Shown: one piece after another, positions 1 to 64,000 of the stretch
Layout of the letters: each line of letters opens with the position of its first letter
Numbering within the stretch: the first letter of the stretch is position 1
DNA from: Nitrospirota bacterium
GTDB lineage: Bacteria; Nitrospirota; UBA9217
Length of the DNA: 64,000 bases
NCBI GenBank assembly: GCA_963796285.1
Contig: CAWCKW010000012.1
Span: 1,664,001 to 1,728,000 of the forward strand
Direction of reading: 5' to 3'
Position numbers and translations under genes: made by a program
Notes under the pieces: model-generated
Told to the model about the DNA's origin: nothing
Databases searched by the model: none
Seen by the model: only the letters and a program-made list of their open reading frames with translations

Positions 1-573
1 TTCGCCCTTCAGGCGGAACTCGTGGACCGCATCGTTGCCACGGTCAATACCGACGTCATCACCGCGAGCGAGCTCAGCGCTGCGGTAGCGCTCAACCAGC
101 GGCTCGGCAACGCCGATAAGGACCGGACAGCCCTGGAGGCAACAACCCTCGAGGGTCTTATCAACCGCAGGCTGCTCGTCCAGGAGGCACATCGGCTCAA
201 GTTCGTTGAAGTATCGGAACAGGATATCGGCGCAGAGGTCGAAAATGTCGTGAAACGATTCGCTTCGGAAAAGGAATTCAGCGATTTTCTGGCGGGGCTG
301 GACATGACCCGTCAGGAACTTGCCCGCATGCTCGGCGAGCAGCTTCTGGCCGAGCGGTTTGTGGAAAAGAAGGTCGGACTGTTTGTGCGGGTGAGTCGGG
401 AAGAGGAAGAGAGTTATTTCAACGGGCATGCCGCGGAGTTCAAGGACAAGCGTTTCCCGGATGTCCAGAAAATGATCCTCGCCCTTCTGACGGAACAAAA
501 GATGGGGTTACAGCTTACCCAGTATCTGGCGGAACTCCGCGGAAGAGCGGACATCAGGATCAGCGCGCGCTGA
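1..573 (+). CDS. SurA N-terminal domain chaperone-like protein (5' end outside the window)
   Basis: Frame is open from base 1; 'VDRIVATVNTDVITASEL...LEGLINRRLLVQEA...LAELRGRADI' is the typical SurA_N pattern. Confidence 0.8.
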   Translation, partial: FALQAELVDRIVATVNTDVITASELSAAVALNQRLGNADKDRTALEATTLEGLINRRLLVQEAHRLKFVEVSEQDIGAEVENVVKRFASEKEFSDFLAGLDMTRQELARMLGEQLLAERFVEKKVGLFVRVSREEEESYFNGHAAEFKDKRFPDVQKMILALLTEQKMGLQLTQYLAELRGRADIRISAR

Positions 574-629
574 CTGGGTTGCGCTGGTACCGCGGCAGGC
601 CACAGAGCGCATTTTTACAGCAGGATCGG

Positions 630-659
630 TTGACATCACAACAATGATTGTGCTATGGT
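630..659 (+). promoter_or_regulatory. sigma70 promoter of the TPR gene
   Basis: TTGACA-N18-TATGGT with an extended TG; GGAGG RBS before ATG 685. Confidence 0.55.
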
Positions 660-684
660 AGAAACACCAAGAGAGGAGGAGGCA

Positions 685-1132
685 ATGACGTATAATCGAT
701 CATTGATCTATGTTCTCACCGCCATGCTGAGCATGGCCGCTGCACCGGCATTTCCTGCGGAGGAGGTCTTCGACACTGCAACAGCTTCAAGACACCTGGA
801 ACAGGGTATTTCCCATTTAAAAGCAAAAGATTTTGATGCGGCAATAACCGAATTCGATGAGGCCGCCTCGATCTCGCCGGAAGCAGAAGCCTACTATTAC
901 CTCGGGTACGCGTACTATATGAAAAGCAAAAAAAGTGACGGGGAAAATCGGCAAAGGGCTTTGGAAAATTTCGACCGGGCGTACGAGATAGACCCGAACT
1001 TTTCACCGACCCGGTTCAAACCGTCCGAACCGGCCCCGCAACAGACCACCGACACCTGCGCGGGTTGCCGAGCCTGTTGCACCGCAGCCGGATGCGCCAC
1101 AAGCCCCGACTCCGGAACAGCCAAAACCATAA
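685..1132 (+). CDS. Secreted tetratricopeptide-repeat protein with a Pro-rich tail (probable indel near 1050)
   Basis: Signal peptide; TPR motifs (AEAYYYLGYAY, ALENFDRAYEIDP); the alternative frame continues TPARVAEPVAPQPDAPQAPTPEQPKP* to 1132. Confidence 0.75.
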
Positions 1133-1156
1133 GGACAGGTTAAGAACACTGTTCAT

Positions 1157-1192
1157 AAAAAAAGCCACCGGTCGAAACCGGTGGCTTTTTTT
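1157..1192. terminator. Bidirectional intrinsic terminator
   Basis: A7-GCCACCGGT-CGAA-ACCGGTGGC-T7 between convergent genes. Confidence 0.9.
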
Positions 1193-1242
1193 GAGGAACA
1201 GCGAGCATGTCTCCCCTGCGCTCGAAACATTGAACAGTCGCC

Positions 1243-2010
1243 CTACTCCATTCCCCCGGCCAGGTCCTGCATAAGCTGCCTGTTGATGAACGACCGGATC
1301 ATTGCCCGGTCCTCAGGCTTGATATGCGTAAATTTGATCCCCATGCCGGGGGTCCGAAGCGGCCCTTCACCGCTCTTGTAACTGTGAAGGACCGTCCCCA
1401 CCACCCTGATCACGTATTTTTGTAAAAAAATGGAAAACGGCATCTCGGTTCCGGCCATCCTCGGGTTGAGCGTGCTGACGTACATGCCATTCTCCGATAG
1501 TGCCGTCAGGCAATCAATGGGTGAACCATCGGCAGCGGCCTCATTGTCCACGATAACGCTCAGACAGACGCTCAGCCGGATATATCTGCGCGGCGTGATC
1601 TCCGCCGCTTTCTGAATGGTTGCGAACAACGCATCCGGCTCGGCAGGTTTGCTGAGAAACGCAGCACCCCCGTGGCGCAGACATGTTTCCTTCACTGAGG
1701 GATCTGATGACGAGGTGTAGCATATGACCGGAACCACCTGCGTATCCGTATTCTGTTTCATCCTGTTCATGAGTTCAAGTCCGCTCATTGCCGGCAGCGT
1801 CACGTCTGTCAGAACGAGCGAGGGCAGGGTGATGCTCATGATCTCCAGAGCATCTTCGGCCATCTTCGTCGTATAAATATTATAACCAAGCCGTTGCAGC
1901 AGAATACCGGTAGTGTAGAGTTGCGTGGCATCACCGTCGACAACAATGAGAAGCCGTTTTTTTCTTTCCTCTATTAACTGTTCCGAATCATGGGTCATTG
2001 TTTCGACCAT
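1243..2010 (-). CDS. Response regulator receiver + PilZ-like domain protein
   Basis: REC motifs (LVLTDVTLPAMSG, FLSKP); C-terminal RRYIR...LSENGMYV...GMGIKF PilZ-like motifs. Confidence 0.8.
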   Translation of the reverse strand: MVETMTHDSEQLIEERKKRLLIVVDGDATQLYTTGILLQRLGYNIYTTKMAEDALEIMSITLPSLVLTDVTLPAMSGLELMNRMKQNTDTQVVPVICYTSSSDPSVKETCLRHGGAAFLSKPAEPDALFATIQKAAEITPRRYIRLSVCLSVIVDNEAAADGSPIDCLTALSENGMYVSTLNPRMAGTEMPFSIFLQKYVIRVVGTVLHSYKSGEGPLRTPGMGIKFTHIKPEDRAMIRSFINRQLMQDLAGGME

Positions 2011-2062
2011 GGCACGTTCCTTCGCTCCTTTCACCCTGATGCCAGGACGTACACGAAGACGA

Positions 2063-2336
2063 TCACCCGCACGTTTTCAATTCAACCTCTGCCAGGTACC
2101 GCAGTGCATGCTCCCGGTCCATTCCGCATGATTCCGATGCCCGATAGGACAGGCACACCGCCGGCCGATCGGGTCTGCCGTACAATTCGCACTGGTTGTC
2201 CGGCGACAGTTGTACGCACCTGACCCCTGCCGGCTTTCCATCCGGCATACCGGGGATCCTGTGACGAAAGCGACGGCGCGATGCAACACGCGCCGCACCC
2301 GATGCGGCAGGAAATGATCTCATTCGCGGCAGTCAT
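2063..2336 (-). CDS. YkgJ-family cysteine-cluster protein (one indel near 2260)
   Basis: CRIGCGACCIAPSLSS joins IPGMPDGKPAGVRCVQL...CELYGRPDRPAVC in the neighbouring frame. Confidence 0.85.
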
Positions 2337-2468
2337 CTTCATGATTGTGTATGCGCCCAACCGCGAGCATGGCGACAGGCGGCAGATCCATCGGCGTGGC
2401 CGTCGTCATGATAAATCCCTCATCCCGCGCCAGCGCCGGGATAAGGAAATGCGATCGGCACGCGATAG

Positions 2469-2684
2469 TTATTTTCTTTCCGCCCGTTCCCGTTTCCTGC
2501 GCACGGTTATGCTCTCGCCGCCGATCCCCCAACTGTCGGTATCGACTTCCTCAATGACCACGACCGTGGTTTGCGGGTCCTTGCCGAGGACGTCCCTGAG
2601 CAGGTTCGTCACTCCCTGAATGAGCTGCGTTTTCTGCCCGGTCGTGGCGCCTTCTCTGGTAATCTTGATGTTTACGTACGGCAT
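2469..2684 (-). CDS. 4-oxalocrotonate tautomerase family protein
   Basis: N-terminal Pro (MPYVNIKIT), VVIEEVDTDSWGIGG, about 71 aa. Confidence 0.9.
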   Translation of the reverse strand: MPYVNIKITREGATTGQKTQLIQGVTNLLRDVLGKDPQTTVVVIEEVDTDSWGIGGESITVRRKRERAERK

Positions 2685-2767
2685 TGACACCTCCCGCTAT
2701 TCCTCATTCGGCAGTCTGCCCTCGTTTCCCTGTCTCCTCAGCTTCTTTCCCCCGACCTTTACGGGCC

Positions 2768-3379
2768 CTAAATCGGCAACCTGATTTTATATCGTATGGC
2801 AAGCATCCGCAAGAGAAAGGTGACGGAGATACAGGAGATGACCGCCACGATCTCATTTGCGCTCGTTTTGATAATAAGGAGATAGGTCAAGGCGCCCACA
2901 AAGGCGCAGGTCGCATACAACTCGGTTCTCGTGAACACGTACGGGATCTCGTTGCAGATGATGTCCCGCATCACCCCGCCGAAAACGCCCGTCGTTACCC
3001 CGATCAGCACCGACACGAACACATGATACCCGAAGGCGTTCGCGAGCGACGCGCCGGAGGCGCTGAAGAGCCCCAGGCCGAGCGCATCCAGCACTAAAAT
3101 GAACATTACGACGCCCTTGCGGTTCAGGACGTCCTTGATCACAACGATCGAAAGGACCGACAGCACCAGGAGGAGAAACGGGTACCAGTAGTGCTCTGCC
3201 CAGAACAGCGGGCGGCGGTCCAGGATGATGTCGCGCAGCGAACCGCCTCCGAAGGCCGTGATCATGCTGACGAAATAGACGCCGACGATGTCCATCCCCT
3301 TCTTCCGGGCCTGGTAAATTCCCGTAAGCGCAAAAGCGATGATGCCGAGTATCTCGATCGTTTTAATGAGCGTATTCAT
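2768..3379 (-). CDS. Trimeric intracellular cation channel family (YadS/UPF0126) membrane protein
   Basis: Two repeats AFGGGSLRDI and GVFGGVMRDI; LDALGLGLF; ELYATCA. Confidence 0.88.
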   Translation of the reverse strand: MNTLIKTIEILGIIAFALTGIYQARKKGMDIVGVYFVSMITAFGGGSLRDIILDRRPLFWAEHYWYPFLLLVLSVLSIVVIKDVLNRKGVVMFILVLDALGLGLFSASGASLANAFGYHVFVSVLIGVTTGVFGGVMRDIICNEIPYVFTRTELYATCAFVGALTYLLIIKTSANEIVAVISCISVTFLLRMLAIRYKIRLPI

Positions 3380-3438
3380 GGGCGCAATGGACGTATCCCG
3401 CGGCTGAGCATTTGGGCGCAGTGTCGCTCTTTCTCCCG

Positions 3439-4884
<1,446 letters not shown>

Positions 4885-4975
4885 AAGATTAACCCCGCAT
4901 TGCGCAGAGCGCATAAGGCATGGTTTGCTCTCGCTCTCTGCTCTCTGCTCTCTCGCTCTCTCGCTCTCTGCAGTT

Positions 4976-6076
4976 TCATCCCGCCAGCGGAAGATACACG
5001 CTGAACGTCGTGCCTTCGTTCTCATGGCTCTCGACGCGGATCGTCCCCAGATGTTCCTGCACGATCTGGTAGGAGAGCGCCAGGCCCAGCCCCACGCCCC
5101 GGTCCTTGGTCGTGAAAAAGGGGGTGAAAATGTCCTGCAAGTGCTCCTGCTTGATGCCGGGACCGGTGTCGCTCACCTTCACGACCATGAGCTGGTGTTT
5201 TTTCCCGTCAGCCTGCACGGTCGTGAACAGGTCCGACACCCTCGTCATGACCGTGAGCTTCCCGCCCTTCGGCATGGCCTCTACGGCGTTCTTGATGATG
5301 TTCAGGAACACCTGGACAAGCTGGTCCTCGTTGCCCGTGATGTCCGGCAGACTCGGATCGTACATCCGGGAAAGGACCACGCCGCTCTGCTTCGCGTTCT
5401 CCTCGTTCAACAACAGCACCCGGTCGAGGATGCTGTGGATATTGTGGTCCTTCATCTCGCGGGACTTGAGCCGCGTGAAATCGAGGATCCCCTCCAGCAC
5501 GTTGTTCAGCCGGTCCGCTTCCTTCAGGATCACGTCAAGATATTCATCGAAGCCCTTGCCGGTGCCGGTGCGGAGCTCCGACTGCATGAGCTGCGCCGCT
5601 CCCCGGATGCCCACGAGCGGGTTCTTGACCTCATGGGCAATGCCCGCAGCGATCGTCCCGAGCGTGGCCAGCCGGTCCGATCTTCGCATGCGCTCCTTGA
5701 GGTCCCTGACGCCGGACTGGTCCCGGATTGTCAGGATCACCCCGAGGGGCATGCCATCGTCGTCCATCAGCACGCTCGTCACCAGGCCCACCGGGCGCAG
5801 AGGCCCATGCTTCACAACGAGATCCGCCTCGTAATCCGAATAGGACCGTCCGGAGGCGAGTGTTTTTTCGATCAGACCAACCACTGCCGGGTTGTCGGAA
5901 AGCGCGGCATTCACGCTCTTCCCGATGGCGTCAGCGCCCGCGATGCCGGTCATCTCCTCGGCAGCGCGGTTCCAGATAATGACCCGGTTGGCGGCATCGG
6001 TCACGATCACGCCGTCAATGATACCGGTCAGAATGTCCGCGGTCAGTTCCTGTATGCGGGGCGAGAGCGACTCCAT
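4976..6076 (-). CDS. ntrB: NtrB-like PAS-domain sensor histidine kinase
   Basis: PAS domain, H-box AHEVKNPLVGIRGAAQL, YDPSLP, N/G/F boxes. Confidence 0.8.
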   Translation of the reverse strand: MESLSPRIQELTADILTGIIDGVIVTDAANRVIIWNRAAEEMTGIAGADAIGKSVNAALSDNPAVVGLIEKTLASGRSYSDYEADLVVKHGPLRPVGLVTSVLMDDDGMPLGVILTIRDQSGVRDLKERMRRSDRLATLGTIAAGIAHEVKNPLVGIRGAAQLMQSELRTGTGKGFDEYLDVILKEADRLNNVLEGILDFTRLKSREMKDHNIHSILDRVLLLNEENAKQSGVVLSRMYDPSLPDITGNEDQLVQVFLNIIKNAVEAMPKGGKLTVMTRVSDLFTTVQADGKKHQLMVVKVSDTGPGIKQEHLQDIFTPFFTTKDRGVGLGLALSYQIVQEHLGTIRVESHENEGTTFSVYLPLAG

Positions 6077-6081
6077 GCTTA

Positions 6082-6110
6082 TTGATAGCACAATATATTT
6101 GAGTATTCAA
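6082..6110 (-). promoter_or_regulatory. Putative sigma70 promoter of ntrBC (leaderless-type spacing)
   Basis: TTGAAT-N17-TATCAA ends 5 nt before the ATG; no obvious RBS. Confidence 0.35.
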
Positions 6111-6223
6111 GCGATTTCATGGTAAAGTACTGGTCCGATTTCGGATTGCGGAATGAACTGCAAAGCAAGAAAGTCGGCTTTTTCAATCCGCAATCTGCAT
6201 TCCGAAATCCGCAATGCATTTCT

Positions 6224-7126
6224 ATGCTCAACTCCAAGCTCATACTCGTGTCCGTCATCTGGGGCGTGAACTTCGCTTTTGTCAAGTACGCCCTCGCCGA
6301 CTTCCTGCCCCTGAGCTTTACGATCGTGCGGTTCTCGCTCGCAGCGCTGTTTCTCTTCCTGGTCATGCTCATACGTCGCGAGTCTCTTGCCCTTGAACGC
6401 CGTGATCTCGGTGCGATCATCAAGCTCGGCATCATCGGGATCACGCTGTACAATCTTCTTTTCATGGAGGGGCTCAACAATACCACGGCCTCGAACTCGG
6501 CCCTGTTCATCTCGTCCTCGCCGCTCTTCGCTGTGCTCATCCTCTCGCTGTCAAAAAGGGAGCGCATTCATGCGCATATCGCTGCGAGTCTGGCGCTGGC
6601 AACACTCGGGGTCTTTCTTATCATCCAGGACAAGTCCGGCGGCCTCAGTTTCTCCCGCCGCGATCTCGCCGGCGACCTGCTCACCATCTGCGCAGCCGCA
6701 TTCTGGGCGCTTTACACCGTAAAGGCCGGTCCGCTGCTCGAAAAATATTCCGCCCTCAAGGTCACGGCGTACAGCATGGCAGCGGGGACCGTGTTGCTTC
6801 TGCCGATCGGCTCGTACGAGCTCCTGCATCAGCCCTGGGGTACCGTGTCGGTCCGGTCCTGGGCTGCGTTAGCGTTCTCCGCATTCATCTCCGGCGGGGT
6901 CGGCTTCACCCTCTGGTACCAGGGAGTGCAAAAGATCGGCGTCACCCGCACGATCGTGTACCATTACATCGTGCCCTTTGTGGCCGTGCTTTTTGCGGCC
7001 CTGTTCCTGGGAGAACGGATCACCTTTCCCCAGATCGCCGGCGGCATATCCATTCTCGCCGGTGTGTATCTGGTGCAGAGGAAAACACCCGAAGGTGTGA
7101 AGGGTGAACGGCAGGACGCTCGGTAA
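6224..7126 (+). CDS. DMT/EamA family transporter
   Basis: IWGVNF...RF..A, two EamA repeats, LFLGERIT. Confidence 0.9.
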   Translation: MLNSKLILVSVIWGVNFAFVKYALADFLPLSFTIVRFSLAALFLFLVMLIRRESLALERRDLGAIIKLGIIGITLYNLLFMEGLNNTTASNSALFISSSPLFAVLILSLSKRERIHAHIAASLALATLGVFLIIQDKSGGLSFSRRDLAGDLLTICAAAFWALYTVKAGPLLEKYSALKVTAYSMAAGTVLLLPIGSYELLHQPWGTVSVRSWAALAFSAFISGGVGFTLWYQGVQKIGVTRTIVYHYIVPFVAVLFAALFLGERITFPQIAGGISILAGVYLVQRKTPEGVKGERQDAR

Positions 7127-7185
7127 TGCATACTCATTTGCCCCAAGGATTCCTGATCGCGTTCCCGCCTTTCCGCTATATCGCC

Positions 7186-8541
7186 CTAACGTGTATACCC
7201 CGCCTCTCCATGCTGGCTGATATCAAGGCCTTCGGTCTCCTGCTCCGCGTCGACCCTGAGCCCGATTACCATATCGATGATCTTGAACAGGCCCAGGCTG
7301 ACCGCAAATGAATAGACAGCGACCAGGGCAACAGATCCTATCTGTACGGCAAGCTGTTTCGGATTTCCGAAGAGCAGTCCGTTCGCGCCGGCAGCATTGA
7401 TGGCGACCGATGCAAAGACCCCGGCCATGATCGTCCCGAGTGTTCCTCCAACGCCATGCACGCCGAAGGCATCGAGCGAGTCGTCATATTTGAACTTGGT
7501 CTTGGCGTTCAGCGCGATATAACAGAGAACACCGGCTGCCATGCCAATGAAAAGAGCAGACATCGGGCCCACGAAACCGGCTGCCGGTGTGATCGTGGCA
7601 AGGCCGGCTATTGCGCCGGTCGCCGCGCCGAACATGGTCGGCTTTCCGCGGTGCATCCACTCGACAAAGGTCCAGGTGAGCGTTGCTGAAACAGCCGCCG
7701 TATGGGTAGTCACAAAAGCCATGGTCGCAAGCGATCCCGAGGACAGGGCGCTGCCGGCATTGAACCCGAACCACCCGAACCAGAGAAGTCCGGCCCCGAG
7801 CACGGTCATGGGCAGGTCATGAGGCGGCATATGCTCCTGCAAAAATCCCTTTCTCTTCCCTATATAGAGCGCGGCGGCAAGGGCGGAAAAGCCCGACGTA
7901 GCATGCACAACAATGCCGCCGGCAAAGTCAAGGACCCCAAGGTTTTTCAACCATCCGCCTGCGCCCCAGACCCAGTGGGCCACGGGATCGTACACGATCG
8001 TGGTCCAGGCCAGCGTAAACAGGAGAAACGAGGAGAATTTTATCCGTTCCGCAAACGCGCCGCTGATGAGCGCCGGCGTGATGACCGCGAACATCATCTG
8101 GTAGACCATGAATGCAAGGTGCGGCACGGTGGGCGCGTAATCCGCATTCGGCGTCAGGCCGACATTGCCCAGCCCTGCCCAACTCAGATTACCGATAACG
8201 CCGTTCACATCAGGACCGAAAGATAGCGAGTAACCAAAAAGGATCCATTGGATACTCACCAGTGCGATCGCGATGAAACTGTGCATGATCGTCCCGAGCA
8301 CGTTCTTGCTCCTCACCATCCCGCCGTAGAACAAGGCGAGGCCTGGCGTCATGAGCATGACCAGCGCCGTAGACATCAGGACCCAGGCTGTATCACCTGA
8401 GTCTATCTTTGCAATCGCTGTGCCAACGGGTGTAACAGTCGCTGTTGGTGAAATATCCTGTGCCATTGCTACAAGCGGTACGAGGACGAGCATGCAGAAC
8501 AGTAAAACCATAAAGAACCGATTTAACCTTCTTTCAACCAT
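7186..8541 (-). CDS. amtB: Ammonium transporter 1
   Basis: [48 protein letters not shown]. Confidence 0.95.
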   Translation of the reverse strand: MVERRLNRFFMVLLFCMLVLVPLVAMAQDISPTATVTPVGTAIAKIDSGDTAWVLMSTALVMLMTPGLALFYGGMVRSKNVLGTIMHSFIAIALVSIQWILFGYSLSFGPDVNGVIGNLSWAGLGNVGLTPNADYAPTVPHLAFMVYQMMFAVITPALISGAFAERIKFSSFLLFTLAWTTIVYDPVAHWVWGAGGWLKNLGVLDFAGGIVVHATSGFSALAAALYIGKRKGFLQEHMPPHDLPMTVLGAGLLWFGWFGFNAGSALSSGSLATMAFVTTHTAAVSATLTWTFVEWMHRGKPTMFGAATGAIAGLATITPAAGFVGPMSALFIGMAAGVLCYIALNAKTKFKYDDSLDAFGVHGVGGTLGTIMAGVFASVAINAAGANGLLFGNPKQLAVQIGSVALVAVYSFAVSLGLFKIIDMVIGLRVDAEQETEGLDISQHGEAGYTR

Positions 8542-8849
8542 TGAATCCCCTCCTCACTGAAATGATTATATTGTCCAAGATTTACCACAGAGCACACTGA
8601 GAGCGAATTGAAAATATGGAGAAAGTACTCCGTGGTCCCCCTTCTGTGCCCTTTTGTTCTTCGCTTTGCTTATTGTTTATTCATGTCATTTAATAAAAGA
8701 GAACACATATCATTTTATTGATAAAGAAGTACATTGTTGTTGGGTGTTCTTCAGCCATTTTTCAGTGCCTTCTTTATTTTCCTTTTTCGCTTCAAATTTT
8801 CATACTGCAGAAATGATTGCTTATCACGTAACCACTCGCCTCATTTAGT

Positions 8850-8865
8850 AGCAAGTGATATGCCA
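8850..8865 (-). promoter_or_regulatory. sigma54 (-24/-12) promoter of amtB1
   Basis: TGGCATATCACTTGCT (GG-N10-GC). Confidence 0.85.
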
Positions 8866-8958
8866 CACTTCGATCTGGCGGCAGTCGCGCAAATTATTTG
8901 ATTTTATTGCATAAATAGTATTGTTGCGCAGGGCTGTATTTTACGTAAGCATTTATTC

Positions 8959-8994
8959 AGATGATAAAATAGGCATGTGATTAATTAGTGGGCA
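8959..8994. promoter_or_regulatory. Tandem 17-bp NtrC-like enhancer boxes (amtB1)
   Basis: AGATGATAAAATAGGCA and TGATTAATTAGTGGGCA at a 19-bp period, about 95 bp upstream of the sigma54 site. Confidence 0.6.
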
Positions 8995-9130
8995 TGCCTC
9001 ACGATTAATTATAAAGGCGAGGTATGATATCTCTCATATGCTCTTTCCCTTAGTTTATATATGATAAATGAAGTAAACCCTCCGATAAAATAGCAGAACT
9101 CGGCTGATACAAGTCTTCCTAAATTAATTA

Positions 9131-9159
9131 TTGACAAGTAATTATTATTATGATATAGT
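9131..9159 (+). promoter_or_regulatory. sigma70 promoter of the perR operon within an AT-rich putative Fur/Per box
   Basis: TTGACA-N17-TATAGT with an extended TG; AATTATTATTAT repeats overlap the promoter. Confidence 0.65.
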
Positions 9160-9183
9160 CATTCCAATTTAAACGATCGCCAA

Positions 9184-9576
9184 ATGGAAAAATACAGGCA
9201 CATAGGTTTTAAGCTGACTCCCCAGCGGATCGCTATCCTCGACTATCTTGAGGGGAATAAAGATCATCCTTCCGTTGATGATATTTATAAGGCAGTATCA
9301 GAAAAATTCACGACCATGTCGCTTGCCACTGTTTACACGACGCTGGCTGCGCTTAAAGAACTGGGAAACGTGCTCGAGCTGACCGTAGATCCGGATAAAA
9401 AACGGTATGACCCGACAACGGAGAGCCATAATCACATGATCTGTATTTCCTGCAAACGGATCGTTGATATCCCCGGTGAAAACCAGCTCGATCTTTCTGA
9501 AATTGCAAGGCAGAATTTTACGGTGATCAAGAGTCATCTCGAGGTCCACGGGCTCTGCCCGGAATGTAAAAAATAA
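9184..9576 (+). CDS. perR: Fur-family regulator, PerR-like
   Basis: LTPQRIAI, HPSVDDIY, SLATVY, HNHMICISC, GLCPEC; leads an oxidative-stress operon. Confidence 0.8.
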   Translation: MEKYRHIGFKLTPQRIAILDYLEGNKDHPSVDDIYKAVSEKFTTMSLATVYTTLAALKELGNVLELTVDPDKKRYDPTTESHNHMICISCKRIVDIPGENQLDLSEIARQNFTVIKSHLEVHGLCPECKK

Positions 9577-9601
9577 AATAAAATGATAAAGGAGGCTGTA
9601 C

Positions 9602-10054
9602 ATGTGCGTAGATCATAGTATCAATTGCTTGTGCGGAAAGAATGCTGCGAGCTTCAATTTTCGCGATGAGGTGCTGCCTTTTGAGGCCATAACAAAACTG
9701 CACTGCCCGGTATGTTCGCAAGGCGTCTCCCCTGACCCTGCAACCATGCTGGCAGACAATGGATGGATCATCGGATTTGATATGGATGTAGCGCGCTTCA
9801 TGCTGCAAAACGTCGCTCCCGCCGATATGGTGACACCCGCGTACATATTTGACGAGGGCTATTGCACCTGGCGGGGGGTGACCCCTACGGACCACATTGA
9901 TTCCGTCAAAGAGCGCGAGGCGCTCGTGCAGCTTGCCAAGACGGATCGCAAACGCTACTTTGAAGAGATCAAGACCTGGGGCAATAAGAGGATGGAGCGT
10001 CTCGCACGGGAAGGATGGAGGAAAGCAAATGAAAGAGAACCCGTCAAAACATAA
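9602..10054 (+). CDS. Conserved hypothetical Cys-containing protein
   Basis: GGAGG RBS; CxC and CxxC motifs; lies in the perR operon. Confidence 0.7.
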   Translation: MCVDHSINCLCGKNAASFNFRDEVLPFEAITKLHCPVCSQGVSPDPATMLADNGWIIGFDMDVARFMLQNVAPADMVTPAYIFDEGYCTWRGVTPTDHIDSVKEREALVQLAKTDRKRYFEEIKTWGNKRMERLAREGWRKANEREPVKT

Positions 10055-10213
10055 AACCGGTAAGCCCGCGGAACGAAGATCATTGCGGTACCGGATATCA
10101 TTACGACCTGCCCCAAATGCGGCGGTGAATTGGGCATCTGGTCGGAGGAGAACGAGACCCTGTGCATCTTCTGCGATCACAAGGTCTTTGAAAAGGAAAA
10201 AACCATTCACTGA
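10029..10213 (+). CDS. Small zinc-ribbon/rubredoxin-like protein (indel near 10070)
   Basis: MKENPSKHK... joins AVPDIITTCPKCGGELGIWSEENETLCIFCDHKVFEKEKTIH*. Confidence 0.6.
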
Positions 10214-10228
10214 CTTCGAGGGTTGTGC

Positions 10229-10729
10229 ATGGACATCGAAATAGAAAAAGACATCAATGTAATAAAGATTCCAGGCGGCTTCAGCGTGGACGGGCTGGCT
10301 CTCAAAATGGAAAATGCGGGTGCACTTCGGTGCTGCCCTGCTGCTACAGCTGGTCCAAGGTAAGGCAGCGCGGAAACACCTTTCTGTTCACTGCCAAGCT
10401 CTCAGGACCAGACTCACGAGAAGGCTTTATCTGGAGTTATACGGTAAAAAAGAGCGATTCCATGGTCGAGGTGACCGTGGAGGATGCGCGGGACAAAACG
10501 ATCTTTTCGGGATATTATCCGCCGACCCTCGAGGAGTGGACTGCGAAAGGTTGGGAAATCAGTAACAAAGGCGGGCGAGCGGGAAGACTTCGGCTTGTGG
10601 CGCTGCTCCGCCTGCAAATGGTTGTACAAGGAAAAGGACCAGAAGGTAAAATTCGAAGACCTGCCTTCGATGACTGGAAATGCCCGGCCTGCAAGGTCCG
10701 GAAAAGACTTCTTTGAACAAGTCGGCTAA
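10229..10729 (+). CDS. Unknown N-terminal domain fused to a C-terminal rubredoxin (several indels)
   Basis: MDIEIEKDINVIKIPGG...KCGCTSVLPCCY...WRCSACKWLY...FEDLP.DWKCPACK. Confidence 0.65.
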
Positions 10730-10824
10730 ATTGCGAACCTCTGATACCCCCTCCCGCATTTTTTGCTATACTAGAGAATATTCCGAGCTAGCGATGTTAT
10801 CTTACACCCATGGAGGAAACGATC

Positions 10825-11404
10825 ATGCCATACGCACCAAAGGATTATACGAAGCTTGTAGGGATGGAGGGATTCAGCGAAACAATACTAAAGAACCATT
10901 TTACGCTCTATCAGGGCTACGTGACGAACACAAACAAGGTGCTCGATACCCTGGATCAGATGAGCAAGGATGGCAAGACCGCGCTACCCGAGTTTGCTGA
11001 ATTGAAACGACGGCTTGGCTGGGAATTCAACGGCATGCGGCTTCATGAATATTACTTTGAGAACCTTGGCAGCAAAGGCGGCATCAGCAAGGACGGCAAG
11101 GCCGCCAAGGCGATCGCGGCGAGTTTCGGGAGCATTAGAAGCCTGGGAGAAGGACTTCAGGGCCACCGGGGCCATGCGCGGCATCGGCTGGGTCGTTTTG
11201 TACCAGGACACCAGCTCCAACAGACTTATCAATTTCTGGGTCAACGAGCATGATACCGCTCACCCCGCTGGATGCAATCCCCTCCTCATCATGGACGTGT
11301 TCGAACATGCCTTCATGCTCGATTATGGGCTGAAACGGGCCGACTATATCGAGGCATTTTTCAAGAACATCAACTGGTCCGCGGTTGACGCACGGGTCAA
11401 ATAA
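10825..11404 (+). CDS. Fe/Mn superoxide dismutase family protein (indel near 11130)
   Basis: HFTLYQGYV, NGMRLHEYYF, GIGWVVL, MDVFEHAF...YIEAFFKNINW. Confidence 0.88.
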
Positions 11405-11536
11405 GTATCGTTTTCTCCCCCGGGGCGGGGATGTACAGGCAACTGCATCCCCGCCTCACCTCCTCCTTCAACGGAGTTCAGCCAGATCATTAACATTCAA
11501 ATGCCAATGCATATTATCGAAAGGAGCACTTCAGCA

Positions 11537-12032
11537 ATGTCAAACATCGGAAAAGAACCTGCAGGACGCATTTGCCGGGGAATCCCAGGCGAACAGGAAA
11601 TACCTCGCCTTCGCGAAAAAGGCGGAAGCGGAAGGCCACAAACAGGTGGCAAAACTGTTCCGCGCTGCTGCCGCGGCCGAGACCATCCATGCCCATAATC
11701 ACCTGAGGGTGCTCGGCGTCGTTAAGTCGACCAGGGACAACTTGATGGATGCCATCAACGGCGAATCCTACGAGTTCCAGAAAATGTATCCCCAGATGAT
11801 CGCCGATGCACAGGCAGAGGGCAACAGCAAGGCACTGCAGAGCTTTAACTATGCGAATGAGGTGGAAAAGGTGCATGCAGCGCTCTATCAAAAAGCGCTC
11901 GACAGCCTTGGCACGAACAAGGACATGGACTATTATATCTGTTCCGTCTGCGGGTATACCGCCGAGGGCGAGGCGCCTGATGAATGCCCTGTCTGTAAAG
12001 CGAAAAAGCAGGCATTTCACAAGGTGGAATAA
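11537..12032 (+). CDS. rbr: Rubrerythrin (indel just after the start codon)
   Basis: NLQDAFAGESQANRKY, ETIHA, GESYEFQKMYP, EKVH, C-terminal CSVCG/CPVC. Confidence 0.92.
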
Positions 12033-12035
12033 CGC

Positions 12036-12606
12036 TTGAAGATCATCGCATTCAACGGCAGCCCGCGTCCTGGCGGGAACACCGAGGTCCTGCTCGCCGA
12101 GGCGCTCAAACCCCTCCGGGAGGCGGGCCACGAAATCACGGTATTCAACCTGAACGGCATGGTCTTCAAACCCTGCCAGGACTGCGGCGGCTGCTTTACG
12201 ACCGGTCATCTGTATTCACAATGATGCGATGACCGGGATCTACGCCGCGATCAGAGAGGCTGACAGGATCATTCTCGCCTCCCCTATTTTTTTCTACAGC
12301 CTGAGCGCCCAGGCCAAGGCCATGGTGGACCGGTGCCAGGCGTTCTGGTGCGAGAAATATCTCCTCAAAAAGATCATCCCTGCGGGCCCTCATGGAAGAA
12401 AAGGCCTGCTCCTGCTCGTGGGCGGCATGAAAAAAGACGACGGCAAGAACTGCGCCGGGGCCGTGGCAAAGGGTTTTTTCAGGACCGTGAGCGTGCCCGA
12501 GCACGAGACGCTGTTCTTCGGCGGCGTCGATGCCAAGGGTGATATAGAGAAACATCCAACGGCGCTGAAAGAGGCTGCTGATGCGGGAAAGCGGCTGGGC
12601 GAGTAA
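12036..12606 (+). CDS. Flavodoxin-like iron-sulfur flavoprotein / NADPH-dependent FMN reductase (indel near 12210)
   Basis: GSPRPGGNT, CQDCGGC, ADRIILASPIFFY. Confidence 0.85.
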
Positions 12607-12640
12607 AAAAGGGCCGGCATGCAATGATCCATGCCGGCCC
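12605..12640 (-). terminator. Intrinsic terminator after glnK1
   Basis: GGGCCGGCATG/CATGCCGGCCC stem followed by a U-tract on the minus strand. Confidence 0.8.
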
Positions 12641-12663
12641 CGGGGAGGATGAACAACAAACTG

Positions 12664-13068
<405 letters not shown>

Positions 13069-13110
13069 CTAAGCGTCTTCCCTTACACATGTACGCTCTC
13101 TGACTCGCAC

Positions 13111-14480
13111 TTACGAATTATACGCCCGCTCACCGTGTTCGCTCTCATCGAGACCGATGGTCTCTTCCTCAGCACCGACCCGCAGACCGACGACCGCCTT
13201 GATGATCATGAAAATAATAAAGGTCATGACTCCGCTGTATACCAAAGTCACCGCCACCGCGATGATTTGTGTCCAGAGCTGGCCGGGGTTGCCGTACAGA
13301 AGGCCCTTGCCTGCCTCATTGATCGCCGGGATCGGCGAACACGCCGGTCAGGATCGCGCCTATGGTCCCGCCGATACCGTGAATGCCGAATGCATCGAGC
13401 GTATCATCGTAGCCGAACATTGGTTTGAGCTTCGCCACCGCGTAGAAGGGGATCACACCTGCCGCAATTCCGATACAGATCGCACCGCCGACATTCACGA
13501 ACCCTGCCGCCGGGGTTATGGCCACCAGTCCGCCTACCGCGCCTGACGCCAAGTCCAAGCACGGTGGGCTTGCCGGAATGCATCCATTCAACGAACAACC
13601 AGGCGAGTGCCGCCATTGCCGCGGCCGTGTTGGTATTGATGAACGCCGCGCCTGCGAGGCCGTTAGCCGCCAGCGCTGAGCCCGCGTTGAACCCGAACCA
13701 GCCGAACCACAGGAGGCCCGCGCCGATGACGACAAGGGTCAGGTTGCCCGGGATGATCGCCTTGGCCCGCCGCTTACCGAGGACCAAGGCGCCCACGAGC
13801 GCCGCGATACCCGCGTTGATATGGACGACCGTTCCGCCCGCGAAGTCCAGTGCGCCGAGCTTTGCCAGGAAGCCGTTCCCCCAGACCCAGTGCGCGACCG
13901 GAAGATACACGATGGTCACCCAAAGGACGGAGAAGATGATCCAGGCGGAGAACTTCATGCGTTCTATGTAGGCGCCGCTCGCCAGGGCCACCGTGATGGC
14001 GGCAAAGGTGAGCTGGTACGCGATGAAGATATACTCGGGGATCGTCTTGGCCAGGTCGGAAATGCTGTTCGGCCCTACGCCTTTCAGAAAGAGTTTTGAC
14101 GCGGTGCCGATCACGCCCCTGACGTCCTCACCAAAGGCAAAGGTATAGCCATAAAGGACCCAGAGCACGCTCACGATGCAGAAGGTCACGAAGGTCATCG
14201 CCATCGTATTCAGCGTATCCTTGGTCTTGGATAGTCCTCCGTAAAACAGCGCCAGGCCCGGTATGGACATCAGCATGACCAGCGCGGTGGCCACGATCAT
14301 CCATGCCGTGTCTCCCGTGTCGATCTTGGGCGCAGGGGCCGGTGTCGCAGGGGCCGCGGCAGTTGCGGCCGGCCCGGGTGATCCCGCCTCTTCGGCCATA
14401 ACTAGTGCCGGTGAGAGAATCGCTGCCAGCATGAGACACATCATGACTGCTGCCATAGATTTCATCAATGCTACTTTCAT
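13111..14480 (-). CDS. amtB: Ammonium transporter 2 (indels near 13550 and 13320)
   Basis: [40 protein letters not shown], ...HGERAYNS*. Confidence 0.92.
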
Positions 14481-14532
14481 GGTTCTATCCTCCCTTTTTG
14501 CAGCTTGTTGATTTATTCTACGTGTGATAATT

Positions 14533-14548
14533 TGCAAGGCATATGCCA
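14533..14548 (-). promoter_or_regulatory. sigma54 promoter of amtB2-glnK
   Basis: TGGCATATGCCTTGCA. Confidence 0.85.
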
Positions 14549-14654
14549 AAAAACAAGGCGCTTGTTTATATTATAATCATGTTGATTTTATTAAACGATT
14601 TTAGAATGGATCAGGTAGGCAATTTCGGGGATGCCGCTTTGCGGGTAATTGATG

Positions 14655-14690
14655 AGATGATTATTTAAGCATCTGAACAAAAGATGTGCA
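14655..14690. promoter_or_regulatory. Tandem 17-bp NtrC-like boxes (amtB2)
   Basis: AGATGATTATTTAAGCA and TGAACAAAAGATGTGCA at a 19-bp period. Confidence 0.6.
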
Positions 14691-15117
14691 TTGTTCAGTC
14701 ACAAAACTACCCTTTCTGACATTATCAGGGAGTGAAACGAAAAAACAATCTCTGGGTTCCGGAGGCTGAAAATCGGGAGATAGCTTTGTTTTCAACAGGA
14801 ACGGACAGCTAATTTCGATTGTAAAAGAGAATGAGGAGAATTAAACAAGTTGGCGAATCTCGAGCAGGGAACCGGTTATGTCGTTTGTACGCATGGCCCT
14901 CGGAATAACTGGATTAGGTGACAGGAGCAACAAACTCGAAAAAAATCATGATCTAACCGCTGGAGACGCAGAGACGCGGAGAAATACATATTGAAAACCA
15001 TAAGGATTTTATCTCTGCGCCTCTGTTTATGGCCGCGTTTTGGCTTGTCCCCGCGCTATCGCAAGAGCAGGGGGCAACAGCAGGCTACGTCTCCGCGGTA
15101 TAAATTTATTGCTTCTA

Positions 15118-15501
15118 TCAATCCTCAACGATGATCTTGCCTGTCATCCCTTCATGGCCGTCCCCGCAGAAAAGATCGCAGTGAAATTCGTAGGTGCCCG
15201 ACTTCGGCGCCAGGATGGTCACCCTGTTCGCCTTTCCCGGTTCAATGGTCAGACGAATGCCCCCAAGGTCAGGGACGGTGAAGCCATGGACCCTGTCAAG
15301 AGAGGTGAACTCGAAGACCACCGGAACTCCGGTCTTGATCCTGATCTCGTTCGGTGAATACTCGAACTTTTTCGCCGTGATCTTGATTACCTGCGCCGGC
15401 GCTGCCTGATCAGCGGCAGCTGCAAGGGCGGCAGAAACGATCAGCATGCAGAGAGCAACCAGGACGATGGACCTCTTAGAAGTCAACATGGTATTATCCA
15501 T
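15118..15501 (-). CDS. Secreted cupredoxin (CuA, cytochrome c oxidase subunit II-like domain)
   Basis: Signal peptide; VHGF and CDLFCGDGHEGM (C-x3-C-x3-H-x2-M). Confidence 0.85.
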   Translation of the reverse strand: MDNTMLTSKRSIVLVALCMLIVSAALAAAADQAAPAQVIKITAKKFEYSPNEIRIKTGVPVVFEFTSLDRVHGFTVPDLGGIRLTIEPGKANRVTILAPKSGTYEFHCDLFCGDGHEGMTGKIIVED

Positions 15502-16394
15502 TCTGGACCGGGTATTCCGTTATCGTAAGGTCCGCTTTCTTTGATAGTGACTCAACGCTCCGGTAGCCCAGCCCTTTGTAAGGTGCGGATGCATCCCAGG
15601 GGATCGGTACGCGTTTCGGCAAGGAGCCCGGCGCGGGAAGGGGGAACATCAGGCCTTTGGCCGCGTGATGCGGGATATGACCGGTCATATGGTGGTTCTC
15701 CTGATGGATGTGTCCGTAGAGGACCGTAACATTTTTGTATGGCATGAGCAAGTCGATGGCCTTGGCCCCGTCGCGGGTCCACCAGTCCCAGTTCGGATAG
15801 AGATCAAACAGGGGGCGGTGCGTCAGCACGATGATCCGCGAGTCTTTATCAAGCTTCTTCAGCTTCATCGCCAAGCCATTGCAGCTGCGGGTCAGTGATG
15901 CTCGACGTTGGATCGGACACATTATCGATGACGATGAAATGAACGCCCTTGTGGTCAAACGTGTAGTGGGTCTTGCCGAAATATTCCTGGAATGCCTCGC
16001 CCTTGTCCAGACCGGCATCGTGCTCCCCTGCAAGGAACCTGATGTCCTTGACCTTGAGGCCGCTGATGATATCGCGCGCCTCGGCCATGCGTTTCCTGCG
16101 CTCCTTGGGATCGTCCGTCGTATGGGTGATATCGCCGGTGAATACGACAAAGTCCGGCTGTGTCTTCATGCTGTTCACGGCCGCAATGGCTTTTTTCAGG
16201 GTACCCGCAAAATCGGGGTTCACCTTCGGGTCGCTGAAACCCCAGTGAGTATCGGACAGCTGGACGAACATGAAATCATCCTTGCCCGCTGCCATGTCCA
16301 CAGCACCTGCCTTGCCGCCCTGCCCCAGAACAAGAACGGCACTGCCCATACCAAGCAACTTGAGAAAATCACGTCTGTCGATGTTCATAGTCAT
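15494..16394 (-). CDS. Tat-exported metallophosphoesterase (indel near 15870)
   Basis: RRDFLK Tat motif; SDTH, FTGD, GEHD, LTHRP, GHIH. Confidence 0.88.
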
Positions 16395-16421
16395 CTCCTT
16401 ATATGTGAGTTAAAATATTTA

Positions 16422-16601
16422 TTACAGCTGTCCTGCCTGTACCAGGCTGATCCTGAGCATGGAGCCCGCCAAAAGCACCAGCACGGCAGCCAGCCTTGCC
16501 ATGCTGTCATTCGCAGCGCCGGATGCGGCGCGGCGCCAGGTAATCCAGAGCGGCATCAGGACACCGAGCAACACCATACCGCCGAGGAACATGACGCCAC
16601 T
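16422..16601 (-). pseudogene. C-terminal remnant of an NrfD/PsrC-type membrane anchor
   Basis: No start codon or RBS at the junction; SGVMFLGGMVLLGVLMPLW...LAAVLVLLAGSMLRISLVQAGQL* resembles the NrfD C-terminal 'LxGxxxLR...AGQ' signature. Confidence 0.65.
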
Positions 16602-16602
16602 G

Positions 16603-17530
16603 TCAGTGTGACCTCCCGGGGTGGAAAAACAGGTTCGGACCGCCTCGTGTCTTGCCCGCTTCGTCCATCAACATGTCGAGGCTAAGGGTGGCCAGGTCAT
16701 CTGCCAGTCGCTTCCATCTGAGCGTCTTTTCCCAGGTACAACAGCTTCAGGTAGAAGTTGCAGCCTCCGCAACTCTCCGCCTTGACCGCGCCGTTCGAGC
16801 CTTCCAGGATATGGTAGTCGATCCCGTGGGTGGATTCGCAGGTACTGCATTTGAGCCGTACCATGTGCCACTGTGAGGCGCAGAGCGAGCAGGAAAGGTA
16901 ACGCAAGCCCTGCTCTGCCCCACCGCTGCGAACGATGCCGGCGCTCGGGTGTGAACCACAGACCGGGCACAACCCGCCTTGCTCCAGCCTGCCGAACGCA
17001 TCTTCTCCCAAAGATGACGCCATCTGCACCCAGTAGACCTGCAGGGCGGCGGCGACAAAGGGCAGTTCCTGCGGAGAAACAACGGCCAAATCTCCCGATA
17101 CGATCCTGTCTGCCGTCTCCTCCAATCCGGTGTCACTCGTCTGCAGCAAGCCGGATACGGTCTCACGTGCAGCGGGCGGAAGAGCGGCCTCGTTCATCTG
17201 CTGAAGAATCATTTTGAGTCCAGCTCGCCAGGCCGGGTTTCGGGGCCAGGCCCGGGCGGCTAAAAGCGGCGCGCCTTGCTCGCGGCAGCGCGCCTGTTCA
17301 TTGAGATCAGGCAGAGACAGCGTGGGGAATTGGTTCAAGACCGATTGCTGCGCGTCCGCGAGGAGCGCCAGAAAGGCCAGATAATCTCCCAGTGGACGAC
17401 TTGGAGAAAGGAACCGTAGACGCTCGGCGCGGCGGCTGAACAAATCCCTTTTCGGGAGAAAGAGAAAGCGAATCTCTCCCATGGGGGGTTCCAGCTGACC
17501 AGGCTCAAGAATGCGGGCCTCTGAGTTCAT
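16603..17530 (-). CDS. fdhE: Formate dehydrogenase accessory protein FdhE (indel near 16705)
   Basis: CPVCGS, RYLSCSLCASQWHMVRLKCSTC, ESCGGCNFYLK, ADDLATLSLD. Confidence 0.9.
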
Positions 17531-18159
17531 TTTCTCCCTCCGGTCATCTCCCGGTACCATGCCGGATGATGCTGTTTCGCCCAGGGGCGCCTGACGTAGC
17601 CGTACAGCATGGCAGCGATGCTCTCCTTCATCCAGATGGCTGCATAGATATGGAAGATGATCAGGCCGATTATGATTGCCCCGGCAGCCGCGTGAACGAC
17701 TGAAGCGAAGCGGATGAGCCCGACCGGGAACAGGAACGAGAAATAGGCGCGCCACATGACAATGCCGGACAGGATGAGCACGGCCATGGAGATAGACAGC
17801 GCCCAGAACAGGAGCTTCTGGCCGCCGTTGAACTTGCCGGCTTCCGGCATGTTCCGGTCATCACCGCCCACCAGATCGCGCACATGGTTTACCCATTCCC
17901 AATCGGTCGGAGTCATGACATTCAACTGCCGGTAATTGAAGTACTCGATGCCGAAGGAAATCGCCATCAGCACTCCGATGAAGGGATGGAGGATGCGCGT
18001 CCACGTGCCGCCGCCGAACAACTGGCTCAGGGGAAAGAAGGCCGGATGAAAGAACGAGAGCCCGGACAGCGCAAGCAGGACGAAGGTTACCGCCGTCAGC
18101 CAATGATTGGCGCGCTCAGAAGGGGTATACCGGAGTATTTTATTCGGGTTATTTTTCAT
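17527..18159 (-). CDS. fdnI: Formate dehydrogenase gamma subunit (cytochrome b556)
   Basis: ERANHW, RILHPFIG, GKFNGGQK, HIYAAIW, WAKQHHPAW. Confidence 0.93.
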   Translation of the reverse strand: MKNNPNKILRYTPSERANHWLTAVTFVLLALSGLSFFHPAFFPLSQLFGGGTWTRILHPFIGVLMAISFGIEYFNYRQLNVMTPTDWEWVNHVRDLVGGDDRNMPEAGKFNGGQKLLFWALSISMAVLILSGIVMWRAYFSFLFPVGLIRFASVVHAAAGAIIIGLIIFHIYAAIWMKESIAAMLYGYVRRPWAKQHHPAWYREMTGGRK

Positions 18160-19032
18160 TTTTAAACTCCTTCTCGATCTCATCGGAGACCTCGTTGGGG
18201 CCCTTGGTCACATAATGGACAAAGGCGCCGAGTACGCCCGCTGCGAGAGCAAAGGTGGCCAGTGGCTTAACGCCGTCCTTCCAGAGAGATACCATTGCGC
18301 TGATCGAGGGGTCCTTAGGAAGACCGTTGTAGATCTCCGGCTTGTCGGCATGCTGGAGCACATACATCACGTGCGTGCCGCCGACGCCCTTGCGGGTTAT
18401 AGATCCCTGCCTTGTCGAATCCCCGGCTTTTGAGATCGACTGATCCGCTCTTCCGCATGCTGGAGCATATCCTCCTTCGTGCCGAATACGATCGCTCCGG
18501 TGGGGCAGGTCTTGACGCAGGCCGGCTCCAGGCCCACTGCCACCCGGTCGGAGCAGAGGGTGCACTTGTAGACCTTGCTGTCCTTCTTCGAAAGGCGGGG
18601 GATGTTGAACGGACATCCGGTGATGCAGTAGCCGCAGCCGATGCAGTTCTCCTCGTGGAAATCCACGATGCCGTTGCTGTACTGCACGATGGCGCCCGGC
18701 GCGGGGCAGGCCTTGAGGCAGCCCGGATCGGCGCAGTGCATGCAGCCGTCCTTGCGGATCAGCCACTCCAGGCCCCGGTCGGTTTTCACTTCGGTATAGC
18801 GCATCACCGTCCAGGAGTTTTCGGTCAGGTCCATCGGGTTGTCGTAAACACCGTGGTTCGTGCCGATGGCGTCGCGGGTGTCGTTCCACTCCATGCACGC
18901 CACCTGGCAGGCCTTGCAGCCGATGCATTTCGAGACGTCGATCAGCTTCACCACTTCCGGGGTCTGGCGCTGTCCCGGCGAAGGGGTGGTGGTGGCGGAA
19001 CGGCGGATGATGTCAAGCGATTGAAGTGCCAT
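18149..19032 (-). CDS. fdnH: Formate dehydrogenase beta (Fe-S) subunit (indels near 18400-18430)
   Basis: [48 protein letters not shown] tail. Confidence 0.93.
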
Positions 19033-19042
19033 GGTCCACCTC

Positions 19043-22000
19043 CTATGCCTTCTCGATGTTGACGAGGAAGGATTTGAACTCCGGCGTCTGCACGTTGGCA
19101 TCGCCCACGAACGGGGTCAGGGTGTTGGCGATGTAGCCGTTCTTGGCTACGCCCTTGAAACCCCAGTGGATCGGGATGCCCACGTGATGCACGGTCTTGC
19201 CGTTCACCTGAAGCGCCATAAGCCGCTTGGTCACGACCGCCTTTGCCTTGACAAAGCCCCGCATGGACCACACCTTGACGAGGTCGCCGTGCTTGATGCC
19301 CTTCTCTTTCGCCAGCTCCTCGCCGATCTCCACGAACTGCTCGGGCTGCAGGATGGAGGAGAGCTGCGTATGCTTCGTCCAGAAGTGGAAGTGCTCGGTC
19401 AGGCGGTACGTGGTGGCCGCATAGGGATAGTCCTTGCTCTTGCCGAAGCATTTCCAGATCGTCCTTGAACACCCGCGCAGCCGGGTTGCTGATCACCTTG
19501 GGATGGAGCGGGTTCGTGTCGATGGGCGTTTCGAAGGGCTCGTAATGCTCGGAGAACGGGCCTTCCGCCATCTTGTCCACGGCGAACAGCCGCGCCACGC
19601 CTTCGGGGTTCATGATGAAGGGGTTCATGGGATCGCCGGGCGCGGACATCCGGTTTGAAGTCGGGCACGTCCACGCCGGTCCATGCGGTTCCGTTCCAGC
19701 TGATAAGCTTGCGCTTCGGGTCCCAGGGTTTTCCGGACGGGTCGTTCGAGGCGCGGTTGTACAGGATGCGCCGGTTGGCAGGCCAGGAGAACGCCCAGTT
19801 CAGCGTGTTGCCGAGGCCCGAGGGATCGGAATTGTCCCGCCGCGCCATCATGTTGCCCTTCTCTGTCCAGGAGCCGGAGAACAGCCAGCAGCCGCAGCTG
19901 GTGGTGCCGTCGTCCTTGAGCTGGGCGAAGCCGTCCAGCTGCTGGCCTTTCTTTACCAGAACCTTGGTCTTGTCCTTGGGATCGGTAACGTCCTCCAGGG
20001 CCTTGCCGTTGTATTCCATCGCCAAGTTCCTCCGGCGCCGGCGCGTGCGGGATCTTGTAGTTCCAGGTAAGGTTCAGGATCGGGTCAGGGAACGCGCCCC
20101 CCTCCTTTTTGTAAAGCTCGCGCAGCTTGAGGAAGATGCCGGCGATGATGTCGGCATCGGGCTTGGCTTCTCCCGGCGGATTGGCGCCCTTGTAGTGCCA
20201 TTGCAGCCAGCGGCCGCTGTTCGTGAGCGACCCGTTCTCCTCGGCGAAGCAGGTGGAGGGAAGCCGGAAGACCTCGGTCTGGATCTTGGCGGGGTCCACG
20301 TTGTTGTGCTCGCCGTGGTTTTCCCAGAAGCACGAGGTTTCCGTTGCCAGAGGATCGATCACGACCAGATATTTGAGCTTGGCCAGGGACCCGCCGACCT
20401 TTGCCTTGCAGGGGAAGGCGGCGAGCGGGTTGAAGCCCTGACAGAAGTAGCCGTTCACCTTCCCCTGATTCATCAACTCGAAGGTCTGGAGCACGTCGTA
20501 TCCCTTGTCCAGCTTCGGCAGCCAGTCAAAGCACCAGTTGTTCTTTTTCGTCGCGGCATCGCCGAACCAGGCCTTCATCAGGCTGACATGGAACTTCCCG
20601 TAATTCTGCCAGTAGGACATCTGGCCCGGCCGCAGGGGCTTGAAGGCCCGCTTGTTGATGTAGGTCTGGTAGTCCGTCTCCTTGTCGCCCGGCAGGGTGA
20701 GGTAGCCCGGCAGCAGGTTGGACAGAAGACCCAGGTCGGTGAGGCCCTGGATATTGGAGTGGCCCCGCAGGGCGTTCATCCCGCCGCCTGCCATGCCGAT
20801 GTTGCCGAGCAGGAGCTGCATCATGGCCGCGGTGCGGATCATCTGCGAGCCCACCGAGTGCTGGGTCCAGCCCAGGGCGTACATGATGGTGAGCGTCCTG
20901 TCCGGCACGGACGTGGTGGCGATGGTCTCGGCACACCTTGAGGAAGGTCTCCTTGGGCGTGCCGCAGATATTGCTCACCGCCTCGGCGTGTACCGGGAAT
21001 AGTGCTTCTTGAGCAGTTGGAACACGCATCGGGGATGGTTCAGGGTCGGGTCGACCTTGGCAAAGCCGTCGGCGCCCATTTCGTACATCCAGCTGGCTTT
21101 ATCGTAGGAGCGTTTTGCCGCGTTGTATCCGGAGAACAGGCCGTCATCGAAATGGTAATCCTCGCGCACGATGAAGCTTGCGTCCGTGTAGGCCTTGACG
21201 TATTCGTGCTGGATCTTGTCGTGACGTGAGGAGGTAATTGACCAGCCCGCCCAGGAAAGCGATGTCCGTGCCGGTGCGGAGCGGCGCATAGAGGTCCGCC
21301 ACCGCTGCCGAACGGGTGAAGCGGGGGTCCACCACGATGAATGTGGCGTTGTTGTGGGCCTTGGCCTCGGTCACCCATTTGAAGCCGCAGGGGTGGGCCT
21401 CGGCGGCGTTCCCGCCCATGACGAGGATGACGTTGGCGTTCTTGATGTCAACCCAGTGGTTGGTCATCGCGCCGCGGCCGAACGTAGGGGCCAGACTGGC
21501 CACCGTGGGGCCGTGTCAGACCCGTGCCTGATTGTCGAATGCAAGTATGCCGGTGCTGCGGACCGCCTTGTGGGTGATGTAGCCGGTTTCGTTGCTGGAA
21601 GCGGAGGCCGCAAGGAATCCCGTGGTCAGCCAGCGGTTGACCGTGGCGCCGTCCGCGTTTTTGACAATGAAGTTCTTGTCCCGGTCGTCCTTCATCAGCC
21701 GGGCAATCTTGCTGAATGCCTCGTCCCAGGAAATGCGCTTCCATTCATTCGTCCCGGGGGCGCGGTATTCCGGATACTTGAGCCGGTTCGGGCTGTGAAT
21801 GAAGTCCACCAGCCCAGCGCCCTTCGGGCACAGGGTGCCGCGGTTCACCGGATGGTCCGGGTCGCCTTCGATGTGGAAGATGGACGACTCGGCGTTTTTC
21901 GCCTTGTCCCCCAGGCTGTGCATGATCAAGCCGCAGCTCACCGAGCAGTAGGGGCAGGTATTGCGGGTCTCGGTACTGCGGGTCAGCTTGAACTCGCGCA

Positions 22001-22102
22001 CCTCCGCCAGCGCATCGCCGGGCGAAAAGCCAAGGGCCGCAACACTGGAAGCTCCCAGTCCGCGGCAGAAACCTTGAAAAACTGTCTCCGTGTCACCTGC
22101 AT
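19043..22102 (-). CDS. fdnG: Selenocysteine formate dehydrogenase-N alpha subunit (several indels)
   Basis: [10 protein letters not shown] Tat signal, [61 protein letters not shown]. Confidence 0.93.
21478..21518 (-). other. Sec UGA codon (21516-21518) and bacterial SECIS of fdnG
   Basis: In-frame TGA at the canonical FdnG Sec position, followed by a GGCCA-GUC-UGGCC hairpin resembling the E. coli fdnG SECIS. Confidence 0.9.
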
Positions 22103-22119
22103 TTTTATACCTCCATGGT

Positions 22120-22299
22120 TTATATAGATGGCAATGTAGGACAGACGGTCGGCATCAGTTTGCCGGATTTTATCGGAACCCTTTGCACCCTGGCCTGCAC
22201 CCTGTTGGTGTTCGCGCCTAAGCCCGTGGCCTCTGCTGCAACAGCTGCGGTGATGGATCCTGACGTTATTTTTATGAACTGTCGTCGGGTGACTTCCAT
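22120..22299 (-). pseudogene. N-terminal remnant of a second Tat-exported FDH/molybdopterin oxidoreductase alpha subunit
   Basis: MEVTRRQFIKITSG...KSGKLMPTVCP, then a stop just where the first Fe-S motif (CPYC) would begin. Confidence 0.65.
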
Positions 22300-22381
22300 G
22301 ATGTGCTCTGGACTTCCCTTTCTCAATACGACTTTCGCACCTGAGTGGATGGGGGAAAAAGAAAAAAGCTCACGTAATGAA

Positions 22382-22410
22382 AGGTTAGCACTCCGATCAG
22401 GTGTTGTCAA
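22382..22410 (-). promoter_or_regulatory. sigma70 promoter of the fdh locus
   Basis: TTGACA-N17-TAACCT with an extended TG. Confidence 0.6.
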
Positions 22411-22428
22411 CCAGGTGAGAATGCCGAA

Positions 22429-22541
22429 CTAGATACTCATCAAAAGGCCGAACAACACGCCTACCTGCGCCCATGCGCTGCTCGATATGCGCGGCTTGTT
22501 TGCAACGATGATATTCGGATAGTTCCCGTGATAAGCGTCCC
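22429..22541 (-). pseudogene. Degenerate duplicate of the DUF1646 gene 3' end
   Basis: PNIIVANKPRISSSAWAQVGVLFGLLM versus PNIIAANKLRISSRAWAKVGVPFGLAM at about 24350-24460. Confidence 0.75.
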
Positions 22542-22719
22542 TTTTTCAGACGCTCAACGACGGTAGTGATCTTCAAAACAAAAGCGAGTTATGGTTCGGT
22601 GGACGCTCCCTGGGTAGATCGAGTGCTAGAAGAATGCTCACACCTATTCATCACATTCATAATCACATCTTCTGCATTTGTATGGCAGAGTTTTTTCAAC
22701 CATCCATGCCCCGCGTCGG

Positions 22720-22750
22720 AAAAAAAGGGCCACCCTGCTTCGGCGGCCCT
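22720..22750 (-). terminator. Intrinsic terminator
   Basis: GGGCC/GGCCC-based stem with a U-tract on the minus strand after the ORF ending at 22768. Confidence 0.55.
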
Positions 22751-22767
22751 TGAAACTATACATTTGG

Positions 22768-23274
22768 CTAATCGTTATCGTGTCTTTCCCTGCCATGACC
22801 TTTTCCACGTCCTGGCCCGTCATTCTTGCCCCTCGGATTGTCCCAATGGCGTTCCTTCTCCCAAGTCCGCCAGTGTCTCTGGACCACGTCGTGAGACATA
22901 CGCTCATGCCCAGGGGGGATACGACGGTATGCGGGCGGCATGTCGATCAGGGCGCGAGGTATACGTCTTGGTCCGATTGCCCGCCATGGCCCGTTATAAC
23001 CTTTAGAGATATACCACCCTCCCCGATGCGGGCGATACCAGAATCCGTGGTAGAAGAAAATATCCACCTGGACATCAGGCGGATAGTATACATACGTCCC
23101 GGGTATCACGACCAGGGCCGGTGGCGCCGGAATTACCAGTCGGGGCAACGGGATATTGATATTGACGTTCACCTCGGCATTACTTGCAATCGGAGTAAAT
23201 ACACTGAACACCAGACACAAGGTGCCTACTCCGAAAGCACTCGATAAAACCCTCAATATTGATCTTTTCTTCAT
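22768..23274 (-). CDS. Secreted Pro/aromatic-rich hypothetical protein with a His/Arg/Gly tail
   Basis: GGAGG RBS, signal peptide, VNVNINIP, PPALVVIPGTYVY, FFYHGFWY, YNGPW. Confidence 0.75.
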   Translation of the reverse strand: MKKRSILRVLSSAFGVGTLCLVFSVFTPIASNAEVNVNINIPLPRLVIPAPPALVVIPGTYVYYPPDVQVDIFFYHGFWYRPHRGGWYISKGYNGPWRAIGPRRIPRALIDMPPAYRRIPPGHERMSHDVVQRHWRTWEKERHWDNPRGKNDGPGRGKGHGRERHDND

Positions 23275-23413
23275 ATGGCCTCCTTTTACGCTCCCTCGTT
23301 CAAACACGAACTTCCCTTTGACGCTCGCTTTACAGTGCTGCGTCCAAGAGAGTCCCCCTATTTTGAGGGAGCGAGATGCAGCACATGGCGAAGACGCTTT
23401 CCTCAAAGGCGTC

Positions 23414-23977
23414 TTACTCCGGGCGAACCGGCGTAAACTTGGCGCCCTTGAATGAGGCTCCAGCCATCAAGCCTTCGTGATCGAAGATAAACCCCGCAAC
23501 GGGGTTCTGACTCCTGAGGGTATCGATGGAGGCGTTGGCCCCAACCTGAACAAGCGTTATTTCGGCGTCCACGCCTGCCTCCCAGCCGTCACTCCTGCGG
23601 AATTTGTTTAGAGCGTCATCGGTCATGAAAATAATGACCATGTCGTACTGCTCTGCGCCGATCTGATATCCCAGTGAGCCGGACAAGAGGCTGTAGTACT
23701 GGACGGTCTTGCCATCGACTTGAAGGGAACCCTGTCCGTACTGCCCGCCGACGATGAAGCCGGCCTTGGTGATATGCGGCAGGACCAACACACCCTTGGC
23801 CGCCTTCAGATATGCGGAGCCTCCCTTTATATCCTTCTGGAATCGGGACAGTGTCGCTGTGACGCCGACGTCGATCTCAGCTTTTGTCAACGCGCTCGCA
23901 ACAGGACCCGTGATGAAAAAAACTGCCGTGACAACGAGCATCGCGACAACGGTTTTTAGCTTGGCATTCATTTTCAT
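23414..23977 (-). CDS. YSC84/SYLF-related lipid-binding protein
   Basis: AKGVLVLP..KAGFIVGGQYGQG, GSLGYQIGAE, GLMAGASFKGAK. Confidence 0.85.
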   Translation of the reverse strand: MKMNAKLKTVVAMLVVTAVFFITGPVASALTKAEIDVGVTATLSRFQKDIKGGSAYLKAAKGVLVLPHITKAGFIVGGQYGQGSLQVDGKTVQYYSLLSGSLGYQIGAEQYDMVIIFMTDDALNKFRRSDGWEAGVDAEITLVQVGANASIDTLRSQNPVAGFIFDHEGLMAGASFKGAKFTPVRPE

Positions 23978-24321
23978 AGTGTCCTCCTGATTCGTAACAA
24001 CTTTTCCCCACCTTACTCCTTTAAGATATTATACCTCGTTTCAATTGGTTCGGAATCCGGGGTCGCACACAATTACAACTATAGTATGTGAATATATCCG
24101 GACCATAAGACATTTTCTCCCATTTAATCGCTCGTATACTTCCCGGTTAAAAACATCGCACTGATGCAGTAAGTATCGTGGATTTAAGGAGAATTAACAG
24201 GATGAGAATGGCGAGAGGGATAGAAACCACAAGCGATGCGCAGAACGCTTTCCTTCAGCAGCGCTTCCCTGGCCTCGGATCCTGAATCCGAGCGCTGCGG
24301 CGTTCCGATAAGAATACCGTT

Positions 24322-25368
24322 CTACCAATACAAAATCCCAAAATAGACAGCCATCATCGCGAGTCCGAACGGCACGCCTACCTTCGCCCATGCCCTGCTC
24401 GAGATGCGCAGCTTGTTGGCGGCTATGATATTCGGAATATTCCCCGGGATGAGCATCCCTCCGGAAATGATGATCCCCAGCATGATGCCCTTGACCTGGG
24501 CCAGGGTCATGAGCGGACCAAGCTCCGCGGCGGCAAGGGTCGCGTTGTCGAGGATCGCTGACGAGATATTGACCCAATAGAGGACCGGGGCCGGCAACTT
24601 CGATATGTACATGTCGATCAGCGGCTTGAAACCCGCACCGAGCAGGATAAGGGCCATAACAAAGATATAGACCTTGAATGCTCGAAGCGCGATATGCGCC
24701 AAGGTCTCTTCGACATCCTCAACCAGGCTTTCCGACCGGGACACTTCTTTGCCGCGAAAGAACCCGCCCGTGACCGAAATCAGGAAAAGTCCGGGAAGAA
24801 TATAGACCCCGAAGATGCGCAAGAGCATCAGAAAGTCGCCGTCAAACGCACCGCCCCTGAGCTTGGCGACCGCGATCGTGGACAGGGGCTCGCCGATCGG
24901 CGTCAGGGCCGCTCCCATCCCGATCGAAAAGCAGGCGAAGATAACGAGCCGCGTTTCATATTTCTTGTCGAGGTTGATGGCGCTCACGACCTCGCACAGG
25001 ATAAGGGCCGCGATGATCGCCGTGATCACGCTCGACAGCAATCCAAGGGTAATAATGAGCAGGAACGCGAATAAGCGCGGCCCCAGGCGGAGCTCGGCTG
25101 TCACGATCATCTTCTTCATCGGTTCGCGGATCGCGCGGAAGGCCAGCCCGAAGATCAGGGTGGCAATGGTTATTTTGACCGGCTCCATGAATACGGACTC
25201 AATGAGCCGCAGGGACAGGAGCGGCTCCGGGCCCAGCAGGTGCGAGAGCATGAGCGTGACAGAGCCGATGACGAGCAGGAACAGCTCAAGATTGTGCTCG
25301 ACCTTTTTTACCAGGAGCGGCATGAGGAGAATTATGAAAAATATAAACAGCAGGAGGTACGTGATCAT
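24322..25368 (-). CDS. DUF1646 family membrane protein (putative cation transporter)
   Basis: VEHNLELFL, GAALTPIGEPLSTI, ILDNATLAAAE, GGMLIPGNIPNII. Confidence 0.85.
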   Translation of the reverse strand: MITYLLLFIFFIILLMPLLVKKVEHNLELFLLVIGSVTLMLSHLLGPEPLLSLRLIESVFMEPVKITIATLIFGLAFRAIREPMKKMIVTAELRLGPRLFAFLLIITLGLLSSVITAIIAALILCEVVSAINLDKKYETRLVIFACFSIGMGAALTPIGEPLSTIAVAKLRGGAFDGDFLMLLRIFGVYILPGLFLISVTGGFFRGKEVSRSESLVEDVEETLAHIALRAFKVYIFVMALILLGAGFKPLIDMYISKLPAPVLYWVNISSAILDNATLAAAELGPLMTLAQVKGIMLGIIISGGMLIPGNIPNIIAANKLRISSRAWAKVGVPFGLAMMAVYFGILYW

Positions 25369-25741
25369 TATTATTCTTTCGATTGGATCCCTTTACTGCA
25401 ACGGACTTGATCCATGAAAAAGCTTGCCCAGCTTCCTGTGATTACTGCTCATTCCCAATCGCCATGATCCTTGCCCCGCCAATGGTAACAATAAGTCCTT
25501 GCCGGGTACTAAGTCTTGGTACAATTCCCTCAAAGGTGAATCAGGCAACAGTATAATATAAATTCAATCGTCGAGGTTAAAAAAGTTCGCGACAGCTCAA
25601 TATGTTTCCAGTGGCGATAAAATATGATCTGAAAAATGCCGAATCACTTCATCAACGGCGAGACTTCCTCTCATCTTTGCTTACAACGAATAATTGCACT
25701 GGCCGTCTTCGCCGAACTCAGGCGCCGTCACAAGTATCACG

Positions 25742-26082
25742 TTATATAGCCGCCATGCCGTTTTCGTTGGTCCTTATCCGTATGGCAGTGACCATATCAT
25801 GGACGAATATCTTGCCGTCCCCTACTTCGCCCGTCAGGGCCGCGTCACGAATGGCGCATGATGATCCTGTCGACATCTTCGTCTTTTACGACCACTTCCA
25901 CTTTCGCCCTGGTAAGCACGCTCACGTTATGTGAAACGCCCCGGACCTGGTTTATCCACCCCTGCTGGCTGCCGCGCCCCTCAACTGCTGGAGATCGTCA
26001 CGCCTGGATGACCAACCCGGTCTAAGGCAGCGCATACCTCTGCAACCTTGGCCGGACGAATTATCGCTTCAATCCTTTTCAT
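25742..26082 (-). CDS. Divergent P-II family protein (indels near 25985 and 25860)
   Basis: [13 protein letters not shown]...[31 protein letters not shown]...[11 protein letters not shown]...[13 protein letters not shown]. Confidence 0.8.
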
Positions 26083-26128
26083 TGCAAAACTCCTTTCAGC
26101 GCATGAACATCCTGCTTTGTAATTCATG

Positions 26129-26166
26129 AAAAAAAAGGGCCGGCATGCAATGGAACATGCCGGCCC
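26129..26166 (-). terminator. Intrinsic terminator after glnK2, near-identical to 12605-12640
   Basis: GGGCCGGCATG/CATGCCGGCCC stem with a U-tract. Confidence 0.8.
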
Positions 26167-26257
26167 CGGGAGGATAGACGGCGACCTCTCAAATCGCCGG
26201 CTCTCCGCGTTGTCTCTCAACTACCTTCGGGAGGATAATGGAGAGGACAGCCTTGCA

Positions 26258-28262
<2,005 letters not shown>

Positions 28263-28293
28263 GATAAACCTCCTTTTTCCCTCTTAATAATTC

Positions 28294-29449
28294 CTACCAT
28301 CTATACATCGCGCCGAGCGCAATGGTGTCCTGCGACTTCTTCGTGCCGTTGTCAAATGATTCTTTATTTGACGAATCATGCCGGTACTCCGGCCGCAGGA
28401 TAATGCCGTTGGCAAGCCGGATTTCCGGAGTCACCGTGACTTCGGTCAGTTTCTGTTTTGTGCCGGTCCTTACACCGTCCTTGTCGTCAAATGACTCGCC
28501 CCTCGACAGAGATGCTGTACATGTCGTTGATGTCATACTTTACGATGCCCGCAAAACCGGACCATTTCGCAGTACCGCCGGACGCTGACAAATGGTCTTC
28601 CTGAGCATCGTCATAGTTCAGAATAATTGAAAGCGGTTTGATCGGCTTGATCGTCGCTACCAGGTCGAGAAGCGACCGGTTGTCGTGGTTGTTGGCGGCC
28701 TCCTCGGGTCCCTGCATGTAGTTGATGTATCCTGAAAACAGGTCGCCGGCAGAGACATTGACGCTCGCGCCGATGGACTTGCCCGTATTGTTGTCCGTTG
28801 CATTGTCCCACCCGTTGACCACAAACAATGCGGCGTTCACGTTGTCGGTGAAAACATAACTCGCCTTTGCGCCCGTATGCGTGAACGGTATCGCGTAGTT
28901 GAACAGAAACGAACGCGAATAATTCGGGTTGTCGATCGCCTCGATCACCTCGGCGCCGAAGTAGGTGACCATCTTGCCGATATCGAACCGCAGCCCCTTG
29001 CCGAGCGGCGCGCTGTAGCTCAGGTAAGCCTCGGTGATGTCGAACGATTCGGGGTTCGCCGATCCCGGCTGGGTCCCCAGTCCGGTCGCATGAATGAACT
29101 TTGCTGTTTCGCCGGCAGACACCTTCACTTTATAGCCCACAACGCCTGCCGCGGGATCTTTGGCAAACACGATCTGCGCCAGGTCAAGGCCGAAGCTGTT
29201 TGCCTTGTGATCAAAGACGCGCAGGTCGTTTTCCGAACCGCTGCCGGCCGGGCCGCTGGCGTTCGCGTCGTACGTGTATCCGCCTTGAACGTAGATGCTC
29301 AGGCCGAGCGCCTTCTTCAGATCGTCCGCGTTGAGACCTGCCGGCTTCGCGTCCTCTGCGAATGCCGTCGCGGTTAATGCAACCATCGCGCAAAAAACTG
29401 CCAAACCGATTTTCCCTCCGAGAACATTACCGATCCTTTTCATTTTCAT
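28294..29449 (-). CDS. Putative outer-membrane beta-barrel porin (indel near 28500)
   Basis: Signal peptide; GKMVTYFGAEVIEAIDNPNYSRS, PFTHTG, VNGWD, RPEYRHD; C-terminal aromatic W. Confidence 0.85.
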
Positions 29450-29470
29450 TTCATCCTCCTCCTGGTTCTG

Positions 29471-29534
29471 ATTTTATCCTGCTTTATTTCAGGGCAGGGC
29501 ATTCTAATGAAAGCCTCCGAAGCTTTCGAGAGTT
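29471..29534 (-). ncRNA. Candidate two-hairpin cis-regulatory leader RNA (copy 1, porin-amtB3-glnK leader)
   Basis: Matches 43315-43379 in stems and flanks with variable loops; lies between the sigma54 site and the RBS. Confidence 0.55.
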
Positions 29535-29564
29535 GTCTACAACAACGTCACTGCAATAACATTT

Positions 29565-29580
29565 TGCAAAGGATATGCCA
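29565..29580 (-). promoter_or_regulatory. sigma54 promoter of porin-amtB3-glnK2
   Basis: TGGCATATCCTTTGCA. Confidence 0.85.
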
Positions 29581-29677
29581 CAATGTAATAAAATCATTTC
29601 TATCCGCATTTCCTTGATAAAATACGATCTTTCACCACGGCACGTATTCGGACGCGACTGGTCGATCAAAAATGCTT

Positions 29678-29713
29678 CGTTTACTATATGGGCAAGTGAT
29701 GAAATTATGGACA
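29678..29713. promoter_or_regulatory. Tandem 17-bp NtrC-like boxes (porin operon)
   Basis: CGTTTACTATATGGGCA and TGATGAAATTATGGACA at a 19-bp period. Confidence 0.6.
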
Positions 29714-29802
29714 GAGTGACGGTCGTCGCGTGAGTAGCTCGGATGCACGCGTGAATCGTGGTGCCGGCATGGGCCCGATAACCTGCTGGAACTGAGATAT
29801 CG

Positions 29803-30894
29803 CTATCGGAATTGTTCCAGGTAGGCGCCTATTTCCTGCGCATCGGCCAACTCGAGAAATTCCTCAGACTTGATCCGATCGAGGATCCTCATGAGATTTC
29901 CATCGTTACTCTCGATGCCGAAACGGGATAACACGCTGCGCAGTCCGGCCCGTCCCATGAGCTTGCTCAGGACGATCGATCGATGGTGTCCGGACAAAGC
30001 CGGGTCCACGGGTTCGTAGTGGACCGGATCCTGCAGGATGCCGTGAATGTGAAGCCCCGACTTGTGCGCGAATGCGCGCTGTTCAAAATGGCGGTGGTTG
30101 ATCGAATCAGAGACCAGCTTCCCGGCCAGCTTCAACGGCTCTGCATAGTGGCGTCCGCTCTTTTCCGTCCGTGCCTCTCCATTTTTCGACCAGGCAAGAA
30201 GGTCCTCAAGCGCAACAAGCCCTGCCCGCTCTCCGATGCCCAGAATGCTCGCATCGATGCATTGCGCGCCAAGTCCGATCGCCGTCACTGCGTTCGCAAA
30301 GGCACGGCCGAGATCATTATGAAAATGGAAATGCAGCGCATCAAAGGGGAGGACGCCGGCGAGGCTCCTCTGCAGACTCGCAATACGGGCAGGCGTGTCC
30401 GTTCCCACGGTGTCCGCGTAGCTCAGGCGGTCCGCGCCCAGCTCCTTCAAATGACCGTAGAGTTCAGCAAGCTCGTTCCGATCGGTCCGGGACGCGTCCT
30501 CGCAGGTGAAGCGTACCGACAAACCGAGTTCTTTCGCATAGAGGATCGATGCGGATATCCGCTCGTATACAGCGCGCCGCGTCAACCCATACCGCTTCAG
30601 GCTCAAGGTGTTTATGCCGGAGAACAGGCCTATCCATGCCAGACCCAGCTCCCTGATCATGCGGATCTCGTCCCTGTCCAGCCGCGCATGGGCGATCAGG
30701 CGGGAGCTCAGGGGGAGCGCCGCGATCTCGGCCACGGCCTGTTGTATCGAAGGGGCTGCGGCCGGATGGCCGACCTCGATAAAATCGACCCCCATCTCGT
30801 CAAGCAGGCAGGCCAGTCTTTTTTTCGTCTCGATCGGGAAGAAAACTCCGTAGCATTGTTCCCCTTCCCGGAGCGTTGTATCCAGTATTTCCAT
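29803..30894 (-). CDS. nifV: Homocitrate synthase (NifV-like, DRE-TIM family)
   Basis: LDTTLREGEQ, EDASR, YADTVG, HFHNDLG, GIGERAG, FAHKSGLH; in the nifB operon. Confidence 0.8.
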   Translation of the reverse strand: MEILDTTLREGEQCYGVFFPIETKKRLACLLDEMGVDFIEVGHPAAAPSIQQAVAEIAALPLSSRLIAHARLDRDEIRMIRELGLAWIGLFSGINTLSLKRYGLTRRAVYERISASILYAKELGLSVRFTCEDASRTDRNELAELYGHLKELGADRLSYADTVGTDTPARIASLQRSLAGVLPFDALHFHFHNDLGRAFANAVTAIGLGAQCIDASILGIGERAGLVALEDLLAWSKNGEARTEKSGRHYAEPLKLAGKLVSDSINHRHFEQRAFAHKSGLHIHGILQDPVHYEPVDPALSGHHRSIVLSKLMGRAGLRSVLSRFGIESNDGNLMRILDRIKSEEFLELADAQEIGAYLEQFR

Positions 30895-30928
30895 GGTGGC
30901 TGCTGCCTCCGTCAGGCAGTACGATGCA

Positions 30929-31099
30929 TCAATGGATATTTTTCGCCAGATAGAGCCCGTACATCAGGGACCCCCAGGCAATAAGCGTTGTAAAGGCCGC
31001 GATCTTGCCCTTGTCGTGGTCGTTCATCCGTCCGATCAGGAATGAAACGAAGAACGTCATCATTGCAAATGCCAGTATTGCGAATACTATCATGGTCAT
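30929..31099 (-). CDS. Small two-TM membrane hypothetical protein
   Basis: GGGAG RBS; two hydrophobic segments; between hesA and nifV. Confidence 0.55.
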   Translation of the reverse strand: MTMIVFAILAFAMMTFFVSFLIGRMNDHDKGKIAAFTTLIAWGSLMYGLYLAKNIH

Positions 31100-31154
31100 G
31101 ATCTCCCTTCCTAACCGTGACAAGCCGAAACCAAAAGTCAGAATCTAAGGCATC

Positions 31155-31254
31155 TCTCGCAAAGACGCAAAGAACGCCAAGAAAATCTTTAAGTCTTGTC
31201 TTTTAAAAAACAAGCAATTTAGCCCTTCTTTGCGGGCTTTGCGTCTTTGCGAGA
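31155..31254. repeat. Palindromic element with CGCAAAGA-type 9-mer inverted arms
   Basis: TCTCGCAAAGACGCAAAGAACGCCAAGA ... TCTTTGCGGGCTTTGCGTCTTTGCGAGA. Confidence 0.85.
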
Positions 31255-31293
31255 AAATTTTCTTGCCGTTTTGAGTAGAATTTTATTCTTTCC

Positions 31294-32040
31294 TTATGAC
31301 CCACAGATTTCACAGTGCTCATCCCGGGGGATCCGAACCTTTCTGAAATCCATGTCAAATGTATTGAACACCAGCATCTCCGAGAGCAACGGTTTCCCAT
31401 ATCCGGTCAGCAGCTTGATCGCTTCGAGCGCCATCATGCACCCCAGCATTCCCGATACGGCGCCCAGTACGGGGAACCCCATCTCCTGCCATGCAGGATC
31501 GTCCTCAGGATAAACGCAATGGATGCAGGGCGACACCCCCGGGAGCACATTAAAAAGATACCCCTCCATTCCGTTCATGGCGGCCTCGACCATGGGGATG
31601 CCCTTCTCGATGCAGGCCTTGTTCAGAGCGCGCCGCTCGCTGAAGTTGGGCCGCGCAGACAGTGCGATCCGCGCCGTCCGAAGCAGGTTCTCGACGTTCG
31701 CATCCGTTATCCGGTCGTCGACTGTCTCTATTTCCACATCTGGGTTCATCTCCTGGATCGTCTTCTTCGCCTGGACCACTCTGCTTTTGCCAATGGCCTT
31801 ATGCTTCATGAGGACCTGGCGGTTCATGTTCGAATGCGTCAGGTTCCCGGCGTGCACCAGGATGAGCCTGCCGATCCCGGCCGCGGCAAGATAGAGCGCT
31901 GCCGTGCCGCCGAGGCCGCCGACGCCGGCAACGAGTGCAGTGGAATTGCCGAGCCGGCGCTGGTGGTCGTTTGTGAAACCGTGAAGCATCAGCTGACGGC
32001 GATACCGTTCCTGGTGCATATGGTTCAGCTGTCCGTCCAT
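31294..32040 (-). CDS. hesA: HesA/MoeB/ThiF family protein
   Basis: RYRRQL, GVGGLGG, SNMNRQ, CIHC, GAVSGMLG, CEIC; nif-associated. Confidence 0.85.
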   Translation of the reverse strand: MDGQLNHMHQERYRRQLMLHGFTNDHQRRLGNSTALVAGVGGLGGTAALYLAAAGIGRLILVHAGNLTHSNMNRQVLMKHKAIGKSRVVQAKKTIQEMNPDVEIETVDDRITDANVENLLRTARIALSARPNFSERRALNKACIEKGIPMVEAAMNGMEGYLFNVLPGVSPCIHCVYPEDDPAWQEMGFPVLGAVSGMLGCMMALEAIKLLTGYGKPLLSEMLVFNTFDMDFRKVRIPRDEHCEICGS

Positions 32041-32049
32041 TTCTAACCA

Positions 32050-32136
32050 CCCCTCACCTTAATCCTCTCCCCTGATGGGAGAGGAAATTAATAAACTCCC
32101 TCGCCCCAGCGGGGAGAGGGCTGGGGTGAGGGGGGC
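32050..32136. repeat. CCCTCACC/CCTCTCCC-type REP-like double palindrome
   Basis: CCCCTCACCTTAATCCTCTCCCC..GGGAGAGG ... GGGGAGAGGGCTGGGGTGAGGGG; a related copy lies at 35458-35540. Confidence 0.85.
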
Positions 32137-32172
32137 TTCATGCCTGGCTCGTCGTTCCGAGGCGAAGACTCG

Positions 32173-33061
32173 CTACACCGTTTCAATGTATTCTTCCCCG
32201 ATCCTAGCCATCAGCACTTCGAGCTCCATGTCCTTGTCCTCGCCCAGGATGCCGCAGGCGTCAGCCCGGCATTGCTTGCAGTGGGTCATCTGCTTGATGA
32301 AGGGACGGCATGCTTCGCGCATCCTGGTGATCTCTGCATGAGAAGGTCGTTTGAGGTCGGCAAATTCCGCCTGGGGAATAAGCGGCATGATGTTCATGAT
32401 GTCCGCCCCAAGTTTTCCCGCACGCTCCGCGATCAGCGGTATTTCCGCGTCGTTCACCCCGGGGATGAACACGGTATTCACCTTGGTGATGAGCCCGGCT
32501 TCGATGGCACTCTGCAGTCCCTGCCACTGGTTCCTGAGGAGCAGCTCCGCCGCTTCTCTCCCCTCATATCGACGTCCCTTGTAGATGACCCAGGCATAGA
32601 TGTTCTCAGCCGTCTCAGGGGTCACGGCATTGATCGTAACGGTCAGGCTGCGCACGCCCGATGACAGCAGTTGCTCCAGCCTGTCGGAAAGCAGAAGACC
32701 ATTCGTCGAGACGCAAAGCGTAAGGTCGGGGTATTCCCAGTGGATCTGCCTGAGCGTGACGTAGGTTGGGGCGTTGACGAGCGGGTCTCCCGGGCCGGCG
32801 ATCCCGACCACACTCAGGCGCTCGCTCCGATCCACAAGCGCCCTGTGTACGCTCAACAGCCTCTTCCGGTGTCAGCACACGGCTCGTGATCCCGGGCCGG
32901 GACTCGTTGGCGCAGTCGAACTTTCGTATGCAGTAGCGGCACTGGATATTGCATGCAGGCGCGACGGAGAGATGCGCCCTGCTGAAGCGGGTGTGGGCCT
33001 CTTCGGTAAAACAAGGATGCACCTTGATGAAATCTTTATTCGCTCGTCCGGTATTGTCCAT
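32173..33061 (-). CDS. nifB: NifB radical-SAM FeMo-cofactor assembly protein, stand-alone form (indel near 32850)
   Basis: [35 protein letters not shown]; no NifX-like domain. Confidence 0.9.
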
Positions 33062-33093
33062 AGTTTCCTCCCTGTGCTATTACTCATGGTAAT

Positions 33094-33109
33094 AGCAATA
33101 TTATTGCCA
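33094..33109 (-). promoter_or_regulatory. sigma54 promoter of nifB-hesA-orf-nifV
   Basis: TGGCAATAATATTGCT; IHF-consensus TATCAAAAGGTTG just upstream; 17-bp boxes at 33164-33180 and 33183-33199. Confidence 0.8.
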
Positions 33110-33220
33110 GGGATATTGGATGTTAATTATCAAAAGGTTGGTGTTCAGGAGGGGTAAAGATGATGAGCGATATTTAAGCATTTGAGCACTATTCGACCAG
33201 ACTGGAGCCCCCTCTGCTCA

Positions 33221-33683
33221 TCACAGATGCTTTCTGAGGCATATGAGGCTGGTCGGGCTCCAGCGGCAGGTGGAGTAAAAAGCGAGCGCGGGACCGTTCT
33301 CCCGGTCCGCCAGGAGTTGAAGTCGGCTCAATTTCCTTGATTTGCTCCAGATGATCGCTTCGGCCAGGAGTCTCGCGCCGATACCGCGTCCACGGCAATC
33401 CGCGCGCACGATGACGTCTTCGACGAGACCCACCGGACCGCCCTCAGCAGTGGAGACCAGCTGTCTGTACAGTACACATGCCGATAATCTCCTCGCGAGA
33501 TGCCGCGACAAGCACGAGTGAACGTCCTCTCTGATCATTTACAAGCAGGTTTAAACCTCGGGTTTGCCTGTTTAGGTCGGGTTCAAAATCCGTCTCCCGG
33601 GCAAAGAGGTCGGAGAGAAGATCGCACAATTGAGGGATATCTTCAGCACAGGCTGGTCGAATGGTAATGTCCGCAATCGTCAT
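33221..33683 (-). CDS. GNAT family N-acetyltransferase (indel near 33460)
   Basis: IRPACAEDIPQL, VEDVIVRADCRGRGIG, NGPALAFY. Confidence 0.85.
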
Positions 33684-33730
33684 TCCCCAGCACCGCTGTC
33701 CTCTCCCCATTGAGTGAGGGCGCACCGCAC

Positions 33731-34009
33731 TCACAGTGTCACGTGAACATGGCACTTCTTCGTACAGGTCCGCGCGCACGCCTCGCACCCGATGCAGTTC
33801 TCGGGATGGGCGACGGACATGATCTTGTTGCCCATGTCGTCGCCGTACTCGTCCTCGCCTTCAAAAGGCTTTTCAATAAGCTCCAGCACATCGAAGCCGC
33901 AGACCTTATAGCACCTGCCGCAGCCGATGCACTTGTCGATCTCGATCGAATCGATGAATTTCGGTGTCCAGGGCTTTCCGCCCCGGGTTTGTCCGGTAAT
34001 TGGGGACAT
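33731..34009 (-). CDS. fdxB: nif-specific ferredoxin III, 2[4Fe-4S]
   Basis: TRGGKPWTP, CIGCGRCYKVC, acidic linker, CIGCEACARTC. Confidence 0.9.
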   Translation of the reverse strand: MSPITGQTRGGKPWTPKFIDSIEIDKCIGCGRCYKVCGFDVLELIEKPFEGEDEYGDDMGNKIMSVAHPENCIGCEACARTCTKKCHVHVTL

Positions 34010-34024
34010 GGTAAATCCTTTCTC

Positions 34025-34111
34025 ACCGCAGAGGACGCAGAGATCGCGGAGTCTTGGTTCTTGATTTCAAGACCTGAATTGCTTTCTCAGCGCTCTCCGC
34101 GACTCCGCGGT
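34025..34111. repeat. ACCGCAGAG-type palindromic element
   Basis: Inverted 9-mer arms; related copies at about 8584, 14955, 34561, 40809 and 45626. Confidence 0.85.
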
Positions 34112-34123
34112 TAACTGCATCTG

Positions 34124-34540
34124 TTACGCTATCGCTTCGCCGTTCTTCTCTCCGGTCCTGACTCGCACTGCACCTTCAATTGGCGATACAAAGATTTTGC
34201 CGTCGCCGGGCTTGCCTGTGTGGTTTACTTTGATAATGGACTTGACTAAGGTCGTAACGACATCGTCCGGTACCACGATCGTAAGCAGGCGCTTCGGAAC
34301 GAAAAGCGCCACTTTAGGCAGCGTATGGTCGAGGGCATACGTTGATGGTGTCGGCTTCAGCTTTGCCGTGGTGCAGTAACTGTCAGGCATTTCCGAATCC
34401 ATTTCGCCGCACATGGCGCCTCTTTGCCTGCCCCGACCCTCCACGCTCTGTATCGTGAGCGACGGATAACCAAGGTCGTCGAGCGCTTTTTTCGTTTCCG
34501 GGAGCTTGTCCCGGCGTATGATTGCAGTGATCTCTTTCAT
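34124..34540 (-). CDS. nifI2: NifI2-type P-II protein
   Basis: MKEITAIIR, GRGRQRG, extended T-loop, PKRLL, GDGKIFV. Confidence 0.85.
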   Translation of the reverse strand: MKEITAIIRRDKLPETKKALDDLGYPSLTIQSVEGRGRQRGAMCGEMDSEMPDSYCTTAKLKPTPSTYALDHTLPKVALFVPKRLLTIVVPDDVVTTLVKSIIKVNHTGKPGDGKIFVSPIEGAVRVRTGEKNGEAIA

Positions 34541-34656
34541 GACATAAAACCTCCTTATAAACCACAGAGCGTCACAGAGAAAATAGGATCCGTCGCGGAA
34601 TGTGAACTATTTAAGACTTTACTCTGCTCTGTCGACTTCTCTGTGAGTTAAATTGA

Positions 34657-34974
34657 TTACAGTCCCGCTTCGCCGGTCCTGACCGTATATGCCTGATCGA
34701 CCGGGCTGATGAAGATCTTCCCGTCGCCGATGAAACCGGTGCGCGCCTTGTCGTTGATCACCTTGAGCACCTTGTCCAGGTCCTTGTCATCGATGACCGT
34801 CATGATCAACACTTTCGGAAGTTCGTCGTAATGAACGGGTCCGACGGTCAATCCCTTCTGCTTGCCGCGCCCGAACACGGGGACCTTGGTAAGCGAGGGA
34901 AACCCCGCCCCTTCGAGTGCAAGCACCACTTCCTGTTCCTTTTCCGGCCGTATGAATGCCCTGATCATCTTCAT
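34657..34974 (-). CDS. nifI1: NifI1-type P-II protein
   Basis: MKMIRAFIRPEK, GRGKQKG, YDELPK, GDGKIFI; 105 aa. Confidence 0.88.
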   Translation of the reverse strand: MKMIRAFIRPEKEQEVVLALEGAGFPSLTKVPVFGRGKQKGLTVGPVHYDELPKVLIMTVIDDKDLDKVLKVINDKARTGFIGDGKIFISPVDQAYTVRTGEAGL

Positions 34975-35000
34975 GGTTTGTTTCCTCCTGTATTTATATG

Positions 35001-35054
35001 GTAGCCGCGGGCTTCAGCCCGCGATCATAAACGCACCCTGAAGGGTGCGGCTAC
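35001..35054. repeat. GTAG-type REP doublet
   Basis: GTAGCCGCGGGCTTCAGCCCGCG ... CGCACCCTGAAGGGTGCGGCTAC. Confidence 0.8.
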
Positions 35055-35446
35055 AACGTCTTCAATGCTTTTTTCAGCCATGGCGGCGGTGACTGTTTTA
35101 TCGTTCCCATGAGCTGATTGAGAGCGCTCTCGATAGAAACGATCTCCTTCACTTTCATGGGCATGACACCTTTTTTCACCAGCCGCGCTGCCGACGGACC
35201 GCCGATCTCGGTAATATAAATAAGCTTGCAATCAGCGAGCTTGTCAACTTTGTTCTGGACCGCGCTGTCATGAAGCGAACCCGTGTCCTTGGTGTCCACG
35301 ACCGCCTTGTCCATACCGTCGGAGAACTTCCTCATAGCAACAAAATGATATCCGAATTCTGTAAGTTCATAAATTGCGAACATTCCCGCTCTGCCGAAAT
35401 GTTCGTCAACCTGTTTTCCGTCCGTAGTAGCGAATGCGACTTTCAT
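35051..35446 (-). CDS. nifX: Nitrogen fixation protein NifX
   Basis: MKVAFATTD..VDEHFG, IGGPSAARLV, PPPWLKK. Confidence 0.92.
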   Translation of the reverse strand: MKVAFATTDGKQVDEHFGRAGMFAIYELTEFGYHFVAMRKFSDGMDKAVVDTKDTGSLHDSAVQNKVDKLADCKLIYITEIGGPSAARLVKKGVMPMKVKEIVSIESALNQLMGTIKQSPPPWLKKALKTL

Positions 35447-35547
35447 ATATGTCTCCTCCCCCCCTCACCTCAGTCCTCTCCCCCAGGGGAGAGGAAGCAA
35501 CATCACCTTCTCCCCTGGGGAGAAGGAAGGGATGAGGGGGAAAATTA

Positions 35548-38236
35548 TTAATGTCGTTTCATCAGTAGATTCGCCATCTCACTGATCATCGTGAGCGTTC
35601 CCCGATAGCCGACCGTTACCTTCGAAGTGTACCCGAAGGATTTGTATACCGGGAACCCCAGTTCATACAGCGGAATACCGAGTTTATTTGCCGTACTCTC
35701 CGCATGCGAATTCGATATAAGCACGTCATACTCACCCGTGATGGAATAGAGATCTCCTATCCGCACTTCCCGCGCACGGATACGGTCAGCCGCTGTCGAA
35801 AGCGTGGGGATCATTGCCAACTCTACCGTGGCCCCCATTTCATCCAGCCACTTTGAGGTCTGGACCGCAAGGTCCGGTTCAAGGGCGATGCAGATCTTCT
35901 TGCCGCCGAAATAAACGTGGGCGTCCCGCCTGGCATCAACGAGGATCTTCCGCTGCCGTTCGTATCCGGGCGGCAAGGGTCTCCCGCTGATCTCTGCGAG
36001 CGTTTGCATGAGCAGGTCAGAATCCGCAAGCCCGGCAATGCTGTCGAACATCCGGTACACGGTCCCGAACTTTTGCTGCAGCAGCTTTGCCGCTGGTTCC
36101 ATGCTCATACCCAGGCCGATCGTGTACGAAGCGTCGGCCATGGCTGCAAGGTCCGCCATGCTGCCGTCCCCCCTGCCGCAAGGGGAGAAAAAACCTGCCT
36201 GCTCCCGTCCAGTGCAGACAGATCGGGGAGCATAATCGCCTTCAAGCCAAAGGATTCGACAATTTGCCGTATCTCACTGAAATCCGCGGGCGTAAGATGC
36301 GACCCCGCGATTATGTTAATTTGATTCTTCTCATTACGGCTCTCCCCACGGGGAGAGCCGTGGGTGAGGGGGGATTCCGCATTCCGCACTCCGCAATCCG
36401 CAATTTCAATGATCGCCTCCACCGCCCTTGCATACCCCGTCTCCAACCCGCCGTCATAATCCGGAGTCGGAATATGGATCACCTTGCTTTTTGAATGTTG
36501 ACTATTAACTTGTCTCACAACCCGCGCGACATCATCCCCTTTCACCTCCGACAGTCCCGAGGTAAGCACGCCGATAAGCGCAGGATCGTTCTTCTCGATA
36601 AATCCGTCGATCGCGGCAATCAGTTTCTCCTCACTCCCCATGACCACCTCTTCGACAAAGAGCTTGCTCGAAGCCAGGGCAATGGGTTCGCGGAAGTGTT
36701 TTGTCAGCAGCACTTTGCCGAGGAATGTGCAGCCCTGCGCTCCATGAATGATCGGCAGCGACCCGTCTATCCCCTGGAGGGCCATGGCCGCGCCGATTGC
36801 CGGCGAGTGCTTGAGCGGGTTGATCAGAAGTGCTGTGGTTGCGGTTTCGGGATTCGGGATTTCAACTTTGCTTCTCCGGTTCTTCTCTGCCCTGCGACCC
36901 TGTACCCCGGACCCCGGCCTTGTTCATAGAACTTCATGCTGTTGCTGATCTGCTCCGCCAGGTTCACGAGCCCCGCATATCCTGCATACGCAGTATGCCG
37001 TTCCTGGTTCACGTCCACAAAGGGGTACCCTTCCTTGATCGCAAGATACTGGTTCCGTCCACCCGCGATCAGCATGTCCGCGTTCCGCTCTTTCAGAAGC
37101 TTGAGCAGGTTCTTCGGCGTCACGTCCTCCACCAGCGGCGCATCCGGCCCGAGGATCGCCTTCATTTTTTCCTCATCCTCGATCGTGCTCTTTTTAGTGC
37201 CTATTGCCACGACCTCGATGCCGAGGTCGCGCAGCGCGGAGATAAAGGACCAGCTTTTGACTCCACCGGTATACAGCACGGCTTTTTTCCCACGCAGATA
37301 CTTGTATGGTTTGAGCGCTTCTTTGAGCTTCCTCTCTTCCATTTTGATCTGTGCTTCTACCGCCTTTGTAATTTCGGTATCTTCCGGACCCTGGACCCTG
37401 GACCCTGAACCCTGAAGTCCCTCCGCAATGACCCGCAAGGCCTTCGCTGTCTCGGTGCCGCCGAAGAAAGATACCTCCACATAGGGAATGCCGTATTTTC
37501 GTTCCATCTCACGGGCAACGTTGATCAGCGCCCTGCCGCAGACTACCACGTTCAATTTTGCCTGGTGCGCCCAGGTGATCTGTTCGAATGTCGCATCCCC
37601 CGTGATCCTTGAAAGGACCCGGATCCCCGACCTGGTGAGCAGCGGCTCCACGAACCAGAGGTCGCCGGCTATATTGTACTCGCCGATCAGATTAATATCA
37701 GTGTGCGTCATGACGGGCGTCTCGCCGGTCCCGATCACATGCTCCAGCAGGACCTCGCCGGCGATCCGGTTCCCCAGGTTCTTCGGCCCCACGAACCCCG
37801 GAGCATTCACCGGGATCACGCGGATGTCCAGTTCGTCCCCGGCCCGTTTGCACACGGCGTCGATATCTTCTCCGGTCATTCCACTCACGCATGTAGCGTA
37901 CACGAAGATCGCCTTCGGCGTGATCGTCGCGGCTGTCCTCCTGATGGCGTCCAGCAGCTTCTCTTCCGACCCGTAGATGATATCGATCTCGCTCATGTCA
38001 GTGGTGAATCCCATGGTATGAAGTGCGCCCTTGGATGATAGCGCACCCCGTCCTTCCCAGGTATTGCCGCAGCAGGCAATCGGGCCGTGAACGAGGTGCG
38101 CCGTGTCGGCAATGGGCTGGAGGACGATCATGGCCCCGTCAAACGCGCAGGACTCGCCGCCCCTGGCACGACAAACTTTTGACTTGTCATCCGTTGAGCA
38201 ACCGTCTTGTGTTAATCTGTCGATCGTGCTGACCAT
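35548..38236 (-). CDS. nifEN: Fused NifEN FeMo-cofactor scaffold (indels near 36880 and 36150)
   Basis: NifE motifs (CAFDGA, GPKNLGNRIAG, YTGGVKSWS) run into NifN motifs (INPLKHSPAIGA, HGAQGC, HFREPI); the NifN frame has no start codon of its own. Confidence 0.85.
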
Positions 38237-38291
38237 AAGACACTCCGCTATTCCTAAGTTTGGACAAGCCAAATCTGAGAAAAGCCTTCAA

Positions 38292-38373
38292 TCCGCAGAT
38301 TACGCAGATGGACGCAGATTTTAAAACCAAATTCGGACTTTCTTTAATCCGCGAAATCTGTGTAATCTGCGGA
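38292..38373. repeat. CGCAGATTA-type palindromic element
   Basis: TCCGCAGATTACGCAGATGGACGCAGATT ... AATCCGCGAAATCTGTGTAATCTGCGGA. Confidence 0.85.
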
Positions 38374-38429
38374 CAAAAAGTGACCTGAGTAGTTACCTTA
38401 CTTCTCACTTCTTACTTCGTAATCTGTAC

Positions 38430-39170
38430 TCAGATCAAAGCCAGTTCATCCCTGCCATGACGAGCATGACACCGAGCAATACCCGTAAGACCGGACTGTT
38501 GAATCTTCGTTGCCCCCAGTGTCGAGCCGATATATCCGCCGGAAACGACGGCAACGGACCAGAAGGCGATGTGGTCAGGAAATGCGCCGCCCTTCTGAAT
38601 ATATCCTGCCAAACCGGAAATGGAGTTCAGCAGAATAAATGCCGCAGCCACGGCAGCCGTTCTCCGAAGTCCCGCCCAATTAAGAATGATCAGGACCGGG
38701 CTGAGAAATATGCCGCCGCCGACCCCCGTGAGACCGGAAAGGAAACCAAGGCCCCCTCCTACCGCCAGCGACACGCCAATCCCCGGGTACGTTGCTCGTC
38801 CTGGTTCATCCGGGGCGACTTTGCTGCGGAGGATGAGATGGAAAGCTGCGAACACTAACGCAATGCCCACGAGTATTTTGTATATCGTCGTGTCTACGTG
38901 CAATCCGCCGCCGAGGAACGCCATGGGGACCGATGCCAAAGCAAAGGGCCAGAACAATCGCCAGGAAAAATATCCGGCCTTGGCGAACCGGATGGTCGTG
39001 ACCAGCGCCACAATGATATTAAGTGCAAGGGCAGTCGGCTTCATGACCTCGGGCGAGAACGAAAGCATCGCCATCGTCGCGAGGTATCCTGACGCTCCCG
39101 CGTGCCCTACCGTTGAATACAGAAGCGCGATAAAAAAGAAGTATATGCCTATCAGTGCAATGTCATGCAT
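38430..39170 (-). CDS. Sulfite exporter TauE/SafE family protein (probable C-terminal indel)
   Basis: YSTVGHAGASGY, KPTALALN, GLTGVGGGIFLSP, FILLNS. Confidence 0.88.
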   Translation of the reverse strand: MHDIALIGIYFFFIALLYSTVGHAGASGYLATMAMLSFSPEVMKPTALALNIIVALVTTIRFAKAGYFSWRLFWPFALASVPMAFLGGGLHVDTTIYKILVGIALVFAAFHLILRSKVAPDEPGRATYPGIGVSLAVGGGLGFLSGLTGVGGGIFLSPVLIILNWAGLRRTAAVAAAFILLNSISGLAGYIQKGGAFPDHIAFWSVAVVSGGYIGSTLGATKIQQSGLTGIARCHARHGRDELALI

Positions 39171-39280
39171 GGTTAGTACCTGGATGACAGAGGACAGAAG
39201 TCAGAAGACAGAGGGAACCCTGCCCCATCGATTGCTAATTTGTTTTAGTCTGTCCTCTGTGCTCTGTCATCTGTTCTCTC

Positions 39281-40786
39281 TTACCTAATCACATCAAAGC
39301 TCGCCGAACCCTCGGTCTTCCTGTCCAGCTCGTCAAGCACCGTGTTCACCAGCATGGTCACAAGGTTCAATGCGCCCTGGTACCCGATGATCGGCTGCCG
39401 GTGCAGATGATGCCGGTCGAAAAGCGGAAACCCGATACGGACCAGCGGTGTTCCCGTGTCCTGCGTCAGGAACTTTGCATAGGAGTTGCCGATCAGTATG
39501 TCCACGGGATCGGTGAACAGGAGCGAACGAAGATGCCACATATCCTTGCCTGCGTAGACCGTTCCGTTCGCGCCAAAGGGGGAGGAGGCGAGCAGCTCTT
39601 TTGCCTCTGCCTCGAAGTGCTTGTCGCCGTTGGTGCAGACGACATGCACCGGTTCGCCGCCCATCTCCATGATGAGGCTGATCATCCCAAGCAGGATGTC
39701 CGGGTCACCGACAAGGGCGAACCGTTTGCCGTGGACATAGGGATGAGAGTCCACCATGGCGTCCACGACCCTGCCGCGCTCCGCTTCGATCGCAGCCGGG
39801 ATCGGCTTGCCCGTGAGCTTGGACAGCTCAGCAAAGAACACATCCGTGTTCCTGATGCCGATCGGAGAAAGCGTGAGCGTCTTCTGGCCCGATTCCTTCT
39901 GTATGTAATCCATGGTCTTCACGGTCGAATACTTCTGAAGCGCGATCGTGGCAAGAGCGTTTACCGCATCCATGGCGTCGGGGAGCGGTGTGCCGCCGGG
40001 ATAGAGCTTGTACTCGCCCGTGTTCGGCGAATCAAAGGTGTCGCTCACATCCGCAAGCACCGTTGCCTCGATGCCCATCAGTGACATAAGCCGTTTGATC
40101 TCATGGTAGTTGCCGGTATAGGTATCGAAGCCCGGAACAATGTTGATCTTCCCGTTCGATTCGCCTTTTTTGCCTGCCCAGAGCGCTTTCAGTATCCCCC
40201 GCATCATGTTGTCATAGCCCACGATATGTGAACCCACAAAGCTCGGGGTGTTCGCGAAAGGGATGGGCAGGTCCTGGGGAACGACGCCCTTCTCCTTCGC
40301 CGTCTTGATGTAGGAGTTGAGGTCGTCGCCGATCACCTCTGCCATGCAGGTCGTCGAGACCGCGATCATCTTCGGCTTGTACAGGGCATAGGTGTTTTCC
40401 AGGCCTTCGAGCATGTTGTTCAGGCCGCCGAACACCGCCGCATCCTCGGTCATGGACGTGGAGATCGCGGCAAAGGGTTCCTTGAAGTGCCGGCTCAGAT
40501 GGCTCCGGAAATAGGCCACGCAGCCCTGGGCGCCCTGCACAAAAGGCATGGAGCCTTCAAAACCCGAAGCGCAGAACACCGCGCCGAGAGGCTGGCAGGC
40601 CTTGGCGGGATTGATCTTGATGTTCTCCCGCTTGAAATTGAGTTCCTTGTACTCCTCGGTCTTGGTCCATTCCGAGATCTCCTTCACCTTCTCCGCAGGC
40701 CAGCAGTTCTCGAACTCCTTCTTGCGCTCGAACTGCTCTTTATAGTCCTGCTGCTTGAACAGCTCGCTATGGTCTCTGACTTTCAT
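39281..40786 (-). CDS. nifK: Nitrogenase MoFe protein beta subunit
   Basis: INPAKACQPLG, GAQGCVAYF, SMTEDAAVFGG, TTCMAEVIGDD, FPLFDRHH. Confidence 0.97.
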   Translation of the reverse strand: MKVRDHSELFKQQDYKEQFERKKEFENCWPAEKVKEISEWTKTEEYKELNFKRENIKINPAKACQPLGAVFCASGFEGSMPFVQGAQGCVAYFRSHLSRHFKEPFAAISTSMTEDAAVFGGLNNMLEGLENTYALYKPKMIAVSTTCMAEVIGDDLNSYIKTAKEKGVVPQDLPIPFANTPSFVGSHIVGYDNMMRGILKALWAGKKGESNGKINIVPGFDTYTGNYHEIKRLMSLMGIEATVLADVSDTFDSPNTGEYKLYPGGTPLPDAMDAVNALATIALQKYSTVKTMDYIQKESGQKTLTLSPIGIRNTDVFFAELSKLTGKPIPAAIEAERGRVVDAMVDSHPYVHGKRFALVGDPDILLGMISLIMEMGGEPVHVVCTNGDKHFEAEAKELLASSPFGANGTVYAGKDMWHLRSLLFTDPVDILIGNSYAKFLTQDTGTPLVRIGFPLFDRHHLHRQPIIGYQGALNLVTMLVNTVLDELDRKTEGSASFDVIR

Positions 40787-40905
40787 GATGAATCCTCCAA
40801 ACTTTTTTACCGCAGAGACGCTGAGACGCAGAGGGAACCTTAATCAGCTAAAATTCATAAATAAGCATTATGCTTTCTCAGTGTCTCGCGTCTCGCGGTG
40901 AATCT

Positions 40906-42333
40906 CTATTTTTTTCGTCGTATCAAACCCCACGTCGGGCTGTTCACCGTCATGTCCATGTCCCGGGCAAAGACCGGGAACCCGTCGAAGCCGTGGTACG
41001 GGCCCGAGTAGTCCCAGGAGTGCATCTGGCGGAACGGCACGCCGAGCTTGTGATACGAGTACTTCTCCTTGATGCCCGAGCCGACCATGTCCGGCTTCAG
41101 CCTGCGGGTGAACTCTTCCAGCTCATACAAGGTCGCGTCGTCCATGATCACCGCGCCTTCCTTCAATTCCGGATAGGTGCGCTTGTAGTCGTCGCCGTGT
41201 CCGAACTCGTAGCCCGAGGCCACCACTTCCATGCCGAGGTCCTCGTAGGCGCCGATCGTGTGGCGCGGCCGGAGACCGCCGACATAGAGCATCACTTTTT
41301 TGCCTTCAAGCTTGGGCCGGTATTGCGCGACAACCTTTTCCATGAGCGGCGTGTACTTGGCGATGACCGCCTCGGCATTCTTCTGGATCTTTTCGTCGAA
41401 CTTGGCAGCGATCTTCCTGATGCTGTCAAAGGTCTTCGTAGGACCGAAGAAATTGAACTCCATCCATGGAATATTGTAGGCTTCTTCCATGTGGCGGCAG
41501 ATATAGTTCATCGACCGGTAGCAGTGGATCAGGTTCAGCTTGGCCTTGGTCGCAATGCCGAGCTCGTTGATCGTTGAGTCTCCTGTATACTGGGCGATGA
41601 CGCGAAGCCCCATCTCTTCGAGGATCTTGCGCGAGGCCCAGGCGTCGCCGCCGATGTTGTAGTCGCCTATCAGGTTCACATCATAGGGTGTGGTGTTTTC
41701 GAGCTTGCCCTTGCCGAGCACATAGTCCTTGATGGTATCGTTCGCGATGTGATGGCCCAGCGACTGGGACACGCCGCGGAACCCTTCGCACCGCACCGGC
41801 ACGATCGGGATGTTGATCTCCTTTGCTACGCGCTTCGAGACCGCCTCGATGTCGTCGCCGATGAGCCCGACCGGACACTCGGACAGAATGCCGATGCCGC
41901 GGCCGAGCGGGAACAGCCCGTGCAGCTCCTTGATGGCCAGATCAAGCCCCTTGTCGCCGCCGTAGACGATATTCTTTTCCTGAAAATCCGTCGTAATGTG
42001 CATGGTGCCGAAGGCGTCGATCCCGGTCTGGCCGTTGTAGTAGTTCCTGCGCGACCACCAGGAGTACTGGCCGCAGCCGATGGGACCATGGCTGATCGTG
42101 ATCTGGTCCTTCACCGGCCCCCAGACCACGCCCTTGGCGCCCGCGTACGCGCAACCGCGCACGGTCATGACGCCGGGCCGGGATTTAACGTTCGACTTCA
42201 CCTGGCAGGTGCTGCACTGCCCCGTCGGGTCGTTGGCTGCAAGATGCTTGGCCCGCTCCTTCTTCGATTTTTCCGGATATGCGTCCAGGACCTCTTCTAT
42301 CATTTTTTGCGTATCTTTAATGGTTGTGCTCAT
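40906..42333 (-). CDS. nifD: Nitrogenase MoFe protein alpha subunit
   Basis: [47 protein letters not shown]; 475 aa. Confidence 0.97.
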
Positions 42334-42449
42334 GGGGTCTCCTTCAATTTCAGTAATCAGTAGTCAGGAGCCAGTCGCCAGAAAAGCATGGAAGGACTTG
42401 TTAATCATCTCTCCTGACTTCTGACTCCTGTCTTCTGTCTCCTGCAGTT

Positions 42450-43379
<930 letters not shown>

Positions 43380-43410
43380 ATTTCCCGACTCGTTCATTGA
43401 TCAGGTATAT

Positions 43411-43426
43411 AGCAATGCCTGTGCCA
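43411..43426 (-). promoter_or_regulatory. sigma54 promoter of nifH
   Basis: TGGCACAGGCATTGCT; IHF-consensus TATCAATGCATTG upstream; 17-bp boxes at 43526-43542 and 43545-43561. Confidence 0.88.
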
Positions 43427-43626
43427 AGATTTATAATGTAGTGCTTTTCGCATCAATGCATTGATATCATGCCGTCTTTGATTGTTGGAGGGGCTATGAC
43501 CTGCGAGGATAAGTAAATCCATGAACGCCGTGCTTTTAATCACCGGCATAGAAAATAGACACGAAGAGTGATGAAGGAGACCGGAGAAACGATCGCGGAG
43601 ATGAGCCAGGCAGATTCATTCAAATC

Positions 43627-43655
43627 TTGACAAAGGGACTGCGAACCGTTATGAT
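43627..43655 (+). promoter_or_regulatory. sigma70 promoter of the beta-barrel gene
   Basis: TTGACA-N17-TATGAT. Confidence 0.75.
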
Positions 43656-43719
43656 TTCCAACCTGTCTCAGCGCGGAGCCCGGGAAATAACGCTCCGTTC
43701 GTTTATGTACGAGGTGATC

Positions 43720-44742
43720 GTGAAGTCAATAACAATACCTTTGTTTCTTTTTCTGTTATTCTTTCTGTTCCCGTTTATCGTCTTTGCATGGGATATCAAC
43801 GGCCATGATGATGACTATGCGGAGATCAATTCCGCGATAGGTCTCCAGGGATGGTTCTCCCAGGCAGACGCGAAGTGGCAGATATCTTTTCCCTACACCA
43901 CCAGCACCGGTGTCGGGGGGAAGATCGAATCAAGACTGGATTACAAAAAGATCGATAGTCCTCTGGTCATCGCAATGGCAGCTGGGAAGGTAGCTCCGCT
44001 ATTAGCATTCGATGTGGTGTATGGATATGGGTCGATCACAGGAGGCCGGGGAACGGATACAGACCGTTTTCTTCCGTCGTCGGGTGGAGGCCTTGAATTC
44101 TCGCAATCAACAAACAGACTCGACGGCGACACGCGACTCTGGGGCTTAAACTTATACTATAATAGCAGGCAGTTTGGTGATAAGCAGGCCGGCCCGTGGG
44201 GCCTTGTCCTCGGTTTTCTCCATTACGGAGACAACCTTCGGATGACGAGCGCCGTTCAAACAGTTTCTGTGCCCTTTGACGGATCCACCTTCCCGCCGGT
44301 CGGTCCCTTTCCTTCGACACAGGTGCTCAACTCTACCTATGACTTTTCCTGGGACCTGTTGAAGGTGGGCGTCGTGCACCAGGCTGATCTGGCAAAAGGC
44401 TTTTCCTATTCCGGCTCGCTCTCGGTCTATCCCTATGTGGACTATCACGGCGAGGGCTTCTGGAACCTGCGTGCCGGAACGAGTTCATTGGATTTCCGGC
44501 TTCAGTCACCGAACTTTACTCAGAAATCAAACGCGGGGTACGGTTACGAAGCATCGCTGGGGTTGGCATATGAGCTATCGGAAAATTGGGAACTGTCGGC
44601 GGGGTACCGGTATATGTACCTCTACGCGGGCAACGGGACCGATACGGTCTATTTCGCCGATGGATCCGCGGTGCAGTCAGCTCTCGACTGGGTAACGGTC
44701 ACCCGGCATGGGGCGTATGCGCAGTTGTTGGTAAAATTCTGA
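43720..44742 (+). CDS. Outer-membrane beta-barrel protein, omptin-like
   Basis: GTG start after AGGTG; signal peptide; SRLDY, G.G.DTD, alternating beta-strands; terminal F. Confidence 0.65.
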   Translation: MKSITIPLFLFLLFFLFPFIVFAWDINGHDDDYAEINSAIGLQGWFSQADAKWQISFPYTTSTGVGGKIESRLDYKKIDSPLVIAMAAGKVAPLLAFDVVYGYGSITGGRGTDTDRFLPSSGGGLEFSQSTNRLDGDTRLWGLNLYYNSRQFGDKQAGPWGLVLGFLHYGDNLRMTSAVQTVSVPFDGSTFPPVGPFPSTQVLNSTYDFSWDLLKVGVVHQADLAKGFSYSGSLSVYPYVDYHGEGFWNLRAGTSSLDFRLQSPNFTQKSNAGYGYEASLGLAYELSENWELSAGYRYMYLYAGNGTDTVYFADGSAVQSALDWVTVTRHGAYAQLLVKF

Positions 44743-44754
44743 TGGAGCGTAAAG

Positions 44755-45585
44755 CTATAATCTTGGCAATGGATCGGACAACGTACCGCCGAGACTGAAC
44801 TGATAGAATCCATCAGCGTCCTTGTTCTTGAAGAGAGAAAAGATCCCCGCCTGTTCCGTCGCCAGCCGCTCCGACGGCTTGAGCTTCACCGTCAGGTTGA
44901 GCGTGCCGCGATCGCGCAGGACCAGGTCCCCCAGACAGCGGACCTTCAGTTCCTTACCCTCGAGCTCCATCTTTTTGATCGTCAGGCGGTCACCTTTTAG
45001 CTCCGCCTCAAGCCAGCACTGTTCAAAGTCAAGGTCCGGGATGGGAAATCCCTTGATCTTCAGCTCCCGGGAGGTCAGCCCTTTGAGCCAAAGCCTCCCC
45101 TTGCCCATGTCGCCGGTCATCTCGAAATTCCCGCCGAGTTTACCGGACAGCTTGAGCCCAAAATCCTTCAGCATTGCATAGGATCCGATATCCAGACCGT
45201 CCGCGTCAACCAGAAGGGTTTGCCTGCCCGGCCCCTGTTGCGTCTTAACGAGGAGCACCCCGCCATAGGCCTGGCCCTTCATGTCCAGCGAGAGCCGCCC
45301 GCGAAGAGCGCTGAAGAGCGAGACCGTTGTCCCGATGGAGGGGCTTTCGAACAGGACCTTGCCGCCCTTGACCGAAACAACCACGTCGGAAAGCACAAAG
45401 CGGTTGAAGAACCGAGGCGAGATGCGGGCAACAGAGAGCTCGACCGGCGTGCGCAGGCGGACCTCGGACTCCAGCCTCGTCCTGACCCGGTCAAAGGGGA
45501 AGAGCAGGAGGAGAAACACCAGAAATACCGCGATAAAATATGCGGTAAATGATAGCCATCGGATGATTATTTTTTTGTCTGGCAT
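44755..45585 (-). CDS. gspN: Type II secretion protein GspN
   Basis: N-terminal TM, LFPFD motif, ends GTLSDP; last gene of the gsp operon. Confidence 0.8.
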   Translation of the reverse strand: MPDKKIIIRWLSFTAYFIAVFLVFLLLLFPFDRVRTRLESEVRLRTPVELSVARISPRFFNRFVLSDVVVSVKGGKVLFESPSIGTTVSLFSALRGRLSLDMKGQAYGGVLLVKTQQGPGRQTLLVDADGLDIGSYAMLKDFGLKLSGKLGGNFEMTGDMGKGRLWLKGLTSRELKIKGFPIPDLDFEQCWLEAELKGDRLTIKKMELEGKELKVRCLGDLVLRDRGTLNLTVKLKPSERLATEQAGIFSLFKNKDADGFYQFSLGGTLSDPLPRL

Positions 45586-45755
45586 GGTCAATGATTCATT
45601 CTCTCGACAAAAGCAACCGTATCGTGCCATAGAGCACACAGAGGAGCCGGAGGAAAGCATTGCATCAAGATACGGGACAATGATACCTAATCAGCGTAAA
45701 TCTGTGTCAAAGGACCGGGTATTCTCTATGACCTCGGCGGCTGAACGCTGTTGTC

Positions 45756-46256
45756 CTACTCGGCGCTTGAGACAAGGATAGTCGAGTTCAGCAGTTTGGG
45801 ATTATCATACCGGGGTTTGAAATTCATTTTTTTGATCCGAAGCCCGTCTTTCTCGAGCAGATAGACGTAATTTACGATGTCGTAGAGCGTAATGTTGTCG
45901 AGCCTGATCTCGACGATGCTCTCCTTGAATGCCTCGGTCTGGACGCCGGGCTGCGGTTTGAGCGACACCATCTTACTGTTCAGGTTCGCCCGCTTGGTGA
46001 GGTTCTCGATCTCGGTCAGCAATGGACCGCGCTTCGCGGCAGTGTCCTGCGCCTGCTGCAGACGCTGCTTCATCTCGAGATACTGGTCCTTAAGCTCACG
46101 TATCTCCACAAGGTCCCGCTCCTTTTTCGGGATCAGGTCCCGTTTGCGGGTCAGTTCGGATGTCAGCGGAGACACCACAAAGGCGTAGAGCACGATGATG
46201 AGCGCTGCTATCGCGCCGACGATGAGCGTCTTTTTGTCTTTTGGTTCAAGTTTCAC
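45756..46256 (-). CDS. gspM: Type II secretion protein GspM
   Basis: TM, coiled coil and ferredoxin-like domain; position after gspL. Confidence 0.75.
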   Translation of the reverse strand: MKLEPKDKKTLIVGAIAALIIVLYAFVVSPLTSELTRKRDLIPKKERDLVEIRELKDQYLEMKQRLQQAQDTAAKRGPLLTEIENLTKRANLNSKMVSLKPQPGVQTEAFKESIVEIRLDNITLYDIVNYVYLLEKDGLRIKKMNFKPRYDNPKLLNSTILVSSAE

Positions 46257-46272
46257 GGAATACCTCTGCGAA

Positions 46273-47601
46273 TCACAACGTCTGTTTCAATTTTATCTCG
46301 AACCGGAACTTCACCTTATTGTCCACTGCCATGCGAGTATCCAGCACTGCCACATCACTGAAAAGCGCGGCCTTCTGGAGTTCGGCCTTCATCTTGTCAA
46401 TGGACTCGAACGATGCAGCTTCACCCTGAAGTTTCAAACGGTCCCCTTCCAGATTGAAATCCTGAAAGCTCACCCGGACTTCCTTGGGGATCCCCTCGGT
46501 GACCGTCTTCATCACGTCGAGCGCCGAGTTTCCCGTGCCAAGGACGCCGAACTTTTTCTTCGCCTCGTCCAGCTTGGTGCGAAGCTGCCGCACCGGATCG
46601 GCAACGACCTTGGCATCGGGAAATACCTGACGGTATACTTCTCTGATCTCCCGGTCAAGTTTTCCGTAGCTTGACTGAACGAGGTAAAGCTTCACCCCAA
46701 TGTTGGTCGCCGCAAACAGGGCCGCAGCCACTCCGGCAATGATGAGCGTTCGTCTCCGCTTTCGATTGCCTGTATCGGCCCGACGATAGGAGAACTCGTT
46801 CTTCCGGAAGTTTATTCCGTCGGACAATGCCAGGCCCAGACTCATGGGGTCTGCGACCTTCTTTCCCCCGAACTCAGGTGTGACCTGTTCCACCGCGATC
46901 CCGAGGTCCGCAAGCGCCGCGCTCAGGTCGTTGTCTATTGACAACAAATGCGCCCTCTCCACCCGCTCATGGCTCCCTGTTTCAAGCGCCTTCAGCATAT
47001 GATTGATCCCGGCTGTCGCACCGCTATTGGAAAAACTTCTGCAGGCTGTTACCGTATTCCCTGACTTGATGCAGAGATCGCTGCCGTCTATCAGCGCGGC
47101 ACTTCCTTCAACAGGGATCATTTTCGACGCAAAATAGAGGCCGATATAAGAAGGTACGATAACCTGCGGGTCAATGCCAGCCGAAGCGAGAAGGTCGAGG
47201 TGCTGTCGCAGGACAGTCTTGGGCAGCAGGATGCCGAGCACCGAGGTCTCTTTCTTCTCGCCGCCCTTTTCGGCCTTGTCCAGGACGAGGTGGTCGATCT
47301 CCATATCGTCAAGAGAAAAGGGCACGCTGTCTTCGATCTCGAAGGGCAAGGCCTTTTCAATGCGCTTGTGGTCGGAAAAGGGCAAGTGGACCATGCGCTG
47401 GCTGAAATAGTGTCCGGGGATCGATGAGACAATCCGGGCGCCCGCCCAGTCCGCGGCCTGCTCTTTCAGGATATCGACAAGCTCTGCATCGGTGGCAAAG
47501 GCGCGGTTGAAGGAATCCGCGAGCTCTATTGTTCGCATTCCCTTTTCCACGACCGAAACCGCCACCCGGCCCTTCTCTATGCTCAGTCCTACGATCTTCA
47601 C
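46273..47601 (-). CDS. gspL: Type II secretion protein GspL
   Basis: Actin-like cytoplasmic domain (LPFEIEDSVPF), INFRK, TM, PilN-like C-terminus. Confidence 0.85.
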   Translation of the reverse strand: MKIVGLSIEKGRVAVSVVEKGMRTIELADSFNRAFATDAELVDILKEQAADWAGARIVSSIPGHYFSQRMVHLPFSDHKRIEKALPFEIEDSVPFSLDDMEIDHLVLDKAEKGGEKKETSVLGILLPKTVLRQHLDLLASAGIDPQVIVPSYIGLYFASKMIPVEGSAALIDGSDLCIKSGNTVTACRSFSNSGATAGINHMLKALETGSHERVERAHLLSIDNDLSAALADLGIAVEQVTPEFGGKKVADPMSLGLALSDGINFRKNEFSYRRADTGNRKRRRTLIIAGVAAALFAATNIGVKLYLVQSSYGKLDREIREVYRQVFPDAKVVADPVRQLRTKLDEAKKKFGVLGTGNSALDVMKTVTEGIPKEVRVSFQDFNLEGDRLKLQGEAASFESIDKMKAELQKAALFSDVAVLDTRMAVDNKVKFRFEIKLKQTL

Positions 47602-48476
47602 AACGCTCTCCAGTATAGTATCTTATACGTGGCTCCTGCGGTGCCTGCAGTGCCCGACCTTGCTATTATAGCTTCAACCTGTTTCGTATATCCTCCGACC
47701 GATGCAAAAGAGCTTACCGTGAATACTGTGCCGGTATAGGTCAGAAGACCTACGATTATCGGTTTGTCCGATCCCACGATCGCGGCTATCTCAGCGTCCG
47801 TCTTGAATGGCTGCTGGACCCTCCGTTCCACGATGTCGGCGGTCGTCCTCGCATCCAACCCGATACTAAGGAGTACATCCGGCGAAGCCGTGTTGATGTT
47901 GATCCGGGAACCAGGAACCACACTCACCGTCACGTCATCCTGCAACTTTCGGAAGTCCTCGTCGCTGAGAAACGTATGGAGTTCCGTGAGCAGGGAGAAG
48001 GTTCTTAGCTCCGCTTGCATCCACCTGGCCATGTCATCAAGTGTATTTTGACTGATCACGCGGGATGTGAAAAGTCTGCTCAACCGGTCGAAAGCAGGGG
48101 TTCCTATTAGTACCTGATGGATATCAAGCTTTCCGCTCTCATCCTCCCACCGTAACTTGAGTTCCGTGTCTCCGGCGCTCACGATTGGAACGACCCCCCA
48201 CTCACCTGGAAGGGGGAGCATATCCTTGAGTTGTTCATTATCTTTGAACTTTCCGAAAATATCTATTCCCGACCGCGCCAGAAAAAAGGCCCGTTGACTA
48301 TCGCGGAAGTTGACCGCCGCGCGCAGACTGATTCTCGTGCCGTAAGCAAACTCGAAAATAAGCGCAATGAGAAGCGCGGTGACCAGGAGTACGATGATCA
48401 GGGCAACACCGCGCTCGTTTTTTCTCCGTCCTCCAGGTACGACGTTACTCCGCGCTCTGAACTCAGCAGTGGTCAC
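47598..48476 (-). CDS. gspK: Minor pseudopilin GspK
   Basis: RGVALIIVL, ARSG, DESGKLDI, ININTA. Confidence 0.9.
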   Translation of the reverse strand: MTTAEFRARSNVVPGGRRKNERGVALIIVLLVTALLIALIFEFAYGTRISLRAAVNFRDSQRAFFLARSGIDIFGKFKDNEQLKDMLPLPGEWGVVPIVSAGDTELKLRWEDESGKLDIHQVLIGTPAFDRLSRLFTSRVISQNTLDDMARWMQAELRTFSLLTELHTFLSDEDFRKLQDDVTVSVVPGSRININTASPDVLLSIGLDARTTADIVERRVQQPFKTDAEIAAIVGSDKPIIVGLLTYTGTVFTVSSFASVGGYTKQVEAIIARSGTAGTAGATYKILYWRAL

Positions 48477-49198
48477 CGTCCAATGTCCACCTTCGTGAGG
48501 TAGGTTGAACCGTTATTGAACAGAAGCGAAATCTGCACCGCCATCGGCAGCGTGGTCCTGTTGTTCCATTCGTCCGACCACACGAAACCATTGAAGTACC
48601 GGAATTGAAGGCTCTTTATGCTGTCGGTCAAGTCGTATTCGACGCCACCTTCGAGTGCGGGAACGTCTTTACTCAATTCACGCTTTTCCCTGCGCATCAT
48701 GACATATCCCGGACCGTCCGTTTTCTGCTTGAAATAGTATCCTACTTCCCAAAGGTCCGTCTCTTTCGTCCCCGGTCTTCGCCAGTTCGTCTGAGTCGTC
48801 AGATAGAGCTCGTCGTATCGTGGTTTATCGTCACCCGTCTCCGGCTGGACCTTCTTGCCGTAAAAAACGGTCAGGGGAGCATTGGAAGTATTCATCCCCG
48901 GATTCACATATGCATTCGCGATGTCGTTGGTGAGCTTCGCGACCAGGGTGCGGGCCAGGTCCGACGCGTCCCGGATTTTCTCGGCCTGCTCCACGTTCTG
49001 GCTGGTCGTAAAAAAACTCGCGTAAATCACGGTGACGATCCCCGCCATGATCGCCACGGCAATAAGCACTTCGAGGAGCGTAAAACCCTTGGACCCGTGA
49101 GACGTGCGAGGTGAGGAGTGAGGAGTTTGAATCCTGAAGCGTGGAACGATCTCCATCCCTGCACTCCGACCCCTGACCCCTGGCCCGCCGTTATTCAT
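48473..49198 (-). CDS. gspJ: Minor pseudopilin GspJ
   Basis: GFTLLEVLIA, LQFRYF..WSDEW, LPMAVQI. Confidence 0.88.
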   Translation of the reverse strand: MNNGGPGVRGRSAGMEIVPRFRIQTPHSSPRTSHGSKGFTLLEVLIAVAIMAGIVTVIYASFFTTSQNVEQAEKIRDASDLARTLVAKLTNDIANAYVNPGMNTSNAPLTVFYGKKVQPETGDDKPRYDELYLTTQTNWRRPGTKETDLWEVGYYFKQKTDGPGYVMMRREKRELSKDVPALEGGVEYDLTDSIKSLQFRYFNGFVWSDEWNNRTTLPMAVQISLLFNNGSTYLTKVDIGR

Positions 49199-49622
49199 AG
49201 CTCACCAGTTCAACCGATTCCTGCCGCGTGCCCTCTTTCCAAAGAACGGCAATCCGGATTTCCATGATCTTGACGACGAGGGGTGTGAGAGCGATGGTCT
49301 TTTTCCAGGTATAGTCCTTAAATTCCTCCTCGGGAAATGTGCCCTCCCCTTCGAAAATCGTGGGTTTTGATTCAGTTGTCGTCTCAACCATGAGACGTTT
49401 TGCCAGCATCGTTGCCGTAGTCATATGCTCCGCAAGCATCACATCCTGCATGGTCCTGTTTTTGAGGCCAAGGAGGGTCACCAGCACCATGGCCATGATC
49501 GATACCGCGACCATCACCTCGAGGAGGGTGAATCCTGCCGAACGCGAAAGGTGGAATGCGGAATTGGGACGTTCTGTTTTCCATTCCGGATTCCGAATTC
49601 CGAATTCCGCATGACGCATCAT
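49191..49622 (-). CDS. gspI: Minor pseudopilin GspI
   Basis: GFTLLEVMVAV; position in the operon. Confidence 0.85.
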   Translation of the reverse strand: MMRHAEFGIRNPEWKTERPNSAFHLSRSAGFTLLEVMVAVSIMAMVLVTLLGLKNRTMQDVMLAEHMTTATMLAKRLMVETTTESKPTIFEGEGTFPEEEFKDYTWKKTIALTPLVVKIMEIRIAVLWKEGTRQESVELVSYE

Positions 49623-50155
49623 CGTTCCTCCACGTATCCCTCGCGGAGTTCGGTTGCGCCCGTGAGCGGCTTCACGAGAAGCGTGAAATCCTTATCCGCT
49701 CCGTCCCGCAGGTGGATACTGGCATTCTCCACCCAACCGTCGGGGGTGAACTGGATATAGGGATCATCGGGATGGCTGCTCACCTTGACCTCGCGAAATG
49801 TCGTCTGTCCGGAGAGGCTCCCCTCGCTTCCAATATCGGAGCTGTACCTCTTGAATTCCCCTGTCTTTTCACCCGTCTGGACCATCACCTCTGCCCAGTA
49901 ACGCCCTTCGTGGACATCGAACCGGAGACGGTATACGGCCTTCCGCGCCTCGGACTCGTCTTTCAGGAAGCGTATCATACCCGTCAGATGCCTGGCGCTG
50001 CGCTTCAGATTCGCCTCGCCGAGCTCGCCGAGGCGGGGGATAATCAGCGAAAGCATGACGCCCAGGATAACGATCACCACCGTGAGTTCGATGAGCGTAA
50101 AGCCCTGAGCTGTCTTTGTTCCTTGCCTCGTGCCCGCTGCCCCTTGACCCTTCAT
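49619..50155 (-). CDS. gspH: Minor pseudopilin GspH
   Basis: GFTLIELTVV, IQFTPDG, PLTG. Confidence 0.85.
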   Translation of the reverse strand: MKGQGAAGTRQGTKTAQGFTLIELTVVIVILGVMLSLIIPRLGELGEANLKRSARHLTGMIRFLKDESEARKAVYRLRFDVHEGRYWAEVMVQTGEKTGEFKRYSSDIGSEGSLSGQTTFREVKVSSHPDDPYIQFTPDGWVENASIHLRDGADKDFTLLVKPLTGATELREGYVEER

Positions 50156-50158
50156 AAC

Positions 50159-50617
50159 TTACTGCATCTTCCAGCTTTCAATGTCCGCGTTATTCCCCTC
50201 GCCGCCGGGCTCTCCGTCAGCGCCATAGGAAGTGATCTCGTACTCCCTGCCCTCCTTGCCCTCGGTGCCCTCGTTGCTCAAGGATTTGTAGTCATAATCC
50301 TTGCCCCAGGGGTCCTTCGGGATGCGGGCGGGCTTGAGATAGCCGCCTTCTCTCCACTTGGTGGGAATGCGGCCGACCTCGGGCTTCTTAATCAAGGAGT
50401 CGAGTCCCTGTTCCGTGTCCGGATAAAATCCATTATCGAGTTTGTATGCATCGAGTGCGCCCTCCAACGCACGGATCTGCGTCTTGGCCACCTCGACCTT
50501 TGCTTTCTCTTCCTGCCCCAGGAATTTCGGAAGCACCAGGCCCGCGAGCAGGCCGAGAATGATGATCACGACCATGATTTCGATAAGGGTGAACCCTTGC
50601 TGATTCTTTTTACTCAT
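50159..50617 (-). CDS. gspG: Major pseudopilin GspG
   Basis: GFTLIEIMVV, YKLDNGFYP, PKDPWG, SYGADG. Confidence 0.95.
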   Translation of the reverse strand: MSKKNQQGFTLIEIMVVIIILGLLAGLVLPKFLGQEEKAKVEVAKTQIRALEGALDAYKLDNGFYPDTEQGLDSLIKKPEVGRIPTKWREGGYLKPARIPKDPWGKDYDYKSLSNEGTEGKEGREYEITSYGADGEPGGEGNNADIESWKMQ

Positions 50618-50689
50618 GTTAGTTCTCCTTTTCCTTCATTCTCATATGCTGCGATGTGTTCCTTGACCTTGGCCCCGGGACCCCGTCAC

Positions 50690-51910
50690 TTATCTCACTC
50701 CCGAGCTCATTTCGAGCATCGGCAGCATGATGGCGATCACCACGAACCCGATGACCAGGCCCATGGCCAGGATGATCACCGGCTCCAAAAGCGCCAGAAG
50801 ACCGGTCAAACGCGTCTCGACGGTCCGGTCGAAAGAGTCCGAAATCTTGAGCAGCATCTTTTCGAGCTCGCCGCTCTTTTCCCCAACGGCCACCATCTGA
50901 ACAACCACCGGCGGGAACAGGCCGCTCCGGCGGAGCGGGTCGGCGATAGACTCGCCTTCGCGCACGTTTTCCCGCGCCTTCTGAACGGCGTTCGCGAGCA
51001 CCGAGTTGCCGATCACGTTTTTGACGATATCGAGCGCCGCGAGCGTGGGGACGCCGCTCTGGAGAAGCGTCCCGAGCGTGCGCGTGAACCGGGAAACGGC
51101 GATCATGCGGATGAGCGTTCCAAAGACCGGCAGCCGGAGCAGCCGCGCATCGATATTCTCCTTCCCCGCCTGCGTCAACGCGTATCGCCTGAAGTAGTAC
51201 GCGCCCCCGGCAAAGGCAAGCAGGAGCGCCCACCAGAAGGTCGAAAGGAACCGCACCACGCCGAGGAGCACGAGCGTGATGACGGGAAGCTGCTGCTTCA
51301 TATCCTGGAACATGCCGATGATTCGGGGCATCACAAAGCTGAAGATGAAGATGAGCATGCTTACGCCGATGACCGTCATGAATGCGGGGTACGCTAGGGC
51401 GGCGGACATCCTGCCGCGGAACCTGACCTGATCGTCAAGAAAATCTGCAAGCCGGTCAAGGGTGATCTCGAGGGTCCCGCTCGCTTCGCCCGCGGAGACC
51501 ATGTTGATGTAGAGCGGGGAGAAGACCTTCGGGTTTTCCTTCAGCGCATCGGCCAGCGATGCACCCTCGCGCACGCCGTCGCGCACCGACGAGAGCGCCC
51601 CTCTCAGTCCGGCATTCTCCTCCTGCTCCACGAGAACGGACAGCGCATCCATGAGCGGAAGACCGGACGATAGAAGCGTGGCAAGCTGGCGCGTAGCATT
51701 CGCCACATCGCCGAGCCGCACCCTGGCACCAAACGTGAAGGACAGGGTCTCCCGGCGAGCTGCCCGTGTAGAAGCTCCCTCGTGGATCTCGAGGACGATG
51801 ATCCCCTCTTTTTTCAGCTTCGACTTGACAGCCTTGAGACCTTCGCCGTCCTGAACGCCGGAAACGTTGCTGCCGCTGCTGGTAACACCTTTATATTCAT
51901 AGACAGGCAT
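50690..51910 (-). CDS. gspF: Type II secretion inner-membrane platform GspF
   Basis: TRQLATLLSSG, AGEASGTL, ALAYP, VGEKSGEL, LEPVII. Confidence 0.95.
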   Translation of the reverse strand: MPVYEYKGVTSSGSNVSGVQDGEGLKAVKSKLKKEGIIVLEIHEGASTRAARRETLSFTFGARVRLGDVANATRQLATLLSSGLPLMDALSVLVEQEENAGLRGALSSVRDGVREGASLADALKENPKVFSPLYINMVSAGEASGTLEITLDRLADFLDDQVRFRGRMSAALAYPAFMTVIGVSMLIFIFSFVMPRIIGMFQDMKQQLPVITLVLLGVVRFLSTFWWALLLAFAGGAYYFRRYALTQAGKENIDARLLRLPVFGTLIRMIAVSRFTRTLGTLLQSGVPTLAALDIVKNVIGNSVLANAVQKARENVREGESIADPLRRSGLFPPVVVQMVAVGEKSGELEKMLLKISDSFDRTVETRLTGLLALLEPVIILAMGLVIGFVVIAIMLPMLEMSSGVR

Positions 51911-51992
51911 GGTATGAAATCAGAAGACAGGAGTCAGACATCAGAAGTCAGGAGTGAATCGCATCTCCTGGCTGCCGGCTCCCGGATCCTGA

Positions 51993-53681
51993 CTACTGCG
52001 TCTCCTTCTGCGTCACCCTTACCACCTCATCCACGGAGGTGATCCCGGCGAGTACCTTGTCCGCACCATCCTGCCGGAGCGTACGCATGCCTTTTCCCAC
52101 GGCCAGCGCTTTCAGCATGGCCGCGTCTGCGTTCTTCATGATATGCTGCCGGACCTCGTCGTCCACGCTCAGGAGCTCATAGATCGCGCTCCTGCCGAGG
52201 TAGCCGGTCTGGAAGCATGCCGTGCACCCTTTTGCGCGGTATACGGTCGCCCCGGCGGCAACGGTCTTGATCTCGAGCTCCGCTATCTCTGCGGGCGTGA
52301 TCGGGTAGGGCTCCCGGCACGCCGTGCAAAGGACCCGAACAAGCCGCTGGGCAAGGATCGCCATGACCGATGATGAAATGAGGAACGGTTCGACCTTCAT
52401 GTCGATCAGCCGGGTCACCGCGCCGGCCGAGTCATTCGTGTGGAGCGTGGAGAACACGAGGTGGCCGGTGAGTGCCGCCTGGATCGCGATCTCCGCGGTC
52501 TCCGAGTCCCGGATCTCTCCCACGAGGATCACATCCGGGTCCTGCCGGAGCACGGAGCGGAGTCCGGCGGCAAAGGTCAAATGGATCTTCGCATTCACCT
52601 GGATCTGGCCGATGCCCTTGAGCTGGTACTCGATGGGGTCCTCGATCGTGATGATGTTCTTGTCAGGCGCGTTGATCTTCGAGAGCGCGGCATAGAGGGT
52701 CGTGGTCTTGCCGCTGCCTGTGGGGCCGGTCACCAGAATGATACCGTGGGGCCGGGTGATGTGTTCGTTGAACCGCGTGAGGGTATCGCCGGAGAACCCG
52801 ATCTGCTCGAGCGGCAAAAGCGCGCTTTCGCGGTACAGGAGGCGCAGCACGATGCGCTCGCCGAAGGCCGTGGGCACGATCGAAACGCGGATGTCCACGT
52901 CCTTGCCGCCGATCTTGATCCGCATGCCGCCGTCCTGCGGCAGCCGCCGCTCGGCGATGTTCAGGTCCGCCATGATCTTGACGCGCGACGCGATGCTGGC
53001 CTGGAAACGCTTCTGGATCGTCAGGATATTGTAGAGGATGCCGTCGATGCGGAACCGGGCCACCATCTCCTTCTCAAAGGGCTCGATGTGGATATCGCTC
53101 GCGCGTTCGCGGATGGCCTGGGACAATAGCGAGTTCACCAGGCGGATGATCGGCGCGTCATCGGTGGCCTCGAGCAGGTCCGTGGGTTCATCGAGCTCCG
53201 CGGCAAGGAACGAAAGGTCCTCTTCCTCCATCTCCTGCACCGTCTCCTCGGCGCGGTTCATGTCCTCACTGTGCAGGCGGTTGACGGTATCGAGGATCGT
53301 TTCGGAGGGGGAAAGACAGAGGGAGATTTCCGTGTTGAACAGGACCCGGAGGTCATCGATCGTGGAAAGCTCGAGCGGTTCGGAGGTGGCAATGAGCACG
53401 CTGCCGTTCTCGCGCCGGAGCGGGATCGCCACCGCTTTTTTCGCATAGGTGATCGGCAGCTTGAGCGCAAGCTCCCGGTCGATCTCACCAAGGTCCGCCT
53501 GGAACGGCAGGCCGAGCTGCGCGCCGAGCGCCGTGAGCACCTCGGCCTCGGTCACAAAGTTGAGCCGGACGAGCAGCGTACCTATCCGGCCTCCCCTCTT
53601 CTTCTGGAGGTCAAGCGTCTTTTTGAGCCGCTCGGCTGAAAGCCCTGACTCAACGAGTATCTCGCCGAGCAGGCGTCTCAC
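51993..53681 (-). CDS. gspE: Type II secretion ATPase GspE
   Basis: ASDIHIEP, GPTGSGKTTT, LRQDPDVILVGEIRD, TGHLVFSTLH. Confidence 0.95.
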   Translation of the reverse strand: MRRLLGEILVESGLSAERLKKTLDLQKKRGGRIGTLLVRLNFVTEAEVLTALGAQLGLPFQADLGEIDRELALKLPITYAKKAVAIPLRRENGSVLIATSEPLELSTIDDLRVLFNTEISLCLSPSETILDTVNRLHSEDMNRAEETVQEMEEEDLSFLAAELDEPTDLLEATDDAPIIRLVNSLLSQAIRERASDIHIEPFEKEMVARFRIDGILYNILTIQKRFQASIASRVKIMADLNIAERRLPQDGGMRIKIGGKDVDIRVSIVPTAFGERIVLRLLYRESALLPLEQIGFSGDTLTRFNEHITRPHGIILVTGPTGSGKTTTLYAALSKINAPDKNIITIEDPIEYQLKGIGQIQVNAKIHLTFAAGLRSVLRQDPDVILVGEIRDSETAEIAIQAALTGHLVFSTLHTNDSAGAVTRLIDMKVEPFLISSSVMAILAQRLVRVLCTACREPYPITPAEIAELEIKTVAAGATVYRAKGCTACFQTGYLGRSAIYELLSVDDEVRQHIMKNADAAMLKALAVGKGMRTLRQDGADKVLAGITSVDEVVRVTQKETQ

Positions 53682-55888
53682 CGGGTGCCCTCCGCGGGTG
53701 CTGCTGCCTTTTCCACAGCAGGCGCGGATGATACCGTGGTCGTGGGCTCGCTCTTCACTGCCTCCGCAGCAGGTGTGGTTGACGTCGGTGAGCTTGTTAC
53801 CGCTCCTGCGGCGCCACCATCCGCGGACAGTGCCGCCGGCTCCACGTTTCCTCTATTGTCCGATGGTTTAAGCATCGAGTGCTGTCCGTCGCTTTTCTTC
53901 TCGATGTGATATTCCTTTCGGAATTCGTTGAGAATATTTTCCCTCTCTCTGGTCAGTTCCGCGGATTCCTCTGCGGTCTTGATAATGTGGGGAGTGATGA
54001 AGATCATGAGGTTGGTCTTTTCAATCTGGTTCGTCTTATACTTGAACAGCCATCCAAGGACCGGGATGTCGCCGAGGAGCGGCACCTTGATGGTCGAAGA
54101 CGTGACGTTATCACGGATCAGACCGCCGATCACCATGGTCTCACGGTCCTTCACCACGACCGTCGTGCTCGCAGAACGTTTGCTGGTTGTGGGGCCTGCT
54201 TCGTTCGCGGCGGAGGTCGCGATCACATCAGAGATCTCCTGATTAACTTCAAGCCGCACGTTGTCGTCTGAGGTGATCTGCGGCGTCAGCGACAGCTTGA
54301 TGCCTACGTCCTTGCGCTCGTACGTGTTTAATAACGCCGCTCCGCCTGTTGTCGCGTTTTGCGTCTGGGCGACTTTAAAAGGGACGTTTTGACCGACCAT
54401 GATCTCGGCCTTCTGGTTGTCCGTGGTGAGAATATTGGGCGTGGACAATACGTTCACATCCGCATCGTTCTGGACAGCGTGAAGGAGGGCGCCAATGTTG
54501 AGATACTCGATGCCCTTGAACGTGAACGTGCCTTTGACTGCGGCAACCGCAAGGCCACTCGTCGTTGCAAGGGCAGCCGGCCCATTCACCATCGCGTTGC
54601 CTATTGTTCCGAAATTCGTGCCGCCAATGGCCATCGTGGCGGTGTTGCCTTCGAGCTGGTCGAGATTCGCCGCCTGGAACTCAAAACCAAGCTCGCGCTG
54701 CTTTGTGAGGCTCATTTCAATGATGGCGGTCTCCACATAGACCTGACGGCGCCTGACGTCCAGCTTCTGGATCACGTCCTTCACGAGCTCAAAATCAGTT
54801 GGCGAGCCAACGATGATCAGTGAATTCGTGGATTTGTCCGCCGAGACATTGACGGGACCTTCCAGGATCGTGTTGGTACTGGCCTGGCCCACGCTCACAC
54901 CCTGAGGAGGCGCCGGCAGCCGCGCGACGAGCGCTGTCAACAGCTTGGCGATGTCCTCGGCATTGGCGTTTTTGAGGTTGTAAACATTGATCTTCCCTCT
55001 TCCTTCCGGCGCCGGAACGTCCATGGCGTGGATCAGGACCTCGATCTTTTTAATATTGTATACGGAATCGGTGATGATGATGGAATTCGTGTTGGGATAG
55101 GCGATCAGCAGGCCGTCCTTGGTGACGAGCGGGGTAATGGCGCGCACCATATCCTGGGGATTGACATATTTCATCCTGATGAGCTTGGTCACAAATCCTT
55201 CACCCCGGCCATCTCCGTCCTGGATCACCTTTAACCCGCTCTGCCGGGCCGAGGCCGCCGGTATGATGCGGGTGACCGTTCCGTCTTCCACTGCCGTGAA
55301 ACCTTTGATCTCGAGCGCCGACAGGAACACCTGGTACGCCTCGTCCGGCGACATCTTTGTCGGTGTCATGATCGTGATCTTGCCGGTCACCCGCTCATCG
55401 AGGATAAAGTTCCTGCGGGTGAGCTCGCTCATCACCTTGATGAGGGCGCTGATTTCGATGTTCGTAAAGTTCAGGGTAACGTAATCGTCGCTTGATTTTA
55501 TCTTTCTGATCTCTGCCTGATTGGCGGAAGTGGCGGATACAGCAGAGATGGGCACAGCCCGTGCCGGTTCGGCCCTCCGAGGCAGCGCAGGTGCGGGTTC
55601 GACCCTGGCCGGGAGCGTCGGTGCAGGTTCGGCCCCCCGATGCAGTGTCGGTGCGGGTTCGGCCGTCGGAGTCAGCGTTGATGCAGATTCGGCCGTAGGA
55701 GTAATCAGCGTCGATGCAGGTTCGACCGTAGGAGTAACCAGCGTCGATGCAGATTCGGCCGTAGCAGGCAAGGTCGGAGCGGGTTCAACCGCAGCAGGTG
55801 CGACTGGTTCGTTCGTACCGTTCGTCGCGTATACTACGGATGCACTCACAAGCCCTATCACAAGCAGCAGGGCCGCAATTTTTTTCAC
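53678..55888 (-). CDS. gspD: Secretin GspD with an N-terminal tandem-repeat linker
   Basis: LNFTN, N-domains, QVYVETAI, VLSTPNILT, KVPLLGDIP. Confidence 0.95.
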   Translation of the reverse strand: MKKIAALLLVIGLVSASVVYATNGTNEPVAPAAVEPAPTLPATAESASTLVTPTVEPASTLITPTAESASTLTPTAEPAPTLHRGAEPAPTLPARVEPAPALPRRAEPARAVPISAVSATSANQAEIRKIKSSDDYVTLNFTNIEISALIKVMSELTRRNFILDERVTGKITIMTPTKMSPDEAYQVFLSALEIKGFTAVEDGTVTRIIPAASARQSGLKVIQDGDGRGEGFVTKLIRMKYVNPQDMVRAITPLVTKDGLLIAYPNTNSIIITDSVYNIKKIEVLIHAMDVPAPEGRGKINVYNLKNANAEDIAKLLTALVARLPAPPQGVSVGQASTNTILEGPVNVSADKSTNSLIIVGSPTDFELVKDVIQKLDVRRRQVYVETAIIEMSLTKQRELGFEFQAANLDQLEGNTATMAIGGTNFGTIGNAMVNGPAALATTSGLAVAAVKGTFTFKGIEYLNIGALLHAVQNDADVNVLSTPNILTTDNQKAEIMVGQNVPFKVAQTQNATTGGAALLNTYERKDVGIKLSLTPQITSDDNVRLEVNQEISDVIATSAANEAGPTTSKRSASTTVVVKDRETMVIGGLIRDNVTSSTIKVPLLGDIPVLGWLFKYKTNQIEKTNLMIFITPHIIKTAEESAELTRERENILNEFRKEYHIEKKSDGQHSMLKPSDNRGNVEPAALSADGGAAGAVTSSPTSTTPAAEAVKSEPTTTVSSAPAVEKAAAPAEGTR
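55550..55790 (-). repeat. About eight tandem 30/33-bp coding repeats (AEPAPTLxxx) in gspD
   Basis: VEPAPTLPAT/AESASTLVTPT/VEPASTLITPT/AESASTLTPT/AEPAPTLHRG/AEPAPTLPAR/VEPAPALPRR/AEPARAVP. Confidence 0.9.
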
Positions 55889-56013
55889 TCTTGTTGTCCT
55901 CCGTGTAAAATAGCAATGACGCGGAGACTCGGGGATGCGGGGAAAATTGTTGCCATTATCCTTTTCTCTCCCCATCTCCGCATCACCCCGTCACCGCGTC
56001 TGTTCTTTATCTC

Positions 56014-56835
56014 TTATCGTATTTCGTAGTTCAACGTCTGAGGCGCACCGTTCCGGATCAGGTCGATGGATATATTCCGCTCCGTCCTCAGACCTTGATA
56101 GAGCTGGAAGAACTTGGCAGGGTCGTCCACTGCCTGAGAATTGACCTTCTGGATCACATCGCCGTTCTTGAGGCCGATCTTCTCATAGATACTGTTGGGG
56201 GTGATCTCGCTGATGCGGAACCCCACGGTCTTCCCCTGCTCCATGTAGGGCAGCGCCCGCGCTTGCGTCAGGATCTGGCTCATGTTCTCGGTGCTTGCGA
56301 CCATTTCCCGCTGGTCCACCATGTACTTGCTATCGGAGACCTTCTTCACGCCGTTGCTGCTGGGAGTTTGTGTGTTCACGATCTTGGCGTCGTCTTCAAG
56401 CACGATGTCGACCATCGATCCCTCGGCCCTCTGGAGCGTGACCTTGTCGCGCTTCACCTTGACGAGTTGAGAGCCGTCCGGCAGCTTCTGGTGCATCCGG
56501 TAGAATGCCTGACCCGTGCTGTCCTCGAGCACGGCGCCTGAAAAACTCTCGCCCTCGATCGTACCGATGAGCTTATAGTTCGCGGCCTCGACCGCGGGTC
56601 CACCCGACGGGCCTTTGCCTTCGCCGAAGAGCCCGCGCTCCAGGATGGAGGTATAATCGCTCAACTCCCGGCGAGGCTGCAAGACCGGCCGGTCGCGCTC
56701 CAGGGGCGTCGTAAACTTGGGTGCAGCTTCGAGGCTCCTTCCGATCATGGCATCAACGGTATCGGCGAGGAAATAGGCTGATACAGTAAGGAGCGCGATT
56801 AAAACGAGGGTGTATAGTGTTTTGTTTTCTTTCAT
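56014..56835 (-). CDS. gspC: Type II secretion protein GspC with PDZ domain
   Basis: TM, KLIGTI HR domain, GLKNGDVIQKVN PDZ domain. Confidence 0.9.
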   Translation of the reverse strand: MKENKTLYTLVLIALLTVSAYFLADTVDAMIGRSLEAAPKFTTPLERDRPVLQPRRELSDYTSILERGLFGEGKGPSGGPAVEAANYKLIGTIEGESFSGAVLEDSTGQAFYRMHQKLPDGSQLVKVKRDKVTLQRAEGSMVDIVLEDDAKIVNTQTPSSNGVKKVSDSKYMVDQREMVASTENMSQILTQARALPYMEQGKTVGFRISEITPNSIYEKIGLKNGDVIQKVNSQAVDDPAKFFQLYQGLRTERNISIDLIRNGAPQTLNYEIR

Positions 56836-56873
56836 AAATTACTCACTTCACTTCTGTGTTTTTAAACTCTGGA

Positions 56874-56903
56874 ATTATACTCTCAAACCATGCTCTTTGT
56901 CAA
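56874..56903 (-). promoter_or_regulatory. sigma70 promoter of the gsp operon
   Basis: TTGACA-N18-TATAAT. Confidence 0.75.
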
Positions 56904-57005
56904 ATACTAACAACTTGAGAGTTAACGGTTATTCAGCGGATTGTGTCTGCATCGGCTGAAATGAATTTTCAACTGGATAAGAAGCCTGGTGCTCGATCAA
57001 CCTAT

Positions 57006-58938
57006 TTACGGGTCCTTAAACAACTCCCCGAACATCCGCTTCATTGCGCCTGGTTCATGCACGGCCGCGGCCTTTGCCTCTTTCCACCTGCGTCTCAGCT
57101 TCTTTACATTTTCTCCCTTCGCTTCTTTCGCAATGAGCTTCTTATCGATGGCATCAAGCCGCGCCAGAGCATCGCGAGTGCCTTTGACCAGGGCCCGGTA
57201 CTTGGCAGGATCGGATTTCGGGATCGAAAAATCGCCGCTTGTTTTCCAGATTTCTCCCAGATGCAACCAGGCGGCAAAGTTCTCGGTCTTGCCTTCGGGC
57301 ATGAGCACGATTTTCGAGTTTGCTTTAATATCTTGCACGCGAAGGCCATTGCTGTCGGCAACGACCTTCTGGCTTCCCGTGAACGGCTCCGCGCCTTGCG
57401 AATCGAAATAGCGCCATTTCACCTTCGAGATCTGGACCGTTGAATCGTGGCAGCTGCCGCAGGTGCGCGACTTCCCGAGCGGATGCGCGACCTCTTCGAT
57501 CTGGAGCCAGGCAAGATAGTTGTTATTTCCGCCCGGGAAGCTGAACGTCCCGAGCTGGACATAGGCATCCCTCGTCTCGCCCTTGGGCCAGCGGAAGGTG
57601 AGACCCGGCTTCGGCGCGATGGTTTCCTTGATGCCTCCGGCGCTGTTCGGCCAGATCTTCGTCGGCATCCACATGCCGTGCTGGTCCTTGAGCAATATCG
57701 GCGGTTCCTGCGGACCGTAATACAAGGAATACTTCTTGAACGGGTTTGGTTTTGATGAGATCATGCCCGGGCCCCAGGACGTCATCTCGTAGCCGCCAAG
57801 GACCTTCACGTGGCAGGCCGCGCAGGCAAGGTTCTTGTGCACGCTCGTTGCCATTGCCTGCTCCACTTCGATGTGGCAGTCCTGGCACGTTGCCTTGCGC
57901 TCGATATGCCCCATGCCTCCCGGACCGGTCTCGTGGCAGTCAACACACACCAGTTTCTTCGCCACGTGCACGTCCTCGGGCAGGCCCTCGGGCTCGGAGT
58001 AATCCTTGCCGAGATAGCTGTCCCCTCTTCTCCGCTCCATGGTCCCGGCGTGGCAGACAAAGGAGCTCCTGCCGCCTCCGGTGCAATTGGCAGCAGGCGG
58101 TACGCGGCCCATGGCATGCACCCCGCGCTCGCGCGTGGGCGCGTAATGGCAGTCCAGGCAGCCGGCATGACAGAGATTGCACGCCTTCTGCTTCGCGATC
58201 GCCTGATCGCGGCTCAGCGGTTCGTTGATCTGTTCCATGATCTTCTGGGTATTTTCGAAGGAGAACTTGTTGCCTTCCGCCCTGCCGACCGGCTGGGTGT
58301 CCGCGAAAGACGGCCCTCAATTATTAGGGCCGTGAATATCGTTCCAGACGCGCATCGAGCGCTGACGGAAATTCGCGCCCATGATGCTCGTGTCGAACTG
58401 TTTCACCTGGTCAGGATGGCAGGCAGACTTTCCGCAGGTCTTTGCCGCAATGGAAGGATCATAGCCAAGAGTGACCGGGTTGCGGTCATGCCACATGAGC
58501 GTGCCGACCTCGTAGTCCAGCTCACCGTTACTCAGGCGGGGAAGCATGTCGCGCAGGCGGTCGTCCCCTGACGGCAAAAGCTGTTTCACATGACCTTTGC
58601 GCGGCATGATGTTCAGATCGTTATCCAGGACGATAAGCTTCAGCATGCCCCTGTGCGCCGTGGCGGGATTGTCGGACAGGCCGTTGCCCAAGGTGGCAAT
58701 CGCGGCACTCGGTGTTCGGATGGCGCGACTCCTTCTGCACCTGCTCGCGGGTCATCACGAACTCGGGATACCCGAGAGCGGCCATCCTGTCTTTATTCGA
58801 ATGGCATTGGACGCACTTGTCGCTTGACTGGTAACCGGAGTAGAAATAGATGAAGAGCAGAACAAGGGCGAGCTGGATGAAAAGGATGCTCATCCCGCGT
58901 TTGCTGCCGAAGAATTTCCAGAGTTTGCCGATGGCCAT
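57006..58938 (-). CDS. Membrane-anchored multiheme cytochrome c, putative selenoprotein (UGA at 58317-58319; indel near 58690)
   Basis: N-terminal TM; eight CXXCH motifs plus CX4CH and CX9CH; the frame continues through the TGA (GPNN-U-GPSFAD); SECIS-like hairpin follows. Confidence 0.8.
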
Positions 58939-59003
58939 GATGAATAAGATACCATAGGCAGGAGGTCATGACAATGCTAAAAAAGAAGTGAGGAAGTGGA
59001 AGC

Positions 59004-59062
59004 GTGGAACGCGCGCCTGACGCGCCGCTTCTGGCGCGTCGCTGTCTAGGCGCTGGTTGAAA
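59004..59062 (-). mobile_element. attC-like site (59 bp), last in the array
   Basis: TTTCAAC...CCTAGAC...GTCAGG...GTTCCAC palindrome with an extrahelical base. Confidence 0.7.
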
Positions 59063-59134
59063 TCGTATCTGCTTCGATTTTGCATACAAGGTATTTTGGG
59101 GTCGAGACTTGATAAAGCAGTTTGAAAATTAATT

Positions 59135-59797
59135 TTACACTTGTGCCCTAAATAGTGCCATACAACCAATAATGTCTATACTTACATTTTGGAAGCGTTT
59201 TGATAATTCTTCCATCAGTTCGTCATACCCATCTTCGATATTTGAAAATGTTTTGTCCTTATTCGCCATATGAATTACAAATTTTGCTGCTAAATTCTTT
59301 TTTACGTTTTTATTTAATATAGTGCACCCAAAGACAACGCCTCCAGGATTCATTACCTGCTTTGCATTATCAAAGACAACTCCTTTGTCCTTCAATGTTC
59401 CGGGAATACAATGGAGCAATCCATTTAAGGCTACTGAATCAAATCGTCGAGGGCCTGTATCAAAGGGTTCGAATACGTCTCTGCAATATACCTCGGGAGA
59501 ATATCGTTCAACGCGTTTCCCTGTGACTTCGAGACAATTTTGATTAAGATCCAACAATGCAAGTCGCGGCGTTTTTGTTGGGAACTCACAATTATCGAGC
59601 ATATAGCCGGTTCCTACTCCCGCATCAAGATGATTTGCAGAGATATTCCGGTTATAGTTTTCCAGTATAAAATGGGAAGGACATTTCCAGATAAAACGAC
59701 AGTTTATTCCGAGAATCAGGAAATCGTAGAATGATAAAAAAAACTTACTATATATGGCTTGTCCGGCTTTAATTGCTTCTTTGGTAACATTTGCCAT
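59135..59797 (-). CDS. Class I SAM-dependent methyltransferase (gene cassette)
   Basis: HLDAGVGTGY, LLDLN, FDSV...LLHCIPG; low GC. Confidence 0.88.
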   Translation of the reverse strand: MANVTKEAIKAGQAIYSKFFLSFYDFLILGINCRFIWKCPSHFILENYNRNISANHLDAGVGTGYMLDNCEFPTKTPRLALLDLNQNCLEVTGKRVERYSPEVYCRDVFEPFDTGPRRFDSVALNGLLHCIPGTLKDKGVVFDNAKQVMNPGGVVFGCTILNKNVKKNLAAKFVIHMANKDKTFSNIEDGYDELMEELSKRFQNVSIDIIGCMALFRAQV

Positions 59798-59808
59798 GGT
59801 TGTCTCCT

Positions 59809-59867
59809 TTCTAACGTTACGGCTCAGCGGAGGGCGTAGCCACGTCCGCTGGAGCCGAGGGTTCGGC
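59809..59867 (-). mobile_element. attC site (59 bp)
   Basis: GCCGAAC-N5-CTCCAGC...GCTGAG...GTTAGAA. Confidence 0.88.
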
Positions 59868-60595
59868 TTGGTCGTTCACGCACAGACGCTCTAGAAACCT
59901 TTTTGTCTTTGCATAAGTCCGACACACATTTACGCGGTACTCCTCAACCAGATCACCGAACACGGCATCTTCCTCCGGAAACTGCTCTAGACCAATGGTC
60001 CGAGGGGAAATGTATGAGATTGATCCCCTGTAGTAGGAGCACCTCATGAGGTCAATGAACAAATCACGGGCAAAACCGTGTTTCCTAGCTTTTTGATCCG
60101 CGAAGGCAAGAAAGGTGGTGCCTTTGTTGACCTTGTAGAAGTATTCTTTCTCCTTTGTGTCTGCCGTGGTCAGTACCTTTGTGAACCGTTTGTAGAAACA
60201 ATCCAATCGACCACTTTCGCCCTGCGAGTTATCGTAAACCACTACGAACAGGTAGACCGGCATTCCGAGGCCTCTCCAATACTCCAAGGTCCTCTCGTCA
60301 ATTTGCAGGTGTGGGTTCCCAATCACGTACCTGTGAAGCTCATTAAAACCTCTATGAGGGCCGATGTCTTCAAGCGTCACGTTCTGCTTTGAAAGCGTCT
60401 TGACCTGTACAGCATAGAGGAGTCCGTCGGTTTATCCCCATAAACCCACTCGCAGATGTAATCAATTCCAATGTCTTTCAGTCCGACTATGTGGTGGGGC
60501 AGAGAGTAGTCGGACACGAGTGCCTCGAAGAACGATTCACCCTTTATGCCCGCCTTGGCCTGGGCTGTATACTTCTTATATCCCGAGTCAGTCAT
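59817..60595 (-). CDS. DUF4365-like restriction-endonuclease-fold protein (cassette; indel near 60420)
   Basis: GIKGE..F, DIGIDYICE, AVQVK, LEYW...PVYLFVV. Confidence 0.65.
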
Positions 60596-60624
60596 GATCA
60601 ACCTACAATCTGTGTGCAATCAAT

Positions 60625-60680
60625 GCCGAACGACGAGCTCACACGCCGCGAAGCGGTCGGCGTGGAACGACAGGTTAGCG
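60625..60680 (-). mobile_element. attC site (56 bp)
   Basis: CGCTAAC (contains the upstream gene's stop)...TTCCAC...GTGAG...GTTCGGC. Confidence 0.85.
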
Positions 60681-61193
60681 TTTGCTTTGGTGTTCTTTGG
60701 AGTATTGCCAAAGCGCCATATCTAACTCACGCACGGATTTGCCGAGGTCTTTCGCAACAGTTCTGCAAACTCGGACATAATCTTCCCAGAATCCGAATGT
60801 ATACTGAGAAGGTTTATCTATTGAAAGGCTCCACAAGGCCCTAACATCGAGGATGGGATAGAGACTGATTGACACAGAAATGAAGAATTACCGATGCAGT
60901 CGGGAAAATGTACACCTTCAAGAAGCGTTAGGGAGCCAATTTTTGACAGCTCACATTTCGCAGAAAAGGCAAAAGCGGTTAGTTCCTTAACAAGGGCGTG
61001 TGGATTTGACTTTGCAAGCTCAGCCCGTCGTTTAGATTTCCAGAAGCAAATCTCATATAGTTGCGTAACGGTAAGATAGCCTTGAGCTGGGCCGATCTGA
61101 TGGTATTTTTCAAGTTGTATCTCGGCCTCATAATTGTAATGGCCTTGGTACTCTTGAATCTTCTTTACTGGAATTCGCAGTTTCGTATTTCAT
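60675..61193 (-). CDS. Hypothetical helix-hairpin-helix (DNA glycosylase-like) protein (indels)
   Basis: Reconstructed ...ICFWKS...LTLLEGVHFPTASVILHF...YPILDVRALWSL...RELDMALWQY. Confidence 0.55.
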
Positions 61194-61270
61194 GCAGTTC
61201 CTTAAATTACAGCTCTTGCTATACGATGAAATCAACTTTTAGTAAAACCAGCCGTGATTGTTTCCATTAA

Positions 61271-61795
61271 TTACGATCCAACTTGCCTGATCCAATCACG
61301 AATTGATGAACCAATACGTTCTATATCTGCGTTGCCTAGTTCGCCGCTGTGCATGATGACATTACGGGAACGCTCAAGCGTATTTCATGATTTGTCGAAC
61401 CCAATCAAGTGATTGAAGGTGGTCCTCAAAGAGCGACCAATTCTGATTTATTATTGAAGCTAAGTCCCGAAACTCAGTATAATTGATGAGTGAGTCTCCC
61501 CGTTGAGCATGCCACCTAATCTTATTTTCCTCTTCACGACGAGATTCGGCCTTTGCCCTAATCTTCTCGGATACCGCAGTGTCCCACCAGGTTTCACCGA
61601 CTTCTTCCAGCTTTTTTTTATTATAAATGCGCGAACCGAATTCTCAAAAGCGGCTATTGCAGTGTAAACCGTTGCCATTTTTCGTGCACATGTGACCAGC
61701 TCATCATCAAGTAATTTGATCGATAATCGTTCAGCAGTAGATGCGTCAAGAATAGATGAGCTATGAAGCTTACTTTTTCGTCCAATACAACCCAT
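61271..61795 (-). CDS. Swt1-like HEPN domain protein (indels; 5' end possibly truncated)
   Basis: FENSVRAFI, ...LERSRNVIMHSG (Rx4H), DWIRQ. Confidence 0.7.
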
Positions 61796-61796
61796 C

Positions 61797-61877
61797 AGGG
61801 TCAGGTCTAGATTTCATGTCATCTCAATAATAAGAAGATGCTAAAAAGTCAAATGGCAATTAAGTAGACCTGACCCT
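61797..61877. mobile_element. 81-bp MITE/REPIN-like element with 13-bp inverted ends
   Basis: AGGGTCAGGTCTA ... TAGACCTGACCCT around an AT-rich core. Confidence 0.7.
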
Positions 61878-61888
61878 AAATGCTTCCC

Positions 61889-62617
61889 CTAACCACTGTC
61901 TTTATTAATAGTCTTAAACCAATCTTGGTGTTTTGGCAGTACATCAATAAATTTAATCCGCGATGGATCTTGTTTAAAGTTCTTTTTAAGATCAATCAAT
62001 AAATTGAACCTTATGAACTGAGCTGTAGACAATAAAATTCTTATGCTGTCTTTTACAGCGGTACTTTTTTCCGATAACTCGTGTACTTTCATTTCGTCCC
62101 CGACTGTTCTTATAGGATGCGACTCTAGTCGGAGCTTCTCGTTAAGTTGAAAAAGTTTATTTTGATAGTCGCATGCCAATTTAAGATGAGAATAATAAAA
62201 AATTAGACGCTGGACCAAGTCAGCACTCAATACCCTCGTAATATCGGAAAGATTACTGCGATAAAAAATATCATTATAGCCATCAACTGCAAAATTTGGA
62301 TGATTATCATTGTCGTAACCAAGGTCGATAATTTTGTGATTATCAATTTCAAAATACAAGCACCGTTGCAGGTTCTTCTTAAGAAGTCTGCGACCAAAAT
62401 ACCATTCTCCCAATTTTATTAATACAGTGATAATTCCGGCTGAAATAGCACCATAAACGACAGCAGTCAGTTTAGAGGAAGGGTCATCGGAAGTGTTATT
62501 ATTTTGGATAGGAGAAGAGATTGTTCTCTGCGCATGTGCGGGCGTCAACTCACTTGTGCCTGCATAGCTGATGCTCAGTGATCCTAATAATAGAATTAAA
62601 AATATGCTTTTTCTCAT
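61889..62617 (-). CDS. Hypothetical membrane protein (cassette)
   Basis: Signal-like N-terminus plus one TM segment; low GC. Confidence 0.65.
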   Translation of the reverse strand: MRKSIFLILLLGSLSISYAGTSELTPAHAQRTISSPIQNNNTSDDPSSKLTAVVYGAISAGIITVLIKLGEWYFGRRLLKKNLQRCLYFEIDNHKIIDLGYDNDNHPNFAVDGYNDIFYRSNLSDITRVLSADLVQRLIFYYSHLKLACDYQNKLFQLNEKLRLESHPIRTVGDEMKVHELSEKSTAVKDSIRILLSTAQFIRFNLLIDLKKNFKQDPSRIKFIDVLPKHQDWFKTINKDSG

Positions 62618-62686
62618 TTTGCAAACCCTACTAGTTGTGAAGCGGCCGTAGTATAGGTGATTGTGTTCAAGCCGATTATTCTCCAG

Positions 62687-62748
62687 GTTCAACGTAGCGA
62701 TCACCGGTCTCGCCAGAGCGCGGGTACTCGTGGATTGCACGGTTATAC
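62687..62748 (-). mobile_element. attC site (62 bp)
   Basis: GTATAAC (contains the stop)...AATCCAC...GTGATC...GTTGAAC. Confidence 0.82.
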
Positions 62749-63639
62749 GCTGATCACATTACGCGCCTTATTTTGGCGACATTCTCGCCGATCTTCATAA
62801 ATGGCCGCTTTTAGAACCTGAAGACAAATTTTTGCGGTATGCTCCCTGGGGCTAAAGCCGGAAGTCATTTGCTGGAACGGATGGATATAGTTCCTGAAGT
62901 CTCGTAGTGAGTGGCTAAACTTATGGGTGTCATATTGAATAAGCCCGATATCTCGCGCCACATCAATAAATGCGCTCAACGACCAATCATAGAACGGCTT
63001 CACTTTTCCAGCTAGATTCCTTTGGAGACGATTTTGAGGAATCAAATTGTTTTGGGTATTTTGACTGCCAAACCCAGAAGAAGCCCCTCAAGGGTGCTAC
63101 CAGCGAGCAAAATAACTGATAAATAGGCACTAGCCGGGAAGCAACGTTCGATTTCTCTAATTCTTTCCTGAAGGATGTCAGAAACGGCTCCTTCTAGACC
63201 GAGCCTTTGCGACCGAAACATCTGCGAACTCTCTCTTCAAAGAATTCATCTTCGCTATCTGACGCCTCTGGTGTTTCGTCAATCTCGATCTTCTGTAACT
63301 TAGTAAAGCCAATTTCTGCACCACTTCGGTTACCTTCCATTTGTCAAACGCATATGTATTTATTAAACTCGGCAATGTGTCTTATCCAACTCGCTGATTC
63401 GCCCAATAAAGTTAGCAGGAGACAGAACAGCCCGTATGCATTTGTCGAGCTCCGGAGTACGATTGATAGCCTTTAGCTTTTCGTCGGTATACATCCATCG
63501 GGATGGAAAACCTTGCCCATATGAATCATTGAAACCCGAGCGCATTAAAGAACTGCACAAGCTGCGGTCCTTACCGATACTCTGTCTCCTCATTAATCAG
63601 GATCCTGAGCTTCTCAAGTGATTTTGGTGTTAGGATCAT
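62743..63639 (-). CDS. Hypothetical protein with an AbiJ-like N-terminus and a HEPN-like C-terminus (cassette; indels)
   Basis: MILTPKSLEKLRILINEETEY...FNDSYGQGFPSRW; C-terminal LRDFRNYIHP. Confidence 0.55.
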
Positions 63640-63665
63640 CGATCTATCCTTGCGTTTCATGAAGC

Positions 63666-63716
63666 ACATAACCGCCGGGAGCTCAAGCTGATCCCCGCAG
63701 AGGGATCTGGTTGTAG
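63666..63716 (-). mobile_element. Degenerate attC- or attI-like site at the head of the array
   Basis: CTACAAC...GCTTGAG...GTTATGT; the GTTAT end pairs with the R'' of the same cassette. Confidence 0.45.
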
Positions 63717-63834
63717 TGTCTCGGTTCTGCGGCGCTTTTTGCCGCGGGTCACAGTAACGCATGGCAAAGCTCCGGCATTCTCGCGGCGGTTTCTCAGCCG
63801 CGAGAACCAGTTATTGTAGGGACGGGAACTAGTT

Positions 63835-63960
63835 ATCTACATATATATGCATGCATCTACCGCTATATGCATGCATCTATCTGTAGATGCATGAAAGTAT
63901 ATACAGGTAGATGCTTATTACCAATTATCATAATAACAAGAAGCATCTATATGTATATGC
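63835..63960. repeat. AT-rich array of ATGCATCTA-type direct and inverted repeats
   Basis: TATATGCATGCATCTA at 63844 and 63864; inverted pair at 63897-63916 and 63941-63960. Confidence 0.75.
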
Positions 63961-64000
63961 TTTTCCAGAGAGGCCGCAGTATCGTCCCTATTGAATTGAA

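Follow-up and report, generated by a model that had tools for sequence, protein, structure and literature searches.

A Nitrospirota decaheme cytochrome c with an in-frame UGA points to a widespread selenium cytochrome family distinct from MccSep

Gene layout and the frame break near its start

The window analyzed here, a 64,000-nucleotide stretch of a Nitrospirota genome (contig CAWCKW010000012.1), carries on its minus strand a gene for a predicted cytochrome c of about 640 residues, in which eight CXXCH heme motifs are accompanied by one CX4CH and one CX9CH motif. Uninterrupted orthologs of this gene encode 633-664 amino acids. Its features are given below in window coordinates, from the start of the gene to its end.

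57006-58938, minus strand: whole gene, decaheme cytochrome c (ATG 58936-58938, stop codon TAA 57006-57008)
58831-58893, minus strand: N-terminal hydrophobic segment (MSILFIQLALVLLFIYFYSGY) behind basic residues, putative membrane anchor or uncleaved signal
58693-58815, minus strand: heme motifs 1 and 2 in the upstream frame, CVQCH (58801-58815) and CRDCH (58693-58707), both of which are kept by orthologs
58687-58691, minus strand: frame break, one extra base in a TTGGG run (gene strand)
58416-58436, minus strand: heme motif 3, CGKSACH (CX4CH)
58317-58319, minus strand: in-frame UGA in the conserved loop HGPNN-U-GPSFAD, between motifs 3 and 4
58272-58311, minus strand: SECIS-like hairpin, lower stem 58303-58311 with 58272-58280
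58280-58297, minus strand: apical part of the hairpin, stem 58291-58297 with 58280-58286 and loop GGUC 58287-58290
57447-58181, minus strand: heme motifs 4 to 10
58146-58181, minus strand: motifs 4 and 5, CNLCH (58167-58181) and CLDCH (58146-58160)
58050-58085, minus strand: motif 6, CX9CH (CTGGGRSSFVCH)
57873-57947, minus strand: motifs 7 and 8, CVDCH (57933-57947) and CQDCH (57873-57887)
57447-57824, minus strand: motifs 9 and 10, CAACH (57810-57824) and CGSCH (57447-57461)

The first-pass annotation of this DNA described an ORF ending in ...WNDIHGPNN at the TGA, followed in the same frame by 26 sense codons (GPSFADTQPVGRAEGNKFSFENTQKI) that lead into a 410-aa ORF (57006-58238), and both observations were reproduced. 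It also assigned eight CXXCH motifs, together with CGKSACH and CTGGGRSSFVCH, to one joined protein. The two atypical motifs were found as described, but CVQCH and CRDCH, which are two of the eight, sit off the frame of the UGA. The ORF 58621-58938, which contains the anchor and these two motifs, lies one base out of register with the frame of the UGA. The joined protein does not form a single frame in the assembled sequence, its anchor and hemes 1 and 2 being read in another frame than the rest of the cytochrome, a discrepancy that the first-pass annotation does not mention.

At the break, the window reads CAC CTT GGG CAA, as opposed to CAC CTN GGN AAY in 18 other aligned loci. Contigs from four of four metagenome runs likewise have one base fewer at 58687-58690, these contigs being from the DNA of relatives, with none near-identical to the window crossing the break. 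The break is probably an assembly error that lies outside the biology of the gene, because fdnG, fdnH, and dsrA are broken likewise in the same assembly: fdnG contains four frame changes, fdnH is split, and dsrA is found in two frames. One selD copy is spread over three frames.

Alternatively, the insertion could be genuine, in which case the gene would be a pseudogene in this genome and the family a functional selenoprotein elsewhere. In favor of this, the extra base stands in the assembly, is missing from the 18 loci and from the contigs of all four runs, and is not crossed by any near-identical contig that might expose an error. However, the 1.9 kb of the gene hold no further lesion, all heme motifs and invariant residues are intact, and the break falls within a short homopolymer run. 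These points, together with the damage to the core genes named above and a similar frame break near the start of the ortholog in a sister genome (L004), render a pseudogene rather unlikely. Programmed +1 frameshifting at CUU-GGG was considered separately and ruled out, the extra base being found in none of the 18 other loci.

The structural organization of the protein was derived from predicted models, of which the one built from a 52-sequence alignment reached a pLDDT of 90.5, whereas an alignment of just 17 close sequences gave an unusable one (pLDDT 37). The N-terminal segment forms a helix (residues 13-37) in the model of an ortholog, and beta-rich domains are predicted between the last two heme motifs and after them. 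Two loops, GGGR and ERRRGD, are invariant in the decaheme family, and in distant relatives the third heme motif takes the usual CXXCH form (CGKCH).

Conservation of the UGA site and its hairpin

With a probability that we put at roughly 85%, the locus constitutes a single gene, its product being a membrane-anchored cytochrome c of about ten hemes and its internal UGA being decoded as selenocysteine (Sec). The assignment of the UGA to Sec, in itself almost certain, is supported by three lines of evidence, i.e., the alternation of UGA and Cys among orthologs, a hairpin linked to the UGA, and the presence of Sec machinery in the genome.

The first-pass annotation had proposed inspecting the GPNNxGPSF position of homologs for Cys or UGA. 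Across 97 distinct orthologous genes, a set that is biased in that 11 genes were chosen for being flagged as containing one TGA, the column holds TGA in 50 and Cys (TGT or TGC) in 47, with no other residue. The initial search for relatives had yielded TGA at this column in 16 of 19 loci and TGT or TGC in the other three. In a scan of the phylum, a single TGA was present in 47 of the 50 genes listed at at least 64% identity that cover the site, and another 11 TGA genes, with identities of about 50%, all have it in the same column. In the wide-family alignment, 14 relatives with 28-55% identity have Cys there without exception, and relatives at 28-42% identity likewise show no variation at the site. 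The TGA of the window is also kept in a metagenome contig, which differs from it only at 58326 over positions 58279-58424.

The genome contains the machinery that selenocysteine insertion calls for, as the earlier annotation had suggested looking for: selA (511 bits), selB (370 bits), and selD (350 bits, with its own TGA) were found, and a tRNA-SeC was called by ARAGORN. The earlier statement that the genome uses Sec can be upheld as far as an fdnG with a Sec codon lies in the window, but this fdnG is the same gene that is disrupted by frame changes.

The hairpin was also found as first described. Its lower stem is formed by GUCUUUCGC (58303-58311) and GCGGAAGGC (58272-58280), and the apical part reads CCCAGCC-GGUC-GGCAGGG. 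Criteria of the bSECISearch type call for an apical loop that contains G and lies about 16-37 nt downstream of the UGA; in the window, the loop starts 27 nt after it. Among orthologs, the hairpin tracks the UGA, in line with its reading as a SECIS element: all 50 Sec genes form at least six of the seven apical stem pairs, with the loop starting 27 nt after the UGA throughout, as opposed to just 3 of the 47 Cys genes. The hairpin persists in L138, a Cys gene whose sister is a Sec gene. Two Sec clades carry it at the same position with different stems (CCCNGCC/GGCNGGG vs UACCUCC/GGAGGUA), and stem pairs 27, 24, and 23 occur as GC/UA/CG, CG/AU/GU, and CG/UA/UG, respectively. The apical loops of the Sec forms (44 distinct) all begin with G, as GGUC in 34, GGC in 5, and GUC in 5.

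Support for the hairpin comes from the comparison of aligned sequences. Its folding energy (MFE -17.7 kcal/mol) does not set it apart from 200 shuffled sequences (z = 0.00), 91 of which fold as well or better. Within the closest clade alone, covariation is not above that of shuffled alignments, 153 of 500 having as high a score and 221 of 500 as many paired cells; the covariation signal emerges only on widening the set to the other Sec clade and to the Cys forms. A search against Rfam returned nothing relevant, the best match being engA RNA (E 0.66), far under its gathering score.

By the mechanism established in bacteria, SelB carrying Sec-tRNA(Sec) would bind the G-first apical loop of the hairpin, located 19-40 nt downstream of the UGA, and would deliver Sec as the ribosome meets this codon, yielding a protein of about 640 residues with a periplasmic heme domain.

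The opposing view is that the UGA is an ordinary stop separating two cytochromes, a small N-terminal and a 410-aa C-terminal one. It is compatible with an ATG located 26 codons past the TGA in the window and with public gene calls, which give the C-terminal part as a protein of about 340-430 aa in its own right. However, just 3 of the 17 sequences aligned have Met at this downstream start, conservation at the protein level extends in frame across the 26 codons in between, and 47 homologs continue through the site with Cys. Homologs split into two genes, which the first-pass annotation had named as evidence to the contrary, were not seen. Furthermore, export of a c-type cytochrome would be expected to require a signal or an anchor, of which the downstream part has neither, and the hairpin is retained only alongside the UGA. 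Two separate cytochromes are thus highly improbable, and a single selenocysteine-containing protein is favored.

The decaheme family is present in 143 of 401 sampled Nitrospirota genomes. In the protein collection, the best 120 matches are mostly fragments of about 340-430 aa that are cut at the UGA and lack the anchor and the first three hemes; therefore, heme counts and localization predictions are wrong for these organisms.

Proposed role of the selenocysteine

From its sequence features, the protein may be a selenium-heme redox enzyme, with sulfur compounds as the probable substrates. Tentatively, the invariant Sec/Cys loop may lie by a heme of a core resembling those of NrfA and octaheme tetrathionate reductase (OTR), where Sec could act as a redox-active nucleophile on a chalcogen compound. 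The same catalytic core would bear the invariant CX8-9CH loop with GGGR. Polysulfide, tetrathionate/thiosulfate, and selenite are candidate substrates, which may be either reduced or oxidized, and electrons could enter from the quinone pool through the anchored N-terminal hemes.

A somewhat unlikely alternative is that Sec/Cys acts as an axial ligand to a heme, tuning the potential of an electron-transfer chain, with the protein being a wire or a quinol dehydrogenase that has no substrate site of its own. Some hemes do need other ligands, because the wide family has only five invariant non-motif histidines to serve about ten hemes, and ligation by His/Cys occurs in MccSep, TsdA, and SoxAX, as the accessible text of the MccSep study reports (PMC13510729). 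A gene for a partner enzyme is not linked in the neighborhoods examined. These neighborhoods offer no functional clue either; the downstream type II secretion operon is common to the genus only, and elsewhere the gene is flanked by radA and a TRIC-type channel. Large beta domains speak against a purely ligating role, and so do the GGGR and ERRRGD loops, which are invariant. Sec comes at a high cost and is as a rule retained where nucleophilicity counts, an argument for the catalytic role. The protein is also peptide-rich, at roughly 7 kDa per heme; catalytic cytochromes are given as having more than 7 kDa per heme in the available part of a review (PMC7096707).

Extending the catalytic proposal, it may be speculated, with considerable doubt, that the family represents a second, independently evolved selenium-heme enzyme, i.e., a quinone-linked, membrane-anchored decaheme reductase or oxidase of sulfur-chain compounds with an active site formed by the N-terminal Sec loop and the CX8-9CH heme loop with its GGGR, widespread in anaerobic Nitrospirota. 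If this were true, its spread would include magnetotactic and sulfur-disproportionating lineages, and it might supply a missing step in sulfur metabolism.

Comparison with known multiheme systems

Membership of the gene in either the MccSep/ExtKL selenocytochromes or the OTR family is very improbable, even though all of them include multiheme cytochromes with one Sec. A sequence search of the PDB with the alignment of close sequences gave nothing below E 0.02, no curated model names the decaheme family, and a natural Cys homolog falls only into generic 'cytochrome c family' clusters of the ESM Atlas. The family is absent from the cytochrome entries in the accessible part of a 2026 selenoprotein review (PMC13188914). 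The literature found on selenocysteine multiheme cytochromes and Nitrospirota comprised only the MccSep paper, covered by its accessible text, and reviews.

The membrane-anchored quinol dehydrogenases NapC/NirT/NrfH share with the decaheme protein an N-terminal helix with a CXXCH right after it. The corresponding profiles match weakly and far below their cut-offs (PF03264: E 0.0066, 16.6 bits, cut-off 24.1; TIGR03153: E 0.0016, 18.5 bits, cut-off 134), and the N-terminal part of the decaheme protein has two hemes, not four.

NrfA (PDB 6V0A, 8BCX) weakly resembles the core of the decaheme protein. The family profile aligns with residues 138-221 of 6V0A over 82 columns (E 2.2e-7), in such a manner that the stretch after CX9CH, with CVDCH and CEACH, corresponds to heme motifs 2 and 3 of NrfA. 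However, the decaheme protein contains no CXXCK, has one heme motif inserted, and is far larger. The NrfA and MccSep alignments, moreover, make a different heme of the protein the active one in each case.

OTR of Shewanella oneidensis (PDB 1SP3; TIGR04315), a multiheme enzyme of sulfur-compound respiration, is the top fold match in Foldseek (E 2.1e-3, probability 0.99, 371 columns), although at low TM-scores of 0.21/0.30 and an rmsd of 12.9. It is the sole match with a probability above 0.2 in a library reaching to April 2026 and, therefore, probably devoid of MccSep structures. Sec-containing members of OTR are described as 'GenBank annotated' in the part of the 2026 review available (PMC13188914). 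Nevertheless, TIGR04315 (cut-off 375 bits) gives no match to the gene at E up to 10, and OTR differs in its heme count and in having no anchor.

MccSep/ExtKL (GSU2937-2936; NF040886; PDB 9WT8-9WTC) gave Se-containing multiheme cytochromes an experimental footing in 2026 (Mihara et al., Sci Adv 2026, PMC13510729; this and the following statements on MccSep refer to the accessible text of that paper). The likeness extends to the multiheme c-type cytochrome itself, the one Sec specified by UGA and a downstream hairpin, Cys-type relatives, occurrence in Nitrospirota (Thermodesulfovibrionia), and annotation that splits at the UGA (PMC13510729). There is also a weak local profile match (GxGR and PEDVxV..CxxCH heme motif): near the heme 1-3 region of MccSep, hhalign (probability 30%, E 5.7e-4) sets GGGR against the MccSep GTGR, whose arginine is the substrate-binding R83 (PMC13510729), and PEDVHV..CxDCH against the motif of active-site heme 2.

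Judged by its sequence, the decaheme gene nonetheless lies outside this family. NF040886 (cut-off 250 bits) does not match the protein at E up to 1. In a search of 41 genomes (40 relatives and the source genome), it scores above its cut-off in 19, with none of the matches listed falling at the coordinates of the decaheme gene, and BLASTP yields 16-residue heme-motif matches only. MccSep consists of 439 aa with five heme motifs and a cleaved signal peptide, and bears its Sec as D-G-U-P in a C-terminal Ig-like domain (PMC13510729), in contrast to the roughly 640 aa, ten motifs, apparent N-terminal anchor, and HGPNN-U-GPSF site between motifs 3 and 4 of the decaheme protein. Both genes coexist in the source genome, where a different gene on another contig matches NF040886 with 591 bits and is the true ExtKL. 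Taken together, the comparison points to a widespread family of Nitrospirota decaheme membrane cytochromes distinct from MccSep, which is the sole selenium cytochrome studied so far. If an unrelated second family does have an invariant Sec site, selenium-heme chemistry would have arisen more than once, and the decaheme family would be a clear target for biochemistry.

Conservation of the UGA codon and its hairpin

The UGA at 58317-58319 of the minus-strand multiheme cytochrome c gene (57006-58938, here the decaheme gene) was read as selenocysteine in the first-pass annotation; this interpretation holds, and the observation behind it needs one correction, a frameshift. The gene is found in 26 of 41 genomes (40 relatives and the window's own), with open frames of about 640-680 aa in orthologous loci, and across the 19 loci spanning the site, the window included, its UGA column reads TGA in 16 and TGT or TGC in 3. 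A phylum scan at E <= 1e-60 recovers the family in 143 of 401 genomes, and within the window's family-level group it is present in 52 of 63 genomes. Of 50 listed matches that span the site with at least 64% identity, 47 contain one TGA, with 26 further matches beyond those listed. Each of 11 genes flagged for one TGA, which show about 50% identity, carries it at the same column, within GPQN-U-GPSFAD. The pooled 117 loci represent 97 distinct genes, a pool biased by the 11 loci picked for their TGA flag, and hold 50 Sec, 47 Cys, and no other residue, which bears out the expectation of Cys or UGA at the GPNNxGPSF position. When 14 relatives found among 1.84 billion representative proteins (28-55% identity) are aligned, this column is an invariant Cys, and the Pro at -3 is likewise invariant. 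On a FastTree phylogeny of all 97 genes, at least five changes are needed to explain the Sec/Cys label; two separate clades are mostly Sec and have Cys forms nested within them.

In the window, the hairpin 3' of the UGA consists of a GUCUUUCGC/GCGGAAGGC stem with CCCAGCC-GGUC-GGCAGGG on top, its loop starting 27 nt past the UGA. Its stability is not above chance (z = 0.00; 91 of 200 shuffles fold equally well), and the window hairpin by itself is no evidence. In the closest clade alone, covariation is not above shuffled controls, and 84% of cells are paired versus 37-61% with slid partners. At least six of the seven apical pairs form in 50/50 Sec genes versus 3/47 Cys genes, and in the second Sec clade exactly this position is occupied by a stem of other sequence, UACCUCC-GKC-GGAGGUA. 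Stem pairs among 44 distinct Sec-form sequences include GC/UA/CG/GU, CG/AU/GU/GC, and CG/UA/UG; G is the first loop base in all 44 (GGUC in 34, GGC in 5, GUC in 5), and the "loops" of the Cys forms at this position come in 34 variants. Taken across the aligned genes, the comparative evidence for this putative element is strong. Bacterial SECIS elements are modeled with a loop 16-37 nt after the UGA and a G within it, and the loop of the E. coli fdhF SECIS contains GGUC; the features described here fit that model. The Cys form L138, from a Dissulfurispiraceae MAG and sister to a Sec gene, retains the full 8-bp hairpin, likely a fossil SECIS, which fits a recent Sec-to-Cys change.

Reading frames and the frame break

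Features of the window (open reading frames, ORFs, under translation table 11)
58621-58938, minus strand: ORF 1, 105 aa, with basic residues, a hydrophobic helix, CVQCH, and CRDCH
58317-58691, minus strand: ORF 2, 124 aa, C-terminus ...WNDIHGPNN followed by TGA at 58317-58319
57006-58238, minus strand: ORF 3, 410 aa
44755-56835, minus strand: type II secretion operon (gspC with PDZ, secretin gspD, gspE, gspF, gspG ... gspL), complete-looking
18149-22001, minus strand: formate dehydrogenase operon (fdnG, fdnH, cytochrome b, fdhE)

ORF 2 and ORF 3 lie in the same frame, and translation confirmed the 26 sense codons annotated between the TGA and ORF 3. An arrangement as two separate genes was rejected, since only 3 of 17 aligned sequences have Met where ORF 3 has its start ATG and the stretch from the UGA to this ATG is conserved as protein. 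In public gene calls the protein mostly appears as C-terminal pieces, about 340-430 aa long and labeled "hypothetical" or "cytochrome c3 family protein".

The frame of the UGA alone holds six CXXCH motifs plus CGKSACH and CTGGGRSSFVCH, and ORF 1 lies in another frame. The window reads CAC CTT GGG CAA CGG, whereas 18 other aligned loci read CAC CTN GGN AAY GGN, and one surplus base is therefore placed in the TTGGG run at 58687-58691. Thus, of the joined protein first proposed, the continuity from the UGA into ORF 3 stands, while the anchor and eight CXXCH motifs do not share one frame; because ORF 1 is out of frame, the anchored protein is obtained in the window only when the surplus base is disregarded.

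The surplus base is probably an assembly error rather than biology, as several conserved genes of the same assembly are broken likewise. In fdnG, the frame changes near 21225, 20040, 19700, and 19450, all downstream of the gene's Sec codon; fdnH and dsrA (the latter on contig 13, 69167-70310, at 311 and 237 bits) are each divided over two overlapping frames. The dsrA split and a TGA in the adjoining dsrB-like match are further signs of single-base assembly errors. Contigs from four of four metagenome runs have one base less at 58687-58690, where they represent strains about 95% identical to the window and not the source itself, and a metagenome contig over 58279-58424 retains the TGA, with its sole mismatch to the window at 58326. 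The reading frame is also broken near the start codon of L004, the ortholog in a sister genome.

Selenocysteine machinery, hosts, and surroundings

The Sec machinery was found in the window's genome, namely selA, selB, selD (with its own TGA), and tRNA-SeC; three tRNA-SeC genes are called by ARAGORN, one of them adjoining selAB. The Sec codon annotated in fdnG is likewise present, at about 21513-21515, just after ...AFDNQARV. Small contigs 2, 4, 5, 7, 8, 9, and 11 are 94-99% identical copies of large-contig parts with many gaps and resemble strain variants that stayed in the bin; selD accordingly occurs in three copies, one broken into three frames.

Hosts of the family are anaerobic Nitrospirota (Thermodesulfovibrionales, Dissulfurispiraceae, Candidatus Magnetominusculus), and dsrA is present in the window's genome. 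The type II secretion operon immediately follows the cytochrome gene, also on the minus strand, with the gspC neighbor limited to the same genus; in other genera, the cytochrome gene is flanked by radA and a TRIC-type channel, and the gene neighbors gave no functional hint. The stretch 58939-64000 (G+C 36-48% versus 54% for the genome), with a methyltransferase and small unassigned ORFs, stands between the cytochrome gene and radA, which starts just past the window end and is directly upstream of the cytochrome gene in 8 relatives; this stretch may be an inserted island. ExtJ, a small protein from the ext selenite/tellurite cluster of Geobacter, has a weak match (22.7 bits, under the cut-off) on contig 12 at 1625013-1625291, some 39 kb ahead of the window.

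Protein architecture and known multiheme cytochromes

Intact orthologs begin with a basic stretch, one hydrophobic helix, and two CXXCH motifs, followed by CX4CH (plain CXXCH in distant relatives) and the Sec loop. Beyond it lie two adjacent CXXCH motifs, CX8-9CH with an invariant GGGR in its loop, ERRRGD, and three further CXXCH, and then a beta-rich domain, the last CXXCH, a second beta domain, and long helices at the C-terminus. Outside the canonical motifs, only two Cys are invariant in the wide family, namely Sec/Cys and the first Cys of CX8-9CH. An ortholog was modeled from a 52-sequence alignment with a pLDDT of 90.5 and a pTM of 0.88.

The likeliest reading, at a probability of about 40%, is a selenium-heme active site acting on a sulfur or selenium chain compound, with electrons passing via the anchored N-terminal hemes; a rival view, somewhat less likely, casts Sec/Cys as an axial ligand in a protein that only transfers electrons. 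The C-terminal two-thirds may form an enzyme-type multiheme core, for which three weak signals concur. The only structural neighbor of the ortholog model is octaheme tetrathionate reductase (OTR, 1SP3; probability 0.99, TM 0.21/0.30), and the family profile matches NrfA 6V0A (E 2.2e-7, 82 columns). Against an 11-sequence alignment of MccSep/ExtKL, the studied five-heme selenocytochrome, hhalign gives 30% probability, placing PEDVHV..CxDCH on the active-site heme 2 motif and GGGR on GTGR, the Arg of which is R83 by residue counting; R83 binds substrate, according to the MccSep report (PMC13510729). These three similarities conflict on the identity of the active heme, and the function of the family is worth testing.

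Pfam gave only a sub-threshold Cytochrome_C7 match on the decaheme protein, and NCBIfam none above noise. In the MccSep report, MccSep/ExtKL is a polysulfide reductase that carries five hemes and a cleaved signal peptide; its Sec occupies a D-G-U-P loop within a C-terminal Ig-like domain (PMC13510729). The window's genome encodes a true ExtKL on contig 1 (64304-65584; L024:787-2106, minus strand) of 439 aa, with five CXXCH, the Sec context ...HSIPDG-U-PTPNR, and 591 bits on the MccSep/ExtKL model NF040886. Of the 41 genomes searched, 19 have a match above the cut-off of that model, with none at the decaheme gene among the matches listed, and BLASTP between the decaheme protein and this ExtKL returned only 16-residue heme-motif matches; membership in MccSep/ExtKL was therefore rejected. 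On sequence, OTR membership was also rejected, as TIGR04315 has no match to the decaheme gene at E <= 10. Searched by term, the table of prokaryotic selenoprotein families in a 2026 review mentions cytochromes three times, as ExtKL, the GSU2204 family, and the family of OTR (PMC13188914). No description of the decaheme family was found in the main texts of the literature searched. Set beside these systems, the decaheme family is a new selenoprotein family inside a known kind, the Sec-containing multiheme cytochromes.
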